This document shows positions 1 through 42,190 of a stretch of DNA of 42,190 bases, piece by piece. Position numbers and translations under genes: made by a program. The stretch is taken from positions 1 to 42,190 of the IMG/VR virus record IMGVR_UViG_3300017766_002183. One strand, written 5' to 3'. The notes below the pieces were generated by a model. The model was given only the letters and a program-made list of their open reading frames with translations, was not told where the DNA came from and searched no databases. Position 1 is the stretch's first letter, and each line of letters begins with the position of its first letter. Source of the stretch: a virus. Taxonomy: Duplodnaviria; Caudoviricetes.

Positions 1-123
1 CAAACGCGGCTCGATCCATCAGCCGGTTCTTGGCCTTGCGGATCTGGTCGATGCTCTTGAACTGCGGGGTGAACTTGGCGCGCAGGGAGCCCACTCCGTA
101 GTTGAAGTTCTCACCGCCACGCA
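1..123. repeat. 123-bp terminal direct repeat, left copy (circular assembly overlap)
   Basis: 1-123 (CAAACGCGGC...CCGCCACGCA) is identical to 42068-42190 and lies inside a reading frame that continues across the junction. Confidence 0.95.
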
Positions 124-3100
124 GCTCTTTCTTCAAAATCTTGACGACGTTCTCCAGCGTGTGGGGGACGTACTTGCGGTTGCCGCTGGGCGTGAAGCCT
201 TGAAAAATTCGCTCGTTGGGCTTCAAGCTGCCCAACAGATTCTTGACGTAGCCGCGGAACTCGTCGGTAAGCCCCGCGGCGCGGATCTGCTCGTCCATCG
301 CGTTCTTGGTCTTCCAAGTGTCCACCTTGCCAGACTGCCGTACCTCGTTGCGGTAGGTCTGGATGTCCTGCGCGTAGCCGTTCACGGTCTGGCTCACGCC
401 CCGCTGCTCTGCCCGCTTGCGTGTGTCGTCCACCTCGGCCTTGGCCGCTGCAGCATCGCCGTCGTAGGCCTCGACCAGCATGGCCTCATAGGTAGCCCAT
501 GCCGCGTTAATGAACGCAGGGTCTGCTGCCAGCTCGTGGGTGTGGCGGTTGTCGTCCGCGAAGGGTTGCAGCAGCTCGGGCAGCGGCTTAGGTGCAGTGC
601 GCACCACGGTCGGCTCGATGCCCTTGGAGTCTAGGAACTGCCACATCACTGGCGCCATACGCTCCAGCTCGCGGGCACCGTCGCGCTCTACCTCGCTCCA
701 GTCGATGTATCGCGTATCGGTGGCGTCCTTGCCCGGTTGCAGCAGGGACTCGCCGGCCCGACGCATCGCGGGTGTCAGCTCCAGCGCAATGCTCGGGTAG
801 CGTGGGCTGTAAATGTCCGCACCGAACACCTTGGTCGCTGCGTAACCTTTGGGGTCCACCATCTCGCTGGGTGCCACCAGGGTGATCTCGCCGAAGTTGG
901 TGAGGGGGTGGGCCTTGTTGGTGACGGCCAGCGACGGCACGGCAATGCCGCCCATGCGCACCGCATGGAGCAGGTTCTCGGCTGTCAGATTGTGCTGGGC
1001 TACCAGCTCACCCGCAGCCTCTTGATTCAGGATATTGGCGTCGTTCGGGTCGAAGGTGCCCCGGTTGAATACGCTCTTGATCTGGGTGGGGTTGAAAATT
1101 ACATAGTCGTTGTCCAGTTTGATGCCGTCGAAACCTTCGGCGATCAGTTGGTCGTATGTCTTGTTTTCGTAGTCATCCCAGCCCGCCAAGCGATTGGCCG
1201 ACAGGTAGACCGGCATCACGTCGCCGCTGGCGGCCGCACCCACCTCGCCGCCGTCTAGGGCGGCCTTGTCGGACGTGAACCAAAAAGCTCCATCCATGGT
1301 TTTGTTCTGGTCAAACTTGGTGAAGGCCTTGGCCGTACCGTGATACACCACCAGTGGCTTGCCCTCGGCATCGACCACCTTGGAATCGCCGAACCAGCTT
1401 TTGAACGCATCGCTCTCGGTGGCGAGCTGCCCGCCTTGGTCGTACATCCCACCGGCCACGCTCTCCGACTTGAACCCCAGCTTGTAGGTGTCAGCGAACT
1501 GCCGCACGGTCATGCCACTGCGCGCCGACATGACGGCATAAAAGTTAGCAGTCAGCAGCGCATAGTTCTCGTTCACCTTGGGGGTAAAGCGCTTGATCTC
1601 GTTGAGTTGCTGCAGCACCTCGGCCTGGATCTCGTCGCGGCCGGCCTTGAACTCGTCGTCTTGGGCTTTCTCAGCCAGCACGCGCTCGATCTCGGCGTTC
1701 ACCTGGTCGCCCTTCTCCTGCATGTAGGTCTGGGCTTCGATCCGGCTCATGCCGTTCACGTCGGTGCGGGCGTTGTCGATCAGGGGCTGGGCGAACTCGG
1801 TGCCCACGGTGGCGGCCAGTAGCTCGCCCGTAGGGATTACCAAGTCGCCACTGAACTCGACTTGTTCAAGCTGGGCCGCAATGCTTGGCACGGTTTCGGC
1901 CAGCTTGGCCAGATCCACACCGGCCTCCACCAGCTTGGCACTGTCCACGAATACCTGCGGCACGCCCTCGTCGGCCAGATCCTGCATGTAAGCGGTCAGG
2001 GTTTCGGCGTTGGTGCCCAGCACCTCGGTCGCTGCTGCCGTCTTCTGGATGTCCTCGAAGAGCTTGGCGTGCTGCTCTGCCTGCTGGGCCTGAGCCTCTA
2101 CCGCCCCGCTCTTGTCCATCACGCCACCCACGGCGCGGCTCACCGCCACGTTGCCGCCCACACCCACCGCCGTGGCGATCAGGGTCTGGGCCGCTGCGCT
2201 GGGCCGCTCGGCCAGGTATTCCTTGAACGGCTTTTCAGGGTTCAGGACCGCCCACTCGTTTAAGTCCTGCAGGATGGTCGCCACCTGCTCGCCGGGGATC
2301 TCGCTCTTGAGCTGATGCACCAGCGTCTGGCGCAGGGTGGCATTGTTGGCAATGTCCCCGATCAGCTTGGACATGGGGATCTTCTCGGTGGCGTACTCGA
2401 TCACCGCCTGCGGTACTGCGAACGTGGTGGCGGAAATCGGAGCCATGCCCTTGTCTCGGGCTTGGGTGTAGGAGCTGCCGAAGGTTTCGGACACCATGCC
2501 GGCCAGCGCTGCCGAACCGCCCACAGGGCCCAAGGCCAGCAGGGGCGCGTACTTACCGAAGCCCACAGCGGACTGCACGCCAGCGCTCACGCCACCCTGC
2601 ACAATGCCCGAAGCCGGTGGGCTGTAGTAGTTGCCGATCTCGTTCATGCGCTTGGCTTGGCCCTCGGCACCAGCAGCCAGTCGTCGCAGTGGGTTCTCGG
2701 GCAACACTGTGCCGGCCAGCGGGTCCAGCACGGGCGCTGCCAGTTCGGCACCAGCACGCACCACCCCGTAGATCGATGCGCTGCCCTTGTACCAGCCACC
2801 AGCCAAGTCGCCCGTGAGCGTGTTCTTGGTGTCGGGCGCACTGAATACGTACTTTGCCGCCGCCACGATAGGCTTGAATGCGGCCTCCAGCATGCCGAGG
2901 TTCCCGCTGTCTGCATCCTTTTGGAGCAGTGCAGCGTTCACAGGGGACGCGGCCATGAACTTCGCCGTTTTGGGCGAGTCCTTCACCATGCGATTCCAGT
3001 AGTCTTGATCCAGCTCGGCCTGAAACTCAGGCAGGCGCTGGGCGGCCAGAATGGCGTCCACGCCTGTCTGCTTCTGGATCTGCACACCGCGCGCCACGTC

Positions 3101-3196
3101 CTGCGGGTTGAGCTTGCGCGCCTGCGGTAGCGGGTTCACCGCCACCTCGGGCTCGCCATAGAGGTCGCGCATTACGTTCGGATCGAGTTGGTTCAT
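1..3196 (-). CDS. 5' part of giant internal virion (ejection) polyvalent protein, ~2,598 aa in total; continues at 42067 down to 37467
   Basis: ATG at 3196 overlaps the TGA of the upstream gene (ATGA) and reads MNQLDPNVMRDLYGEPEV. Position 94 equals 42161 and 3196-94 is divisible by 3, so it is in frame with the 1564-aa ORF. Contains FKSWFGDSKVVDAEGKPLVVYHGT. Not in the ORF track because it runs off the end; I translated parts of it, not all. Confidence 0.88.
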   Translation of the reverse strand, partial: MNQLDPNVMRDLYGEPEVAVNPLPQARKLNPQDVARGVQIQKQTGVDAILAAQRLPEFQAELDQDYWNRMVKDSPKTAKFMAASPVNAALLQKDADSGNLGMLEAAFKPIVAAAKYVFSAPDTKNTLTGDLAGGWYKGSASIYGVVRAGAELAAPVLDPLAGTVLPENPLRRLAAGAEGQAKRMNEIGNYYSPPASGIVQGGVSAGVQSAVGFGKYAPLLALGPVGGSAALAGMVSETFGSSYTQARDKGMAPISATTFAVPQAVIEYATEKIPMSKLIGDIANNATLRQTLVHQLKSEIPGEQVATILQDLNEWAVLNPEKPFKEYLAERPSAAAQTLIATAVGVGGNVAVSRAVGGVMDKSGAVEAQAQQAEQHAKLFEDIQKTAAATEVLGTNAETLTAYMQDLADEGVPQVFVDSAKLVEAGVDLAKLAETVPSIAAQLEQVEFSGDLVIPTGELLAATVGTEFAQPLIDNARTDVNGMSRIEAQTYMQEKGDQVNAEIERVLAEKAQDDEFKAGRDEIQAEVLQQLNEIKRFTPKVNENYALLTANFYAVMSARSGMTVRQFADTYKLGFKSESVAGGMYDQGGQLATESDAFKSWFGDSKVVDAEGKPLVVYHGTAKAFTKFDQNKTMDGAFWFTSDKAALDGGEVGAAASGDVMPVYLSANRLAGWDDYENKTYDQLIAEGFDGIKLDNDYVIFNPTQIKSVFNRGTFDPNDANILNQEAAGELVAQHNLTAENLLHAVRMGGIAVPSLAVTNKAHPLTNFGEITLVAPSEMVDPKGYAATKVFGADIYSPRYPSIALELTPAMRRAGESLLQPGKDATDTRYIDWSEVERDGARELERMAPVMWQFLDSKGIEPTVVRTAPKPLPELLQPFADDNRHTHELAADPAFINAAWATYEAMLVEAYDGDAAAAKAEVDDTRKRAEQRGVSQTVNGYAQDIQTYRNEVRQSGKVDTWKTKNAMDEQIRAAGLTDEFRGYVKNLLGSLKPNERIFQGFTPSGNRKYVPHTLENVVKILKKELRGGENFNYGVGSLRAKFTPQFKSIDQIRKAKNRLMDRAAF

Positions 3197-5058
3197 TGTG
3201 GGCGGCTGTTGAAATATTCCAGGATCAGGGCGTCGGTGGGCGTGCCGCCGTTGGCCGTGATGGCGTTGGAGATGCGGGTGCGCATGGTGGGCGGGATCTG
3301 GCGCACTGCGCGCCCGATAGCCACGTCACTCAGTCGGGCCTTGGCACCCGCGGGGTCGAATGCGCCCTCGGTGAAGGGCTGCCCGTAACTGGCGCCGAAG
3401 ATGGTGCTGCGGTACGTCTTGTTGGTGAACAGGGTGTCGATCACGCCCTGCACTTCCACCTTGTCGGCCTTGCCACCGGTCTGGGCTTGGTAGGCCTGCA
3501 GCAGCGGCTCGGCAGCTGCGCGGGCTTGGTTCTTGAGCTCGGCCTGCTTGTCCTTGGGCAGGTCGGTGAACTTGCGCCCACCCACCACCACACCGGCCAG
3601 TCGCATATCCAGATGGTCGTCCGCGCTCACCAGCGTGGCCATCTCGGCCTGCTTTTCGGGTTTCTGTAGGTTCACCCAGATGTCGGCCAGCGCACCGGCC
3701 TGCTGGGCGCTGAGGGAACCCTTGCTGACCGGATCGCGCAGGACGCTGACCATATCGGCCGCCCGGTACTTGGTGGGGTTGCGCACCATGTCCATCTTCA
3801 AGGCGATGAAGTTCAGGGCCTTGTCGGGGCTGGACTCGGCCAGACTGCGGGCACGGCTCTGCGCCTCAAAGCCCTCGCGCCGGATCTCGTCGTTGTGCTG
3901 GTCCACCGCTGCGGCTGCTTTGCGGTACAGCTCGGGGTTCTTGGCAAGGATCGGCTTCACGTACTGCTCGATCTCTTGCTTGGAGATGGGCCGCCCCGCG
4001 GTGATGGCGTTACCGATCAAGCCGTCCACCGGTCCTAGGTAGGCCTTTTCCTCGTTCTTCACCGCGTCGTCGCGCAGCTTGTCCTGGTAGGCCAGCTCGC
4101 TGCGGGCGTACTTCAGATCCTGCGGTTTGCCCTTGAAGGCCTCGGCCAGTTGCCGGTCGATGTCGCGCAGGTTCCAGTCGTTGCCTGCCGCGACCATCAG
4201 CTCCTGCACCTTGCCGGTGCCGCGCTGCTCGGCTGCTGCAGTGCCCACTGCGTCCTGAAACTGCACCTTGGCCTGCAGCGTCATTTCTGCGCTGTGCCGG
4301 TTGTAGTAGTCCTCGGCACGGCTCGGGTCGTTCTTAATGAAGCCGGTCAGCACGGCCGCATGCAAGGGCGACAGCATTTTCGCCCGCATGCCCTCGATCA
4401 TGTCCTTGTCTTTGCCGGCGTCCAGCCCGTTGCGCTCGATGGTCTTGGCGATCACGCCGTCCACCTTGGCCCGGGAGATAGCCACCTCGTTGGCGTCACC
4501 GTAGAGCATGCCGGCCGTGCGATACGCACCGTTCAGTGTCTCGTTGTCGGTGTCCTGGTCAAACTGCTTTTGTTGCTGGATGACGTGGCCACCGAGCTGG
4601 GTGCGGTAGTGGTTGGTGAGCTGGCCGGTGTACTGAGTGAACGCCTGCTTTTGGCGGGTGTTGCCCAGCGACTCCAGAATCTTCTGGGATGCCTTGTCCA
4701 GCTCTTCGGCTTCCTCGTCCATTAGGCTCTTGCCGTCGGGGCGCTCCAGCGCTGCCCGCCCGGTGAGGGTCAGGGCCTTAAGTTGCCGGTCGGTCTTGAT
4801 CCGGTCGAGCTGGTTGCGAGCGTCCGAGATCCGCAGATCGTCGGCCTTTTGCTGCTCTTCCAAAGCAATCCGCGCCACCGCACCGCCTGCGTTCTGCAAG
4901 GCTTGGCCGGTCTGGTTGAGCTGGTCGGCACCAACGGCACCGGCTTGAGGGCCGCTCGGGCCTTGCAGCAGCTGCGGGCCGCGCGAGCCACTGAGCATAG
5001 TGCCCGGCCCTGCGGATACGCTGGTCTGTAGGTTGTTGTAAACGGGGACGGTGGCCAT
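3193..5058 (-). CDS. internal virion (ejection) protein, 621 aa
   Basis: Long helical Ala/Gln-rich ORF between the small and giant internal virion proteins, the usual podovirus order. Confidence 0.7.
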   Translation of the reverse strand: MATVPVYNNLQTSVSAGPGTMLSGSRGPQLLQGPSGPQAGAVGADQLNQTGQALQNAGGAVARIALEEQQKADDLRISDARNQLDRIKTDRQLKALTLTGRAALERPDGKSLMDEEAEELDKASQKILESLGNTRQKQAFTQYTGQLTNHYRTQLGGHVIQQQKQFDQDTDNETLNGAYRTAGMLYGDANEVAISRAKVDGVIAKTIERNGLDAGKDKDMIEGMRAKMLSPLHAAVLTGFIKNDPSRAEDYYNRHSAEMTLQAKVQFQDAVGTAAAEQRGTGKVQELMVAAGNDWNLRDIDRQLAEAFKGKPQDLKYARSELAYQDKLRDDAVKNEEKAYLGPVDGLIGNAITAGRPISKQEIEQYVKPILAKNPELYRKAAAAVDQHNDEIRREGFEAQSRARSLAESSPDKALNFIALKMDMVRNPTKYRAADMVSVLRDPVSKGSLSAQQAGALADIWVNLQKPEKQAEMATLVSADDHLDMRLAGVVVGGRKFTDLPKDKQAELKNQARAAAEPLLQAYQAQTGGKADKVEVQGVIDTLFTNKTYRSTIFGASYGQPFTEGAFDPAGAKARLSDVAIGRAVRQIPPTMRTRISNAITANGGTPTDALILEYFNSRPQ

Positions 5059-5061
5059 GCC

Positions 5062-5679
5062 TTAGCCCCCCTTCATCTTGTACCAGCTCGCCGCCACTTG
5101 GCCGGCGCCACCCATCAGCGAGGTGAAGGCCGAAGTTTCAGGGCTGATCGCACTGGATGCGGAGCGGCTGGTGCGCGCTTGGTTGTTCAGGTTGGTGATG
5201 CTGGTCTTGGCGTTGGCGTCGTCGATCAGGGCCTGCGCTTTCACGTTGCTGGCTTGGGTGCGGTAGCCCCACGCACTCATGACGGCATTGGCTGCGATGG
5301 TGCTGGCGTCGATCTCACCCATCACGTCGGTGGTGGTCTGGATGTTCTCGGCACTGCCCGCACCCAGATCCACACCGTTCGCGGCAAGGGTTGCGCGCTG
5401 CTTGCCCTTCAAATTGGCCGTGGCGATTCGCGCCTTTTGCTCTTCGCGCTGGCCGGTCAGCAAGGTGCCCTGCGCCTGTTTCTCCAGCGTGCGGGCGTTG
5501 ATCTCGGCAATGGTGCGGTTGGCGTCAGCACTTGACGCCACCATGCGGGCATTGATGTCAGCCGTGTCGGCTTGCCCTTCAAGCGTGAGTTTGCTGGACT
5601 GCGCGCCAAAGTACGCGCCCAGCGCGGAGCTGGCCACGCCTGCGCCTTGCAGTCCCATTGCGGTGTTCTGGTTGCACAT
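5062..5679 (-). CDS. small internal virion protein
   Basis: MC start followed by a Gly/Ala-rich segment and the QRATLAANGVDLGAGSA motif typical of podoviral core proteins; synteny. Confidence 0.75.
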   Translation of the reverse strand: MCNQNTAMGLQGAGVASSALGAYFGAQSSKLTLEGQADTADINARMVASSADANRTIAEINARTLEKQAQGTLLTGQREEQKARIATANLKGKQRATLAANGVDLGAGSAENIQTTTDVMGEIDASTIAANAVMSAWGYRTQASNVKAQALIDDANAKTSITNLNNQARTSRSASSAISPETSAFTSLMGGAGQVAASWYKMKGG

Positions 5680-5706
5680 CTAAAAGCGCCCTGTGAGTAG
5701 GTGCCT

Positions 5707-5739
5707 AGAGTGCAACGGATGGCTTAGGCTACGCGCACC
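5707..5739 (-). promoter_or_regulatory. putative late promoter GGTGCGCGTA-N17-CACTCT
   Basis: One of four identical 10-mers upstream of late genes, each with a -10-like hexamer exactly 17 nt downstream. Confidence 0.7.
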
Positions 5740-6187
5740 GCTTTATGAGTGAGTGCCCGCTGGGCAGATACCCCAGCCGCTCGTAGAACTGAGCTGTGCG
5801 GTCAGCATGTACCTCGGTGGATACGCCCAGCACAATATCGGCCGCACCCTTCTCGACGGCCCACGCCTCAAAGTGCCGGATCAGCTTCACCGCTGCGCTG
5901 CCGCCACGGGCGTCTGGCGCCACGTACACCACCAGTTCGCTGGCCGTGATGTCGTCAGAAAAGAAGTGCCGGCTGGCGAGACCCAGCAGCATGCCGACGA
6001 TCAGCCCGTCCTGCTCGGCCACCAGCACCAGCCCCTGCGGCGATGTAGACAGCCCGGCCAGCAGCTCATGGCAGCGCTCGGGCGAGTAGCCCAGTCGGGC
6101 GAAGCGCGGGCTTTCGTCCCGCATCTCTCGACCCATGGCGATCAGCGTGGGGAAGTCGGCCCCCACTGCCCTGCGCACTTTAGCCAC
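5729..6187 (-). CDS. GNAT-family acetyltransferase in the virion module
   Basis: VYVAPDARGGSAAVKLI acetyl-CoA-binding motif A and C-terminal FYERLGY. Confidence 0.85.
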   Translation of the reverse strand: MAKVRRAVGADFPTLIAMGREMRDESPRFARLGYSPERCHELLAGLSTSPQGLVLVAEQDGLIVGMLLGLASRHFFSDDITASELVVYVAPDARGGSAAVKLIRHFEAWAVEKGAADIVLGVSTEVHADRTAQFYERLGYLPSGHSLIKRCA

Positions 6188-8219
6188 CGAGCTGCACCTC
6201 TACCGTCATGCTCACCAGGGTGAGCGGCAGGGGGTTGTCTTGGCGCACGTAGATCTGGCCGCTCTGCTGCCAGCTCGGCTCCAGCACGATCTCGATCTCG
6301 TCCGTCACCAGTGCGGGGGCGGTGCCATACGGCTCTGCCTTTCGCTGTTTGTGCTGCACCAGCCGGTCGGCAGATGGCCCTGCGGACACCCCGCTGGACT
6401 TGTAGACGCGCAGCCATACCTTGTTCACGTTCTTGGCGCGGCCCTGCGCCATGCCCGCGTCCACTTGCGCGGCCAGCGGCAGGGTTTGCAGCTCGGCAAT
6501 GATGGGCAGGCCCACCTGTACCTTCGAGCAAGGAGCCTCCAGCGTGATGCTGCCGCCCACCACGGTCTTGGGGGTCATCACCGCGCCGTCGCCTAACACG
6601 CTTACCGTCTTGCCCTCCAGCCAGTTCAGGCCGCTGATGCTGGTGGTGGGCGCACCGGAGTACGTCGCCCCGCTGTCCACGAAAAACGCATCGGCTGCCG
6701 TGGCGAACTGGCGCGAGGCCATGCGCTCCACGTAGCGGGTCTGCGATCCGTTCACCGTGCGGTTGACCACCACATAGAGCACGTCCTCGGCACCCTCGGC
6801 CACCACACAACAGGACTCAAACGTGCCGTCAGTGTCGTGCTGGTGGATGGCGCCCACTTGCTGCTCGGGCACGTAGGTGACGCCGATCAGCTTGCCGTTG
6901 GTGCTCACACCCCACACCAGCGGGATAGGTGCCTTGGAATAAGCCAGATCCACAATGTCCAAGTTGTCGAACAGGTGGGGGCTGCGCAGGGACAAGTCGC
7001 CACTGACGTAACCGCCCGCGTTGTTGTTGAATGCCATCTCGCGCAAGTGGCCACCGCGCGCTGAGACATAAATGATGTTGTTGTTGACGATCAGCGGCTG
7101 GGCGTTGTTGGCGCCGATGTAGCTTTGAGGCTTGACGCTGATGGACTCGGGGGTGATGGCGTCACTGTTGATGGAGGTGACGCGCCACTCAGCAGAGCCA
7201 GTGAGAAGCACCAGATTCTGCAGCGGAACAATGTGCCGGATCGTATTGGCCTCACGCGCGGCCACGCGGATATTGATGCTGTCATCGTCGCGGGTCGGGA
7301 TGGAATAGGTCAAGTTGGACTCAGTGCCTGAGCGGGTCATGCGCAGGTTCTGGGGCTCGTCGATCGATCCCGCAAAGCACCGGCGCTGCTCAAAGTAAGA
7401 CACCGCGCCGGGGTACTTGCCGGCCGCGTTGAATGGGTTGTTCACCACCGGGGGCGTCTTGCCCAGATTGGCCGTGATGTTGTCATCGACAAAGCTCAGG
7501 CCGTCGGTCTGGCCGATGTAACCGTACAGCCCGTTGCTCTGCTTGTAGACGTTGTACCGGGTGGCGCCCGTCGCCGCCCACGCGATGGCGTTGGAGTTGC
7601 CAGTGGTCAGTAGGTTGTTTGTGACGGTCGCGGACGGGGATGCCGCGGACTCTTCTAGGCCAGTAGTGCCCACGCTAGTGACCACGTACCGGTAGATGGT
7701 GGTGCCTGTACCGGTAGGCGTCACGGTGGGTGCGGCGGGGATGGCCAGGCTGGACACAAACCCGATGCTGGTCAGGTTCCAGCTCAAGGCACCGGCCCGT
7801 CGGAGCTCGCGCGGGGCATATCCCGGATGGCAGATGGTGAGCACGTCCGCGCTCTGCACATAGTGCAGGTCGAACAGGTCGGCCTCCAAGTATGGCGTGG
7901 CCACCTCGTAGGGCACACCGGGGCTGCTCTCCAGCGTAGCGCCCTGCGTGTGGAATCGCACGTATTGGTCGCCAAACTCCAGCACCATGGTCTGCGTGGT
8001 GCTGAATGTGAAGGGGATCAGCCGGGTCTTTTTGCCGGGCGTCTTGACGGTGCGCACGTAGGCGAAGCCCGGGCGGTTGGCCGCTGGGCCGTGGGGCAGC
8101 GCGATCATGTTGCGCATCAAAGCCACACCGCTCTGAAACTTGGCGTCGGCGATCTGCCCCCAGAACTCAGGGGTGACCTCACCGCCCGAGAACGACGTGG
8201 TGATCTTGCGGGTGCTCAT
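6180..8219 (-). CDS. tail tubular protein B (nozzle)
   Basis: N-terminal SFSGGEVTP, QSADVLTICHP and YPGAVSYFEQR motifs; size and synteny. Confidence 0.88.
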   Translation of the reverse strand: MSTRKITTSFSGGEVTPEFWGQIADAKFQSGVALMRNMIALPHGPAANRPGFAYVRTVKTPGKKTRLIPFTFSTTQTMVLEFGDQYVRFHTQGATLESSPGVPYEVATPYLEADLFDLHYVQSADVLTICHPGYAPRELRRAGALSWNLTSIGFVSSLAIPAAPTVTPTGTGTTIYRYVVTSVGTTGLEESAASPSATVTNNLLTTGNSNAIAWAATGATRYNVYKQSNGLYGYIGQTDGLSFVDDNITANLGKTPPVVNNPFNAAGKYPGAVSYFEQRRCFAGSIDEPQNLRMTRSGTESNLTYSIPTRDDDSINIRVAAREANTIRHIVPLQNLVLLTGSAEWRVTSINSDAITPESISVKPQSYIGANNAQPLIVNNNIIYVSARGGHLREMAFNNNAGGYVSGDLSLRSPHLFDNLDIVDLAYSKAPIPLVWGVSTNGKLIGVTYVPEQQVGAIHQHDTDGTFESCCVVAEGAEDVLYVVVNRTVNGSQTRYVERMASRQFATAADAFFVDSGATYSGAPTTSISGLNWLEGKTVSVLGDGAVMTPKTVVGGSITLEAPCSKVQVGLPIIAELQTLPLAAQVDAGMAQGRAKNVNKVWLRVYKSSGVSAGPSADRLVQHKQRKAEPYGTAPALVTDEIEIVLEPSWQQSGQIYVRQDNPLPLTLVSMTVEVQLGG

Positions 8220-8860
8220 CGTGCAGCCACCCAGCCCACGGTTTGCACCGGCTGCACATTGCGGTCAGAGGCATCCGACCCTGTGGCTTTCGGCATCCAG
8301 ACGGTGAGCAGTTCCTGCTTGGCGGCCTTGGATTCGTTGCGCCCTTCGGATCCCTTGAGCACCGGGCCGGCAAGCATGGAGCGCAGTAGGCAGGTCAAGG
8401 CCAGCACGAAGAGGGGCGTGAACTTGGTGGTGTCGGTCACCAGCGTGGTGTAGCGGGCCACGGCATTGGCTTGGTTGGTCAGCACAATGGCGTTGCCGTT
8501 GGCATCCACCTCACGCACGTATTGCTGCGGGGTGTACATCCCGGTGTTGCTTGATGCGCTGCCGGTGCTGTAGTCGTCAGTGGCTGCAGGGTCCAGCACC
8601 GCAATGATGTTTAAGGTGCCAGACGGTAATGCGTAGGCGTGCTGCCAAGTGGTCGAAGGGTTTGCCACTGCGGTCAGCGCGGCCCGTTTGGTGCTGAACG
8701 ACCAGGCGTGCAGCTCTTGCAATGCGGCCAGCGCTATCGGGTAAAACCGTGCGCAGTGCTCGGCTTGGGCCGATCCTTCAGGCGGGGAAATGCTTGCCAC
8801 CGTGGCAGAGTCGCCTAAGTCGGCCAGTGCGAGATTGCAAATTTCAACGGCAGAAGGCAC
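8216..8860 (-). CDS. tail tubular protein A (adaptor)
   Basis: VEICNLALADLG...HAWSFS...YALP motifs; precedes tube B with an ATGA overlap. Confidence 0.85.
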   Translation of the reverse strand: MPSAVEICNLALADLGDSATVASISPPEGSAQAEHCARFYPIALAALQELHAWSFSTKRAALTAVANPSTTWQHAYALPSGTLNIIAVLDPAATDDYSTGSASSNTGMYTPQQYVREVDANGNAIVLTNQANAVARYTTLVTDTTKFTPLFVLALTCLLRSMLAGPVLKGSEGRNESKAAKQELLTVWMPKATGSDASDRNVQPVQTVGWVAAR

Positions 8861-8871
8861 GGGGTGCTCCT

Positions 8872-8907
8872 AAAAAGAAGGGGGCCGCAGTCACCCGTGG
8901 CCCCCTT
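8872..8907 (-). terminator. intrinsic terminator after capsid genes
   Basis: AAGGGGGCC/GGCCCCCTT stem followed by CTTTTT on the minus strand. Confidence 0.75.
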
Positions 8908-8928
8908 AAGTCGCTTCTGGCAACTGGA

Positions 8929-9105
8929 TCAGGTCAAAGACTCGTCGGGCTTGGTGTCAGCCTTGCCCTTGCCTTTCGGCTCAGGCTTGGCCTGCTCGAC
9001 AGGCTCAAACCAAGAGGCTTTGCCCGTGCCGTCTGGCACTTCGAATGTTTCGCCGGCTTCGCGGAGCTTGCCGAAATAGCCGGGTTTGGTGGCGGTCACT
9101 TTCAT
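8929..9105 (-). CDS. small head-module protein, 58 aa (not in ORF track)
   Basis: MKVTATKPGYFGKLREAGETFEVPDG...ESLT*; GAGGTG RBS upstream; fills the gap between cement gene and terminator. Confidence 0.75.
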   Translation of the reverse strand: MKVTATKPGYFGKLREAGETFEVPDGTGKASWFEPVEQAKPEPKGKGKADTKPDESLT

Positions 9106-9118
9106 GGAGTCACCTCAC

Positions 9119-9541
9119 TTAAACGATCTTGGCGCTGTCAGGGTAGGCCGTGTTTTGCTGGATGCCAGCCACCACTTGCGCGGAGAACTTGCCAGCGGTC
9201 AGTGGCCCGGCGCCCACGGTGTAGTTCACACGCACGTAGCGACGGTGACGGGTAGGCATGGGGATCACAAACTGCGCGCCCGCAACCAGTGCGGCCTTGC
9301 CGATGGCGGCCGTAGCAGCCACGTCGGCGAAGGTGCTGTTATCAGCAGAGTCCTGCACGGAGAACGTGACCGTGGCAGCGCCGGCCGCGAGGGCTGTTTC
9401 TGCGACGTTGATCACCATGTTGGCGTGGTCGGTCAAGCCGGTGTTGGGGTTGGCTTGGCCGAAGTCGATGTTGTCATTCGATGCGGCTGTAGCGGTAACG
9501 GCCTGCTTGTCGGAGACTTGGAGAGCTTTGTCGATAATCAT
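9119..9541 (-). CDS. Bbp16-like capsid cement/decoration protein
   Basis: MIIDKALQVSDKQAVTATAAS...RRYVRVNYTV; directly after the capsid gene; start moved to ATG 9541 (AAGGA RBS). Confidence 0.8.
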   Translation of the reverse strand: MIIDKALQVSDKQAVTATAASNDNIDFGQANPNTGLTDHANMVINVAETALAAGAATVTFSVQDSADNSTFADVAATAAIGKAALVAGAQFVIPMPTRHRRYVRVNYTVGAGPLTAGKFSAQVVAGIQQNTAYPDSAKIV

Positions 9542-9600
9542 GATGGTGTCCTTGGGTGTTGGTTGCAACGAGGGGCGATGTCGCCACCGCCCCGTCAGGC

Positions 9601-10596
9601 TTAGATCACGCGGGCCTCGGTGCCCAGCAGCGCATCGGAGCGGCGGCATGGGATACCGTCGAACGCCACCACCTTCTTGCCGCCAACGTCTTCCATGGTC
9701 AGGGTAGAAGCGGCCACCTTGCTGGTGATCTGGCGACGCAGGAAACTGCGCAGCTTGCGGTTCATGTAGAACGCCGGGCGGCCCATGCCCAGGTTAGGCA
9801 CCAGCTCGACGGCTTGAGTCATCAAGTCGATCAAGTCGGCGCCAGTAGTTGCGTTCTTGGTCAAGTCGCTCATGTCGATGTTGGCGATACGCACGACATA
9901 GCGCCAGTCGCGAAGTGTCAGGCCCATGTCCCACTTGTAGTGGGTGCGGTAGCCTTGATAGCGGCCGCCTTGGGCGTCGATCAGAGTTTGCTCGTTCAAA
10001 TCGCGGGCCTGCAGGCCTGCAGCGGAACCCTTGGGGTAAATGGTGTGGCAGGTGTTCGGACCCCACACCACCAACCAGATGGATGCGTTGTCGGAGCCGG
10101 TGCCGCCAGCGTCCACGATGTTCAAGGCGTTTTCAGCGCTCAGGCTGTTGTAGCGCGGTGCCAAGCCCATGAACTTCTCAGGGTCCAGGCTGCTGTCGCC
10201 GTAGAAGATGGTGCTGGCCGCGTTCTGGTTCATACCCTCAATAAACGCACGGTCCTCGGACATGCGCCAAGCGGCAGAGTTACCGTTCAGGTCGGCCAGC
10301 GCTTTGTCCACTTCCGCGTAGGTTTCCAGCATGCCCATGCTGTCCTTGATGGGCACGGTGCGGCTTGTTTCAGGCGGCACACCATAGTTCAGTTTGCGCC
10401 AAGTACCGGCAGGCAAACCAGACCGCACGGTCGTCTTGTGCTCGGTGAAGTTGTTGGCCTCGATCATGGTGATGTCGTCCAACATCTCGTTGGTTTCCGA
10501 CAGCATCTCGACGATGTTGGGGTCGATCTTGCCGTCCCCAGTCATGCGGCTGACGACGTTGGCCAATGTGGGGTTTGTTGTGGTAAGGGTTGCCAT
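9601..10596 (-). CDS. major capsid protein (BPP-1/epsilon15 type)
   Basis: IVEMLSETNEMLDD, EVDKALADLNGN and LTLRDWRYVVRIANID motifs; GGAG RBS. Confidence 0.92.
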   Translation of the reverse strand: MATLTTTNPTLANVVSRMTGDGKIDPNIVEMLSETNEMLDDITMIEANNFTEHKTTVRSGLPAGTWRKLNYGVPPETSRTVPIKDSMGMLETYAEVDKALADLNGNSAAWRMSEDRAFIEGMNQNAASTIFYGDSSLDPEKFMGLAPRYNSLSAENALNIVDAGGTGSDNASIWLVVWGPNTCHTIYPKGSAAGLQARDLNEQTLIDAQGGRYQGYRTHYKWDMGLTLRDWRYVVRIANIDMSDLTKNATTGADLIDLMTQAVELVPNLGMGRPAFYMNRKLRSFLRRQITSKVAASTLTMEDVGGKKVVAFDGIPCRRSDALLGTEARVI

Positions 10597-10610
10597 AGTT
10601 AGCTCCTAAA

Positions 10611-11297
10611 TTACGGGTTCATGTTGCTTGCTGCGTACAGGCGGCGGGCGTCGCCGGTTGTGTTCGGTGCGCCTTGGCTACCGTTCACAAATCCGTCAGC
10701 ACTCACGCGCTGCCCGACACGCGCAAAGAAGCGAATCACCTCGGGGTGATTGCCAAGTCGGGACTGCGCCAGCAGCTTGCTCAGTTCAGGGGTGCCCAGC
10801 TCTTTGAGAGCCTTCTGTCCGGCTGCGAGGCTGGCGTCCAGCTTGTCGCCACCGATCTCGGCATCGCTCTGGGTTGCAGCGGCCCACTCGTTGCCGCTTG
10901 CTTCCAAGGCTTTCACCTGTTCAGCCGCCCATTTCTGGGAGAGCTTCACCCCCAGATCAGCGACTTTCTGAGCGCTCTCTTGAGACAGCCCGAACTCCTT
11001 GGAGAGGTCGGCCAGCTCCGTAGTCACCTCGGTGTCCAAAGTCACGCCCTCGGGCAGCTTGAATTCGTAGGTTTCTGGGATTACTGGTGCTGCCGGTTTC
11101 TGCTCACCCGCGGGGGCTTGCTGATCAAGAGGCTGCTGGTTCGCATCGGCATCGGCACCCAAGAGGGTGGCGCTGGCCGGTGCTGCGTCAGCGGGTGGAT
11201 TGGTATTGGGCCCGCCGTCGGTGTTAGTGGTCGAACCGCCGCCAGCATCCCCTTCGGGATTGGCAGCGTTCAGCAATTTGTAGCGCTTATTTCGCAT
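10611..11297 (-). CDS. capsid scaffolding/assembly protein
   Basis: Pro/Ala-rich N-terminus, PETYEFKLPEG and LGNHPEVIRFF motifs; just upstream of the capsid gene; GAGGA RBS before ATG 11297. Confidence 0.8.
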   Translation of the reverse strand: MRNKRYKLLNAANPEGDAGGGSTTNTDGGPNTNPPADAAPASATLLGADADANQQPLDQQAPAGEQKPAAPVIPETYEFKLPEGVTLDTEVTTELADLSKEFGLSQESAQKVADLGVKLSQKWAAEQVKALEASGNEWAAATQSDAEIGGDKLDASLAAGQKALKELGTPELSKLLAQSRLGNHPEVIRFFARVGQRVSADGFVNGSQGAPNTTGDARRLYAASNMNP

Positions 11298-11598
11298 TGG
11301 ATTCCTCAAGCATCAGCACATACTTCTCGGGGCATGTGGCGTGGATCAATGCCAGCATCCGAAGCCCCTCGTTCTTGGCACCGTCGTTGAACGCCATTTG
11401 CATGCTGTTGGTGCTGAAACTGAGGCGAAACACCCCTGCCCGCTCCAACAGCCGCCAGACGATCCGACGGCCCTTCTCGCCACTCATCAACCACTTGATG
11501 TCGCCCTCTTCGGTCTTAGCTTTCAGCTCGTCGCGCGTTGCGCGGTCCTTGCGGCTTCGCTCTTGAGATTGGACATCTGTGGGGTCTTCGTAGCTCAC
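11287..11598 (-). CDS. Bbp19-like head-module protein
   Basis: DIKWLMSGEKGRRIVWRLLERAGVF...MAFNDG motif; start reassigned to GTG 11598, downstream of the terminator and promoter. Confidence 0.75.
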   Translation of the reverse strand: MSYEDPTDVQSQERSRKDRATRDELKAKTEEGDIKWLMSGEKGRRIVWRLLERAGVFRLSFSTNSMQMAFNDGAKNEGLRMLALIHATCPEKYVLMLEESNAK

Positions 11599-11604
11599 GC
11601 CTGC

Positions 11605-11637
11605 ATAGTGCTCGGGGCGGGCAAAGTTACGCGCACC
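11605..11637 (-). promoter_or_regulatory. putative late promoter GGTGCGCGTA-N17-CACTAT
   Basis: Conserved 10-mer at 11628-11637, immediately after a terminator and upstream of the scaffold-capsid operon. Confidence 0.72.
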
Positions 11638-11648
11638 GCATGTGCGTG

Positions 11649-11670
11649 AAAAAGCCACCCGAAGGTGGCT
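11649..11670 (-). terminator. intrinsic terminator after tailspike-like gene
   Basis: Minus strand reads AGCCACC-TTCG-GGTGGCT-TTTT: perfect stem, UUCG tetraloop, U-tract. Confidence 0.88.
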
Positions 11671-11699
11671 CTTGCAATCCCCGTGCTGAGGGGAGAGGT

Positions 11700-13310
11700 T
11701 TACAAAATCCAAGCCATTACATCGTCAATATCGACTGTGGCGGTGTTTGCGCCGCTCCAAATGTCTATACGAACTTTGGCGGCCCCTCTAGGCGCACGGT
11801 ACCAAGAAGACGATTTGTTATAGCCGCCCACCGCGTTGTAAGAAACGGCATCGAAGTTTTGGATAAGGTTTCCGCCTACGTCTAAGAACCGAATTCTGAC
11901 AAAGACGCCGCCACTGGCTAGAGCCGTGACTTTTAGGTTCAGCTCAGCCATCAAAATTTGCGCAGGCAGTATGGGCAGCTCGTAGTAGAAATCAGAGGAA
12001 GCGGCACCAGTCCAAATTCCGCGAATCGAGTTACCACCAGCAATACCCTGACCAACACCCACGGACACAGCAACGTTGCCGCTAACTGGGGTCCACGGTG
12101 TAGCCACGGGCGTCCCAGCATCTTGCCCCTGATAAATCAAATTCGCGTAGCTTGAAATCTTTGGCTGCTGCGCAGACCCACCAGTCGCCAGAACAGTCGC
12201 GCCGACATAAGTAATTTTTGGGAGCCCAGAAACAACCGTAATCATTTCGGTTGTCATCTGATATGCGTACCAATGGGCGGACGAAACATCCACAAAACAG
12301 CGATCCCCTGTAACGCTAATTAGCGTCGGACGTCCTGGAGCAACCTCTGTGTTTGAAATATCACCCGCAATATGTAGCTCCACCCAATCACCAGCGCCGG
12401 TCCCATCCAGTTGGAACATGGGTGATGCCTTGTTGTTTTCTAGGTTCCCGCCAAAAATCTTCAAGCGCCCCGACTGCATTACTGCATTGATGTCGTTGTA
12501 GTCCAGCGAAGTCCCGAACAGGTGCAACTGATTTGCGCCACCGGCTCCCATAAAAATTCCGGTTCCTGTGAGCCCCGCATTTGCGCAGTCGGAGATACGC
12601 CCGCCAAACATCGAAAGGTTTTCCCCAGCGTACTGAGAGCCGGGGTAATTCAAGCCGTATCGTTTGGCACCGACGATGCTTACGTTATAAAGATGATTGA
12701 TGTACGCACCACGGTCGTAAAAAATTCCGTCTCGAAATCCTTTTATGAGTAGGTTTCGGAACGACATGCCAGTTATTACGCCGGTTCCCGCTACGACACG
12801 ATCAATCTTGATGCCGTCTACTGTTGTGGCGTCAGCCGCTGGGCCTTTGATATAGCCATTGCACAGGACGTCCCGAATATTGGCGTACTCGCCATAAGGG
12901 TCAAGTGGCGGATTAACTGTGATGGCAACCCCAGAAGTCATACCACTAAAGTCAAGGATGGAGCCGTTTAGGTCAATGGACACGGCTCCAGCCCTAAATG
13001 TGATTCCACTATTCAGCTTTACCGTGCAACCTTGGGGCAGCTTAAAGTCTTTTCTGTTGGTTTCAGACGCATTGTTAATTGCCGCCTGAAATGCGGCGGC
13101 ATCATCCACTACGCCATCAGCCTGAATTTCAATAAAGCTGCTTATACCCGACTTGCCGCCACCCGCCAACAATGCCGCCCCCCCGGTGAAAGGATTGGTT
13201 TTTAAAGTGGGCACCAGGTTCTCGCGGCCTTGCGCATCCAACACGCCGACGTATTCACCGGTAACAAAGTCGAATAGGTCCGCGCTCTCGCCGGTTTTGT
13301 AGTTGCTCAT
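11700..13310 (-). CDS. tailspike/depolymerase-like protein (pectin-lyase-type beta-helix, probable C-terminal carbohydrate-binding domain)
   Basis: ADGVVDDAAAFQAAIN beta-helix entry motif, Gly/Asn-rich strand repeats, C-terminal APRGAAKVRIDI...VDIDDV jelly-roll signature. Confidence 0.75.
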   Translation of the reverse strand: MSNYKTGESADLFDFVTGEYVGVLDAQGRENLVPTLKTNPFTGGAALLAGGGKSGISSFIEIQADGVVDDAAAFQAAINNASETNRKDFKLPQGCTVKLNSGITFRAGAVSIDLNGSILDFSGMTSGVAITVNPPLDPYGEYANIRDVLCNGYIKGPAADATTVDGIKIDRVVAGTGVITGMSFRNLLIKGFRDGIFYDRGAYINHLYNVSIVGAKRYGLNYPGSQYAGENLSMFGGRISDCANAGLTGTGIFMGAGGANQLHLFGTSLDYNDINAVMQSGRLKIFGGNLENNKASPMFQLDGTGAGDWVELHIAGDISNTEVAPGRPTLISVTGDRCFVDVSSAHWYAYQMTTEMITVVSGLPKITYVGATVLATGGSAQQPKISSYANLIYQGQDAGTPVATPWTPVSGNVAVSVGVGQGIAGGNSIRGIWTGAASSDFYYELPILPAQILMAELNLKVTALASGGVFVRIRFLDVGGNLIQNFDAVSYNAVGGYNKSSSWYRAPRGAAKVRIDIWSGANTATVDIDDVMAWIL

Positions 13311-13312
13311 GG

Positions 13313-14989
13313 TCAGACTCCAGTGGTGTAACCGGTCAGCGCTTGCATGATGTCGTTGCCTGCGTTGCCGGTGGGGGTTTGTACGGTGCCCAGCTTCTGG
13401 GCGGTGGATGCCATCTGCTCGGCCTGTTCGGCTTGGGCTTGCGCTGCCTGAGCTTGTGCCCGTGCTGCGCGCAAGGCTTCCACCTTGTCGCCCGGCACCA
13501 CCAACTCGGGGTTGACACCCAGCATGTCGGCATACTCGTCGGCCCAGCGGTCGGCGTCCAGCTTGTCCAGCACGTCGGGCTTGAACTGAGCAACTTGGCC
13601 CAGGTTGAGTAGAAAGCGGTCCACGCTGTTGGTGGCCACTGCGCGCTGGGCCTGGGCGAATACGCTCACGAATTCAACCGAGAGCTCGGTGCCCTGCAGC
13701 TCTTCCGGTGCGGGTGGCACGATGCCAGCGTCCACCATGTAGTCGAACGCCAGCTCGATCAGCGGGCCGTGCAGTTCGCTCTGCATGCGTCCACCTACCG
13801 GACCCAGCAGCAGCATCTTTTCCTCGTTGCGCATGGCGGCCTCGGTGGCCGTCAATCGGGTGTCGGTGTTGCCCGACAGCATCAAGAACACGTTGGCGAA
13901 GAACCGCGCACGGATGCGCTCGCGCACGTCCACGATGTCGGCCAGCAAGTGGTTCAGATCCAGCCGGGTGTCGAAAGCGGTGCGGATGCCGTTGCCTGCA
14001 CCCACTTGATCCACGAAACTCACACCGCCAGGCAAGGTGTCGATCTCGCGGTTCTTCATGCCCGAGGGTGCTTGCAACGGGGGCTTGGTCATGTAGTCAA
14101 TGCCCTGCGCCTTGCGCAGCTGCTCGTGCTGCAGCTGCTTGATGTCACCCAGCGCGGACATGGCCGGGCTGTTGCCGTACACGTTGCCGCTGCGCACGAT
14201 CCAGCGAGGGATCAGGCACGGGAAACGCTTGAAGCCGCCCTCTCGCAGCAGCTTCTCACTGTTGTCGCCCAGCTCAAAGTAGACCGAAGCCCACGGCATG
14301 TTCTTGGAGTCGATCTTGCCCGGGTCGCGGTCCTTGCGCGGTTCGATGGCGTGCAGCACCGTCACCCACTGGCCCAGACGGCCGGCGATGTGCGCGTTGC
14401 GGGTGTTCTCGCTCACGTTTTCGATGCCGAACTCATCCACGATCTGGGCCACCGTCATCTGGAACTCGCGGTAAAGCGTGTCCGGGTTGCCCTTGTAGTC
14501 TGTGGCGATAGCGAATTCGCCAATGGTCAGGACGTGGTGGTGGATCACGTTCTTGAAGTCGGGCAGCACGATGGACACCGATGTGCCAAAGGCCCCCAGC
14601 TCTTCATACATCGTGGACATGGCCAGATAGGTGTTCGACTTTTGGAACACCATCTGCATCAAGCGCGTGACTTTGGACAGCCACAGCTTGACGTTCGCAG
14701 ACTCGTCCAGCTCTGGGCGCCCGGTGGTGTGTCGAAACCACGGCCGCGCAGGGCTGGCCATGATGGACTGCGAGCCAGACACCAGCACGTCCAGCGCGTC
14801 GGTGCCGGTGGAGTCCAAGATGCTGTTGTATTTCTTCTGGCCCTTGTTGCGGTCTTCCAGAAAGAAACGGCCGGATCGCGGCAGCAGGTACTCGCTGATC
14901 TCTTGCCAGTGCGGCATCCACGTCGAGCGCTCGTTCTGCAGCTCGGTCCAGCGCTGCCGGTACCTGTTGGTGGTTTGCGGTGCGGCCAT
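13313..14989 (-). CDS. portal (head-tail connector) protein
   Basis: SPARPWF, YGNSPAMSALGDIKQLQ and TATE...EEKMLLLGPV motifs of T7/BPP-1-type connectors. Confidence 0.93.
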   Translation of the reverse strand: MAAPQTTNRYRQRWTELQNERSTWMPHWQEISEYLLPRSGRFFLEDRNKGQKKYNSILDSTGTDALDVLVSGSQSIMASPARPWFRHTTGRPELDESANVKLWLSKVTRLMQMVFQKSNTYLAMSTMYEELGAFGTSVSIVLPDFKNVIHHHVLTIGEFAIATDYKGNPDTLYREFQMTVAQIVDEFGIENVSENTRNAHIAGRLGQWVTVLHAIEPRKDRDPGKIDSKNMPWASVYFELGDNSEKLLREGGFKRFPCLIPRWIVRSGNVYGNSPAMSALGDIKQLQHEQLRKAQGIDYMTKPPLQAPSGMKNREIDTLPGGVSFVDQVGAGNGIRTAFDTRLDLNHLLADIVDVRERIRARFFANVFLMLSGNTDTRLTATEAAMRNEEKMLLLGPVGGRMQSELHGPLIELAFDYMVDAGIVPPAPEELQGTELSVEFVSVFAQAQRAVATNSVDRFLLNLGQVAQFKPDVLDKLDADRWADEYADMLGVNPELVVPGDKVEALRAARAQAQAAQAQAEQAEQMASTAQKLGTVQTPTGNAGNDIMQALTGYTTGV

Positions 14990-14992
14990 GTG

Positions 14993-15448
14993 TTAGCCAC
15001 CCAGCAGTGTGGTGCGCCCCAGCAACAAGGCCTTGGGGTCGATACCTTGAGGGCCGGTCAACATGGTGCTGCCCACCCCGCCCTTGGCGTCCAGCGTGTT
15101 CTGGCTGGATAGGCCCATGAGGTCGGGGGTGCGGGCGTTGGCCCGGTTCGCGGCCTGCTCTGCTGCGGTGGCGGTCTTGGTGGCCGCGTCCTTGGCTTGC
15201 TGGTTGGCTTGAGTCTGCAAAGCCAGTGCGGCCTCGCTGGCCGTTTTGTTCTGTGCGTTGGCCTGCTTTTGCAGCTCCAGCGCTTGGGCAGGTTTGTCGA
15301 TCAGGGTGTCGCCAGCGACTGCGCCAGCTACACCCCCCGCCGCGGCCGCTGTACCTGCGGTAAGACCCAGCGAAGCCCCGCCCGTGGCGTAAGCCAGTGC
15401 TGCGCCGCCAATCGCGCCCAGCACTGCACCGGTGTTTTTGTCGCACAT
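14993..15448 (-). CDS. small virion-associated protein upstream of portal
   Basis: MC start, Ala/Gln-rich body, C-terminal STMLTGPQG...TLLGG as seen before portals in this phage group. Confidence 0.7.
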   Translation of the reverse strand: MCDKNTGAVLGAIGGAALAYATGGASLGLTAGTAAAAGGVAGAVAGDTLIDKPAQALELQKQANAQNKTASEAALALQTQANQQAKDAATKTATAAEQAANRANARTPDLMGLSSQNTLDAKGGVGSTMLTGPQGIDPKALLLGRTTLLGG

Positions 15449-15457
15449 AGCACGCCC

Positions 15458-17011
15458 CTATCGATTCATTGATTCGTAGGGATCATGTTCTCGGCGTTGG
15501 TTGCTACGCGCACCCCCGTCGGGCGGCGGGGCTGGGTGATCCGGCACGGGGAAGGCGAACGTGAGGGCCAGCGCGTCGCCGTCGTCGGGGCTGGGCAGTC
15601 CGCGCTGCTTCATGTGCTCCTTGCTTTCGAGCTGGATCTGGTCGGCCGCGGTGTACTGGTATTCCACGTTAGTCAGGTCAGTGGCCAGCAGCTCGTCCTT
15701 GGTCAAGCTGCCGATAGCCAGCCAATCCTTGACCCGCCCCCACATCTCGGCCCGCTTGTTCAGGTACTTGCGTGTGTCGTCGGCCTTGCCCCCGAACTGC
15801 ACCTCTACCACGTCGTAGTTCATTTGGCGCAGCCGGTCCACCACACCGCCACCCACACCGCCGCCGTCAATGAACACCACGGTGCGCAGGCCTAGACTGT
15901 GCAGGTAATCGATGTGTTCGGCCACCCTACTGGCCAGCTGCATGGTGTCGAGCTCGCGGAATCGCTTGACAGGGAAGGCGTCGCCGTTGCGCCCTATGCG
16001 TGTGCGGATCACGCTCTGGTCGTCGCCGAACCGCGCCACGTCCACGCCCACCGCTGCAGTGCGGCCGTGATGGCGTTCGTCCGGTGCTGGCCGTGCCATG
16101 GCGACGTCCACCAGCTCGCGCGGAATGAATTGCAGGCTGGAAGCGTTCGGGAACACCCCACGCACCCGTACCTTCACGAAGTCGCTGTTTTCGCCGTAGT
16201 CGCGCACCCAGCCGTCCAGCGTGGCCTTATTGGTGATGGCCACCGTGCGGCTGTCAATCTGCCGGTTATTCCAGCGGTGGCGGTGCTTGCCGAAGCAATC
16301 GGCGAACGCGCCCGTGTTGCGGGTTGGGTTGCCGAATGCAAAGTGCATAGGCTCGCCGTCAGTTTTGCCGCCCTCGGCCACCTGCCAGATCGCGCTGGGG
16401 ATCGCGCTCGCCTCATCGAACAGATACCACGGGGTGCTGCTCGCTGCGTGCAGGCCGGCGAACGACTCGCTGTTCTCTTCCCGGCTGGTCTGGGCATCCA
16501 CCCGCCAGCTGTCGGGGTGCTGGTTGTGCGTCAAGCGCATGGCGCCCTTGCCGGTAGTGATGGTGAACCAGTGCTTGTTAACGGCCTTGGACAGCCAGGA
16601 CGACACACCCGCCCAGGTCTTGCTGGATAGCTGCTCCGCGGTGTTAGCCGTCACCACGCCCTTGGAATGTGGCCTGGTGCTCATGATCCACAGCACCAGC
16701 CACGCAGCCATTGCTGACTTGCCAATGCCGTGCCCTGAGCTGATGGCGTACTGGATCGGCTCGACTGCGTTGATGCCATCGAATCCCCGCTCGCGCACCT
16801 TCTGGCCTAGGTCGGTAAGGAAGTCGCAGGCCCAGAGATCCGGGCCGTACTCGCTGCCATAGATCAAGTCGTATGGGCTGGGCAGCTTCACCAGCTGGAT
16901 CGACTTGTCGGTGTCCCAAGGAAAGCAGTACAAAACGAAGCCCAATGGGTCGTCGTAGAACTGCGCCAGATCACTGGCCAGCTGGGTGTCGAGCTCAGCT
17001 ACTGAGGCCAC
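15458..17011 (-). CDS. terL: terminase large subunit
   Basis: Walker A SGHGIGKS, Walker B YLFDEAS, FGNPTR, nuclease motifs GVDVARFGDD and SPDDGDALALTF. Confidence 0.95.
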   Translation of the reverse strand: MASVAELDTQLASDLAQFYDDPLGFVLYCFPWDTDKSIQLVKLPSPYDLIYGSEYGPDLWACDFLTDLGQKVRERGFDGINAVEPIQYAISSGHGIGKSAMAAWLVLWIMSTRPHSKGVVTANTAEQLSSKTWAGVSSWLSKAVNKHWFTITTGKGAMRLTHNQHPDSWRVDAQTSREENSESFAGLHAASSTPWYLFDEASAIPSAIWQVAEGGKTDGEPMHFAFGNPTRNTGAFADCFGKHRHRWNNRQIDSRTVAITNKATLDGWVRDYGENSDFVKVRVRGVFPNASSLQFIPRELVDVAMARPAPDERHHGRTAAVGVDVARFGDDQSVIRTRIGRNGDAFPVKRFRELDTMQLASRVAEHIDYLHSLGLRTVVFIDGGGVGGGVVDRLRQMNYDVVEVQFGGKADDTRKYLNKRAEMWGRVKDWLAIGSLTKDELLATDLTNVEYQYTAADQIQLESKEHMKQRGLPSPDDGDALALTFAFPVPDHPAPPPDGGARSNQRREHDPYESMNR

Positions 17012-17429
17012 TGCGCTTACGGGCAGCCAGAAGGCCCGCCGCTATGTCCACCGCACCGCTGTGCTCGATCTGCTGCTTGTCACCGTACACCTTGGGCAGC
17101 ATCTTCGCCAGCATCCACTTGCGAGCTTCCACCTGCAGGCGGCGGTGCTCGATCATGTCGCCCTCAGTGATCTCCAGCCCGGTGGCCTTGCTCACGCTCT
17201 TGGTGCCAATCATCGGGGTGTCAGCAATGTGCAGTATTTCCTCGGCTAGGCGTTCATAACCCAGTTCCCTCGCGCGCGCATACTGCGCAGCGAACCCTTC
17301 GATGTCGTCCTTAGCCCATGCTCGCACCGTGGACTCGGCTGGCATGTGCGGATCTTCGCAAATCCCGCGCAGCGATTCGCCCTCAGCGAGGCGGCTGCAG
17401 ATCTCGGTGGCAATGGCTTTATCGAACAT
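16995..17429 (-). CDS. terS: terminase small subunit
   Basis: EICSRLAEGESLRGIC HTH and RLQVEARKWMLAKMLPKVYGDK motif; overlaps terL start. Confidence 0.92.
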   Translation of the reverse strand: MFDKAIATEICSRLAEGESLRGICEDPHMPAESTVRAWAKDDIEGFAAQYARARELGYERLAEEILHIADTPMIGTKSVSKATGLEITEGDMIEHRRLQVEARKWMLAKMLPKVYGDKQQIEHSGAVDIAAGLLAARKRSGLSS

Positions 17430-17435
17430 GTACCC

Positions 17436-17468
17436 ACTGTGCCCTGCGCCCCGAGCCCTACGCGCACC
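17436..17468 (-). promoter_or_regulatory. putative late promoter GGTGCGCGTA-N17-CACAGT
   Basis: Conserved 10-mer at 17459-17468 directly upstream of terS. Confidence 0.72.
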
Positions 17469-17653
17469 TATCGGCGCCGATAGGTCAGGATGTCGCGGAT
17501 CGTGCGTATCGGCATCTCCATCTTCGCCGACAGCCTGCGGTATCCCAGCCCTTCCTCGTGCAGCTTGCGCACCAGCTCGACCTCGCGGTCGGTGTACCGG
17601 GCGTTGTGGTGGTTCTCACCCACTCGTCGAACTCTGACTCGTTGTTTGACCAT
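17468..17653 (-). CDS. small HTH protein, candidate late-gene activator
   Basis: GENHHNARYTDREV...GLGYRRLSAKMEMPIRTIRDIL HTH; AAGGA RBS before ATG 17653; last gene before the late module. The activator role is inference. Confidence 0.7.
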   Translation of the reverse strand: MVKQRVRVRRVGENHHNARYTDREVELVRKLHEEGLGYRRLSAKMEMPIRTIRDILTYRRR

Positions 17654-17694
17654 TTTGTTATCCTTCACAAAATTAATTTGTAGGGAGTAAGAAC

Positions 17695-18009
17695 ATGAAA
17701 CGCATCGCCACCATCGCCCTCGTGCTGTCCCTCACCGGCTGCGCTACCACGCTCACCGACAAGGCCGCGAAGATCCAAGTTCACAGCCAGATGAGCACCC
17801 TGCTCACGGCATGCAAGGTGCTGGGCCCTGTAACGGGCCAAGGCGAAGACGTTTGGATGGGCCCCAACGGATCGGCCCCCAAGGCCAAAGTGGCAGCGCG
17901 TGAGGCCGTGGCAGACAAGGGTGGCGATACCTTGGTCATCACCAACACCGACCTGTTCGATGGTGGCTCCAAGGCCACGGTGCAGGGCACCGCGTTGCGC
18001 TGCTACTGA
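17695..18009 (+). CDS. lipoprotein (DUF4156-like), possible lysogenic-conversion or exclusion factor
   Basis: MKR plus hydrophobic core and LTGC lipobox; GGAG RBS; opposite strand to its neighbours. Confidence 0.8.
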   Translation: MKRIATIALVLSLTGCATTLTDKAAKIQVHSQMSTLLTACKVLGPVTGQGEDVWMGPNGSAPKAKVAAREAVADKGGDTLVITNTDLFDGGSKATVQGTALRCY

Positions 18010-18011
18010 TC

Positions 18012-18200
18012 TCACCCCTCCACCTCGGGCTTGAACTTCTCAGGGAAGCGCAGCCGCCCCAAGCGCTCCGCTTCCTCGATGGCCTTGAGCCTTTGCAACG
18101 GCTCAGGGATAGCCGCGGCTCGCACCAGGGCTGCCCGAATGTCAAAGGGCAAGGCGAGACTCACCTCGGGCATATTTGCAAAATTTTGCGTGTTCGTCAT
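18012..18200 (-). CDS. hypothetical protein, 62 aa
   Basis: MTNTQNFANMPEVSLALPF...; AGGTG RBS. The upstream extension in the ORF track is repeat-derived. Confidence 0.6.
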   Translation of the reverse strand: MTNTQNFANMPEVSLALPFDIRAALVRAAAIPEPLQRLKAIEEAERLGRLRFPEKFKPEVEG

Positions 18201-18394
18201 GGGTTCACCTGTTTGTAAAAATTTGCAGATAGCTGCTCGTGCCACGCCACTGGCGCGCCACATCTGCCACACCCCTAAAGGGTGTTGTGGCATTTGTGGC
18301 ATTGGCGGCACCACGAATGCGCCACTTGTGGCAACTTGTGGCAGATGTGGCAGTAAAAATTTGCACGTTTAACGCGCTTGTTTTTGCGTGTTCG
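18184..18394. repeat. iteron-like repeat cluster, candidate replication origin
   Basis: Multiple TGTGGCA/TGCCACA copies in inverted arrangement, two pairs of 13-bp AT-rich direct repeats, directly downstream of the primase-helicase gene. Confidence 0.6.
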
Positions 18395-18395
18395 C

Positions 18396-20435
18396 TCATA
18401 AGACTTGCACCTCACCGCCAACAGCAGAGATCCGGTTCGACGTGATCAGGGCTTCGAGCGCCCGCATTACGAGGTTCCGGCGCCGGTCCCGCTTGCCTTC
18501 CTCGGCCGGCATCTGGTTCACCGAGGCATCGATCAGCTGGTTGGTGGTGACGGTGCCGGGCAAGTCAGTCAGCTCGATAGCCGTCTTGAGAACCACCGCC
18601 TGCCACACGCCTTTAGGCTCGGCCTTGCGCTGGGCCTTGGGCACCTGGTTGCCTGCCTTGAGCACGCAGCTGGTGATGTCGTCGCCGTCCTCGTCCTGAT
18701 CCAGCACCACCGACTCCAAGGTGAACGGGAACTCTTCGCCCTCGCCGTCGCCGTCCTTCACTTTCGTGAGGGTGGCGCTGCGGTACTTGTCAGAGCGCTC
18801 GACACTGATCTCGACGTCCAGGGCGCCCTTGATACCGGACCAGCCCCGAATGCCCCGGCTGGTGTCCTTGCCTGCGTGGGCCACCAGCAGCACCATGGCG
18901 CCCGTAGCACGGTGGATCGCCTTGCAATGGGACAGTGCCCGGCCCATGTCCTCGCCGCTGTTCTCGTTGGCGCCGGGTGTGACTTGGGCCAGCGTGTCGA
19001 CCACCACCACGTCCACTTTGCCCAGAGCGCGCAGCGCTGCGATCAGATCCCGAACGTCTACCTTCTCCAGCAGGTTCGGGGCGTCGCCCAGCACGTGCAG
19101 GGGTAGTGCGGACAAGTCGGTGCCGTAGTGCTCTCCGTAGGCCTTGATGCGCAAGGCAAAGCCCCCAGCACCCTCGGCACAGATGTAGGCCACGGTGCCC
19201 TGCGTCACCTTGTGATCGCGCCATGGCTGGCCCGTAGCCACGGCCATGACCATATCCAACGTGAAAAAGGACTTGCCAGCCCCCGACTCGCCATAGACCA
19301 CACCCACCTCGGCCAGCGGCAGCACCTTCTTGATGGCCCACTTGGTAGCTGCGCGCACCGTGAAGTCGGCGGCCTGCTTGAACGCGAACCGCATACCTGC
19401 GGGCTTTGCTACAGAATTAATAGCTGCTTGCGCAGTATCCACGCTGGTACCATTCACTTTTGGCTCACTTTCCAGCACCTCGAAGTCGTCCAAGCTGGCC
19501 ACCTTGGAAGAGGCCCGGGCCTTGGCTTTCTGGCAGTGCTCGATCCACAGGTACATCAGCGCGCGGTCTTGGTCGTGGCGCCTGTGATCCAGTGCGATCT
19601 CCATGGTGTGGGGGTTAGTGGCCAGGATGCTGAACACCTCGTCGTCCGACAGGCCTGCACCGTAGAGTGCGGTGGCCGTGGCGAAGAGCTCACGCGACCG
19701 GTCGCCCCGGTGGGTGCCCTCAGTCAGGAAGTCGCGGGCCGCATAGCCGATATCCAAATCGTCCAGCGACGGCACCAGCAGCTCGTCCAACAACTCGGGC
19801 AGAGTGAGGCTGATCACGTTGCTAGTTGCGCTGCGTTCGCGTGCGTAGCGGGCTGTCAGGCTCTCCAGCACGCCCTCGGCAGGTGCCACCACGTCCAGCG
19901 CGGACATCTTGAGCCGATTGCCGGTGACCGTCAGGAACCGGGGCTCGTTGCCGCCGTACACCTCGCAGCCCACGTCGTGGTTCGTCCAGTCAGCAGCCAC
20001 CTCGCCCAAGGTGAAGATGCGCAGGCCGTTGCCGCTGGGTGACAGCTCGGTGTAGCTGCCCAGCTCTTGCACGATCTCCAGCGCCCAGGGCGCGATGGTG
20101 TTGCCATCCACGCACCGGTCCAGATCCGTGCCGACCAGACCATGCGGGCCGGTCATCACGTAGCCCACACCAGCAAAGGTGTCGGGGTTGGCTTCCATGG
20201 CCGCCACAGCAGCCTCGAAGCTCACCCAGCGCTCAGGCTTGGCAGTGGACAGGCCATAGAACGGGGCGCGTGGTGCGCAAGGTATCTTGTCCCACTTGCC
20301 ACGTTTCTCGGACCAGACCGCTTTCCACGGCGCCCAGCGGGCTTGCGACTTGAGCGCTTGGGGGATGTTCTCGCCCTTGAAGGTGGGGCGCATAGGGGTA
20401 ATTGTTTGGGCCATCACTCCGATGACCCCGCTCAA
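18396..20435 (-). CDS. primase-helicase fusion (AEP-type primase/polymerase plus AAA_25/RepA-type helicase)
   Basis: GTDLDRC and YTELSPSGNGLRIF primase motifs; Walker A GESGAGKS, Walker B VVVVDT, HAGKD...RGWS. Start uncertain (20435 or 20414). Confidence 0.9.
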   Translation of the reverse strand: MSGVIGVMAQTITPMRPTFKGENIPQALKSQARWAPWKAVWSEKRGKWDKIPCAPRAPFYGLSTAKPERWVSFEAAVAAMEANPDTFAGVGYVMTGPHGLVGTDLDRCVDGNTIAPWALEIVQELGSYTELSPSGNGLRIFTLGEVAADWTNHDVGCEVYGGNEPRFLTVTGNRLKMSALDVVAPAEGVLESLTARYARERSATSNVISLTLPELLDELLVPSLDDLDIGYAARDFLTEGTHRGDRSRELFATATALYGAGLSDDEVFSILATNPHTMEIALDHRRHDQDRALMYLWIEHCQKAKARASSKVASLDDFEVLESEPKVNGTSVDTAQAAINSVAKPAGMRFAFKQAADFTVRAATKWAIKKVLPLAEVGVVYGESGAGKSFFTLDMVMAVATGQPWRDHKVTQGTVAYICAEGAGGFALRIKAYGEHYGTDLSALPLHVLGDAPNLLEKVDVRDLIAALRALGKVDVVVVDTLAQVTPGANENSGEDMGRALSHCKAIHRATGAMVLLVAHAGKDTSRGIRGWSGIKGALDVEISVERSDKYRSATLTKVKDGDGEGEEFPFTLESVVLDQDEDGDDITSCVLKAGNQVPKAQRKAEPKGVWQAVVLKTAIELTDLPGTVTTNQLIDASVNQMPAEEGKRDRRRNLVMRALEALITSNRISAVGGEVQVL

Positions 20436-20671
20436 ATCTCAGATGTCTCGAACAAGCTGCGCAGCTTGGGCTTGACCAGGCGCGCACGGGGGATGCCCGT
20501 CACCTGCTCCACTTCCTGCGCGCGGTCGGTGGACACCCACCCGCGTTTACGCCAATGGCTCACGTTCTGCTGGGTGCACCCCAGCAGCTCGGCCAGCTTC
20601 TCCTGCGATCCGGCCGCCGCGATAGCGTCAGTAATGCCGGTGGTTTGTGTCTTTTCTTCGGGTGTAGTCAA
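20432..20671 (-). CDS. Cro-like (YdaS-type) HTH regulator
   Basis: AIAAAGSQEKLAELLGCTQQNVSHW; divergent from the repressor; AAGGAG RBS before TTG 20671. Confidence 0.85.
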   Translation of the reverse strand: MTTPEEKTQTTGITDAIAAAGSQEKLAELLGCTQQNVSHWRKRGWVSTDRAQEVEQVTGIPRARLVKPKLRSLFETSEI

Positions 20672-20841
20672 AAGAATCTCCTTGTAAAAGTCACAAGGAT
20701 AAAACAAGAAACGCCTTTTAACTAGTCACATTTGTAAAAAGACTTGAAAAGCTGGCCGTTGTAGCCGATAGTGGAAAATATACAAATTGCTTTTGTACGT
20801 TGCGCGGCGCCCCGCGCTCCATAGAGAGAACAGGATTCGCC
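20672..20841. promoter_or_regulatory. divergent cro/repressor control region with ACAA/TTGT operator-like sites
   Basis: AT-rich intergenic region. TCCTTGT-N7-ACAAGGA at 20679-20699, ACTA-N7-TTGT at 20721-20735, TACAA-N7-TTGTA at 20781-20797. Possible TTGAAA-N17-GATAGT promoter at 20744-20772. Confidence 0.65.
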
Positions 20842-21684
20842 ATGCAAGAAACAGAAACCAACAGCTTCGGCAAAGTGCTCAAAGCCGAACGCAAGCGCCT
20901 AGGGTGGAGCCAGCAGGAGCTGGCCGATCAGGTGGGTGTTACTCAGCAGAACGTAGGGAACTGGGAGCGTGGCGAGAACATGCCTAAGCAGGCCGCGCTG
21001 GATAAGCTGATCGAAGTGCTGGGCCCAGATTCGCCAATCGCAGCTACAAGGCTCAGGCCTGAGCTGCGCCCAGCCCACCATGCCGGGGAGACGATTACGG
21101 AGTACGCAGCTTTTAGTCGCAGACAAACCGAGTTCAATCTAGAAAAGGTGCCTCTCGTGGGTGAAGGCCGGCCCGTGCTTTTCAGAGATGCCCACCGAAA
21201 GATCCAGGCGCTGCTATCACCCGAGCTAAAAGGCAACATGGAGCGGCGGGTGTCCTACGGCCGCACCAGGTATATGGCCGACTACCTTAGTGACAGGGTG
21301 TGTATCACCATCAAGCAAATCAGTACCTCGGCGAGGGGCGCACGGGCTAGCGGCCAACCACTAGATATAGCGTTCAGACGCACCCAGAGGGATGCGCTTT
21401 TTCAGCTTACGGCGATCCGAAAGATCAACGATCACCTGCAGCTAAAGCCCAACACACTCAGTTACGTGCTGATCTACTTGGTCCCGGACGAGGAAACCGT
21501 CATGTGGCTGGATTCTTGCCGGCCATTGCTGGAAGAGGCTGCCCTGTTTGATGTGCACTTTAGGGCTGTCTCCAACATAGAAAAGATCCCGTACATCGTC
21601 AATTTCTACGAGAACTCAACCAACTCACCCGACGAAGGCATGCCCGTCGATGAAATTGACGACGAGGAATGGTTAAACAACTAG
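20842..21684 (+). CDS. XRE-family HTH repressor (CI-like) with atypical C-terminal domain
   Basis: LKAERKRLGWSQQELADQVGVTQQNVGNWERG HTH; AGGA RBS before ATG 20842; no S24 peptidase motifs recognised. Confidence 0.82.
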   Translation: MQETETNSFGKVLKAERKRLGWSQQELADQVGVTQQNVGNWERGENMPKQAALDKLIEVLGPDSPIAATRLRPELRPAHHAGETITEYAAFSRRQTEFNLEKVPLVGEGRPVLFRDAHRKIQALLSPELKGNMERRVSYGRTRYMADYLSDRVCITIKQISTSARGARASGQPLDIAFRRTQRDALFQLTAIRKINDHLQLKPNTLSYVLIYLVPDEETVMWLDSCRPLLEEAALFDVHFRAVSNIEKIPYIVNFYENSTNSPDEGMPVDEIDDEEWLNN

Positions 21685-21971
21685 CGCAGGGCACGACAGA
21701 CGTGCAGATCCCCGCGCGTCTTGGCCTTGTGATCTTCAACTCTTAACCACTGCAGGTTTTCAACCGCATCAGCCCCGCCAGCGCACAGCGGGGTGACGTG
21801 ATCCACGTGGTAGCCCGGACACGGCAGCCGGTGCAGTCCCGTCGCAGGACAAGCGTGCTCTTTCACGAACGCGCGCAGCACCTTTTTATCCCTTTGGAAT
21901 TTAGCGCTAGCCCCCGTGGGTATTGCGCAAGCAGCTATTAAAAATATAGCAGCTAGTCGCCGGATACCCAC
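21681..21971 (-). CDS. HNH endonuclease-like protein with N-terminal signal peptide
   Basis: CPATG...CPGYHVDHVTPLCAGGADAVENLQWL...HKAKT HNH motif; from GTG 21971 it reads MGIRRLAAIFLIAACAIPTGASA. Start is inferred. Confidence 0.75.
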   Translation of the reverse strand: MGIRRLAAIFLIAACAIPTGASAKFQRDKKVLRAFVKEHACPATGLHRLPCPGYHVDHVTPLCAGGADAVENLQWLRVEDHKAKTRGDLHVCRALR

Positions 21972-22186
21972 GCCAGAAGCCCGGTAAACGCAAACGCCAG
22001 GGACAACACCAACGGGGTCAACAAAGCTACAGACAGGAGCGAAGGCTCCCAGCCGTGGTATCGCATCTCCCCGCCCACCAAGTAAACGAACGGCAACGCG
22101 AAAAGCGGAACGCACAACAGCGCGATTCGCGGCCCCCTACCTTGCGGCGCTCGCAGCCAGCGCCTATTTCGCGTCACTTTTTCCAC
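21953..22186 (-). CDS. small two-TM membrane protein
   Basis: Two hydrophobic segments; GGGG RBS-like run before GTG; overlaps the HNH start. Confidence 0.55.
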   Translation of the reverse strand: MEKVTRNRRWLRAPQGRGPRIALLCVPLFALPFVYLVGGEMRYHGWEPSLLSVALLTPLVLSLAFAFTGLLAWVSGD

Positions 22187-22294
22187 TTCGCCCCCTGATT
22201 TTGGTGAATCAGCAGGCTATCGCACCCCAAAAAAGATAGCAAACAAGCCAGCAACTGCGGCCCTTGTAAATCCTTTTGAGATTTCTTTTAAAAG

Positions 22295-22341
22295 TTTCTT
22301 GTAGAAACAAGAAAAGCCTTGTATATTTCGCAGCAACAAGG
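22295..22341 (+). promoter_or_regulatory. early rightward sigma70-like promoter overlapped by operator-like repeats
   Basis: TTGTAG (22299-22304)-N17-TATATT (22322-22327); TTTCTTGT-N4-ACAAGAAA and ACAAG-N6-CTTGT overlap it. Confidence 0.65.
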
Positions 22342-22358
22342 AAATACTTTTAAAAACC

Positions 22359-22448
22359 ATGAGCCGCACAAGCATCACCCTCGCCGTCACATACATCGCC
22401 GCCCTGGTGGTGGTCGTCTTGGACCTGTTTGTGTTTCGCCCCTACTAA
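22359..22448 (+). CDS. 29-aa single-TM peptide (not in ORF track)
   Basis: MSRTSITLAVTYIAALVVVVLDLFVFRPY*; first ORF after the early promoter. Confidence 0.6.
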   Translation: MSRTSITLAVTYIAALVVVVLDLFVFRPY

Positions 22449-22466
22449 AAAGCAAAGGACCGCACC

Positions 22467-22880
22467 GTGAACTGGCAACAACTCACCGACAGCGAACTGG
22501 CCCGCCATGCGGACCTCGCTCAAGACCCATTGACCACCACCGACTTGGAGCGCGAGCTGCTGCGTCGCTTCTCCGCGCAGACCGACGCCGCTGCCGAGCT
22601 GGTGCTCATCACGGACGTGCTGGATGAATTCAACATCGACCACACCGCTACTGCCGACATCGAGCAACTGCGCGACGCCCTGCAGTTTCAGTTCGACCGC
22701 GGCGACCAAAAGAACAGCCTCGCCAACGTCCGCGCCCTGCTCGACACCCTCGCCGACTTCGACATCGACAGCCCCGAAGCCCTGCGCAAGCAGCTCGACC
22801 GCCTTTCCAAATTCGACCAAGTGATGCAGGACTTGGCCGACCCCATCACCACCCTGCAAACCCTCGTAACTACGGAGTAA
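22467..22880 (+). CDS. hypothetical protein
   Basis: AAGGA RBS, phage-like codon usage, internal repeat (LDEFNID...EQLR / LADFDID...EALR). Confidence 0.75.
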   Translation: MNWQQLTDSELARHADLAQDPLTTTDLERELLRRFSAQTDAAAELVLITDVLDEFNIDHTATADIEQLRDALQFQFDRGDQKNSLANVRALLDTLADFDIDSPEALRKQLDRLSKFDQVMQDLADPITTLQTLVTTE

Positions 22881-22885
22881 GACCC

Positions 22886-23320
22886 ATGAGCCTTGAAGCC
22901 GCAATTATTCAAAACACCGAAACCATGGAGCGCTTGATCGCTGTGTGGAACAAGTTGGCCGAAACCACCAACGCCCGCCCCGTGGTCGGCCAAGCCATTG
23001 CCGAACCCGCCAAGGTGGAAGTAAAAAAGTTGGATGTGAAGCCTGCCGCTGGCCAGCCTACTGCAACGGAAAAGACGGAGGCCGCTGCGCCCGAATCGAC
23101 AACCAGCGCACCCGCCCCTGCTGCTCAATCTGCGGCGGCCGAGTCCCAAGTCTCGACTGCTGCGACGACTACCACCTACGACCAGGTGGCTAAGGCCATC
23201 ACCGAGGGTGTGAAGGCTGACCGCGCCAAGGTCGTGGCCGCCCTCGCCAAGTTCGGCGCCAAGAAGGGCACCGAGCTCAAGGCCGAGCAGTACAGCGCGT
23301 TCCTCGCGGAGCTGGCATGA
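22886..23320 (+). CDS. conserved hypothetical protein preceding DUF2800 nuclease
   Basis: MSLEAAI start, Ala/Pro/Thr linker, C-terminal LAKFGAKKGTELKAEQY; GGAG RBS. Confidence 0.75.
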   Translation: MSLEAAIIQNTETMERLIAVWNKLAETTNARPVVGQAIAEPAKVEVKKLDVKPAAGQPTATEKTEAAAPESTTSAPAPAAQSAAAESQVSTAATTTTYDQVAKAITEGVKADRAKVVAALAKFGAKKGTELKAEQYSAFLAELA

Positions 23321-23526
23321 GCACCGGCGCCAAACCCAAGGCATCGACGATGTCCTTCAAGGTTTCCACCGCACACATGCGGACCGAGTTCAAGGGCTCG
23401 CTCGTTGGTGGCGTAGCTGCAGCCTTCTACAACGTCCCTGCCGAGGAACGCCCCCGCCTGCTGGCCGATCTGCAGCAGATCCACGAGAAGCTGACGGCCC
23501 ACGAGGCTAAAGAGGGGGCTAACTAA
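23317..23526 (+). CDS. hypothetical protein
   Basis: ATGA coupling with the upstream gene; GGAG RBS. Confidence 0.65.
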   Translation: MSTGAKPKASTMSFKVSTAHMRTEFKGSLVGGVAAAFYNVPAEERPRLLADLQQIHEKLTAHEAKEGAN

Positions 23527-24687
23527 ATGGCCCACGCAACCCTCTCCCCTTCTAGCGCTGTGCGCTGGATGGCCTGCCCCGGCTCGGTGCGCTTGACCAA
23601 AGACCTGCCGGATGACAGCAGCGCCTTTGCCGACGAAGGCACCGACGCCCACGAGCTGGCCGCCCTGTGCTTGGAAACAAACACCGACGCCAAGGCCTAT
23701 CTGGGCCGCATCATGGAAAAGGGCAACGCCGTCACCGACGAGATGGCGCTGGCCGTCCAGGACTACGTGGACTATGTGCGCGACGTAGTGGCCGCCACTG
23801 GTGGCGAGCTGCTGGTCGAGCAAAAGCTCTCCATCGCCCACATCACCGGCGAAGCAGGCGCCAAGGGCACCAGCGACGTGGTGATCTTGGCCGCCCCCGA
23901 GCTGATCATTGCTGACTTGAAGTTCGGCCGTGGCGTGCCCGTGGACGCCATGGACAACCCCCAGCTGCAGATCTACGCGCTGGGCGCACTGGAACAGTTC
24001 GGCCTTGCCGCTGACTTCGAGCGCGTGCGCACGGTGATCCACCAGCCCCGCCTCGGTGCGGTGTCGGAGTGGACTCAGACAGTGGAAGAGCTCAAGGCGT
24101 TCGAGGCCGAGGTGGCCAAGGCTGCCGGCGACTCCGCTCTGCCAGACGCCCCGCTGCACCCCACCGGCAAGGGCTGCAAGTTCTGCAAGGCCAAGGCCAC
24201 ATGCCCCGCCCTGCGTCAGGAAGTGCTGGACACGTTCGAGGCTATCAAGCCAGAGACTGCCACCACCGACCAGTTGGGCGAGGCCATGGGCAAGGCCGAT
24301 CTGATCAAGGCATGGCTCAAAGCCATCCGCGCCGAGACTGAAACCAAGCTGCTGGCCGGCGTGCCGGTGGCCGGCTTCAAGCTGGTGCAGGGCAAGAAGG
24401 GTGACCGTGCCTGGTCCGACAAAGAGGCCGCCGAGGCTCTGCTCAAGACCATGCGCGTGCCGCACGACCAGATGTATGACTACTCAGTGATCAGCCCGAC
24501 CACTGCCGAGAAGCTGCACAAGTCCGAAGTCATTGGCCCCCGCCAGTGGCCCAAGGTGCGGGCCCTGATCACCCAATCCGAGGGCAAGCCCTCGGTGGCC
24601 CCCGAATCCGATAAACGCCCCGCGATGGTCATGTCCGCGGTGCTGGATGACTTCACCGACGTGACCACCGCCGACGACCTTCTGTAA
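23527..24687 (+). CDS. DUF2800 Cas4-like PD-(D/E)XK exonuclease
   Basis: HATLSPSSAVRWMACPGS, GTSD...IADLKFG, QLQIYALGA, CKFCKAKATC. Confidence 0.9.
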   Translation: MAHATLSPSSAVRWMACPGSVRLTKDLPDDSSAFADEGTDAHELAALCLETNTDAKAYLGRIMEKGNAVTDEMALAVQDYVDYVRDVVAATGGELLVEQKLSIAHITGEAGAKGTSDVVILAAPELIIADLKFGRGVPVDAMDNPQLQIYALGALEQFGLAADFERVRTVIHQPRLGAVSEWTQTVEELKAFEAEVAKAAGDSALPDAPLHPTGKGCKFCKAKATCPALRQEVLDTFEAIKPETATTDQLGEAMGKADLIKAWLKAIRAETETKLLAGVPVAGFKLVQGKKGDRAWSDKEAAEALLKTMRVPHDQMYDYSVISPTTAEKLHKSEVIGPRQWPKVRALITQSEGKPSVAPESDKRPAMVMSAVLDDFTDVTTADDLL

Positions 24688-24705
24688 ACCACTTGGAGCA
24701 ACACC

Positions 24706-25254
24706 ATGAAACTGAAACTCTTGAACGTTCGCCTCGCCTTCCCTCAACTCTTCGAGGCCAAGACCGTGGCCGGTGAAGGCAAGCCCGCCCACAGCGGCAC
24801 CTTCCTGATCGACCCGGCTGACCCGCAGGTGAAGGCCATCAACGCGGCCATCGACGCCACCGCTAAAGAAAAGTGGGGCGCCAAGGCCGACGCCATCCTC
24901 AAGCAAGCCCGTGCTGCTGACAAGGTTTGCCTGCACAACGGCGACCTGAAAGCCACCTATGACGGCTTTCCCGGCAATCTGTTTATCAGCGCCCGCAACC
25001 CGCTGCGCCCCACCGTGGTGGACGCGGACAAGACCCCGCTCACCGAGAAAGACGGGCGGCCATACGCCGGCTGCTACGTGCACGTGGTTCTGGAGCTCTG
25101 GGCGCAGGACAACCAATACGGCAAGCGCGTCAACGCCACCCTCATGGGCGTGCAGTTCTACAAAGACGGCGACAGCTTCACTGGCGGCGGCGTCGCAAGT
25201 GAAGACGACTTTGACGACATCAGCACCGGCGCCACTGCCGACGACTTGGCGTAA
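24706..25254 (+). CDS. DUF2815 single-stranded DNA-binding protein
   Basis: NVRLAFPQLFE, YAGCYV, GVQFYKDGD and an acidic tail. Confidence 0.9.
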   Translation: MKLKLLNVRLAFPQLFEAKTVAGEGKPAHSGTFLIDPADPQVKAINAAIDATAKEKWGAKADAILKQARAADKVCLHNGDLKATYDGFPGNLFISARNPLRPTVVDADKTPLTEKDGRPYAGCYVHVVLELWAQDNQYGKRVNATLMGVQFYKDGDSFTGGGVASEDDFDDISTGATADDLA

Positions 25255-25263
25255 CAGCCGAAC

Positions 25264-25552
25264 GCTAGGCCTCGCAGGGCAGTGCATAGCAAGGCCACGC
25301 ATTTCAAAGCTACACGGATCGCGCCTTTCTCGGAGGGCGCTTTCCGAGTCACTTTGATTCAACCGCATAGCCACGCGCCGCATGGCAGGGCAGAGCATAG
25401 AAAAGCTACACGGATCGCGTCTTTACCAAAGGGCGCTTTCCGGGTCGTTTTGACCTCAGAGCGCCGCATTGCCGAGCAGTGCACAGCAGAGCAGCGCAGT
25501 GCAAAGCTATTCGGATCGCGCCTTTACCAAAGGGTGCTTTCCAAACAGCTTT
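25264..25552 (+). ncRNA. three-unit structured RNA array: (GCN-NN)7-8 pentamer tract plus conserved ~50-nt hairpin; candidate guide RNAs
   Basis: Pentamer tracts at 25264-25303, 25365-25399 and 25461-25500; hairpins at about 25304-25357, 25402-25451 and 25503-25552; unit periods 96 and 101 nt; stem variants keep pairing through G-U on the + strand. Confidence 0.8.
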
Positions 25553-25597
25553 AACCCAGACCGGTGTTCATCGGTCGCAACATCGAAAGAGTGAGAA

Positions 25598-26197
25598 ATG
25601 TCCATCCAGCAAGCGCGCATCAAGATCACCGGGCTGAACTACCTGCTGCAAAACAACCCGCAGACCGTTGACCCGTTCAACAGTTTCAGCAAGGCAATGA
25701 AGGCCATCACCAGCAAGAAGAGTAACAAAACCGAGGATGACCTGATTGCCCTGGGCAACATCGAAACCGAATCCAAGCTGTACTTTGACGAGGAAGTCGG
25801 CGTCTATGTCCCCACCCGCTGGTTGACCGAGGCTATTTGCACGGGCGCCTTCGCAGTGATCAAGACCGGCAAGGACAAGATGCGCGGCGGGATCTTCGCC
25901 ACCGAAGAAAAAGCCAAGCTGCAATACAAAGACATGTCCAAGGTCAAAACCATCACCGACGTGGTGATGAACCCGACCTTTCGCCATCGCGCACTGCTGC
26001 CCCAAATGGGCAAACGCATCCCCAAAGACTTCCCTATCTTCAAAGATTGGTCATTCGAGACAGGCATCGAATTTGACGACACCGTGGTGGACTTCGCAGG
26101 GTTGAAGCGCGTAGTCGAACGCACCGCCACTTATGTCGGCTTCGGCGATTTTCGCCCCACCTTCGGCCGCGCCGTTGCTGAGGTGACCAATGCCTAA
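25598..26197 (+). CDS. stand-alone RAMP/Cas7-like RNA-binding protein, 199 aa
   Basis: N-terminal strand IKITGLNYLL, VYVP followed by a helix, PIFKDWSFETGIEFD strand and C-terminal Gly-rich loop VGFGDFRPTFGR. This is the motif order of RAMP (RRM-fold) proteins. Confidence 0.75.
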   Translation: MSIQQARIKITGLNYLLQNNPQTVDPFNSFSKAMKAITSKKSNKTEDDLIALGNIETESKLYFDEEVGVYVPTRWLTEAICTGAFAVIKTGKDKMRGGIFATEEKAKLQYKDMSKVKTITDVVMNPTFRHRALLPQMGKRIPKDFPIFKDWSFETGIEFDDTVVDFAGLKRVVERTATYVGFGDFRPTFGRAVAEVTNA

Positions 26198-26609
26198 AGG
26201 TGCAGTAGCCCGCGATCTGCTCGACGGCCTTAACTCGCGCGGCCTGTTGGAGTACGGCAGTGCGATCCCCACCACCCTGGTGCATGAGCTGCTGGGCTTG
26301 GAAATGCCAGAGCAAGCACCCAAAGCCGTCTACGACCGGCTGGCCATGGCCGAGCTGGCTGCCATCGACTTCTGCCGCAATGCCCTTCTGAGCCAAGGCA
26401 AGTATCTGGCAGGCACCTCTACCGGTTACCGCGTACTGCTGCCCAGCGAAAACAAGGGTCAGATCGACTCGTACATGGCGAGTGCAGACCGCAAGTTGTC
26501 CCGCGCGCTGCGCTTAAGCCGTAGCACTCCCGTCACCGCTGGCGTTCGCAGCGACCAGACCGAGGTGCGCATCCACATGAAAAAGCAGCACCTGCAGGAC
26601 GCGCGATGA
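26190..26609 (+). CDS. accessory protein of the RAMP cassette, possible winged-helix DNA-binding protein
   Basis: Overlaps the RAMP stop by 8 nt and the polymerase start by 4 nt; GAGGTG RBS; helix then KYLAGTSTGYRVLLPSE beta-hairpin then basic helix. Confidence 0.65.
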   Translation: MPKGAVARDLLDGLNSRGLLEYGSAIPTTLVHELLGLEMPEQAPKAVYDRLAMAELAAIDFCRNALLSQGKYLAGTSTGYRVLLPSENKGQIDSYMASADRKLSRALRLSRSTPVTAGVRSDQTEVRIHMKKQHLQDAR

Positions 26610-28672
26610 CCACCAAGCTCTGGCTCGACCTCGAAACCTATTCCGAGGTGCCCATCACCAACGGCACACATTCCTATGCGGCCGGCGCCGAGATCATGCT
26701 GTTTGCCTGGGCACTGGACGACGCCCCGGTGAACGTGTGGGATTGCGCAGCTGAGATAGTGGTGCCCGAAGCCCTTGCCGTAGCTCTCGAAGATCCGGAC
26801 GTAGAGGTGTGGGCACACAACAGCGGTTTCGACCGCACGGTGCTGCGCCACGCCATGGCGCAAGAGTGCCCACCCATCCCTCGCTGGCGCGACACCATGG
26901 TGCAAGCCCTGAGCCACGGCCTGCCCGGTGCGCTGGGCGTGCTGTGCGACATCCTCAAGGTGCCCACCGACTTGGCCAAGGACAAAGAGGGCAAGCAGCT
27001 GGTGCAACTGTTCTGCAAGCCGCGCCCAGCTACCAGCAAGATCCGACGCGCCACCCGCGAGACTCACCCCGCTGAGTGGGCCAAGTTCGTGGAGTACGCA
27101 CGGCTGGACATCGTGGCCATGCGCGAGGTGCACAAGCGCCTGCCGCTATGGAACTACCAAGGCACCGAGCTGGCACTCTGGCATCTCGACCAGGCCATCA
27201 ACGACCGGGGCGTGGCCATCGACATGACGCTGGTGCATGCCGCCATCGCTGCGGTGGACGCTGCCCAGAAGGATCTGGCCGAGCGCACCGTGGCGGCCAC
27301 CGACGGCCAGGTGTCCAGCACCACCAAGCGCGACGCCCTGATGCTGCACATCCTTGAGTCCTACGGTGTGGATCTGCCCGACTTGCAGATGTCCACCATC
27401 GAGCGCAGGCTGGCCGACCCGGATCTGCCCCAAGCGCTCAAGGATCTGCTGGCTATCCGCTTGCAAGCGTCCACCACCAGCACCAGCAAGTACAAAGCGC
27501 TGCTCAAGGGCACCAGCACCGACGGCCGCCTGCGTGGCACCCTGCAATTCAACGGTGCAGCTCGCACCGGGCGCTGGGCCGGTCGCCTGTTCCAGCCCCA
27601 GAACCTTGTACGGGGGACCATGAGCCAGCCCCAAGTGTTGGCCGCTATCGACTCTCTCAAGGCTGGTGCCGCTGATCTGGTGTTCGATAACGTGATGGAG
27701 GTGATATCCAACTGCACCCGCGGCTGCATCATCGCCCCACCCGGCAAGAAGCTGGTGGTGGCCGACTTGTCCAACATTGAGGGCCGCGACCAGGCATGGC
27801 TGGCCGGCGAGGCTTGGAAGCTCAAGGCCTTCCGCGCGTTCGATGCAGGCACCGGCTTCGACCTCTACAAGCTGGCCTATAGCAAGAGCTTTGGCGTAGA
27901 CCCCGCCAAGGTGACCAAGGACCAGCGCCAAGTGGGCAAGGTGCAGGAGCTGGCGCTGGGCTACGAGGGCGGTGTCGGTGCGTTCGTTACCTTTGCCGCT
28001 GCGTATGGCATCGACTTAGAAGAGCTGGCCACCAAGGTGCTGCCGGTTGCACCAGGTTGGGCCGTGGACGAGGCCAGCGGATTCTTCGAGTGGACCGAGA
28101 AGCAAAAGCGCGAAACCTTTGGCCTCTCCCGCGATGCGTTCGTGGCCTGCGATGCGATTAAACGCGGCTGGCGCAACGCCCATCCCGAGATCGCCATGCA
28201 CTGGTCCGAGCTCAAGGAGGTAACGGCCCAAGCTATCGACCACCCGGGCACCACGTTCGCCTGCCGCAAGGTGAAGATCCGGCGCGATGGCAACTGGCTG
28301 CGCATCGGCCTGCCCTCGGGCCGCGCGCTGTGCTACCCCTCGCCCCAGATGGTGGACGGGACCATCACCTACATGGGTATGAACCAGTACACCCGCAAAT
28401 GGAGCCGCCTCAAGACCTACGGCGGCAAGCTGTTCGAGAACATTTGCCAAGCCGTCGCCCGCGATGTGATGACGGCCAACATGCCCCTGATCGAGCAGGC
28501 CGGTTACCAGATCGTGCTGTCTGTGCACGACGAACTGATCACCGAAGCCCCCGACTCCCCCGAGTTCAACGCTGAACACCTGAGCAGTCTGCTGGCTGCT
28601 AACCCGCCCTGGGCGCCCGACATGCCGCTGGCTGCTGCTGGCTTTGAAACCCCTCGCTACAAAAAGGACTAG
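26606..28672 (+). CDS. family A DNA polymerase with 3'-5' exonuclease
   Basis: LWLDLETYS (ExoI), AHNSGFDR (ExoII), RTGRWAG, ADLSNIEGR (motif A), RQVGKVQELALGY (motif B), VHDE (motif C). Confidence 0.95.
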   Translation: MTTKLWLDLETYSEVPITNGTHSYAAGAEIMLFAWALDDAPVNVWDCAAEIVVPEALAVALEDPDVEVWAHNSGFDRTVLRHAMAQECPPIPRWRDTMVQALSHGLPGALGVLCDILKVPTDLAKDKEGKQLVQLFCKPRPATSKIRRATRETHPAEWAKFVEYARLDIVAMREVHKRLPLWNYQGTELALWHLDQAINDRGVAIDMTLVHAAIAAVDAAQKDLAERTVAATDGQVSSTTKRDALMLHILESYGVDLPDLQMSTIERRLADPDLPQALKDLLAIRLQASTTSTSKYKALLKGTSTDGRLRGTLQFNGAARTGRWAGRLFQPQNLVRGTMSQPQVLAAIDSLKAGAADLVFDNVMEVISNCTRGCIIAPPGKKLVVADLSNIEGRDQAWLAGEAWKLKAFRAFDAGTGFDLYKLAYSKSFGVDPAKVTKDQRQVGKVQELALGYEGGVGAFVTFAAAYGIDLEELATKVLPVAPGWAVDEASGFFEWTEKQKRETFGLSRDAFVACDAIKRGWRNAHPEIAMHWSELKEVTAQAIDHPGTTFACRKVKIRRDGNWLRIGLPSGRALCYPSPQMVDGTITYMGMNQYTRKWSRLKTYGGKLFENICQAVARDVMTANMPLIEQAGYQIVLSVHDELITEAPDSPEFNAEHLSSLLAANPPWAPDMPLAAAGFETPRYKKD

Positions 28673-28676
28673 ACCC

Positions 28677-28769
28677 GTGAAATTCGTTTACTTCTACAAG
28701 TTCTATCGACGCATCGGCTTCCCCGTGATGCGGGCCATTCGCCGCGCTTGGAGCATGAGCCATGCGTGA
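28677..28769 (+). CDS. 30-aa basic/aromatic peptide (not in ORF track)
   Basis: GTG start after AAGGA; MKFVYFYKFYRRIGFPVMRAIRRAWSMSHA*; overlaps the next ATG. Confidence 0.5.
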   Translation: MKFVYFYKFYRRIGFPVMRAIRRAWSMSHA

Positions 28770-29061
28770 GTCCACCATCGAGAACCACCTCGTTCAGCGC
28801 GTCAAGGATCTGGGCGGTGAAGTGCGTAAAGTCAAATGGATCGGCCGCCACGGTGCGCCCGACCGGCTGGTGATGCTGCCCGCCGAGCTGAAGGACGGCC
28901 GGGCCACCTCACCGGCCTACCGCACCCTCTGGGTAGAGCTCAAGGCACCGGGCGAGAAAGCCAAACCCCACCAAGTGCGCGAGCACGACCGCATGCGCGC
29001 AATGGGCCAGCGCGTGCTGGTGATCAACAGCATCGACGGTGTGGAGGGCATGCTGGTATGA
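28762..29061 (+). CDS. VRR-NUC domain nuclease
   Basis: MRESTIE...GAPDRLV...WVELKAPG...HQ. Confidence 0.9.
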   Translation: MRESTIENHLVQRVKDLGGEVRKVKWIGRHGAPDRLVMLPAELKDGRATSPAYRTLWVELKAPGEKAKPHQVREHDRMRAMGQRVLVINSIDGVEGMLV

Positions 29062-29351
29062 AGTGCCTCGAAACCCGCAAGCGCAACGGCATGAAGTGGC
29101 GCCGCTACCGCACCGACGACGGCCGTATCGTCACCACGCTGGAGGTGCCCGAGTCCGTCCTGCGCGGAGCAGCACCCGCCGACCGTTTGGCCGCACGACT
29201 GGCAGCATGGGAGCGGGGCCAAGCCCAGCGCGCACGCCGCCATGCTGTACTCCAACGCATCGCCGAGGGCGTCAAGCCCCTGGCAATCGCCCACGAGCTG
29301 GGACTGAGCACCCGCGAAGTGCAACGCATCAAGCGAGTGCGCCATGCGTAA
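29058..29351 (+). CDS. hypothetical protein with C-terminal HTH
   Basis: ATGA-coupled start MKCLETRKR; GVKPLAIAHELGLSTREVQRIK. Confidence 0.7.
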   Translation: MKCLETRKRNGMKWRRYRTDDGRIVTTLEVPESVLRGAAPADRLAARLAAWERGQAQRARRHAVLQRIAEGVKPLAIAHELGLSTREVQRIKRVRHA

Positions 29352-30720
29352 AGCGTTCACCCCCCGCCCCTACCAGACCATGATCCGCGATCACATCCTG
29401 GACATGCCGCGCTCCGCTATCTGGGCCGGCATGGGCATGGGTAAGACCACCAGCACGTTCAATGCGCTGGATGTCGTGACGCTGGTGGAGAGCGACCCGA
29501 TTCTGGTGCTGGCCCCGCTGCGCGTGGCGCGGTCCACATGGCCCGACGAGGCCAGCAAGTGGCAGCACCTGCACGGCATGAGCGTGATGCCCATCGTCGG
29601 CACCGAGGCCGAACGACGCGCCGCCATCCGGCTGGACGCGCAGGTGTACACCACCAACTACGAGAATCTGGAATGGCTCGTTAACTACTGGGGCGACCGC
29701 TGGCCCTACCGCACCGTAGTCGCCGACGAGGCCACCAAGCTCAAGAGCTTCCGGCTTCGCCAGGGTGGCAAACGTGCGCAGGCTCTGGGCAAGGTGGCAC
29801 ACACCAAGATCAAGCGCTTTGTGGAGCTCACCGGCACACCCAGCCCCAACGGCCTCATCGATTTATGGGGGCAAATCTGGTTCTTGGATGCTGGCCAGCG
29901 CTTGGGCCGCACCTTCCAAGCCTTCAAAGACCGGTGGTTTCAGGCCAGCCCCGACGGCTTTGGCGTCAAGCCCCTGCCCTTCGCGCAAGAGCAGATTCAG
30001 GACCGGCTGCGCGATCTGTGCCTGACGGTGGACGCAAAGGATTGGTTCGACCTCAAGGAGCCCATCGTCAACAACATCTATGTGGATATGCCCATGCGTG
30101 CGCGCAAGCACTACGCGGAGATGGAAAAAGAGATGTTCACTCGGCTGGACGAGCACGAGGTCGAAGCCTTTGGCGCAGCGGCAAAAACCATCAAGTGCCT
30201 GCAAATCGCCAATGGCGCGGCCTACGTGGGCGACGGTAATACCGAATGGAAAGACCTGCACGACGAGAAGCTGCTGGCATTGGAGTCCATTGTCGAAGAG
30301 TCGGGCGGCACGCCCGTGCTGGTGGCCTACCACTTCAAGAGTGATCTGGCCCGCCTGCAGCGCGCGTTCCCCAAGGGCCGGGTGCTCGACGCCGACCCCA
30401 AGACCATCAAGGACTGGAACGCCGGGAAGATCCCCGTCCTGTTCGCCCACCCAGCCAGCGCCGGCCACGGCCTGAACTTGCAGGACGGCGGGAACATCCT
30501 GGTGTATTTCAGCCACTGGTGGAACCTAGAGGAACGCATGCAGATTCTGGAGCGCATCGGCCCCACCCGCCAGATGCAAGCCGGATATGACCGCCCTGTT
30601 TTCGTCCATAACTTGATAGCTCGGGATACCGTTGACGAGCTAGTCATGGCCCGCATAGAAACCAAGCGCGAGGTGCAGGACATCTTGCTGGACGCAATGA
30701 AACGTAAAGGAGTGAAGTGA
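29344..30720 (+). CDS. SNF2-like SF2 helicase
   Basis: GMGMGKT, VVADEA, LTGTP, SAGHGLNLQ, ERIGPTRQ. Confidence 0.93.
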   Translation: MRKAFTPRPYQTMIRDHILDMPRSAIWAGMGMGKTTSTFNALDVVTLVESDPILVLAPLRVARSTWPDEASKWQHLHGMSVMPIVGTEAERRAAIRLDAQVYTTNYENLEWLVNYWGDRWPYRTVVADEATKLKSFRLRQGGKRAQALGKVAHTKIKRFVELTGTPSPNGLIDLWGQIWFLDAGQRLGRTFQAFKDRWFQASPDGFGVKPLPFAQEQIQDRLRDLCLTVDAKDWFDLKEPIVNNIYVDMPMRARKHYAEMEKEMFTRLDEHEVEAFGAAAKTIKCLQIANGAAYVGDGNTEWKDLHDEKLLALESIVEESGGTPVLVAYHFKSDLARLQRAFPKGRVLDADPKTIKDWNAGKIPVLFAHPASAGHGLNLQDGGNILVYFSHWWNLEERMQILERIGPTRQMQAGYDRPVFVHNLIARDTVDELVMARIETKREVQDILLDAMKRKGVK

Positions 30721-31136
30721 TGACCATAACGAACGAAAGCACCACCCCCTTGCGGGGATGGCCACATGCCGACTCCTGCCGCCCCCGGCCTAGCGATGAC
30801 ACCGCGGACTCCACGCAGCCAAGTGAGGCCAGTGTGAACACCAAAGCCGTGCGAAAGCTGGCTGACGATTTGGACGCTGAATTTACTCAAGGACGAATCA
30901 GCAATCACAACGGAAGAAAGGCAGCGGCTGAAATCCGCCTGCTGATAGACCGGCTGGAGAAGGCTGAGAAAGATGCGGCAAGGCTGGATTGGTTGGAGAA
31001 GCACGACAAGCGCTACTACAACTACGACAAGATCAGTTGCATTGTTGGCAGTGGCTTTTCCCACGGATTTATCAGCGAGGGGGTTAACTCCACGCTGCGC
31101 GATGCAATCGACACCGCAATGGAGGCAAGCAAATGA
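30717..31136 (+). CDS. hypothetical protein
   Basis: Coupled start; KDAARLDWLE...LRDAIDTAM motif common in small phage early proteins. Confidence 0.65.
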   Translation: MMTITNESTTPLRGWPHADSCRPRPSDDTADSTQPSEASVNTKAVRKLADDLDAEFTQGRISNHNGRKAAAEIRLLIDRLEKAEKDAARLDWLEKHDKRYYNYDKISCIVGSGFSHGFISEGVNSTLRDAIDTAMEASK

Positions 31137-31936
31137 CCGACCTAATGAAACTGCACGATGAGGCGGTGGCCGCTGCGCTAGACGTTGCCGCACGAAGTCT
31201 GGGTGATCGAGACAACAAGACCCGAGCCGCCCTGCAATCAGCTATTGAGGCGCTGCAATCAGAGAACGCAGAGCACAAAGAAAACGCCATGCGCAATGCA
31301 CGGCAGGCAGTAGCGTTTCGAGCAGAGCGCGACCAGTTGCAAGCTAAGGTGGACGCTATGAGCAAGGGGGAGGCGGTGGCTGGCACCGTTGAAATTTTGC
31401 TTGAGGCCGCCGAAGTGCTGGATAAGGTGCGAAGTCAATGCGATGACGCATGGGAGCGCTTCGGTCTGCGAGATTATTTGCCAGATGAATTGCACGGCAC
31501 TGCGCTAATCGTTCGTGACGCAGCACCCAAGGCGTGGGCGATTTTCACAGCGGATGGCAACGCCCGTATGTGGTCAACCTACCGGCCGCACGTGCAAAAG
31601 TTGGCAGTCGCCGAAGGCCTAAAGATCACAGCCCTCTACGCCGAGATGCCGGTGCCAGCGCGGGCCGATGTCTCCCTCACCAATGAAGGAGACATGCCGC
31701 AAGCGCAAGGGGGTGGAGTAATTCGCTACCACACGCACTACCCGAGCGGACCAAACGATGGCACGCGGCGCGTTGGTGGGTGGTCTTACATCGACGCAAG
31801 CCAAGCTAAGTTTTATGCGGATGCTCTGGCGAGTGCCGATTGCGTGGAGCGCTTTGAGCCAGTGCAGCCGTTAAAGGTCACAGACCTTGGGCGCTATGCG
31901 CTGGAGCCGCATGCGCCCAAAGGAGTCAAGTCGTGA
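31133..31936 (+). CDS. hypothetical mosaic early protein
   Basis: GGAGG RBS, ATGA coupling, N-terminal coiled coil. Confidence 0.65.
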   Translation: MTDLMKLHDEAVAAALDVAARSLGDRDNKTRAALQSAIEALQSENAEHKENAMRNARQAVAFRAERDQLQAKVDAMSKGEAVAGTVEILLEAAEVLDKVRSQCDDAWERFGLRDYLPDELHGTALIVRDAAPKAWAIFTADGNARMWSTYRPHVQKLAVAEGLKITALYAEMPVPARADVSLTNEGDMPQAQGGGVIRYHTHYPSGPNDGTRRVGGWSYIDASQAKFYADALASADCVERFEPVQPLKVTDLGRYALEPHAPKGVKS

Positions 31937-32121
31937 ACCAAACCCCGACCAACGCCCTAGGCCAGCCAGCCCCCGGACGCACAGACTTCTCGCAATGGAC
32001 CCGGCAAGGCCTTGAGCAGTTTGCGCGACAGGCCGCTGACGAGAACCTGGTGCTGCGTGAAAACCTCAAAGCCGTGCATGAAGCATGGCGCAAGCTGGTT
32101 AAGGAGAAACCGAATGTCTGA
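31933..32121 (+). CDS. hypothetical protein
   Basis: AAGGAG RBS and GTGA coupling. Confidence 0.65.
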   Translation: MNQTPTNALGQPAPGRTDFSQWTRQGLEQFARQAADENLVLRENLKAVHEAWRKLVKEKPNV

Positions 32122-32341
32122 CCTTTTCCTCACCGAGCTGGAGGTGGAAGAGCTCACCGGCTACGTGCAGGCGGCCAAACAGGTGGCGCACCTCAAGGCG
32201 CAAAAGATCCCGTTCCACACCAACCGCTGCGGCCAGCCCCGGGTGGCCCGTGCGGTGTTGGAGGGTGGCCGCCAACCGGCCGCCCCCAAGAAGTCCAAAG
32301 AATGGAGTCCAGCATGGGCCGCAAACCTACCCGGAACCTGA
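32114..32341 (+). CDS. DUF4224-type excisionase / recombination directionality factor
   Basis: MSDLFLTELEVEELTGY...Q...L...IPF...GQPRV; AAGGAG RBS; overlaps the integrase start. Confidence 0.82.
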   Translation: MSDLFLTELEVEELTGYVQAAKQVAHLKAQKIPFHTNRCGQPRVARAVLEGGRQPAAPKKSKEWSPAWAANLPGT

Positions 32342-33357
32342 ACCTGCCCACCCGCATGCGGGCGCGGGTGCGTAACGGCACGACCTACTACTTCTATGAC
32401 GCGGGCGGCAAGCCCCGCAAAGAGGTAGCGCTGGGCACCGACTACGTGCTGGCAGTGCGCAAGTGGGGTGAGCTGCACCAGGCAGCCCCTACGGTGGCGA
32501 TCACCGTGGGCTGGGCCATTGCCAAGTATCTGGCGAGCCCGCAGTTTGAAGAGGTGGGACTGGGCACGCAGGCCGACTATCGCTATGCACTGGAGAAGCT
32601 GCTCACGGCTTTCGGCGACGCGCCCATGGACGCAGTGAAGCCCAGCCATGTGCAGCTTTATCTGGATCAGCGCACTGCGGGCAATGCCGATCTGAAAGGC
32701 AGCCGCCACCGGGCGCTGCGCGAGAAGGCCGTGATGTCTATGCTGTACTCGTGGGCGCAGGCCCGAGACTTCTGCACCACCAACCCGGTGGCCCTGATCA
32801 AGACCAAGCGCCTGCCGGGGCGCAAGAACGTCTATATCGAGGATGACATGCTGGAGTCGGTCTACAAGGTGGCCAGCCCCGCCCTGCGCGATGCCATCGA
32901 CTTGGCGTTCTACACCGGCCAGCGCCCGGGTGATGTGCTGCAGATGTCCGAGACCGACATCCGCGACGGGGTGCTCACCTTCGGCCAAGACAAGACGGGC
33001 AGGCCCATGCGCATCGCGGTGCAGGGGGATCTGGCCAAGCTGGTGGAGCGCATGCTGGAGCGCAAGCGCAAGTTCGCAGTGCGCCCGTTGCAGCTGCTGG
33101 TGGACGAGCTGGGCAAACCTATGACCAAGCCCAAGCTGCGCACCCGGTTCGAGGCTGCGCGCGAGAAGGCCGGTATCGACGGGGCTGCGTTCCAGTTCAG
33201 GGATCTACGCAGGAAAGCCGCGGCCGATCTGCGCGACCAGGTGAACATCGAAGCCAGCCAGCAACTGCTCGGCCATTCAAGCGTCACCATGACAGAACAC
33301 TATGCCGGGGGCAAAGCGCGTAAAGTCACGGCCATGCCGAAGAAGGGAATCCAATGA
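32314..33357 (+). CDS. int: tyrosine integrase
   Basis: TGQRPGD (R), QDKTG (K), FRDLR, LLGH, TEHY (Y); N-terminal arm-binding YYFYD segment. Start is 32314 or 32302. Confidence 0.93.
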   Translation: MGRKPTRNLNLPTRMRARVRNGTTYYFYDAGGKPRKEVALGTDYVLAVRKWGELHQAAPTVAITVGWAIAKYLASPQFEEVGLGTQADYRYALEKLLTAFGDAPMDAVKPSHVQLYLDQRTAGNADLKGSRHRALREKAVMSMLYSWAQARDFCTTNPVALIKTKRLPGRKNVYIEDDMLESVYKVASPALRDAIDLAFYTGQRPGDVLQMSETDIRDGVLTFGQDKTGRPMRIAVQGDLAKLVERMLERKRKFAVRPLQLLVDELGKPMTKPKLRTRFEAAREKAGIDGAAFQFRDLRRKAAADLRDQVNIEASQQLLGHSSVTMTEHYAGGKARKVTAMPKKGIQ

Positions 33358-33680
33358 AAACAGATCGGAAGCTGCTGGAGCTGGCAGCCAAGGCCGCGGG
33401 GTGGGTGTCGTGGGACTGGCTAGGTGGCGACGACGTGCTGAATGTGTACGACGCGGACGGAAGGCACGACAATTTCGCACCGCACACCGATGACGGCGAG
33501 GCCTTGCGGCTGGCCGTAGCCATGTACTTCGACGTTAGCGTGGACAGGCACGAGGGCCGCGTCTACGTCACTCACACCGGTGCCCCGTGGGCCGAAGGCG
33601 TGCCGCTGGGTGATGACCCGAACGCGGCAACGCGCCGCGCAATCGTTCTAGCAGCAGCAGCTATCGGTGAGGGGATCTAA
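33354..33680 (+). CDS. conserved phage hypothetical protein
   Basis: DRKLLELAAKAAG...PHTDDGEALRLAV...ATRRAIVLAAAAIG; ATGA-coupled to int. Confidence 0.75.
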   Translation: MKTDRKLLELAAKAAGWVSWDWLGGDDVLNVYDADGRHDNFAPHTDDGEALRLAVAMYFDVSVDRHEGRVYVTHTGAPWAEGVPLGDDPNAATRRAIVLAAAAIGEGI

Positions 33681-33784
33681 TTTCCTCAAAATCGCTTGTA
33701 ACCCATATTCTGCGTGGGTCATCGATTTTGTAAACGCGGAAGTAAAACACCCCGCAAAGCCGCATGAATCCTAGAGAGTGCCAG

Positions 33785-33840
33785 AGTTTCAGGTACTAGC
33801 GAGTAACATCGTGGAGGTTCGAGTCCTCTTCTGGGCACCA
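33785..33840 (+). other. attP core: 3' part of tRNA-Leu(CAG)
   Basis: AGT-TTCAGGT-ACT anticodon arm, long variable arm, GGAGG-TTCGAGT-CCTCT T-arm, ends in CACCA; no 5' acceptor strand or D-arm; near the integrase. Confidence 0.88.
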
Positions 33841-33868
33841 CCGAATATACAGGTGGAAAGTTGAAAGT

Positions 33869-33891
33869 AGCCGCTAACAAGCGGCTTTTTT
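33869..33891 (+). terminator. intrinsic terminator after the tRNA fragment
   Basis: AGCCGCT-AACA-AGCGGCT-TTTTT. Confidence 0.8.
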
Positions 33892-33892
33892 C

Positions 33893-33923
33893 ATTTCCGC
33901 AATTGGTTTCTATTTCCGCAATT
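33893..33923. repeat. direct repeat ATTTCCGCAATT x2, candidate integrase arm-type sites
   Basis: Exact 12-mers at 33893-33904 and 33912-33923; related half-matches near 33680 and 33736 (inverted) on the other side of the core. Confidence 0.6.
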
Positions 33924-34372
33924 CAAAGCACTTGGATCTCGGCCTCGCGTCGGATCGTCAGGCCTCTGAGCACCCGGCCCCCCGCCTTGTTCCACTTGCG
34001 CAGTTCGTCGGGCACCGCGTCCCAATCGTCTTCGTTCACCCGCTTACGCAGGGTGCTGGTGCGCAACTTCCCTGATCCAAGATTGAACGTCCAGTCGATC
34101 AGTGCAGCCACACGGCCGGGGGTTTCGAGGTGCAACCGAGGGCACCACTTCAACACCGCAGGCAGGTAGACCCTGCGGATCATCCACACCAGCAAGGCCT
34201 CGGCCCGTTGTCGGGTGATTGGTGCATCGCGCAGGGTGACCGGCGTGCCGTCTTCGTAGTAGGTGGCGCCGTAGCCAATCGTGGGCACGCCAGCTGGGCA
34301 CAAGTACGGGGTCAGATATAGCCCCTCGAACCTGCGCGCCAGATTTGCCGCGATGGCCACCGCGTCCATCAC
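33923..34372 (-). CDS. endolysin, GH24 lysozyme
   Basis: FEGLYLTPYLCPAGVPTIGYG, FNLG and GLTIRREAE motifs. Confidence 0.93.
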   Translation of the reverse strand: MMDAVAIAANLARRFEGLYLTPYLCPAGVPTIGYGATYYEDGTPVTLRDAPITRQRAEALLVWMIRRVYLPAVLKWCPRLHLETPGRVAALIDWTFNLGSGKLRTSTLRKRVNEDDWDAVPDELRKWNKAGGRVLRGLTIRREAEIQVL

Positions 34373-34833
34373 TTACCCCGCTTGGCGAGGCGACGGTCGG
34401 CGAGGTATAGACCCAAGGCCGCGAAGCAAACCGCCGCCGTGTTCTCCGACATGATGAAGGCTCCGATCTCGGCGAGCGTCAGCATGACCACCGACCACGT
34501 GGCCACAGCCGGGGTGATGGCGGCGTTCCAGCCGTCGATCAAGCGTAGGCCAGTCTGCCGACCTACGCGCTTGACGCCCTCACCGAAGGTATCCGCGTCG
34601 ATCCGCTCAAGGTCGGCCTCGGCCTGAACCTGAATAGTCTTAACACCCAGCTCGGCCTGCACCCGGATGGCTTCAATGTTGCGGGCGTGGGCTGCCGCGT
34701 CCAGCTCGGCGCCGACACGCATGCGCTCGACCTCGAACTGATGGTCTTGCTTCTTGGTCACCCAAGCAGCGAGCTCGCCCCAGATCATGCGAAACGCAGA
34801 GCCACCGAGGAAGGAAAGGATCGAGGTCAGCAT
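34369..34833 (-). CDS. membrane protein of the lysis cassette (holin-like)
   Basis: N-terminal amphipathic segment and two C-terminal TM segments; adjacent to the endolysin. Confidence 0.6.
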   Translation of the reverse strand: MLTSILSFLGGSAFRMIWGELAAWVTKKQDHQFEVERMRVGAELDAAAHARNIEAIRVQAELGVKTIQVQAEADLERIDADTFGEGVKRVGRQTGLRLIDGWNAAITPAVATWSVVMLTLAEIGAFIMSENTAAVCFAALGLYLADRRLAKRGK

Positions 34834-34834
34834 C

Positions 34835-35224
34835 TCAACCCCCTATCAAAACGAGTTTGACCAGTGCAGCACCCATCATGCCCAGGCCACCGAGCACACC
34901 CATGACCACCCAGGTGCGCAGCTCCTTGAGTCCGGGCAGTGTGATCTCGATGACCGACAGCCGTTTGTCCAGGTTGTCGGGCATGGCCATCTCGCACTTG
35001 CGGATTCGGGACTCGTGATCCTGAAAGGTCTGGGCGCCCATAGCCAGCCGGTCACCGGTAGCTTGCTGCCGCTCTTCGATACGCACCAAGCTACTCATCG
35101 CGTCGATGAGCTTGTCCAGTTTCTGGTCCATGTTGTCTACTACACCCTCAACGCGGGCGTGTCTTTGCTCTACCGCGGCAATACGCTCGGCAAGGGCTTG
35201 TTGCTCAAATACCTGTCGATCCAT
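34835..35224 (-). CDS. coiled-coil protein with C-terminal TM (lysis cassette)
   Basis: Coiled coil followed by WVVMGVLGGLGMMGAALVKLVL. Confidence 0.65.
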   Translation of the reverse strand: MDRQVFEQQALAERIAAVEQRHARVEGVVDNMDQKLDKLIDAMSSLVRIEERQQATGDRLAMGAQTFQDHESRIRKCEMAMPDNLDKRLSVIEITLPGLKELRTWVVMGVLGGLGMMGAALVKLVLIGG

Positions 35225-35519
35225 ACTGCACGGCCTTTATGTGTTTCCCTGTGGGTGACACCCGGTTTATCTTGAGCGCGATCTGCCATAGCAGCGCGTG
35301 ATCTGGGTGTTTCGTTTCGCGACATAGCCGCTCTAGTGTGTGGCTGATGGTGAGCTCGTAGGGTTTCGGCCACCCGTACATGAGCGCCCAAGTGGTGTGC
35401 GCGATCACCACGTCCACAACCCAAGCCACCAGTGCAAGCGGCAGCAAATACCAGTACCGCCACGGGTTGGACTCCCACAGCAGTGCAGGCTTGAGCAGGA
35501 GCAGAAGAATGTCGATCAT
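35205..35519 (-). CDS. hypothetical membrane protein
   Basis: Hydrophobic N-terminal half, TISHTLERL motif, ATGA coupling. Confidence 0.65.
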   Translation of the reverse strand: MIDILLLLLKPALLWESNPWRYWYLLPLALVAWVVDVVIAHTTWALMYGWPKPYELTISHTLERLCRETKHPDHALLWQIALKINRVSPTGKHIKAVQYGSTGI

Positions 35520-35932
35520 GCGTCCACCTGTGCAAAGGCCGTGGCCAGCGAGGGGGCTGCACCTATGGCCGTCAGCGCAATGGCCTGATACCGGGCAAAC
35601 AACACCGCCTCCACGGCTCCGGGCGTGTCGGGCAAGTCTTTGGTGATGTCAAGCAGAGCACCCGCAGCTGTGTCACAAGCCTCGGCAAGAGCCGCCTCAC
35701 CCCGGCGGCTGGCTCGGCCAGCAATGCCCGCCAAGCGGTCCAGAACTTGCTCGCGCACAGCGCGCACGGCCTGCTTTTTGGCGTCGATTAGCAGCGCGGG
35801 TGCGGGGGCCTCAACAGGCTCAGGGGTGTTGCCCTCTTCAAGCCACGCCAGGTAAGCGGGGTTTGTGTCAGGGTCTACAAACGCGCCGCTCTCAATGTGT
35901 TGCGGCCACCCTTGAGTCAGTCGGTAGTTCAT
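35516..35932 (-). CDS. tail fibre assembly/chaperone-like protein
   Basis: DPDTNPAYLAWLEEGNTPEP motif; TGATG coupling to the tail fibre gene; start reassigned to 35932. Confidence 0.7.
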   Translation of the reverse strand: MNYRLTQGWPQHIESGAFVDPDTNPAYLAWLEEGNTPEPVEAPAPALLIDAKKQAVRAVREQVLDRLAGIAGRASRRGEAALAEACDTAAGALLDITKDLPDTPGAVEAVLFARYQAIALTAIGAAPSLATAFAQVDA

Positions 35933-37407
35933 CAATACACCTCTGCGTCTGCTGTAAAGTGACCACGCACCCACTGACCAGCAGGAACACCATTCAGGCG
36001 TAGGTTCGCACCTTGTCGATTGGCATTTAAGAAGGTGAGGCCCACATCAAGCGCATCACTAGAACTACGCCAAGCAAGGTTCCCCCATGCCTGGGTGGGG
36101 TTTCGCGGCGTGACGTCTGGCACTCTGTCCATTTCTTCTTCAAAGCGCAAACTTACAGGGCAATCCGCAGGGGATGCGCTCGTGTTGACTTGGCTGTAAA
36201 TAGCGCCGTTATCGCCAGGCGAGGTGCCCAAAGGGCCGTCAAAGGATTTGTAAAAAAATCGTTTGCAAAGGCGAAGCTCGTCAGCAGGGAAACGGTGCTC
36301 AAACGCAGTAGCAACGGTGCCAAACTCAAGTTGCACCTCCGATGCTGTGCCGCCGATCAGCCGGATAGTTGCGTCTGTATTTACTGGAAGCGTGAAAACT
36401 TCACCTTTGGTTCTTGCAGTTCCGTTAACGGTTGCGGTTGCTGTTCCGACCCAGTTCAGCACATAGCTACCGCCTCGGATGTTGTAACCCCTGATAACCT
36501 GCTCAACCCCTCCAGCGGGTGCGGTGACAATTCGCCCGATACCAGAAGCGACAAAGGTAATCGACTGACCGGACACAACCACGCGCCAGCGATCTAGGGT
36601 GTACTTATTTGCGCCTGTAGTAGCGGTTCCAGATACATACCCCCACTCATTTACGCTGAAGTTGCCATTGATGAGCAGATTCCGAAAACCGCCCAGCGGC
36701 CCGCCGTTGGTGGAAACAAGCGAGTTCAGGCTTGTAATATCAGCGTTCGCACCAGATGCCGCTGCACCAATCGCCAAACGCGCAGCCGCCGCGTTTGCCG
36801 CGGCGAATACCGCACGGCCCACTGCCGTCGCGCCCAGTGCAGTCTGAGCCGCCACTTCGTCTACGGCGGCCACCACGTTCGCCATGAAAGTAGAGACGGA
36901 TGCGCTGGCAGCCCCCACAAAGTTCTGCAACGCGGTGCCTGCAGCATTCCACCCAAGCAACCCCAACGGTGTCGGATTAGGTAGCGATCCACTTGCGCCC
37001 GAGCTGATACCGAACGTCAGCACCCGGCTGAGTTTCTCGGCCAGCTGCTGGATCTGGATGGTGGCGCGGTCCAGCGCGTCGTTGATAACCTTGGGGTAAA
37101 AGCCGCCCAAGTTGGTCAGATCCGTGCCCTGCGTGTTCTCGATCTGGGTGGTCAAAGTCACCGTGGTGCCAGTCGCATGGGCTGTCACCAGCGTGAGCGT
37201 GCCGCCCGGCATGGCGTCCTGATCAGCATTCAGGCTCACCGTGTAATCGGTGCCCAAGGTGAGCGCGGTTTCTGCGCCCGTAGCAGTGACGGCTTTTACC
37301 GCCAGCACGTCGGCCGCCGTGAAAACCTTGAATTCAAAGGGCAAGGCTACCGATAGCCCGTTGCCGGGGTATGGGCCTGCCTTGCGGATAGTGCTGCTGA
37401 TAGTCAC
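35932..37407 (-). CDS. tail fibre protein
   Basis: T7-type N-terminal anchor (YPGNG...FEFKVF...DALDRATIQIQQL) and distal FRNLLINGNF...YTLDRW...VQLEFGTVATAFEHR domain; AAGGAG RBS. Confidence 0.88.
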   Translation of the reverse strand: MTISSTIRKAGPYPGNGLSVALPFEFKVFTAADVLAVKAVTATGAETALTLGTDYTVSLNADQDAMPGGTLTLVTAHATGTTVTLTTQIENTQGTDLTNLGGFYPKVINDALDRATIQIQQLAEKLSRVLTFGISSGASGSLPNPTPLGLLGWNAAGTALQNFVGAASASVSTFMANVVAAVDEVAAQTALGATAVGRAVFAAANAAAARLAIGAAASGANADITSLNSLVSTNGGPLGGFRNLLINGNFSVNEWGYVSGTATTGANKYTLDRWRVVVSGQSITFVASGIGRIVTAPAGGVEQVIRGYNIRGGSYVLNWVGTATATVNGTARTKGEVFTLPVNTDATIRLIGGTASEVQLEFGTVATAFEHRFPADELRLCKRFFYKSFDGPLGTSPGDNGAIYSQVNTSASPADCPVSLRFEEEMDRVPDVTPRNPTQAWGNLAWRSSSDALDVGLTFLNANRQGANLRLNGVPAGQWVRGHFTADAEVY

Positions 37408-37433
37408 GCGCGGGTACTCCTTGGGCTGTGCGC

Positions 37434-37466
37434 ATGGTCGCGCGAACCCAAGGCCTTACGCGCACC
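37434..37466 (-). promoter_or_regulatory. putative late promoter GGTGCGCGTA-N17-GACCAT
   Basis: Conserved 10-mer at 37457-37466 upstream of the tail fibre-lysis operon. Confidence 0.72.
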
Positions 37467-40400
37467 TTATGGCTCTTGGTAGCCGGTGAGTAGCACCCCG
37501 GGGTTCTCCGTTTTGCCGTCCACCAGCGCCTGCGCCCCGGTGATGGTGCGGTTAATCTGTGCGGCCGGCAGGCGCAGCAGGTCGCCCGCTGCGTTCACCA
37601 CCGCCTTGCGCAGCCCGTCGTCCATCTCGCCCTGCTTGGCTTGCAGTGCCAGCTTGTAGGCGTCCACGATCATGCGCACACCCGCAGGGCCTTGGTAGCC
37701 TCCCGCGTATTGCTGGGTGCCGGTGGCTGCTTGCACTGCCGCAGTGAACTCGCGCACGCCCACCATCAAGCCCATCAAGAAACTGAGCTGTTCGCCGGCC
37801 AGCTTCTTGAGAATACTCTCAGGGTCTTCCCAATCACCAGAGTCGCCGGCCGTCATCGCGTCCTTGAGGATCGCGCCCAGGATGGCGGGCACGGTGAACA
37901 GCAGCAGGTAGTCGGCGGCCAGTTTGGCCTTGTTGTCGGCCGTCATGGTCTGCCCCACCCCCAAGTTCAGCGCGGTGTTGAAGAACGAATAAAACACGGT
38001 GAACAGCTTGGACACCGGGCCGCCGCGCTCGATGGCGCTCAAGTCCTTGATGGTGCCGCTGCCCTGCGCGTCGATCACGGCCTGGTCGGCCAAGGCCACC
38101 GCGCGGTTTTCGTCGTTGCCCTCAGCCACGGCCTTCTCGTAGGCACCCCACCATGTCGGGGTGTCCACCAGTTGCTGGGCGCGCATCATCAGGAAGTAGG
38201 CCGATGCGTCAATGGCCGCACGGGTTTTGCTCACGCCTTTGACCTGGCTTCGCACCTCGGCGATCTCGCGCAAGCGGGTCAACGCACGGGTGCGCATGAA
38301 CTCGCTCTTTTCGTTGATCTCGTCCACTGTCTCCAGCGGGGAGCCCACGGCCTTGCTGATGCCCTTGCCCACCCACTTCGGCCCGATGCGCACGATGCTC
38401 TGGGTCAGGCCCAGCGGCTGCATCAAGGCAGACATCACGTTCAAGCCCAAGCCCGACACGCTCACGCCTTGGCGCAGCCATGCTGCTGCAGTTTCCCCTG
38501 CGTTCTGGGCACCACGGTCGCCGGTAGCGTTGTCTTCCACCCAGCTCTTGAATTGACGCACCACGTCCGGGCCGTAGCTGTTGCGGATCGCACCATCCAC
38601 TGCCTTGTTCTTCAGCAGCTTGTTGGTGTCGATCAGCCATTCGTGCCACGTCAGATCGTGAATCACCTCTTGCACGCCGTTGTAAATGCCATCCAGCGAG
38701 TACAGCAGCGGGCGGCCGGTGACCTCTTCCGCGCGGGCCTTGGTGAACGACCGGCGCGTGGTGGCGCTGGTGTAGGCGCCCTTGAGCTGCTGCCGTGCGG
38801 CCTCGGCGTCGGCGTGCTCTTCGGCCCGCACGCTGGCCCGGGTGTCGTACTTCACAGGATAGTAGCCACCGCGCAGCACTCCGAACGGGGTTTGCACCGG
38901 TACGGGCTCCACCCAGTTGGGTTCCTTGCCGTAGATCCGGCGCTCTTTGGCCGCGATCTGGGGGCGGTATGTCTCGAAGTGATCCCACACCGCTTGCACG
39001 AATTGCCAGTCGGCAGCGCTCAAGCTGTCCAGCACGGGCCGGATCTGGTCGATAGTCCAGCCTTCACCACCCAGCAGGCGCTGCTCGTTGCCCTTGTTGC
39101 CCATGTTCAGGGCGATGGCCAGGCGGGCCTCCTTGTTCAGGCTGCGCTTGATGGTCGGGAAGAATTGCCCCTTGCCGCCCATCTCGCCCTCTTTCAGCAC
39201 TGGCGCCACCAGCTTGGCCAGCTCCTTGGTGGCCTTCTCGCGCATCACCACCTCGGTGTCGCCTGCGATGTTGGCCGTGCGGATCAGGTACTCCCACACC
39301 GCCCCGCCGTCCTTGCCGCCGTCCATCACGCGCGCCCATGTGGCCACCTTGATGTGTGAGGCCCAGAAGTTCTTTAGGCTCTGCAATGCCAGCGCTGGCA
39401 AGGTGTTGGGTGTGCGGGTGTCAGCCGTGCGGCCCTTGGCGTTCTCGTCGATGCTGGTGGTGATCTCAGCCACCGCTGCCGCGAAGTCCCGATTCTCCTG
39501 CGCGGTCAGCAGCTTGCCCTTGAGTCGGCCCAAGTGCTCGATCTGCTTGATGGTGTCGTACAGGCCGCGCACCTCTTCCACCGTCATGTCCTTGACCGAC
39601 TTGCGGTATGCCTCTTGCAACAAGCCCTCGGGGATCTCAGGCTCCAGCCCCTGCTCGCGCTGAGACTCCACCCACTGCACCAGGCTCTTGCGCTTGTCGA
39701 TGGCTTTGAGGCTGGTGGCCTTGCGCAGATCGAAGCGCTCCAGCAGCGCGTGGATCTGGTCGGCATAGTCAGCATCCAGCGCGGGGCTGGTTTTGTCGAA
39801 CTTCTTGAAGTAGTCCAGCGCCTTGGTCACGTCGTCCTGCGCTTGGTATGCGGCTTTGGTGGCGTACAGGTTGATCAGCTGGTTGCGCTTGTGCTGGGTC
39901 TGTTTCGCCAAGTCCCCGCTGGCCTTGATCGCGGCCTTAGCAGCACGGGCCTCAGCGGCTGCGTACTGGTGGGGGCGCACCTCGCGCACCTTCAAGCGGG
40001 CAATGATCTCGGTGGCGTACTCGCGCGCAGCTCGGGCGAGCACGTCCACGGTGTGCCGTTTTCCGGGCACTTTCTCGCGCACACTGCTGGCTTTCTCCAG
40101 CGCTGCGAGCTCGGTGGCCACGAACTTGACGCGGGCCTCGTTGTGGATGGCAGCGTCCGCTGCGCGCTCCAGCCCTGCGGGTGTAGCCAGATCCCCGTGC
40201 TCTTCCAGCATGCGCTGGTCGGTCATACCCTCGATCACCGACTTGGGTGGCTCGGCGTCGGCCAGTGCGCGCACCAGCTCGTCGCCAGAGCTGAACTCAA
40301 ACAGTTCGGCCACCACGTCGGCGTCCAGCCCGGCGTCGTCGCTGGTCATGCGCAGCTTGGACAGCTTGCGCCAGATCGCGGTGTCGTCGGTCCCGTACAT

Positions 40401-42190
40401 GCGCCGCAAGTCGTCAGTGCGCAGCTTGCCGAATCCCACCTCGGGCAGATCCGGCAGGTTCTGGGGTGCGTCACCGTAGGCTGCAGCCATGTCGCGGCTG
40501 ATCGAGTAGCGATCTGTGCCGCGTCGCTGGTCGTCGAACAGTTCCTCGAACTTGGCGAGGTCAGCACTGCCGTTCTCGTCGGGCAGCATGTAGCCGTACT
40601 CCACCAAGCGCTCGGCCATGGCGTCCAAGCTCAGGCCGTCGGTCTTGCGCACCACCGGGGCGCCAAACACACCAGAGTCCAGTTTTTCCTTCTCGTCCAG
40701 CCCCCACTGGCTTTTAACCTGCGCGCGGTCCAGCCCGCCCAGCTTGGCAATGGCGGTGAATAGGTTGTCCACCTCGGGGTTGATCCCTTTGGCATTGCCC
40801 ACCGGCTTGGTGCCCTCTACCTTGTCCTGCTGCTTGCTGGTGAGGAACACCCACGCCCGGTATAGGGGCTGGCTCAGTACGTCGGCGCGCACGTCGGCCT
40901 CGATGTTCTTGCGCAGGGCGTTGTGCTGTTTTTGCAGCTGCTTGAGCTTACGGCTGCGGGCGTTGCGCAGCCATTGCATATCCCGCAGGCCCTTGCCCTG
41001 CAGCTCCTGAATGGCATCCTGCGTGGCTTGGGTGCCTTGGTCGTGGTAGGCCTTGAACTCGTCCAGAGTCATGCCGCCCTGCTCGGGTGTCTGGAACAGC
41101 GGGCCCATGCTGCGCGCTGCCTCGGCCTCTTGGATCTGCTCGGTGGTGGCGGTCATGCGGTCCATGACTGCGCGCACCTCGTCAGTGAGCTCCACGTCCA
41201 GCGTGTCGCCAATCAGGGAATCCTTGATGGTGCGGTACACATTCACCAGCCACGCGCGGAAGGTCTGGAACATGCGGGTGAGCTCCAAGCTGGGGCTCTT
41301 ACCCTCGAACGCATAGGCCTCGAAGCCTCGCGCCCATTTCTCGTGATGTGGCCGTTTCTGCTCCACACCCATCAGAGCCCACTGATCCAGTGCGCTCAGG
41401 TCTTGATCCCCGGCCACACCCATCCAGCGCAGGGTGGTGTTCATGTCGTCCAGGATCGAGCGCTCGCCCGCCCCCACCTGCTCGCCCGCGGCGATGCGCG
41501 CAGCGATGCGATTGGCCAGATCCGTCTGCACTTCTAGAAAGAAGTGCCCACTCTCGTGGATAAAGGTGGACAGGTCAGCCCCTTTAAGCAAGCTAATGAT
41601 GCTGGCCTGTTGGGTGATGTCGTTGCCGAATGCGATCTGCCCGCGGGCTTCTTGAAAGAACAAGTTGCCGAACTCGCCGATCTTGGCGGCGCGGTCGGCA
41701 TCGTCGCCCTTCTTGTAGGTGCGGATGTCAGTCACGCCCCGGGCGTTCAGGGCTTCGAGCACCTTGGGGTCCACGCCCTCGGGCACCACTGCGCCCTTGA
41801 ACTCGGCCAGATCCACGTCGCGCAGGATCTTGGCCTCGAAGTATTCCGTCGGCAGGTTTTTGAGCTTGGTCAGGAACTCGGCGACTTGCTGGGCGGCATT
41901 GTCGGGCGGTGTCGCACCGTCGCGGTAGTCGGCCATCGCGCGCTGGATGGCACGGGTGGCGCCCAGCTTGGCAGCGTCTTCCATCACCTCAATAGCCTGA
42001 TCCAGCGATAGGCCCAGCATGTCGGAGATGGCCACCATCTCGGCGTCCACTTCGGTCTTGACTTTCCCAAACGCGGCTCGATCCATCAGCCGGTTCTTGG
42101 CCTTGCGGATCTGGTCGATGCTCTTGAACTGCGGGGTGAACTTGGCGCGCAGGGAGCCCACTCCGTAGTTGAAGTTCTCACCGCCACGCA
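37467..42190 (-). CDS. 3' part of the giant internal virion polyvalent protein (continues from 3196 to 1)
   Basis: 1564-aa ORF in frame across the circular junction; contains STFIHESGHFFLE (HExxH) and a helical, partly hydrophobic C-terminus typical of podoviral ejection proteins. Confidence 0.88.
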   Translation of the reverse strand, partial: RGGENFNYGVGSLRAKFTPQFKSIDQIRKAKNRLMDRAAFGKVKTEVDAEMVAISDMLGLSLDQAIEVMEDAAKLGATRAIQRAMADYRDGATPPDNAAQQVAEFLTKLKNLPTEYFEAKILRDVDLAEFKGAVVPEGVDPKVLEALNARGVTDIRTYKKGDDADRAAKIGEFGNLFFQEARGQIAFGNDITQQASIISLLKGADLSTFIHESGHFFLEVQTDLANRIAARIAAGEQVGAGERSILDDMNTTLRWMGVAGDQDLSALDQWALMGVEQKRPHHEKWARGFEAYAFEGKSPSLELTRMFQTFRAWLVNVYRTIKDSLIGDTLDVELTDEVRAVMDRMTATTEQIQEAEAARSMGPLFQTPEQGGMTLDEFKAYHDQGTQATQDAIQELQGKGLRDMQWLRNARSRKLKQLQKQHNALRKNIEADVRADVLSQPLYRAWVFLTSKQQDKVEGTKPVGNAKGINPEVDNLFTAIAKLGGLDRAQVKSQWGLDEKEKLDSGVFGAPVVRKTDGLSLDAMAERLVEYGYMLPDENGSADLAKFEELFDDQRRGTDRYSISRDMAAAYGDAPQNLPDLPEVGFGKLRTDDLRRMYGTDDTAIWRKLSKLRMTSDDAGLDADVVAELFEFSSGDELVRALADAEPPKSVIEGMTDQRMLEEHGDLATPAGLERAADAAIHNEARVKFVATELAALEKASSVREKVPGKRHTVDVLARAAREYATEIIARLKVREVRPHQYAAAEARAAKAAIKASGDLAKQTQHKRNQLINLYATKAAYQAQDDVTKALDYFKKFDKTSPALDADYADQIHALLERFDLRKATSLKAIDKRKSLVQWVESQREQGLEPEIPEGLLQEAYRKSVKDMTVEEVRGLYDTIKQIEHLGRLKGKLLTAQENRDFAAAVAEITTSIDENAKGRTADTRTPNTLPALALQSLKNFWASHIKVATWARVMDGGKDGGAVWEYLIRTANIAGDTEVVMREKATKELAKLVAPVLKEGEMGGKGQFFPTIKRSLNKEARLAIALNMGNKGNEQRLLGGEGWTIDQIRPVLDSLSAADWQFVQAVWDHFETYRPQIAAKERRIYGKEPNWVEPVPVQTPFGVLRGGYYPVKYDTRASVRAEEHADAEAARQQLKGAYTSATTRRSFTKARAEEVTGRPLLYSLDGIYNGVQEVIHDLTWHEWLIDTNKLLKNKAVDGAIRNSYGPDVVRQFKSWVEDNATGDRGAQNAGETAAAWLRQGVSVSGLGLNVMSALMQPLGLTQSIVRIGPKWVGKGISKAVGSPLETVDEINEKSEFMRTRALTRLREIAEVRSQVKGVSKTRAAIDASAYFLMMRAQQLVDTPTWWGAYEKAVAEGNDENRAVALADQAVIDAQGSGTIKDLSAIERGGPVSKLFTVFYSFFNTALNLGVGQTMTADNKAKLAADYLLLFTVPAILGAILKDAMTAGDSGDWEDPESILKKLAGEQLSFLMGLMVGVREFTAAVQAATGTQQYAGGYQGPAGVRMIVDAYKLALQAKQGEMDDGLRKAVVNAAGDLLRLPAAQINRTITGAQALVDGKTENPGVLLTGYQEP
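42068..42190. repeat. 123-bp terminal direct repeat, right copy
   Basis: Identical to 1-123. Confidence 0.95.

Follow-up and report, generated by a model that had tools for sequence, protein, structure and literature searches.

Phased pentamer tracts beside a Vipr homologue in a tailed phage: predicted guide regions of a VIPR variant with a GCA scaffold

The phased pentamer tracts of a 42,190-base virus record (IMGVR_UViG_3300017766_002183, analysed over its whole length and hereafter called the window) very probably serve as the guides within three predicted vrRNAs; the phage VIPR system to which they would belong has a GCA scaffold and is likely to silence the genes of rival mobile elements through binding to the DNA of these elements. 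The tracts lie between the stop codon of a single-stranded DNA-binding protein (SSB) gene (25254) and the start of a 199-aa open reading frame (25598), and since this neighbour is a Vipr homologue, the tracts are read as a variant of VIPR with GCA in place of GGY. VIPR is known from 2026 preprints (10.64898/2026.04.26.720920, 10.64898/2026.04.26.720927, 10.64898/2026.10.15.759431, 10.64898/2026.10.21.760802). Both the array and an accessory gene travel with vipr, and in related loci the variable dinucleotides (NN) match target genes with one base skipped after each pair, the skipped base being the codon wobble position. The system in the window shows every computationally tested feature of VIPR except the GGY scaffold, and the code is established for the guides of its clade. 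The features are listed in Table 1.

Table 1. Features of the VIPR cassette and of its flanking genes (positions in the window)
Feature	Position	Strand	Evidence
Left flank, Enc34-type ssDNA-binding protein	24706..25254	+	PF10991
Predicted vrRNA1, guide tract, 8 GCA-type/NN units	25264..25303	+	sequence; relatives share layout
Predicted vrRNA1, constant tail: last pentamer, two hairpins	25304..25360	+	folds; covariation across tails
Predicted vrRNA2, guide tract, 7 units	25365..25399	+	sequence
Predicted vrRNA2, constant tail: two hairpins, predicted pseudoknot	25400..25456	+	sequence spacing; tail comparison
Predicted vrRNA3, guide tract, 8 units	25461..25500	+	sequence
Predicted vrRNA3, tail: long hairpin kept, second hairpin degenerate	25501..25555	+	tail comparison
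Hairpin between array and vipr start	25559..25576	+	fold
vipr gene, 199-aa RAMP-fold protein, G-loop GFGDFRP	25598..26197	+	PDB 36pp profile match; structure model
Accessory gene, vap1-like, 139 aa, weak winged-helix resemblance	26190..26609	+	hhalign; synteny; Foldseek
Right flank, family A DNA polymerase	26606..28672	+	PF00476

An earlier note, made from the letters alone, had counted 23 pentamers, all beginning with GC and 16 with GCA, and the recount gave the same figures (23/23 and 16/23). The unit periods it proposed, 96 and 101 nt, are the start-to-start spacings that were measured, and the two positions it called variable take 12 different dinucleotides among the 23 units. Its further statement that the 5-nt phase runs into the hairpin held in part: the phase does continue, because the predicted pseudoknot pairs across the last pentamer boundary, but the xxAAA-GC unit belongs to the constant tail and not to the code. 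No other GC-phased run of at least seven pentamers exists in the window of 42 kb; such runs have 7 start positions per strand, against 4 in total in 200 first-order, approximate resamplings of the window, and the same tracts appear on both strands because GC is self-complementary. The array region folds better than 100 of 100 shuffles (z −5.6). The first tail comprises a long hairpin (25315-25346) and a short one (25346-25360), whose CTTT loop can pair with AAAG at 25306-25309 in a predicted pseudoknot, while in the third a nested stem is possible between AAAGCT and AGCTTT. This layout is like that of the VIPR of Escherichia phage SUSP1, where every unit of approximately 100 nt joins a pentamer tract to a 3' tail that is structured and contains a pseudoknot. 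Unlike in SUSP1, the array lies wholly upstream of vipr and the guides have 7-8 units, which is short compared with the 9-16 of published VIPR systems.

A Pfam scan of the 199-aa open reading frame gave no match. A homology search recovered 775 homologues, and a profile built from 38 of them had a single match in the PDB, the SUSP1 Vipr structure (36pp, E 1e-26). The structure model of the protein (pLDDT 87) resembles Csm3/Cas7 chains, so that fold and G-loop are like those of class 1 CRISPR RAMPs; unlike class 1 CRISPR, the guide is read non-contiguously, and there is neither a repeat-spacer array in the window nor a cas gene among the 30 window proteins scanned. The mark of a Vipr protein, a RAMP fold having thumb and G-loop and standing outside any CRISPR locus, is thus present here. 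The closest known system is type II VIPR (SUSP1 and a P. fulva prophage), which is likewise phage-borne and combines a Vipr RAMP homologue with a vap1-like gene. Here, the gene that follows vipr resembles, by hhalign (82%, E 1e-5), the corresponding gene of the SUSP1-family phage BPS15Q2, which is taken from its position as vap1, the accessory gene of type II VIPR with a predicted DNA-binding, winged-helix-like product; a homologue of the window gene is found downstream of vipr in 106 of the 108 loci with room to look. A PDB sequence search with the accessory protein returned no match, and the best Foldseek hit had an E of 0.05, with none at 0.001 or better.

The guide-contact residues reported for SUSP1 Vipr in the accessible text of 10.64898/2026.04.26.720927 include D177, R138 and R179. 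They align with D184, R140 and R186 of the window protein, which are kept in 115, 110 and 116 of 116 sequences, respectively. Other contact positions are substituted throughout the clade (H17 to N19, W178 to F185), and position 75 is a tryptophan in 114 of the 116 sequences, located at the E71/M72 stretch of SUSP1, where aligners disagree by one residue. The window protein is thus unlike SUSP1 Vipr in being only about 30% identical to it and, together with its clade, in carrying an NNPQTVD motif, F for W in the G-loop and the near-invariant W75. The scaffold itself differs as well, with GCA placing a purine at position 3. According to the available parts of two preprints (10.64898/2026.04.26.720920, 10.64898/2026.04.26.720927), the pocket that receives the third scaffold base in SUSP1 is described as closed to purines, and changes to the scaffold abolished silencing. 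This counts against the present reading, since a GCA scaffold would need a remodelled protein. N19, F185 and W75 suggest that Vipr has been remodelled in this way. In a tree of 29 Vipr proteins the branches are long and the deep forks open, and the window protein may fall inside or outside the type II clade.

The arrays of 143 related vipr loci were compared, the window's own contig (L028) being left out throughout, with a caller that tried all 64 trinucleotides as scaffold. GCA was the best scaffold in 116 of 144 rows, corresponding to 100 of 124 distinct vipr loci; six had no run. Of 310 runs, those that lacked a recognisable tail anchor or had fewer than 7 or more than 16 units were dropped, which left 219 guides in 84 loci. 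Among 2184 units the scaffold is GCA in 1546 (71%), followed by GAA, GTA and GCG; GGY accounts for 3 of the 2184, and the canonical GGY definition does not describe these arrays. The expectation that NN varies more than the GCN scaffold was borne out across the 219 guides, with 1.97-1.98 bits at positions 4-5 against 0.39-0.91 bits at positions 1-3, the latter being low in part by construction since the caller favours GCA-like units. Guides and loci in all these counts are partly interdependent. Cultured phages with GCA arrays include Vibrio phage 1.266.O and Listonella phage phiHSIC.

In the tails, the last variable unit is followed by a semi-constant pentamer and then by two hairpins, one long and one short; the loop of the short one is complementary to five bases across the last pentamer boundary. 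Loop and boundary covary (AAAGC with GCTTT or GTTTT, ATAGC with GTTATG), and the full 5/5 pairing within the same tail is seen in 61 of 209 tails, whereas 500 permutations, which ignore relatedness, gave 33.7 on average and 44 at most. A pseudoknot like that of SUSP1 is thereby predicted for these tails.

Several arrays depart from the common pattern. Single tracts of 23-36 GCA units, where 8-14 are usual, are present in L099, L132 and L133. In L125:3712-3990 and L129:10605-10990 the NN positions are of low complexity, for instance AG many times over, and these guides may be unprogrammed or newly amplified. More distant Vipr proteins stand beside other scaffolds: an AGY-like one in L141:11208-11680 (28% identity), a nearly pure GAA one in L140:10600-11000 (37% identity) and a different pattern again in L143:10540-10700 (23% identity). 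The podophage L165 (G002:C1:38201-40519, minus strand) encodes a distant Vipr (E 4e-9) with an array of GGC/NN type after the gene; the phage also has an exact match for guide 3 of the window.

Scaffolds other than GGY have been reported before. Arrays of the types NNNGG, YNNNG and NNNNG appear in the methods of bioRxiv 10.64898/2026.04.26.720920, which also reports IMG/VR matches for types III and V, and the scaffolds GAC, CAC, WGT and TGH in the available part of bioRxiv 10.64898/2026.10.21.760802. The window array is like these non-canonical arrays in having a fixed non-GGY trinucleotide beside a gene of Vipr fold. GCA is unnamed in the accessible preprint texts, and Fig. S17 (720920) or Fig. 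S10 (760802) could show it; GCA may thus already be in print, since non-GGY scaffolds are reported there and figures, tables and data lie outside a text search. The same accessible texts gave no natural targets and no skip rule for the named non-GGY variants.

The earlier note had taken the tracts as a constant scaffold with information stored in NN and read non-contiguously, and had proposed joining the dinucleotides with gaps of 0-3 bases and comparing with shuffles. Applied to the guides of the relatives, a gap of one base, and no other, beats the shuffles, in agreement with that reading; the same search with the window's own guides found no target above controls. The non-contiguous NN code is the published VIPR code, hence not new, and the one-base skip on the wobble position is like that of SUSP1. 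The first test, on 1.2 Mb, was suggestive. In 2.7 Mb of phage loci, from which L145-L165 and L243-L245 had been dropped as they were found with the window guides, the mean gain over the whole set was weak (0.095 ± 0.047), with 11 outlier guides at skip 1 against 1-4 in shuffles. The corresponding outliers were 4 (shuffles 1-5) for skip 0, 1 (1-5) for skip 2 and 9 (2-8) for skip 3, the last being an artefact of unmasked leftover arrays matching themselves. With 30 shuffles, 10 of 219 guides scored at least 1.5 matches above the shuffle mean at skip 1 (shuffles: mean 2.2, maximum 7), and 7 of those 10 skip the wobble base (shuffle mean 0.9). One guide of L049 matches L193 at 18/18 under skip 0, a skip that overall stays within the shuffles.

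A 20-base pattern from an L045 guide, picked after a 21/24 match to a helicase, has two exact matches in IMG/VR, both in one helicase motif. A guide common to L022 and L045 was scanned as an 18-base pattern and gave at least 120 exact IMG/VR matches (about 610 estimated), where fewer than one is expected by chance as extrapolated from 14- and 16-base scans. The gene family and the peptide were predicted in advance and were borne out in 120 of the 120 matches listed. Those 120 all belong to one family, assigned to AAA_24 by a scan of two of the proteins, are antisense with the wobble base skipped, and comprise 49 distinct site sequences. Within the same 120 loci, three other guides match at 20/20 elsewhere in the gene and two match the next gene perfectly, with no perfect guide match at skips 0, 2 or 3.

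The clearest separation was obtained on 0.77 Mb from 30 target records. Leaving out the three guides used to choose the targets, 10 of 216 guides scored at least 2.5 above the shuffle mean at skip 1, compared with 0-1 in 12 shuffles and with 0, 1 and 0 guides at skips 0, 2 and 3. All ten are antisense to the gene and skip the wobble base; since several have the same or neighbouring sites, they cover fewer than ten independent ones. Guides from L001 and L002, two loci with a Vipr 87% identical to that of the window, are among the ten, and the matches of this set include three of 20/20 and one of 18/18 in a large serine recombinase. The remaining 206 guides had no confident target in this set. 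For an L004 guide, the match lies in a DNA polymerase motif that is conserved among related phages (17/18, antisense), and an L012 guide has a 16/16 antisense match. The targets of the relatives' guides are AAA_24 ATPase, helicase, large serine recombinase and DNA polymerase genes, with no enrichment against vipr or vap genes. As in the VIPR of 10.64898/2026.10.15.759431, according to its available text, targets include the recombinase of an integrated element.

Many target records are classed as proviruses in IMG/VR. G503, an element from the target set, has genes for a large serine recombinase, an AAA_24 protein and a D5-type primase, with no capsid or terminase among the 28 of its 57 open reading frames that were scanned. 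Beside the recombinase, G503 (L521:3648-13953; L520:427-9020) also carries an AAA and subtilase pair, an Mrr-type nuclease and AbiTii, and effector-like genes (PF03543, PF24322) are found in the DNA flanking the region.

The search with the three guides of the window gave no target above controls in IMG/VR, the phage records, 401 bacterial genomes or the 0.77 Mb target set. Exact IMG/VR matches at skip 1 numbered 8, 117 and 12 for guides 1, 2 and 3. The 8 records matched by guide 1 are all unrelated to the window. The matches of guide 2 fall in 57 clusters, the largest of which (21 contigs including L277) is a single phage protein, metallophosphoesterase-like by eye, with the guide on a conserved motif of the sense strand and the wobble base skipped; the other two guides lend it no support, guide 1 hitting 1 and guide 3 hitting 2 of the 21 records with up to three mismatches. 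Guide 3 matches the adaptor gene of the related podophages L147, L150 and L155 with the skip on codon position 2, in a gene 32% identical to the window's. Both matches are leads only. No match was found in 50 AAA_24/helicase target records, and no excess over control in Vipr-bearing and polymerase-related records. In the 401 genomes of G023's order, guide 1 occurred in 7 with up to one mismatch, far below the reversed control, and guide 3 exactly in 1, against 3 control matches. Self-targeting stayed at background level (best 13/16, including guide 3 on its own vipr, 26079-26101, minus strand).

It is conceivable, if unlikely, that the system works in the clade while the three guides of this phage are unprogrammed, stale or decayed, and the cassette idle or a decoy. 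The missing targets, the short tracts, the degenerate second hairpin of the third tail and the lack of a close match between these guides and the 216 of the relatives are all consistent with this. Against it, both genes are intact with their key residues retained, scaffold and tails are well preserved, and the search had low power, since each guide offers 14-16 informative bases. A betaproteobacterial host is our guess, as related vipr genes occur in named genomes such as Azonexus (64%) and a MAG of Rhodoferax (51%).

On the preferred reading, the VIPR cassette is an optional module, placed where the SSB gene meets the DNA polymerase gene. The window encodes GP7 capsid, head-tail connector and Bbp16 proteins and an integrase, and its replication module reads DUF2800, Enc34-SSB, family A polymerase and SNF2 (Pfam scan), with the cassette starting directly 3' of the SSB stop. 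A sister phage, L166, is 91-96% identical across this module and has no VIPR cassette: it diverges from the window at 25254, similarity returns at 26612, and exactly where the cassette sits it carries a 209-aa gene (L166:6437-7066) with an HNH-like motif by eye and no confident match in a Pfam scan. A contig of run X3 also departs at 25254, with yet another sequence, and vipr is present in just L185 among the 36 polymerase-related loci L166-L201. From these sequences, the SSB-polymerase junction looks like a hotspot of exchange. A contig of run X1, possibly the source of this DNA, spans the stretch in one piece with 0 differences. Five large open reading frames of the window (491-1564 aa; 37467-42161, 35932-37407, 15458-17011, 11700-13310 and 3193-5058, all on the minus strand) had no Pfam match at E 0.01. 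The Rfam search gave a single match at chance level, the tRNA search none, the search of 24900-26700 for sigma-70-like promoters none, and no RNA run is listed among public sequencing runs as carrying the DNA.

By analogy with SUSP1, a transcript of the array would be processed to RNAs of roughly 100 nt, on which one Vipr protomer per pentamer would hide the three scaffold bases, leaving NN to pair with one DNA strand. The 3' pseudoknot would cap the filament, and the outcome would be a block of transcription helped by Vap. We infer RNA production, silencing and scaffold orthogonality for the GCA clade.

That the same system acts mainly on mRNA, or depends on the coding strand instead of binding either DNA strand, appears rather improbable. 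All confident targets of the GCA clade are on one strand, unlike those of SUSP1: the ten guides are antisense, as are the L004 and L012 matches, and SUSP1 Vipr is able to hold an RNA target (10.64898/2026.04.26.720927, in its available text). The ten guides nevertheless represent fewer independent sites, and weaker candidates on the sense strand exist (L113 guides, 20/26 and 16/18; L042 guide, 21/26). The SUSP1 system has targets on either strand and silences through both, and with RNA targets the filaments were mostly incomplete, according to the accessible parts of 10.64898/2026.04.26.720920 and 10.64898/2026.04.26.720927. Finally, a pentanucleotide microsatellite in decay, or a set of DNA repeats that bind protein and are joined to terminators, would have nothing to do with RNA guidance. 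A weak period-5 repeat at 25474-25507 (Tandem Repeats Finder) speaks for such a reading, which can be set aside in view of the tight linkage to Vipr, the covarying tails and the gap-specific, wobble-registered matches to conserved genes elsewhere.

For the VIPR family, the natural targets indicate that the code survives a change of the scaffold letters, and since the two-on, one-off code holds with another scaffold, it lies in the geometry of the protein and not in GGY. In phages unrelated to each other, GCA guides converge on one kind of integrated element, and there on its ATPase, helicase and recombinase genes, which points to a concrete conflict. Tentatively, these phages may carry a widespread undescribed subtype, with a GCA-specific Vipr that takes a purine at position 3 and guides that are orthogonal to GGY. 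The genes for recombination and replication in a common family of integrated elements would be its consistent targets, on the coding strand or possibly in the mRNA. With the GCA scaffold, the evolution of scaffold specificity could be tested directly by structure, and a second scaffold could give an orthogonal, programmable repressor of 199 aa beside the VIPR of SUSP1.
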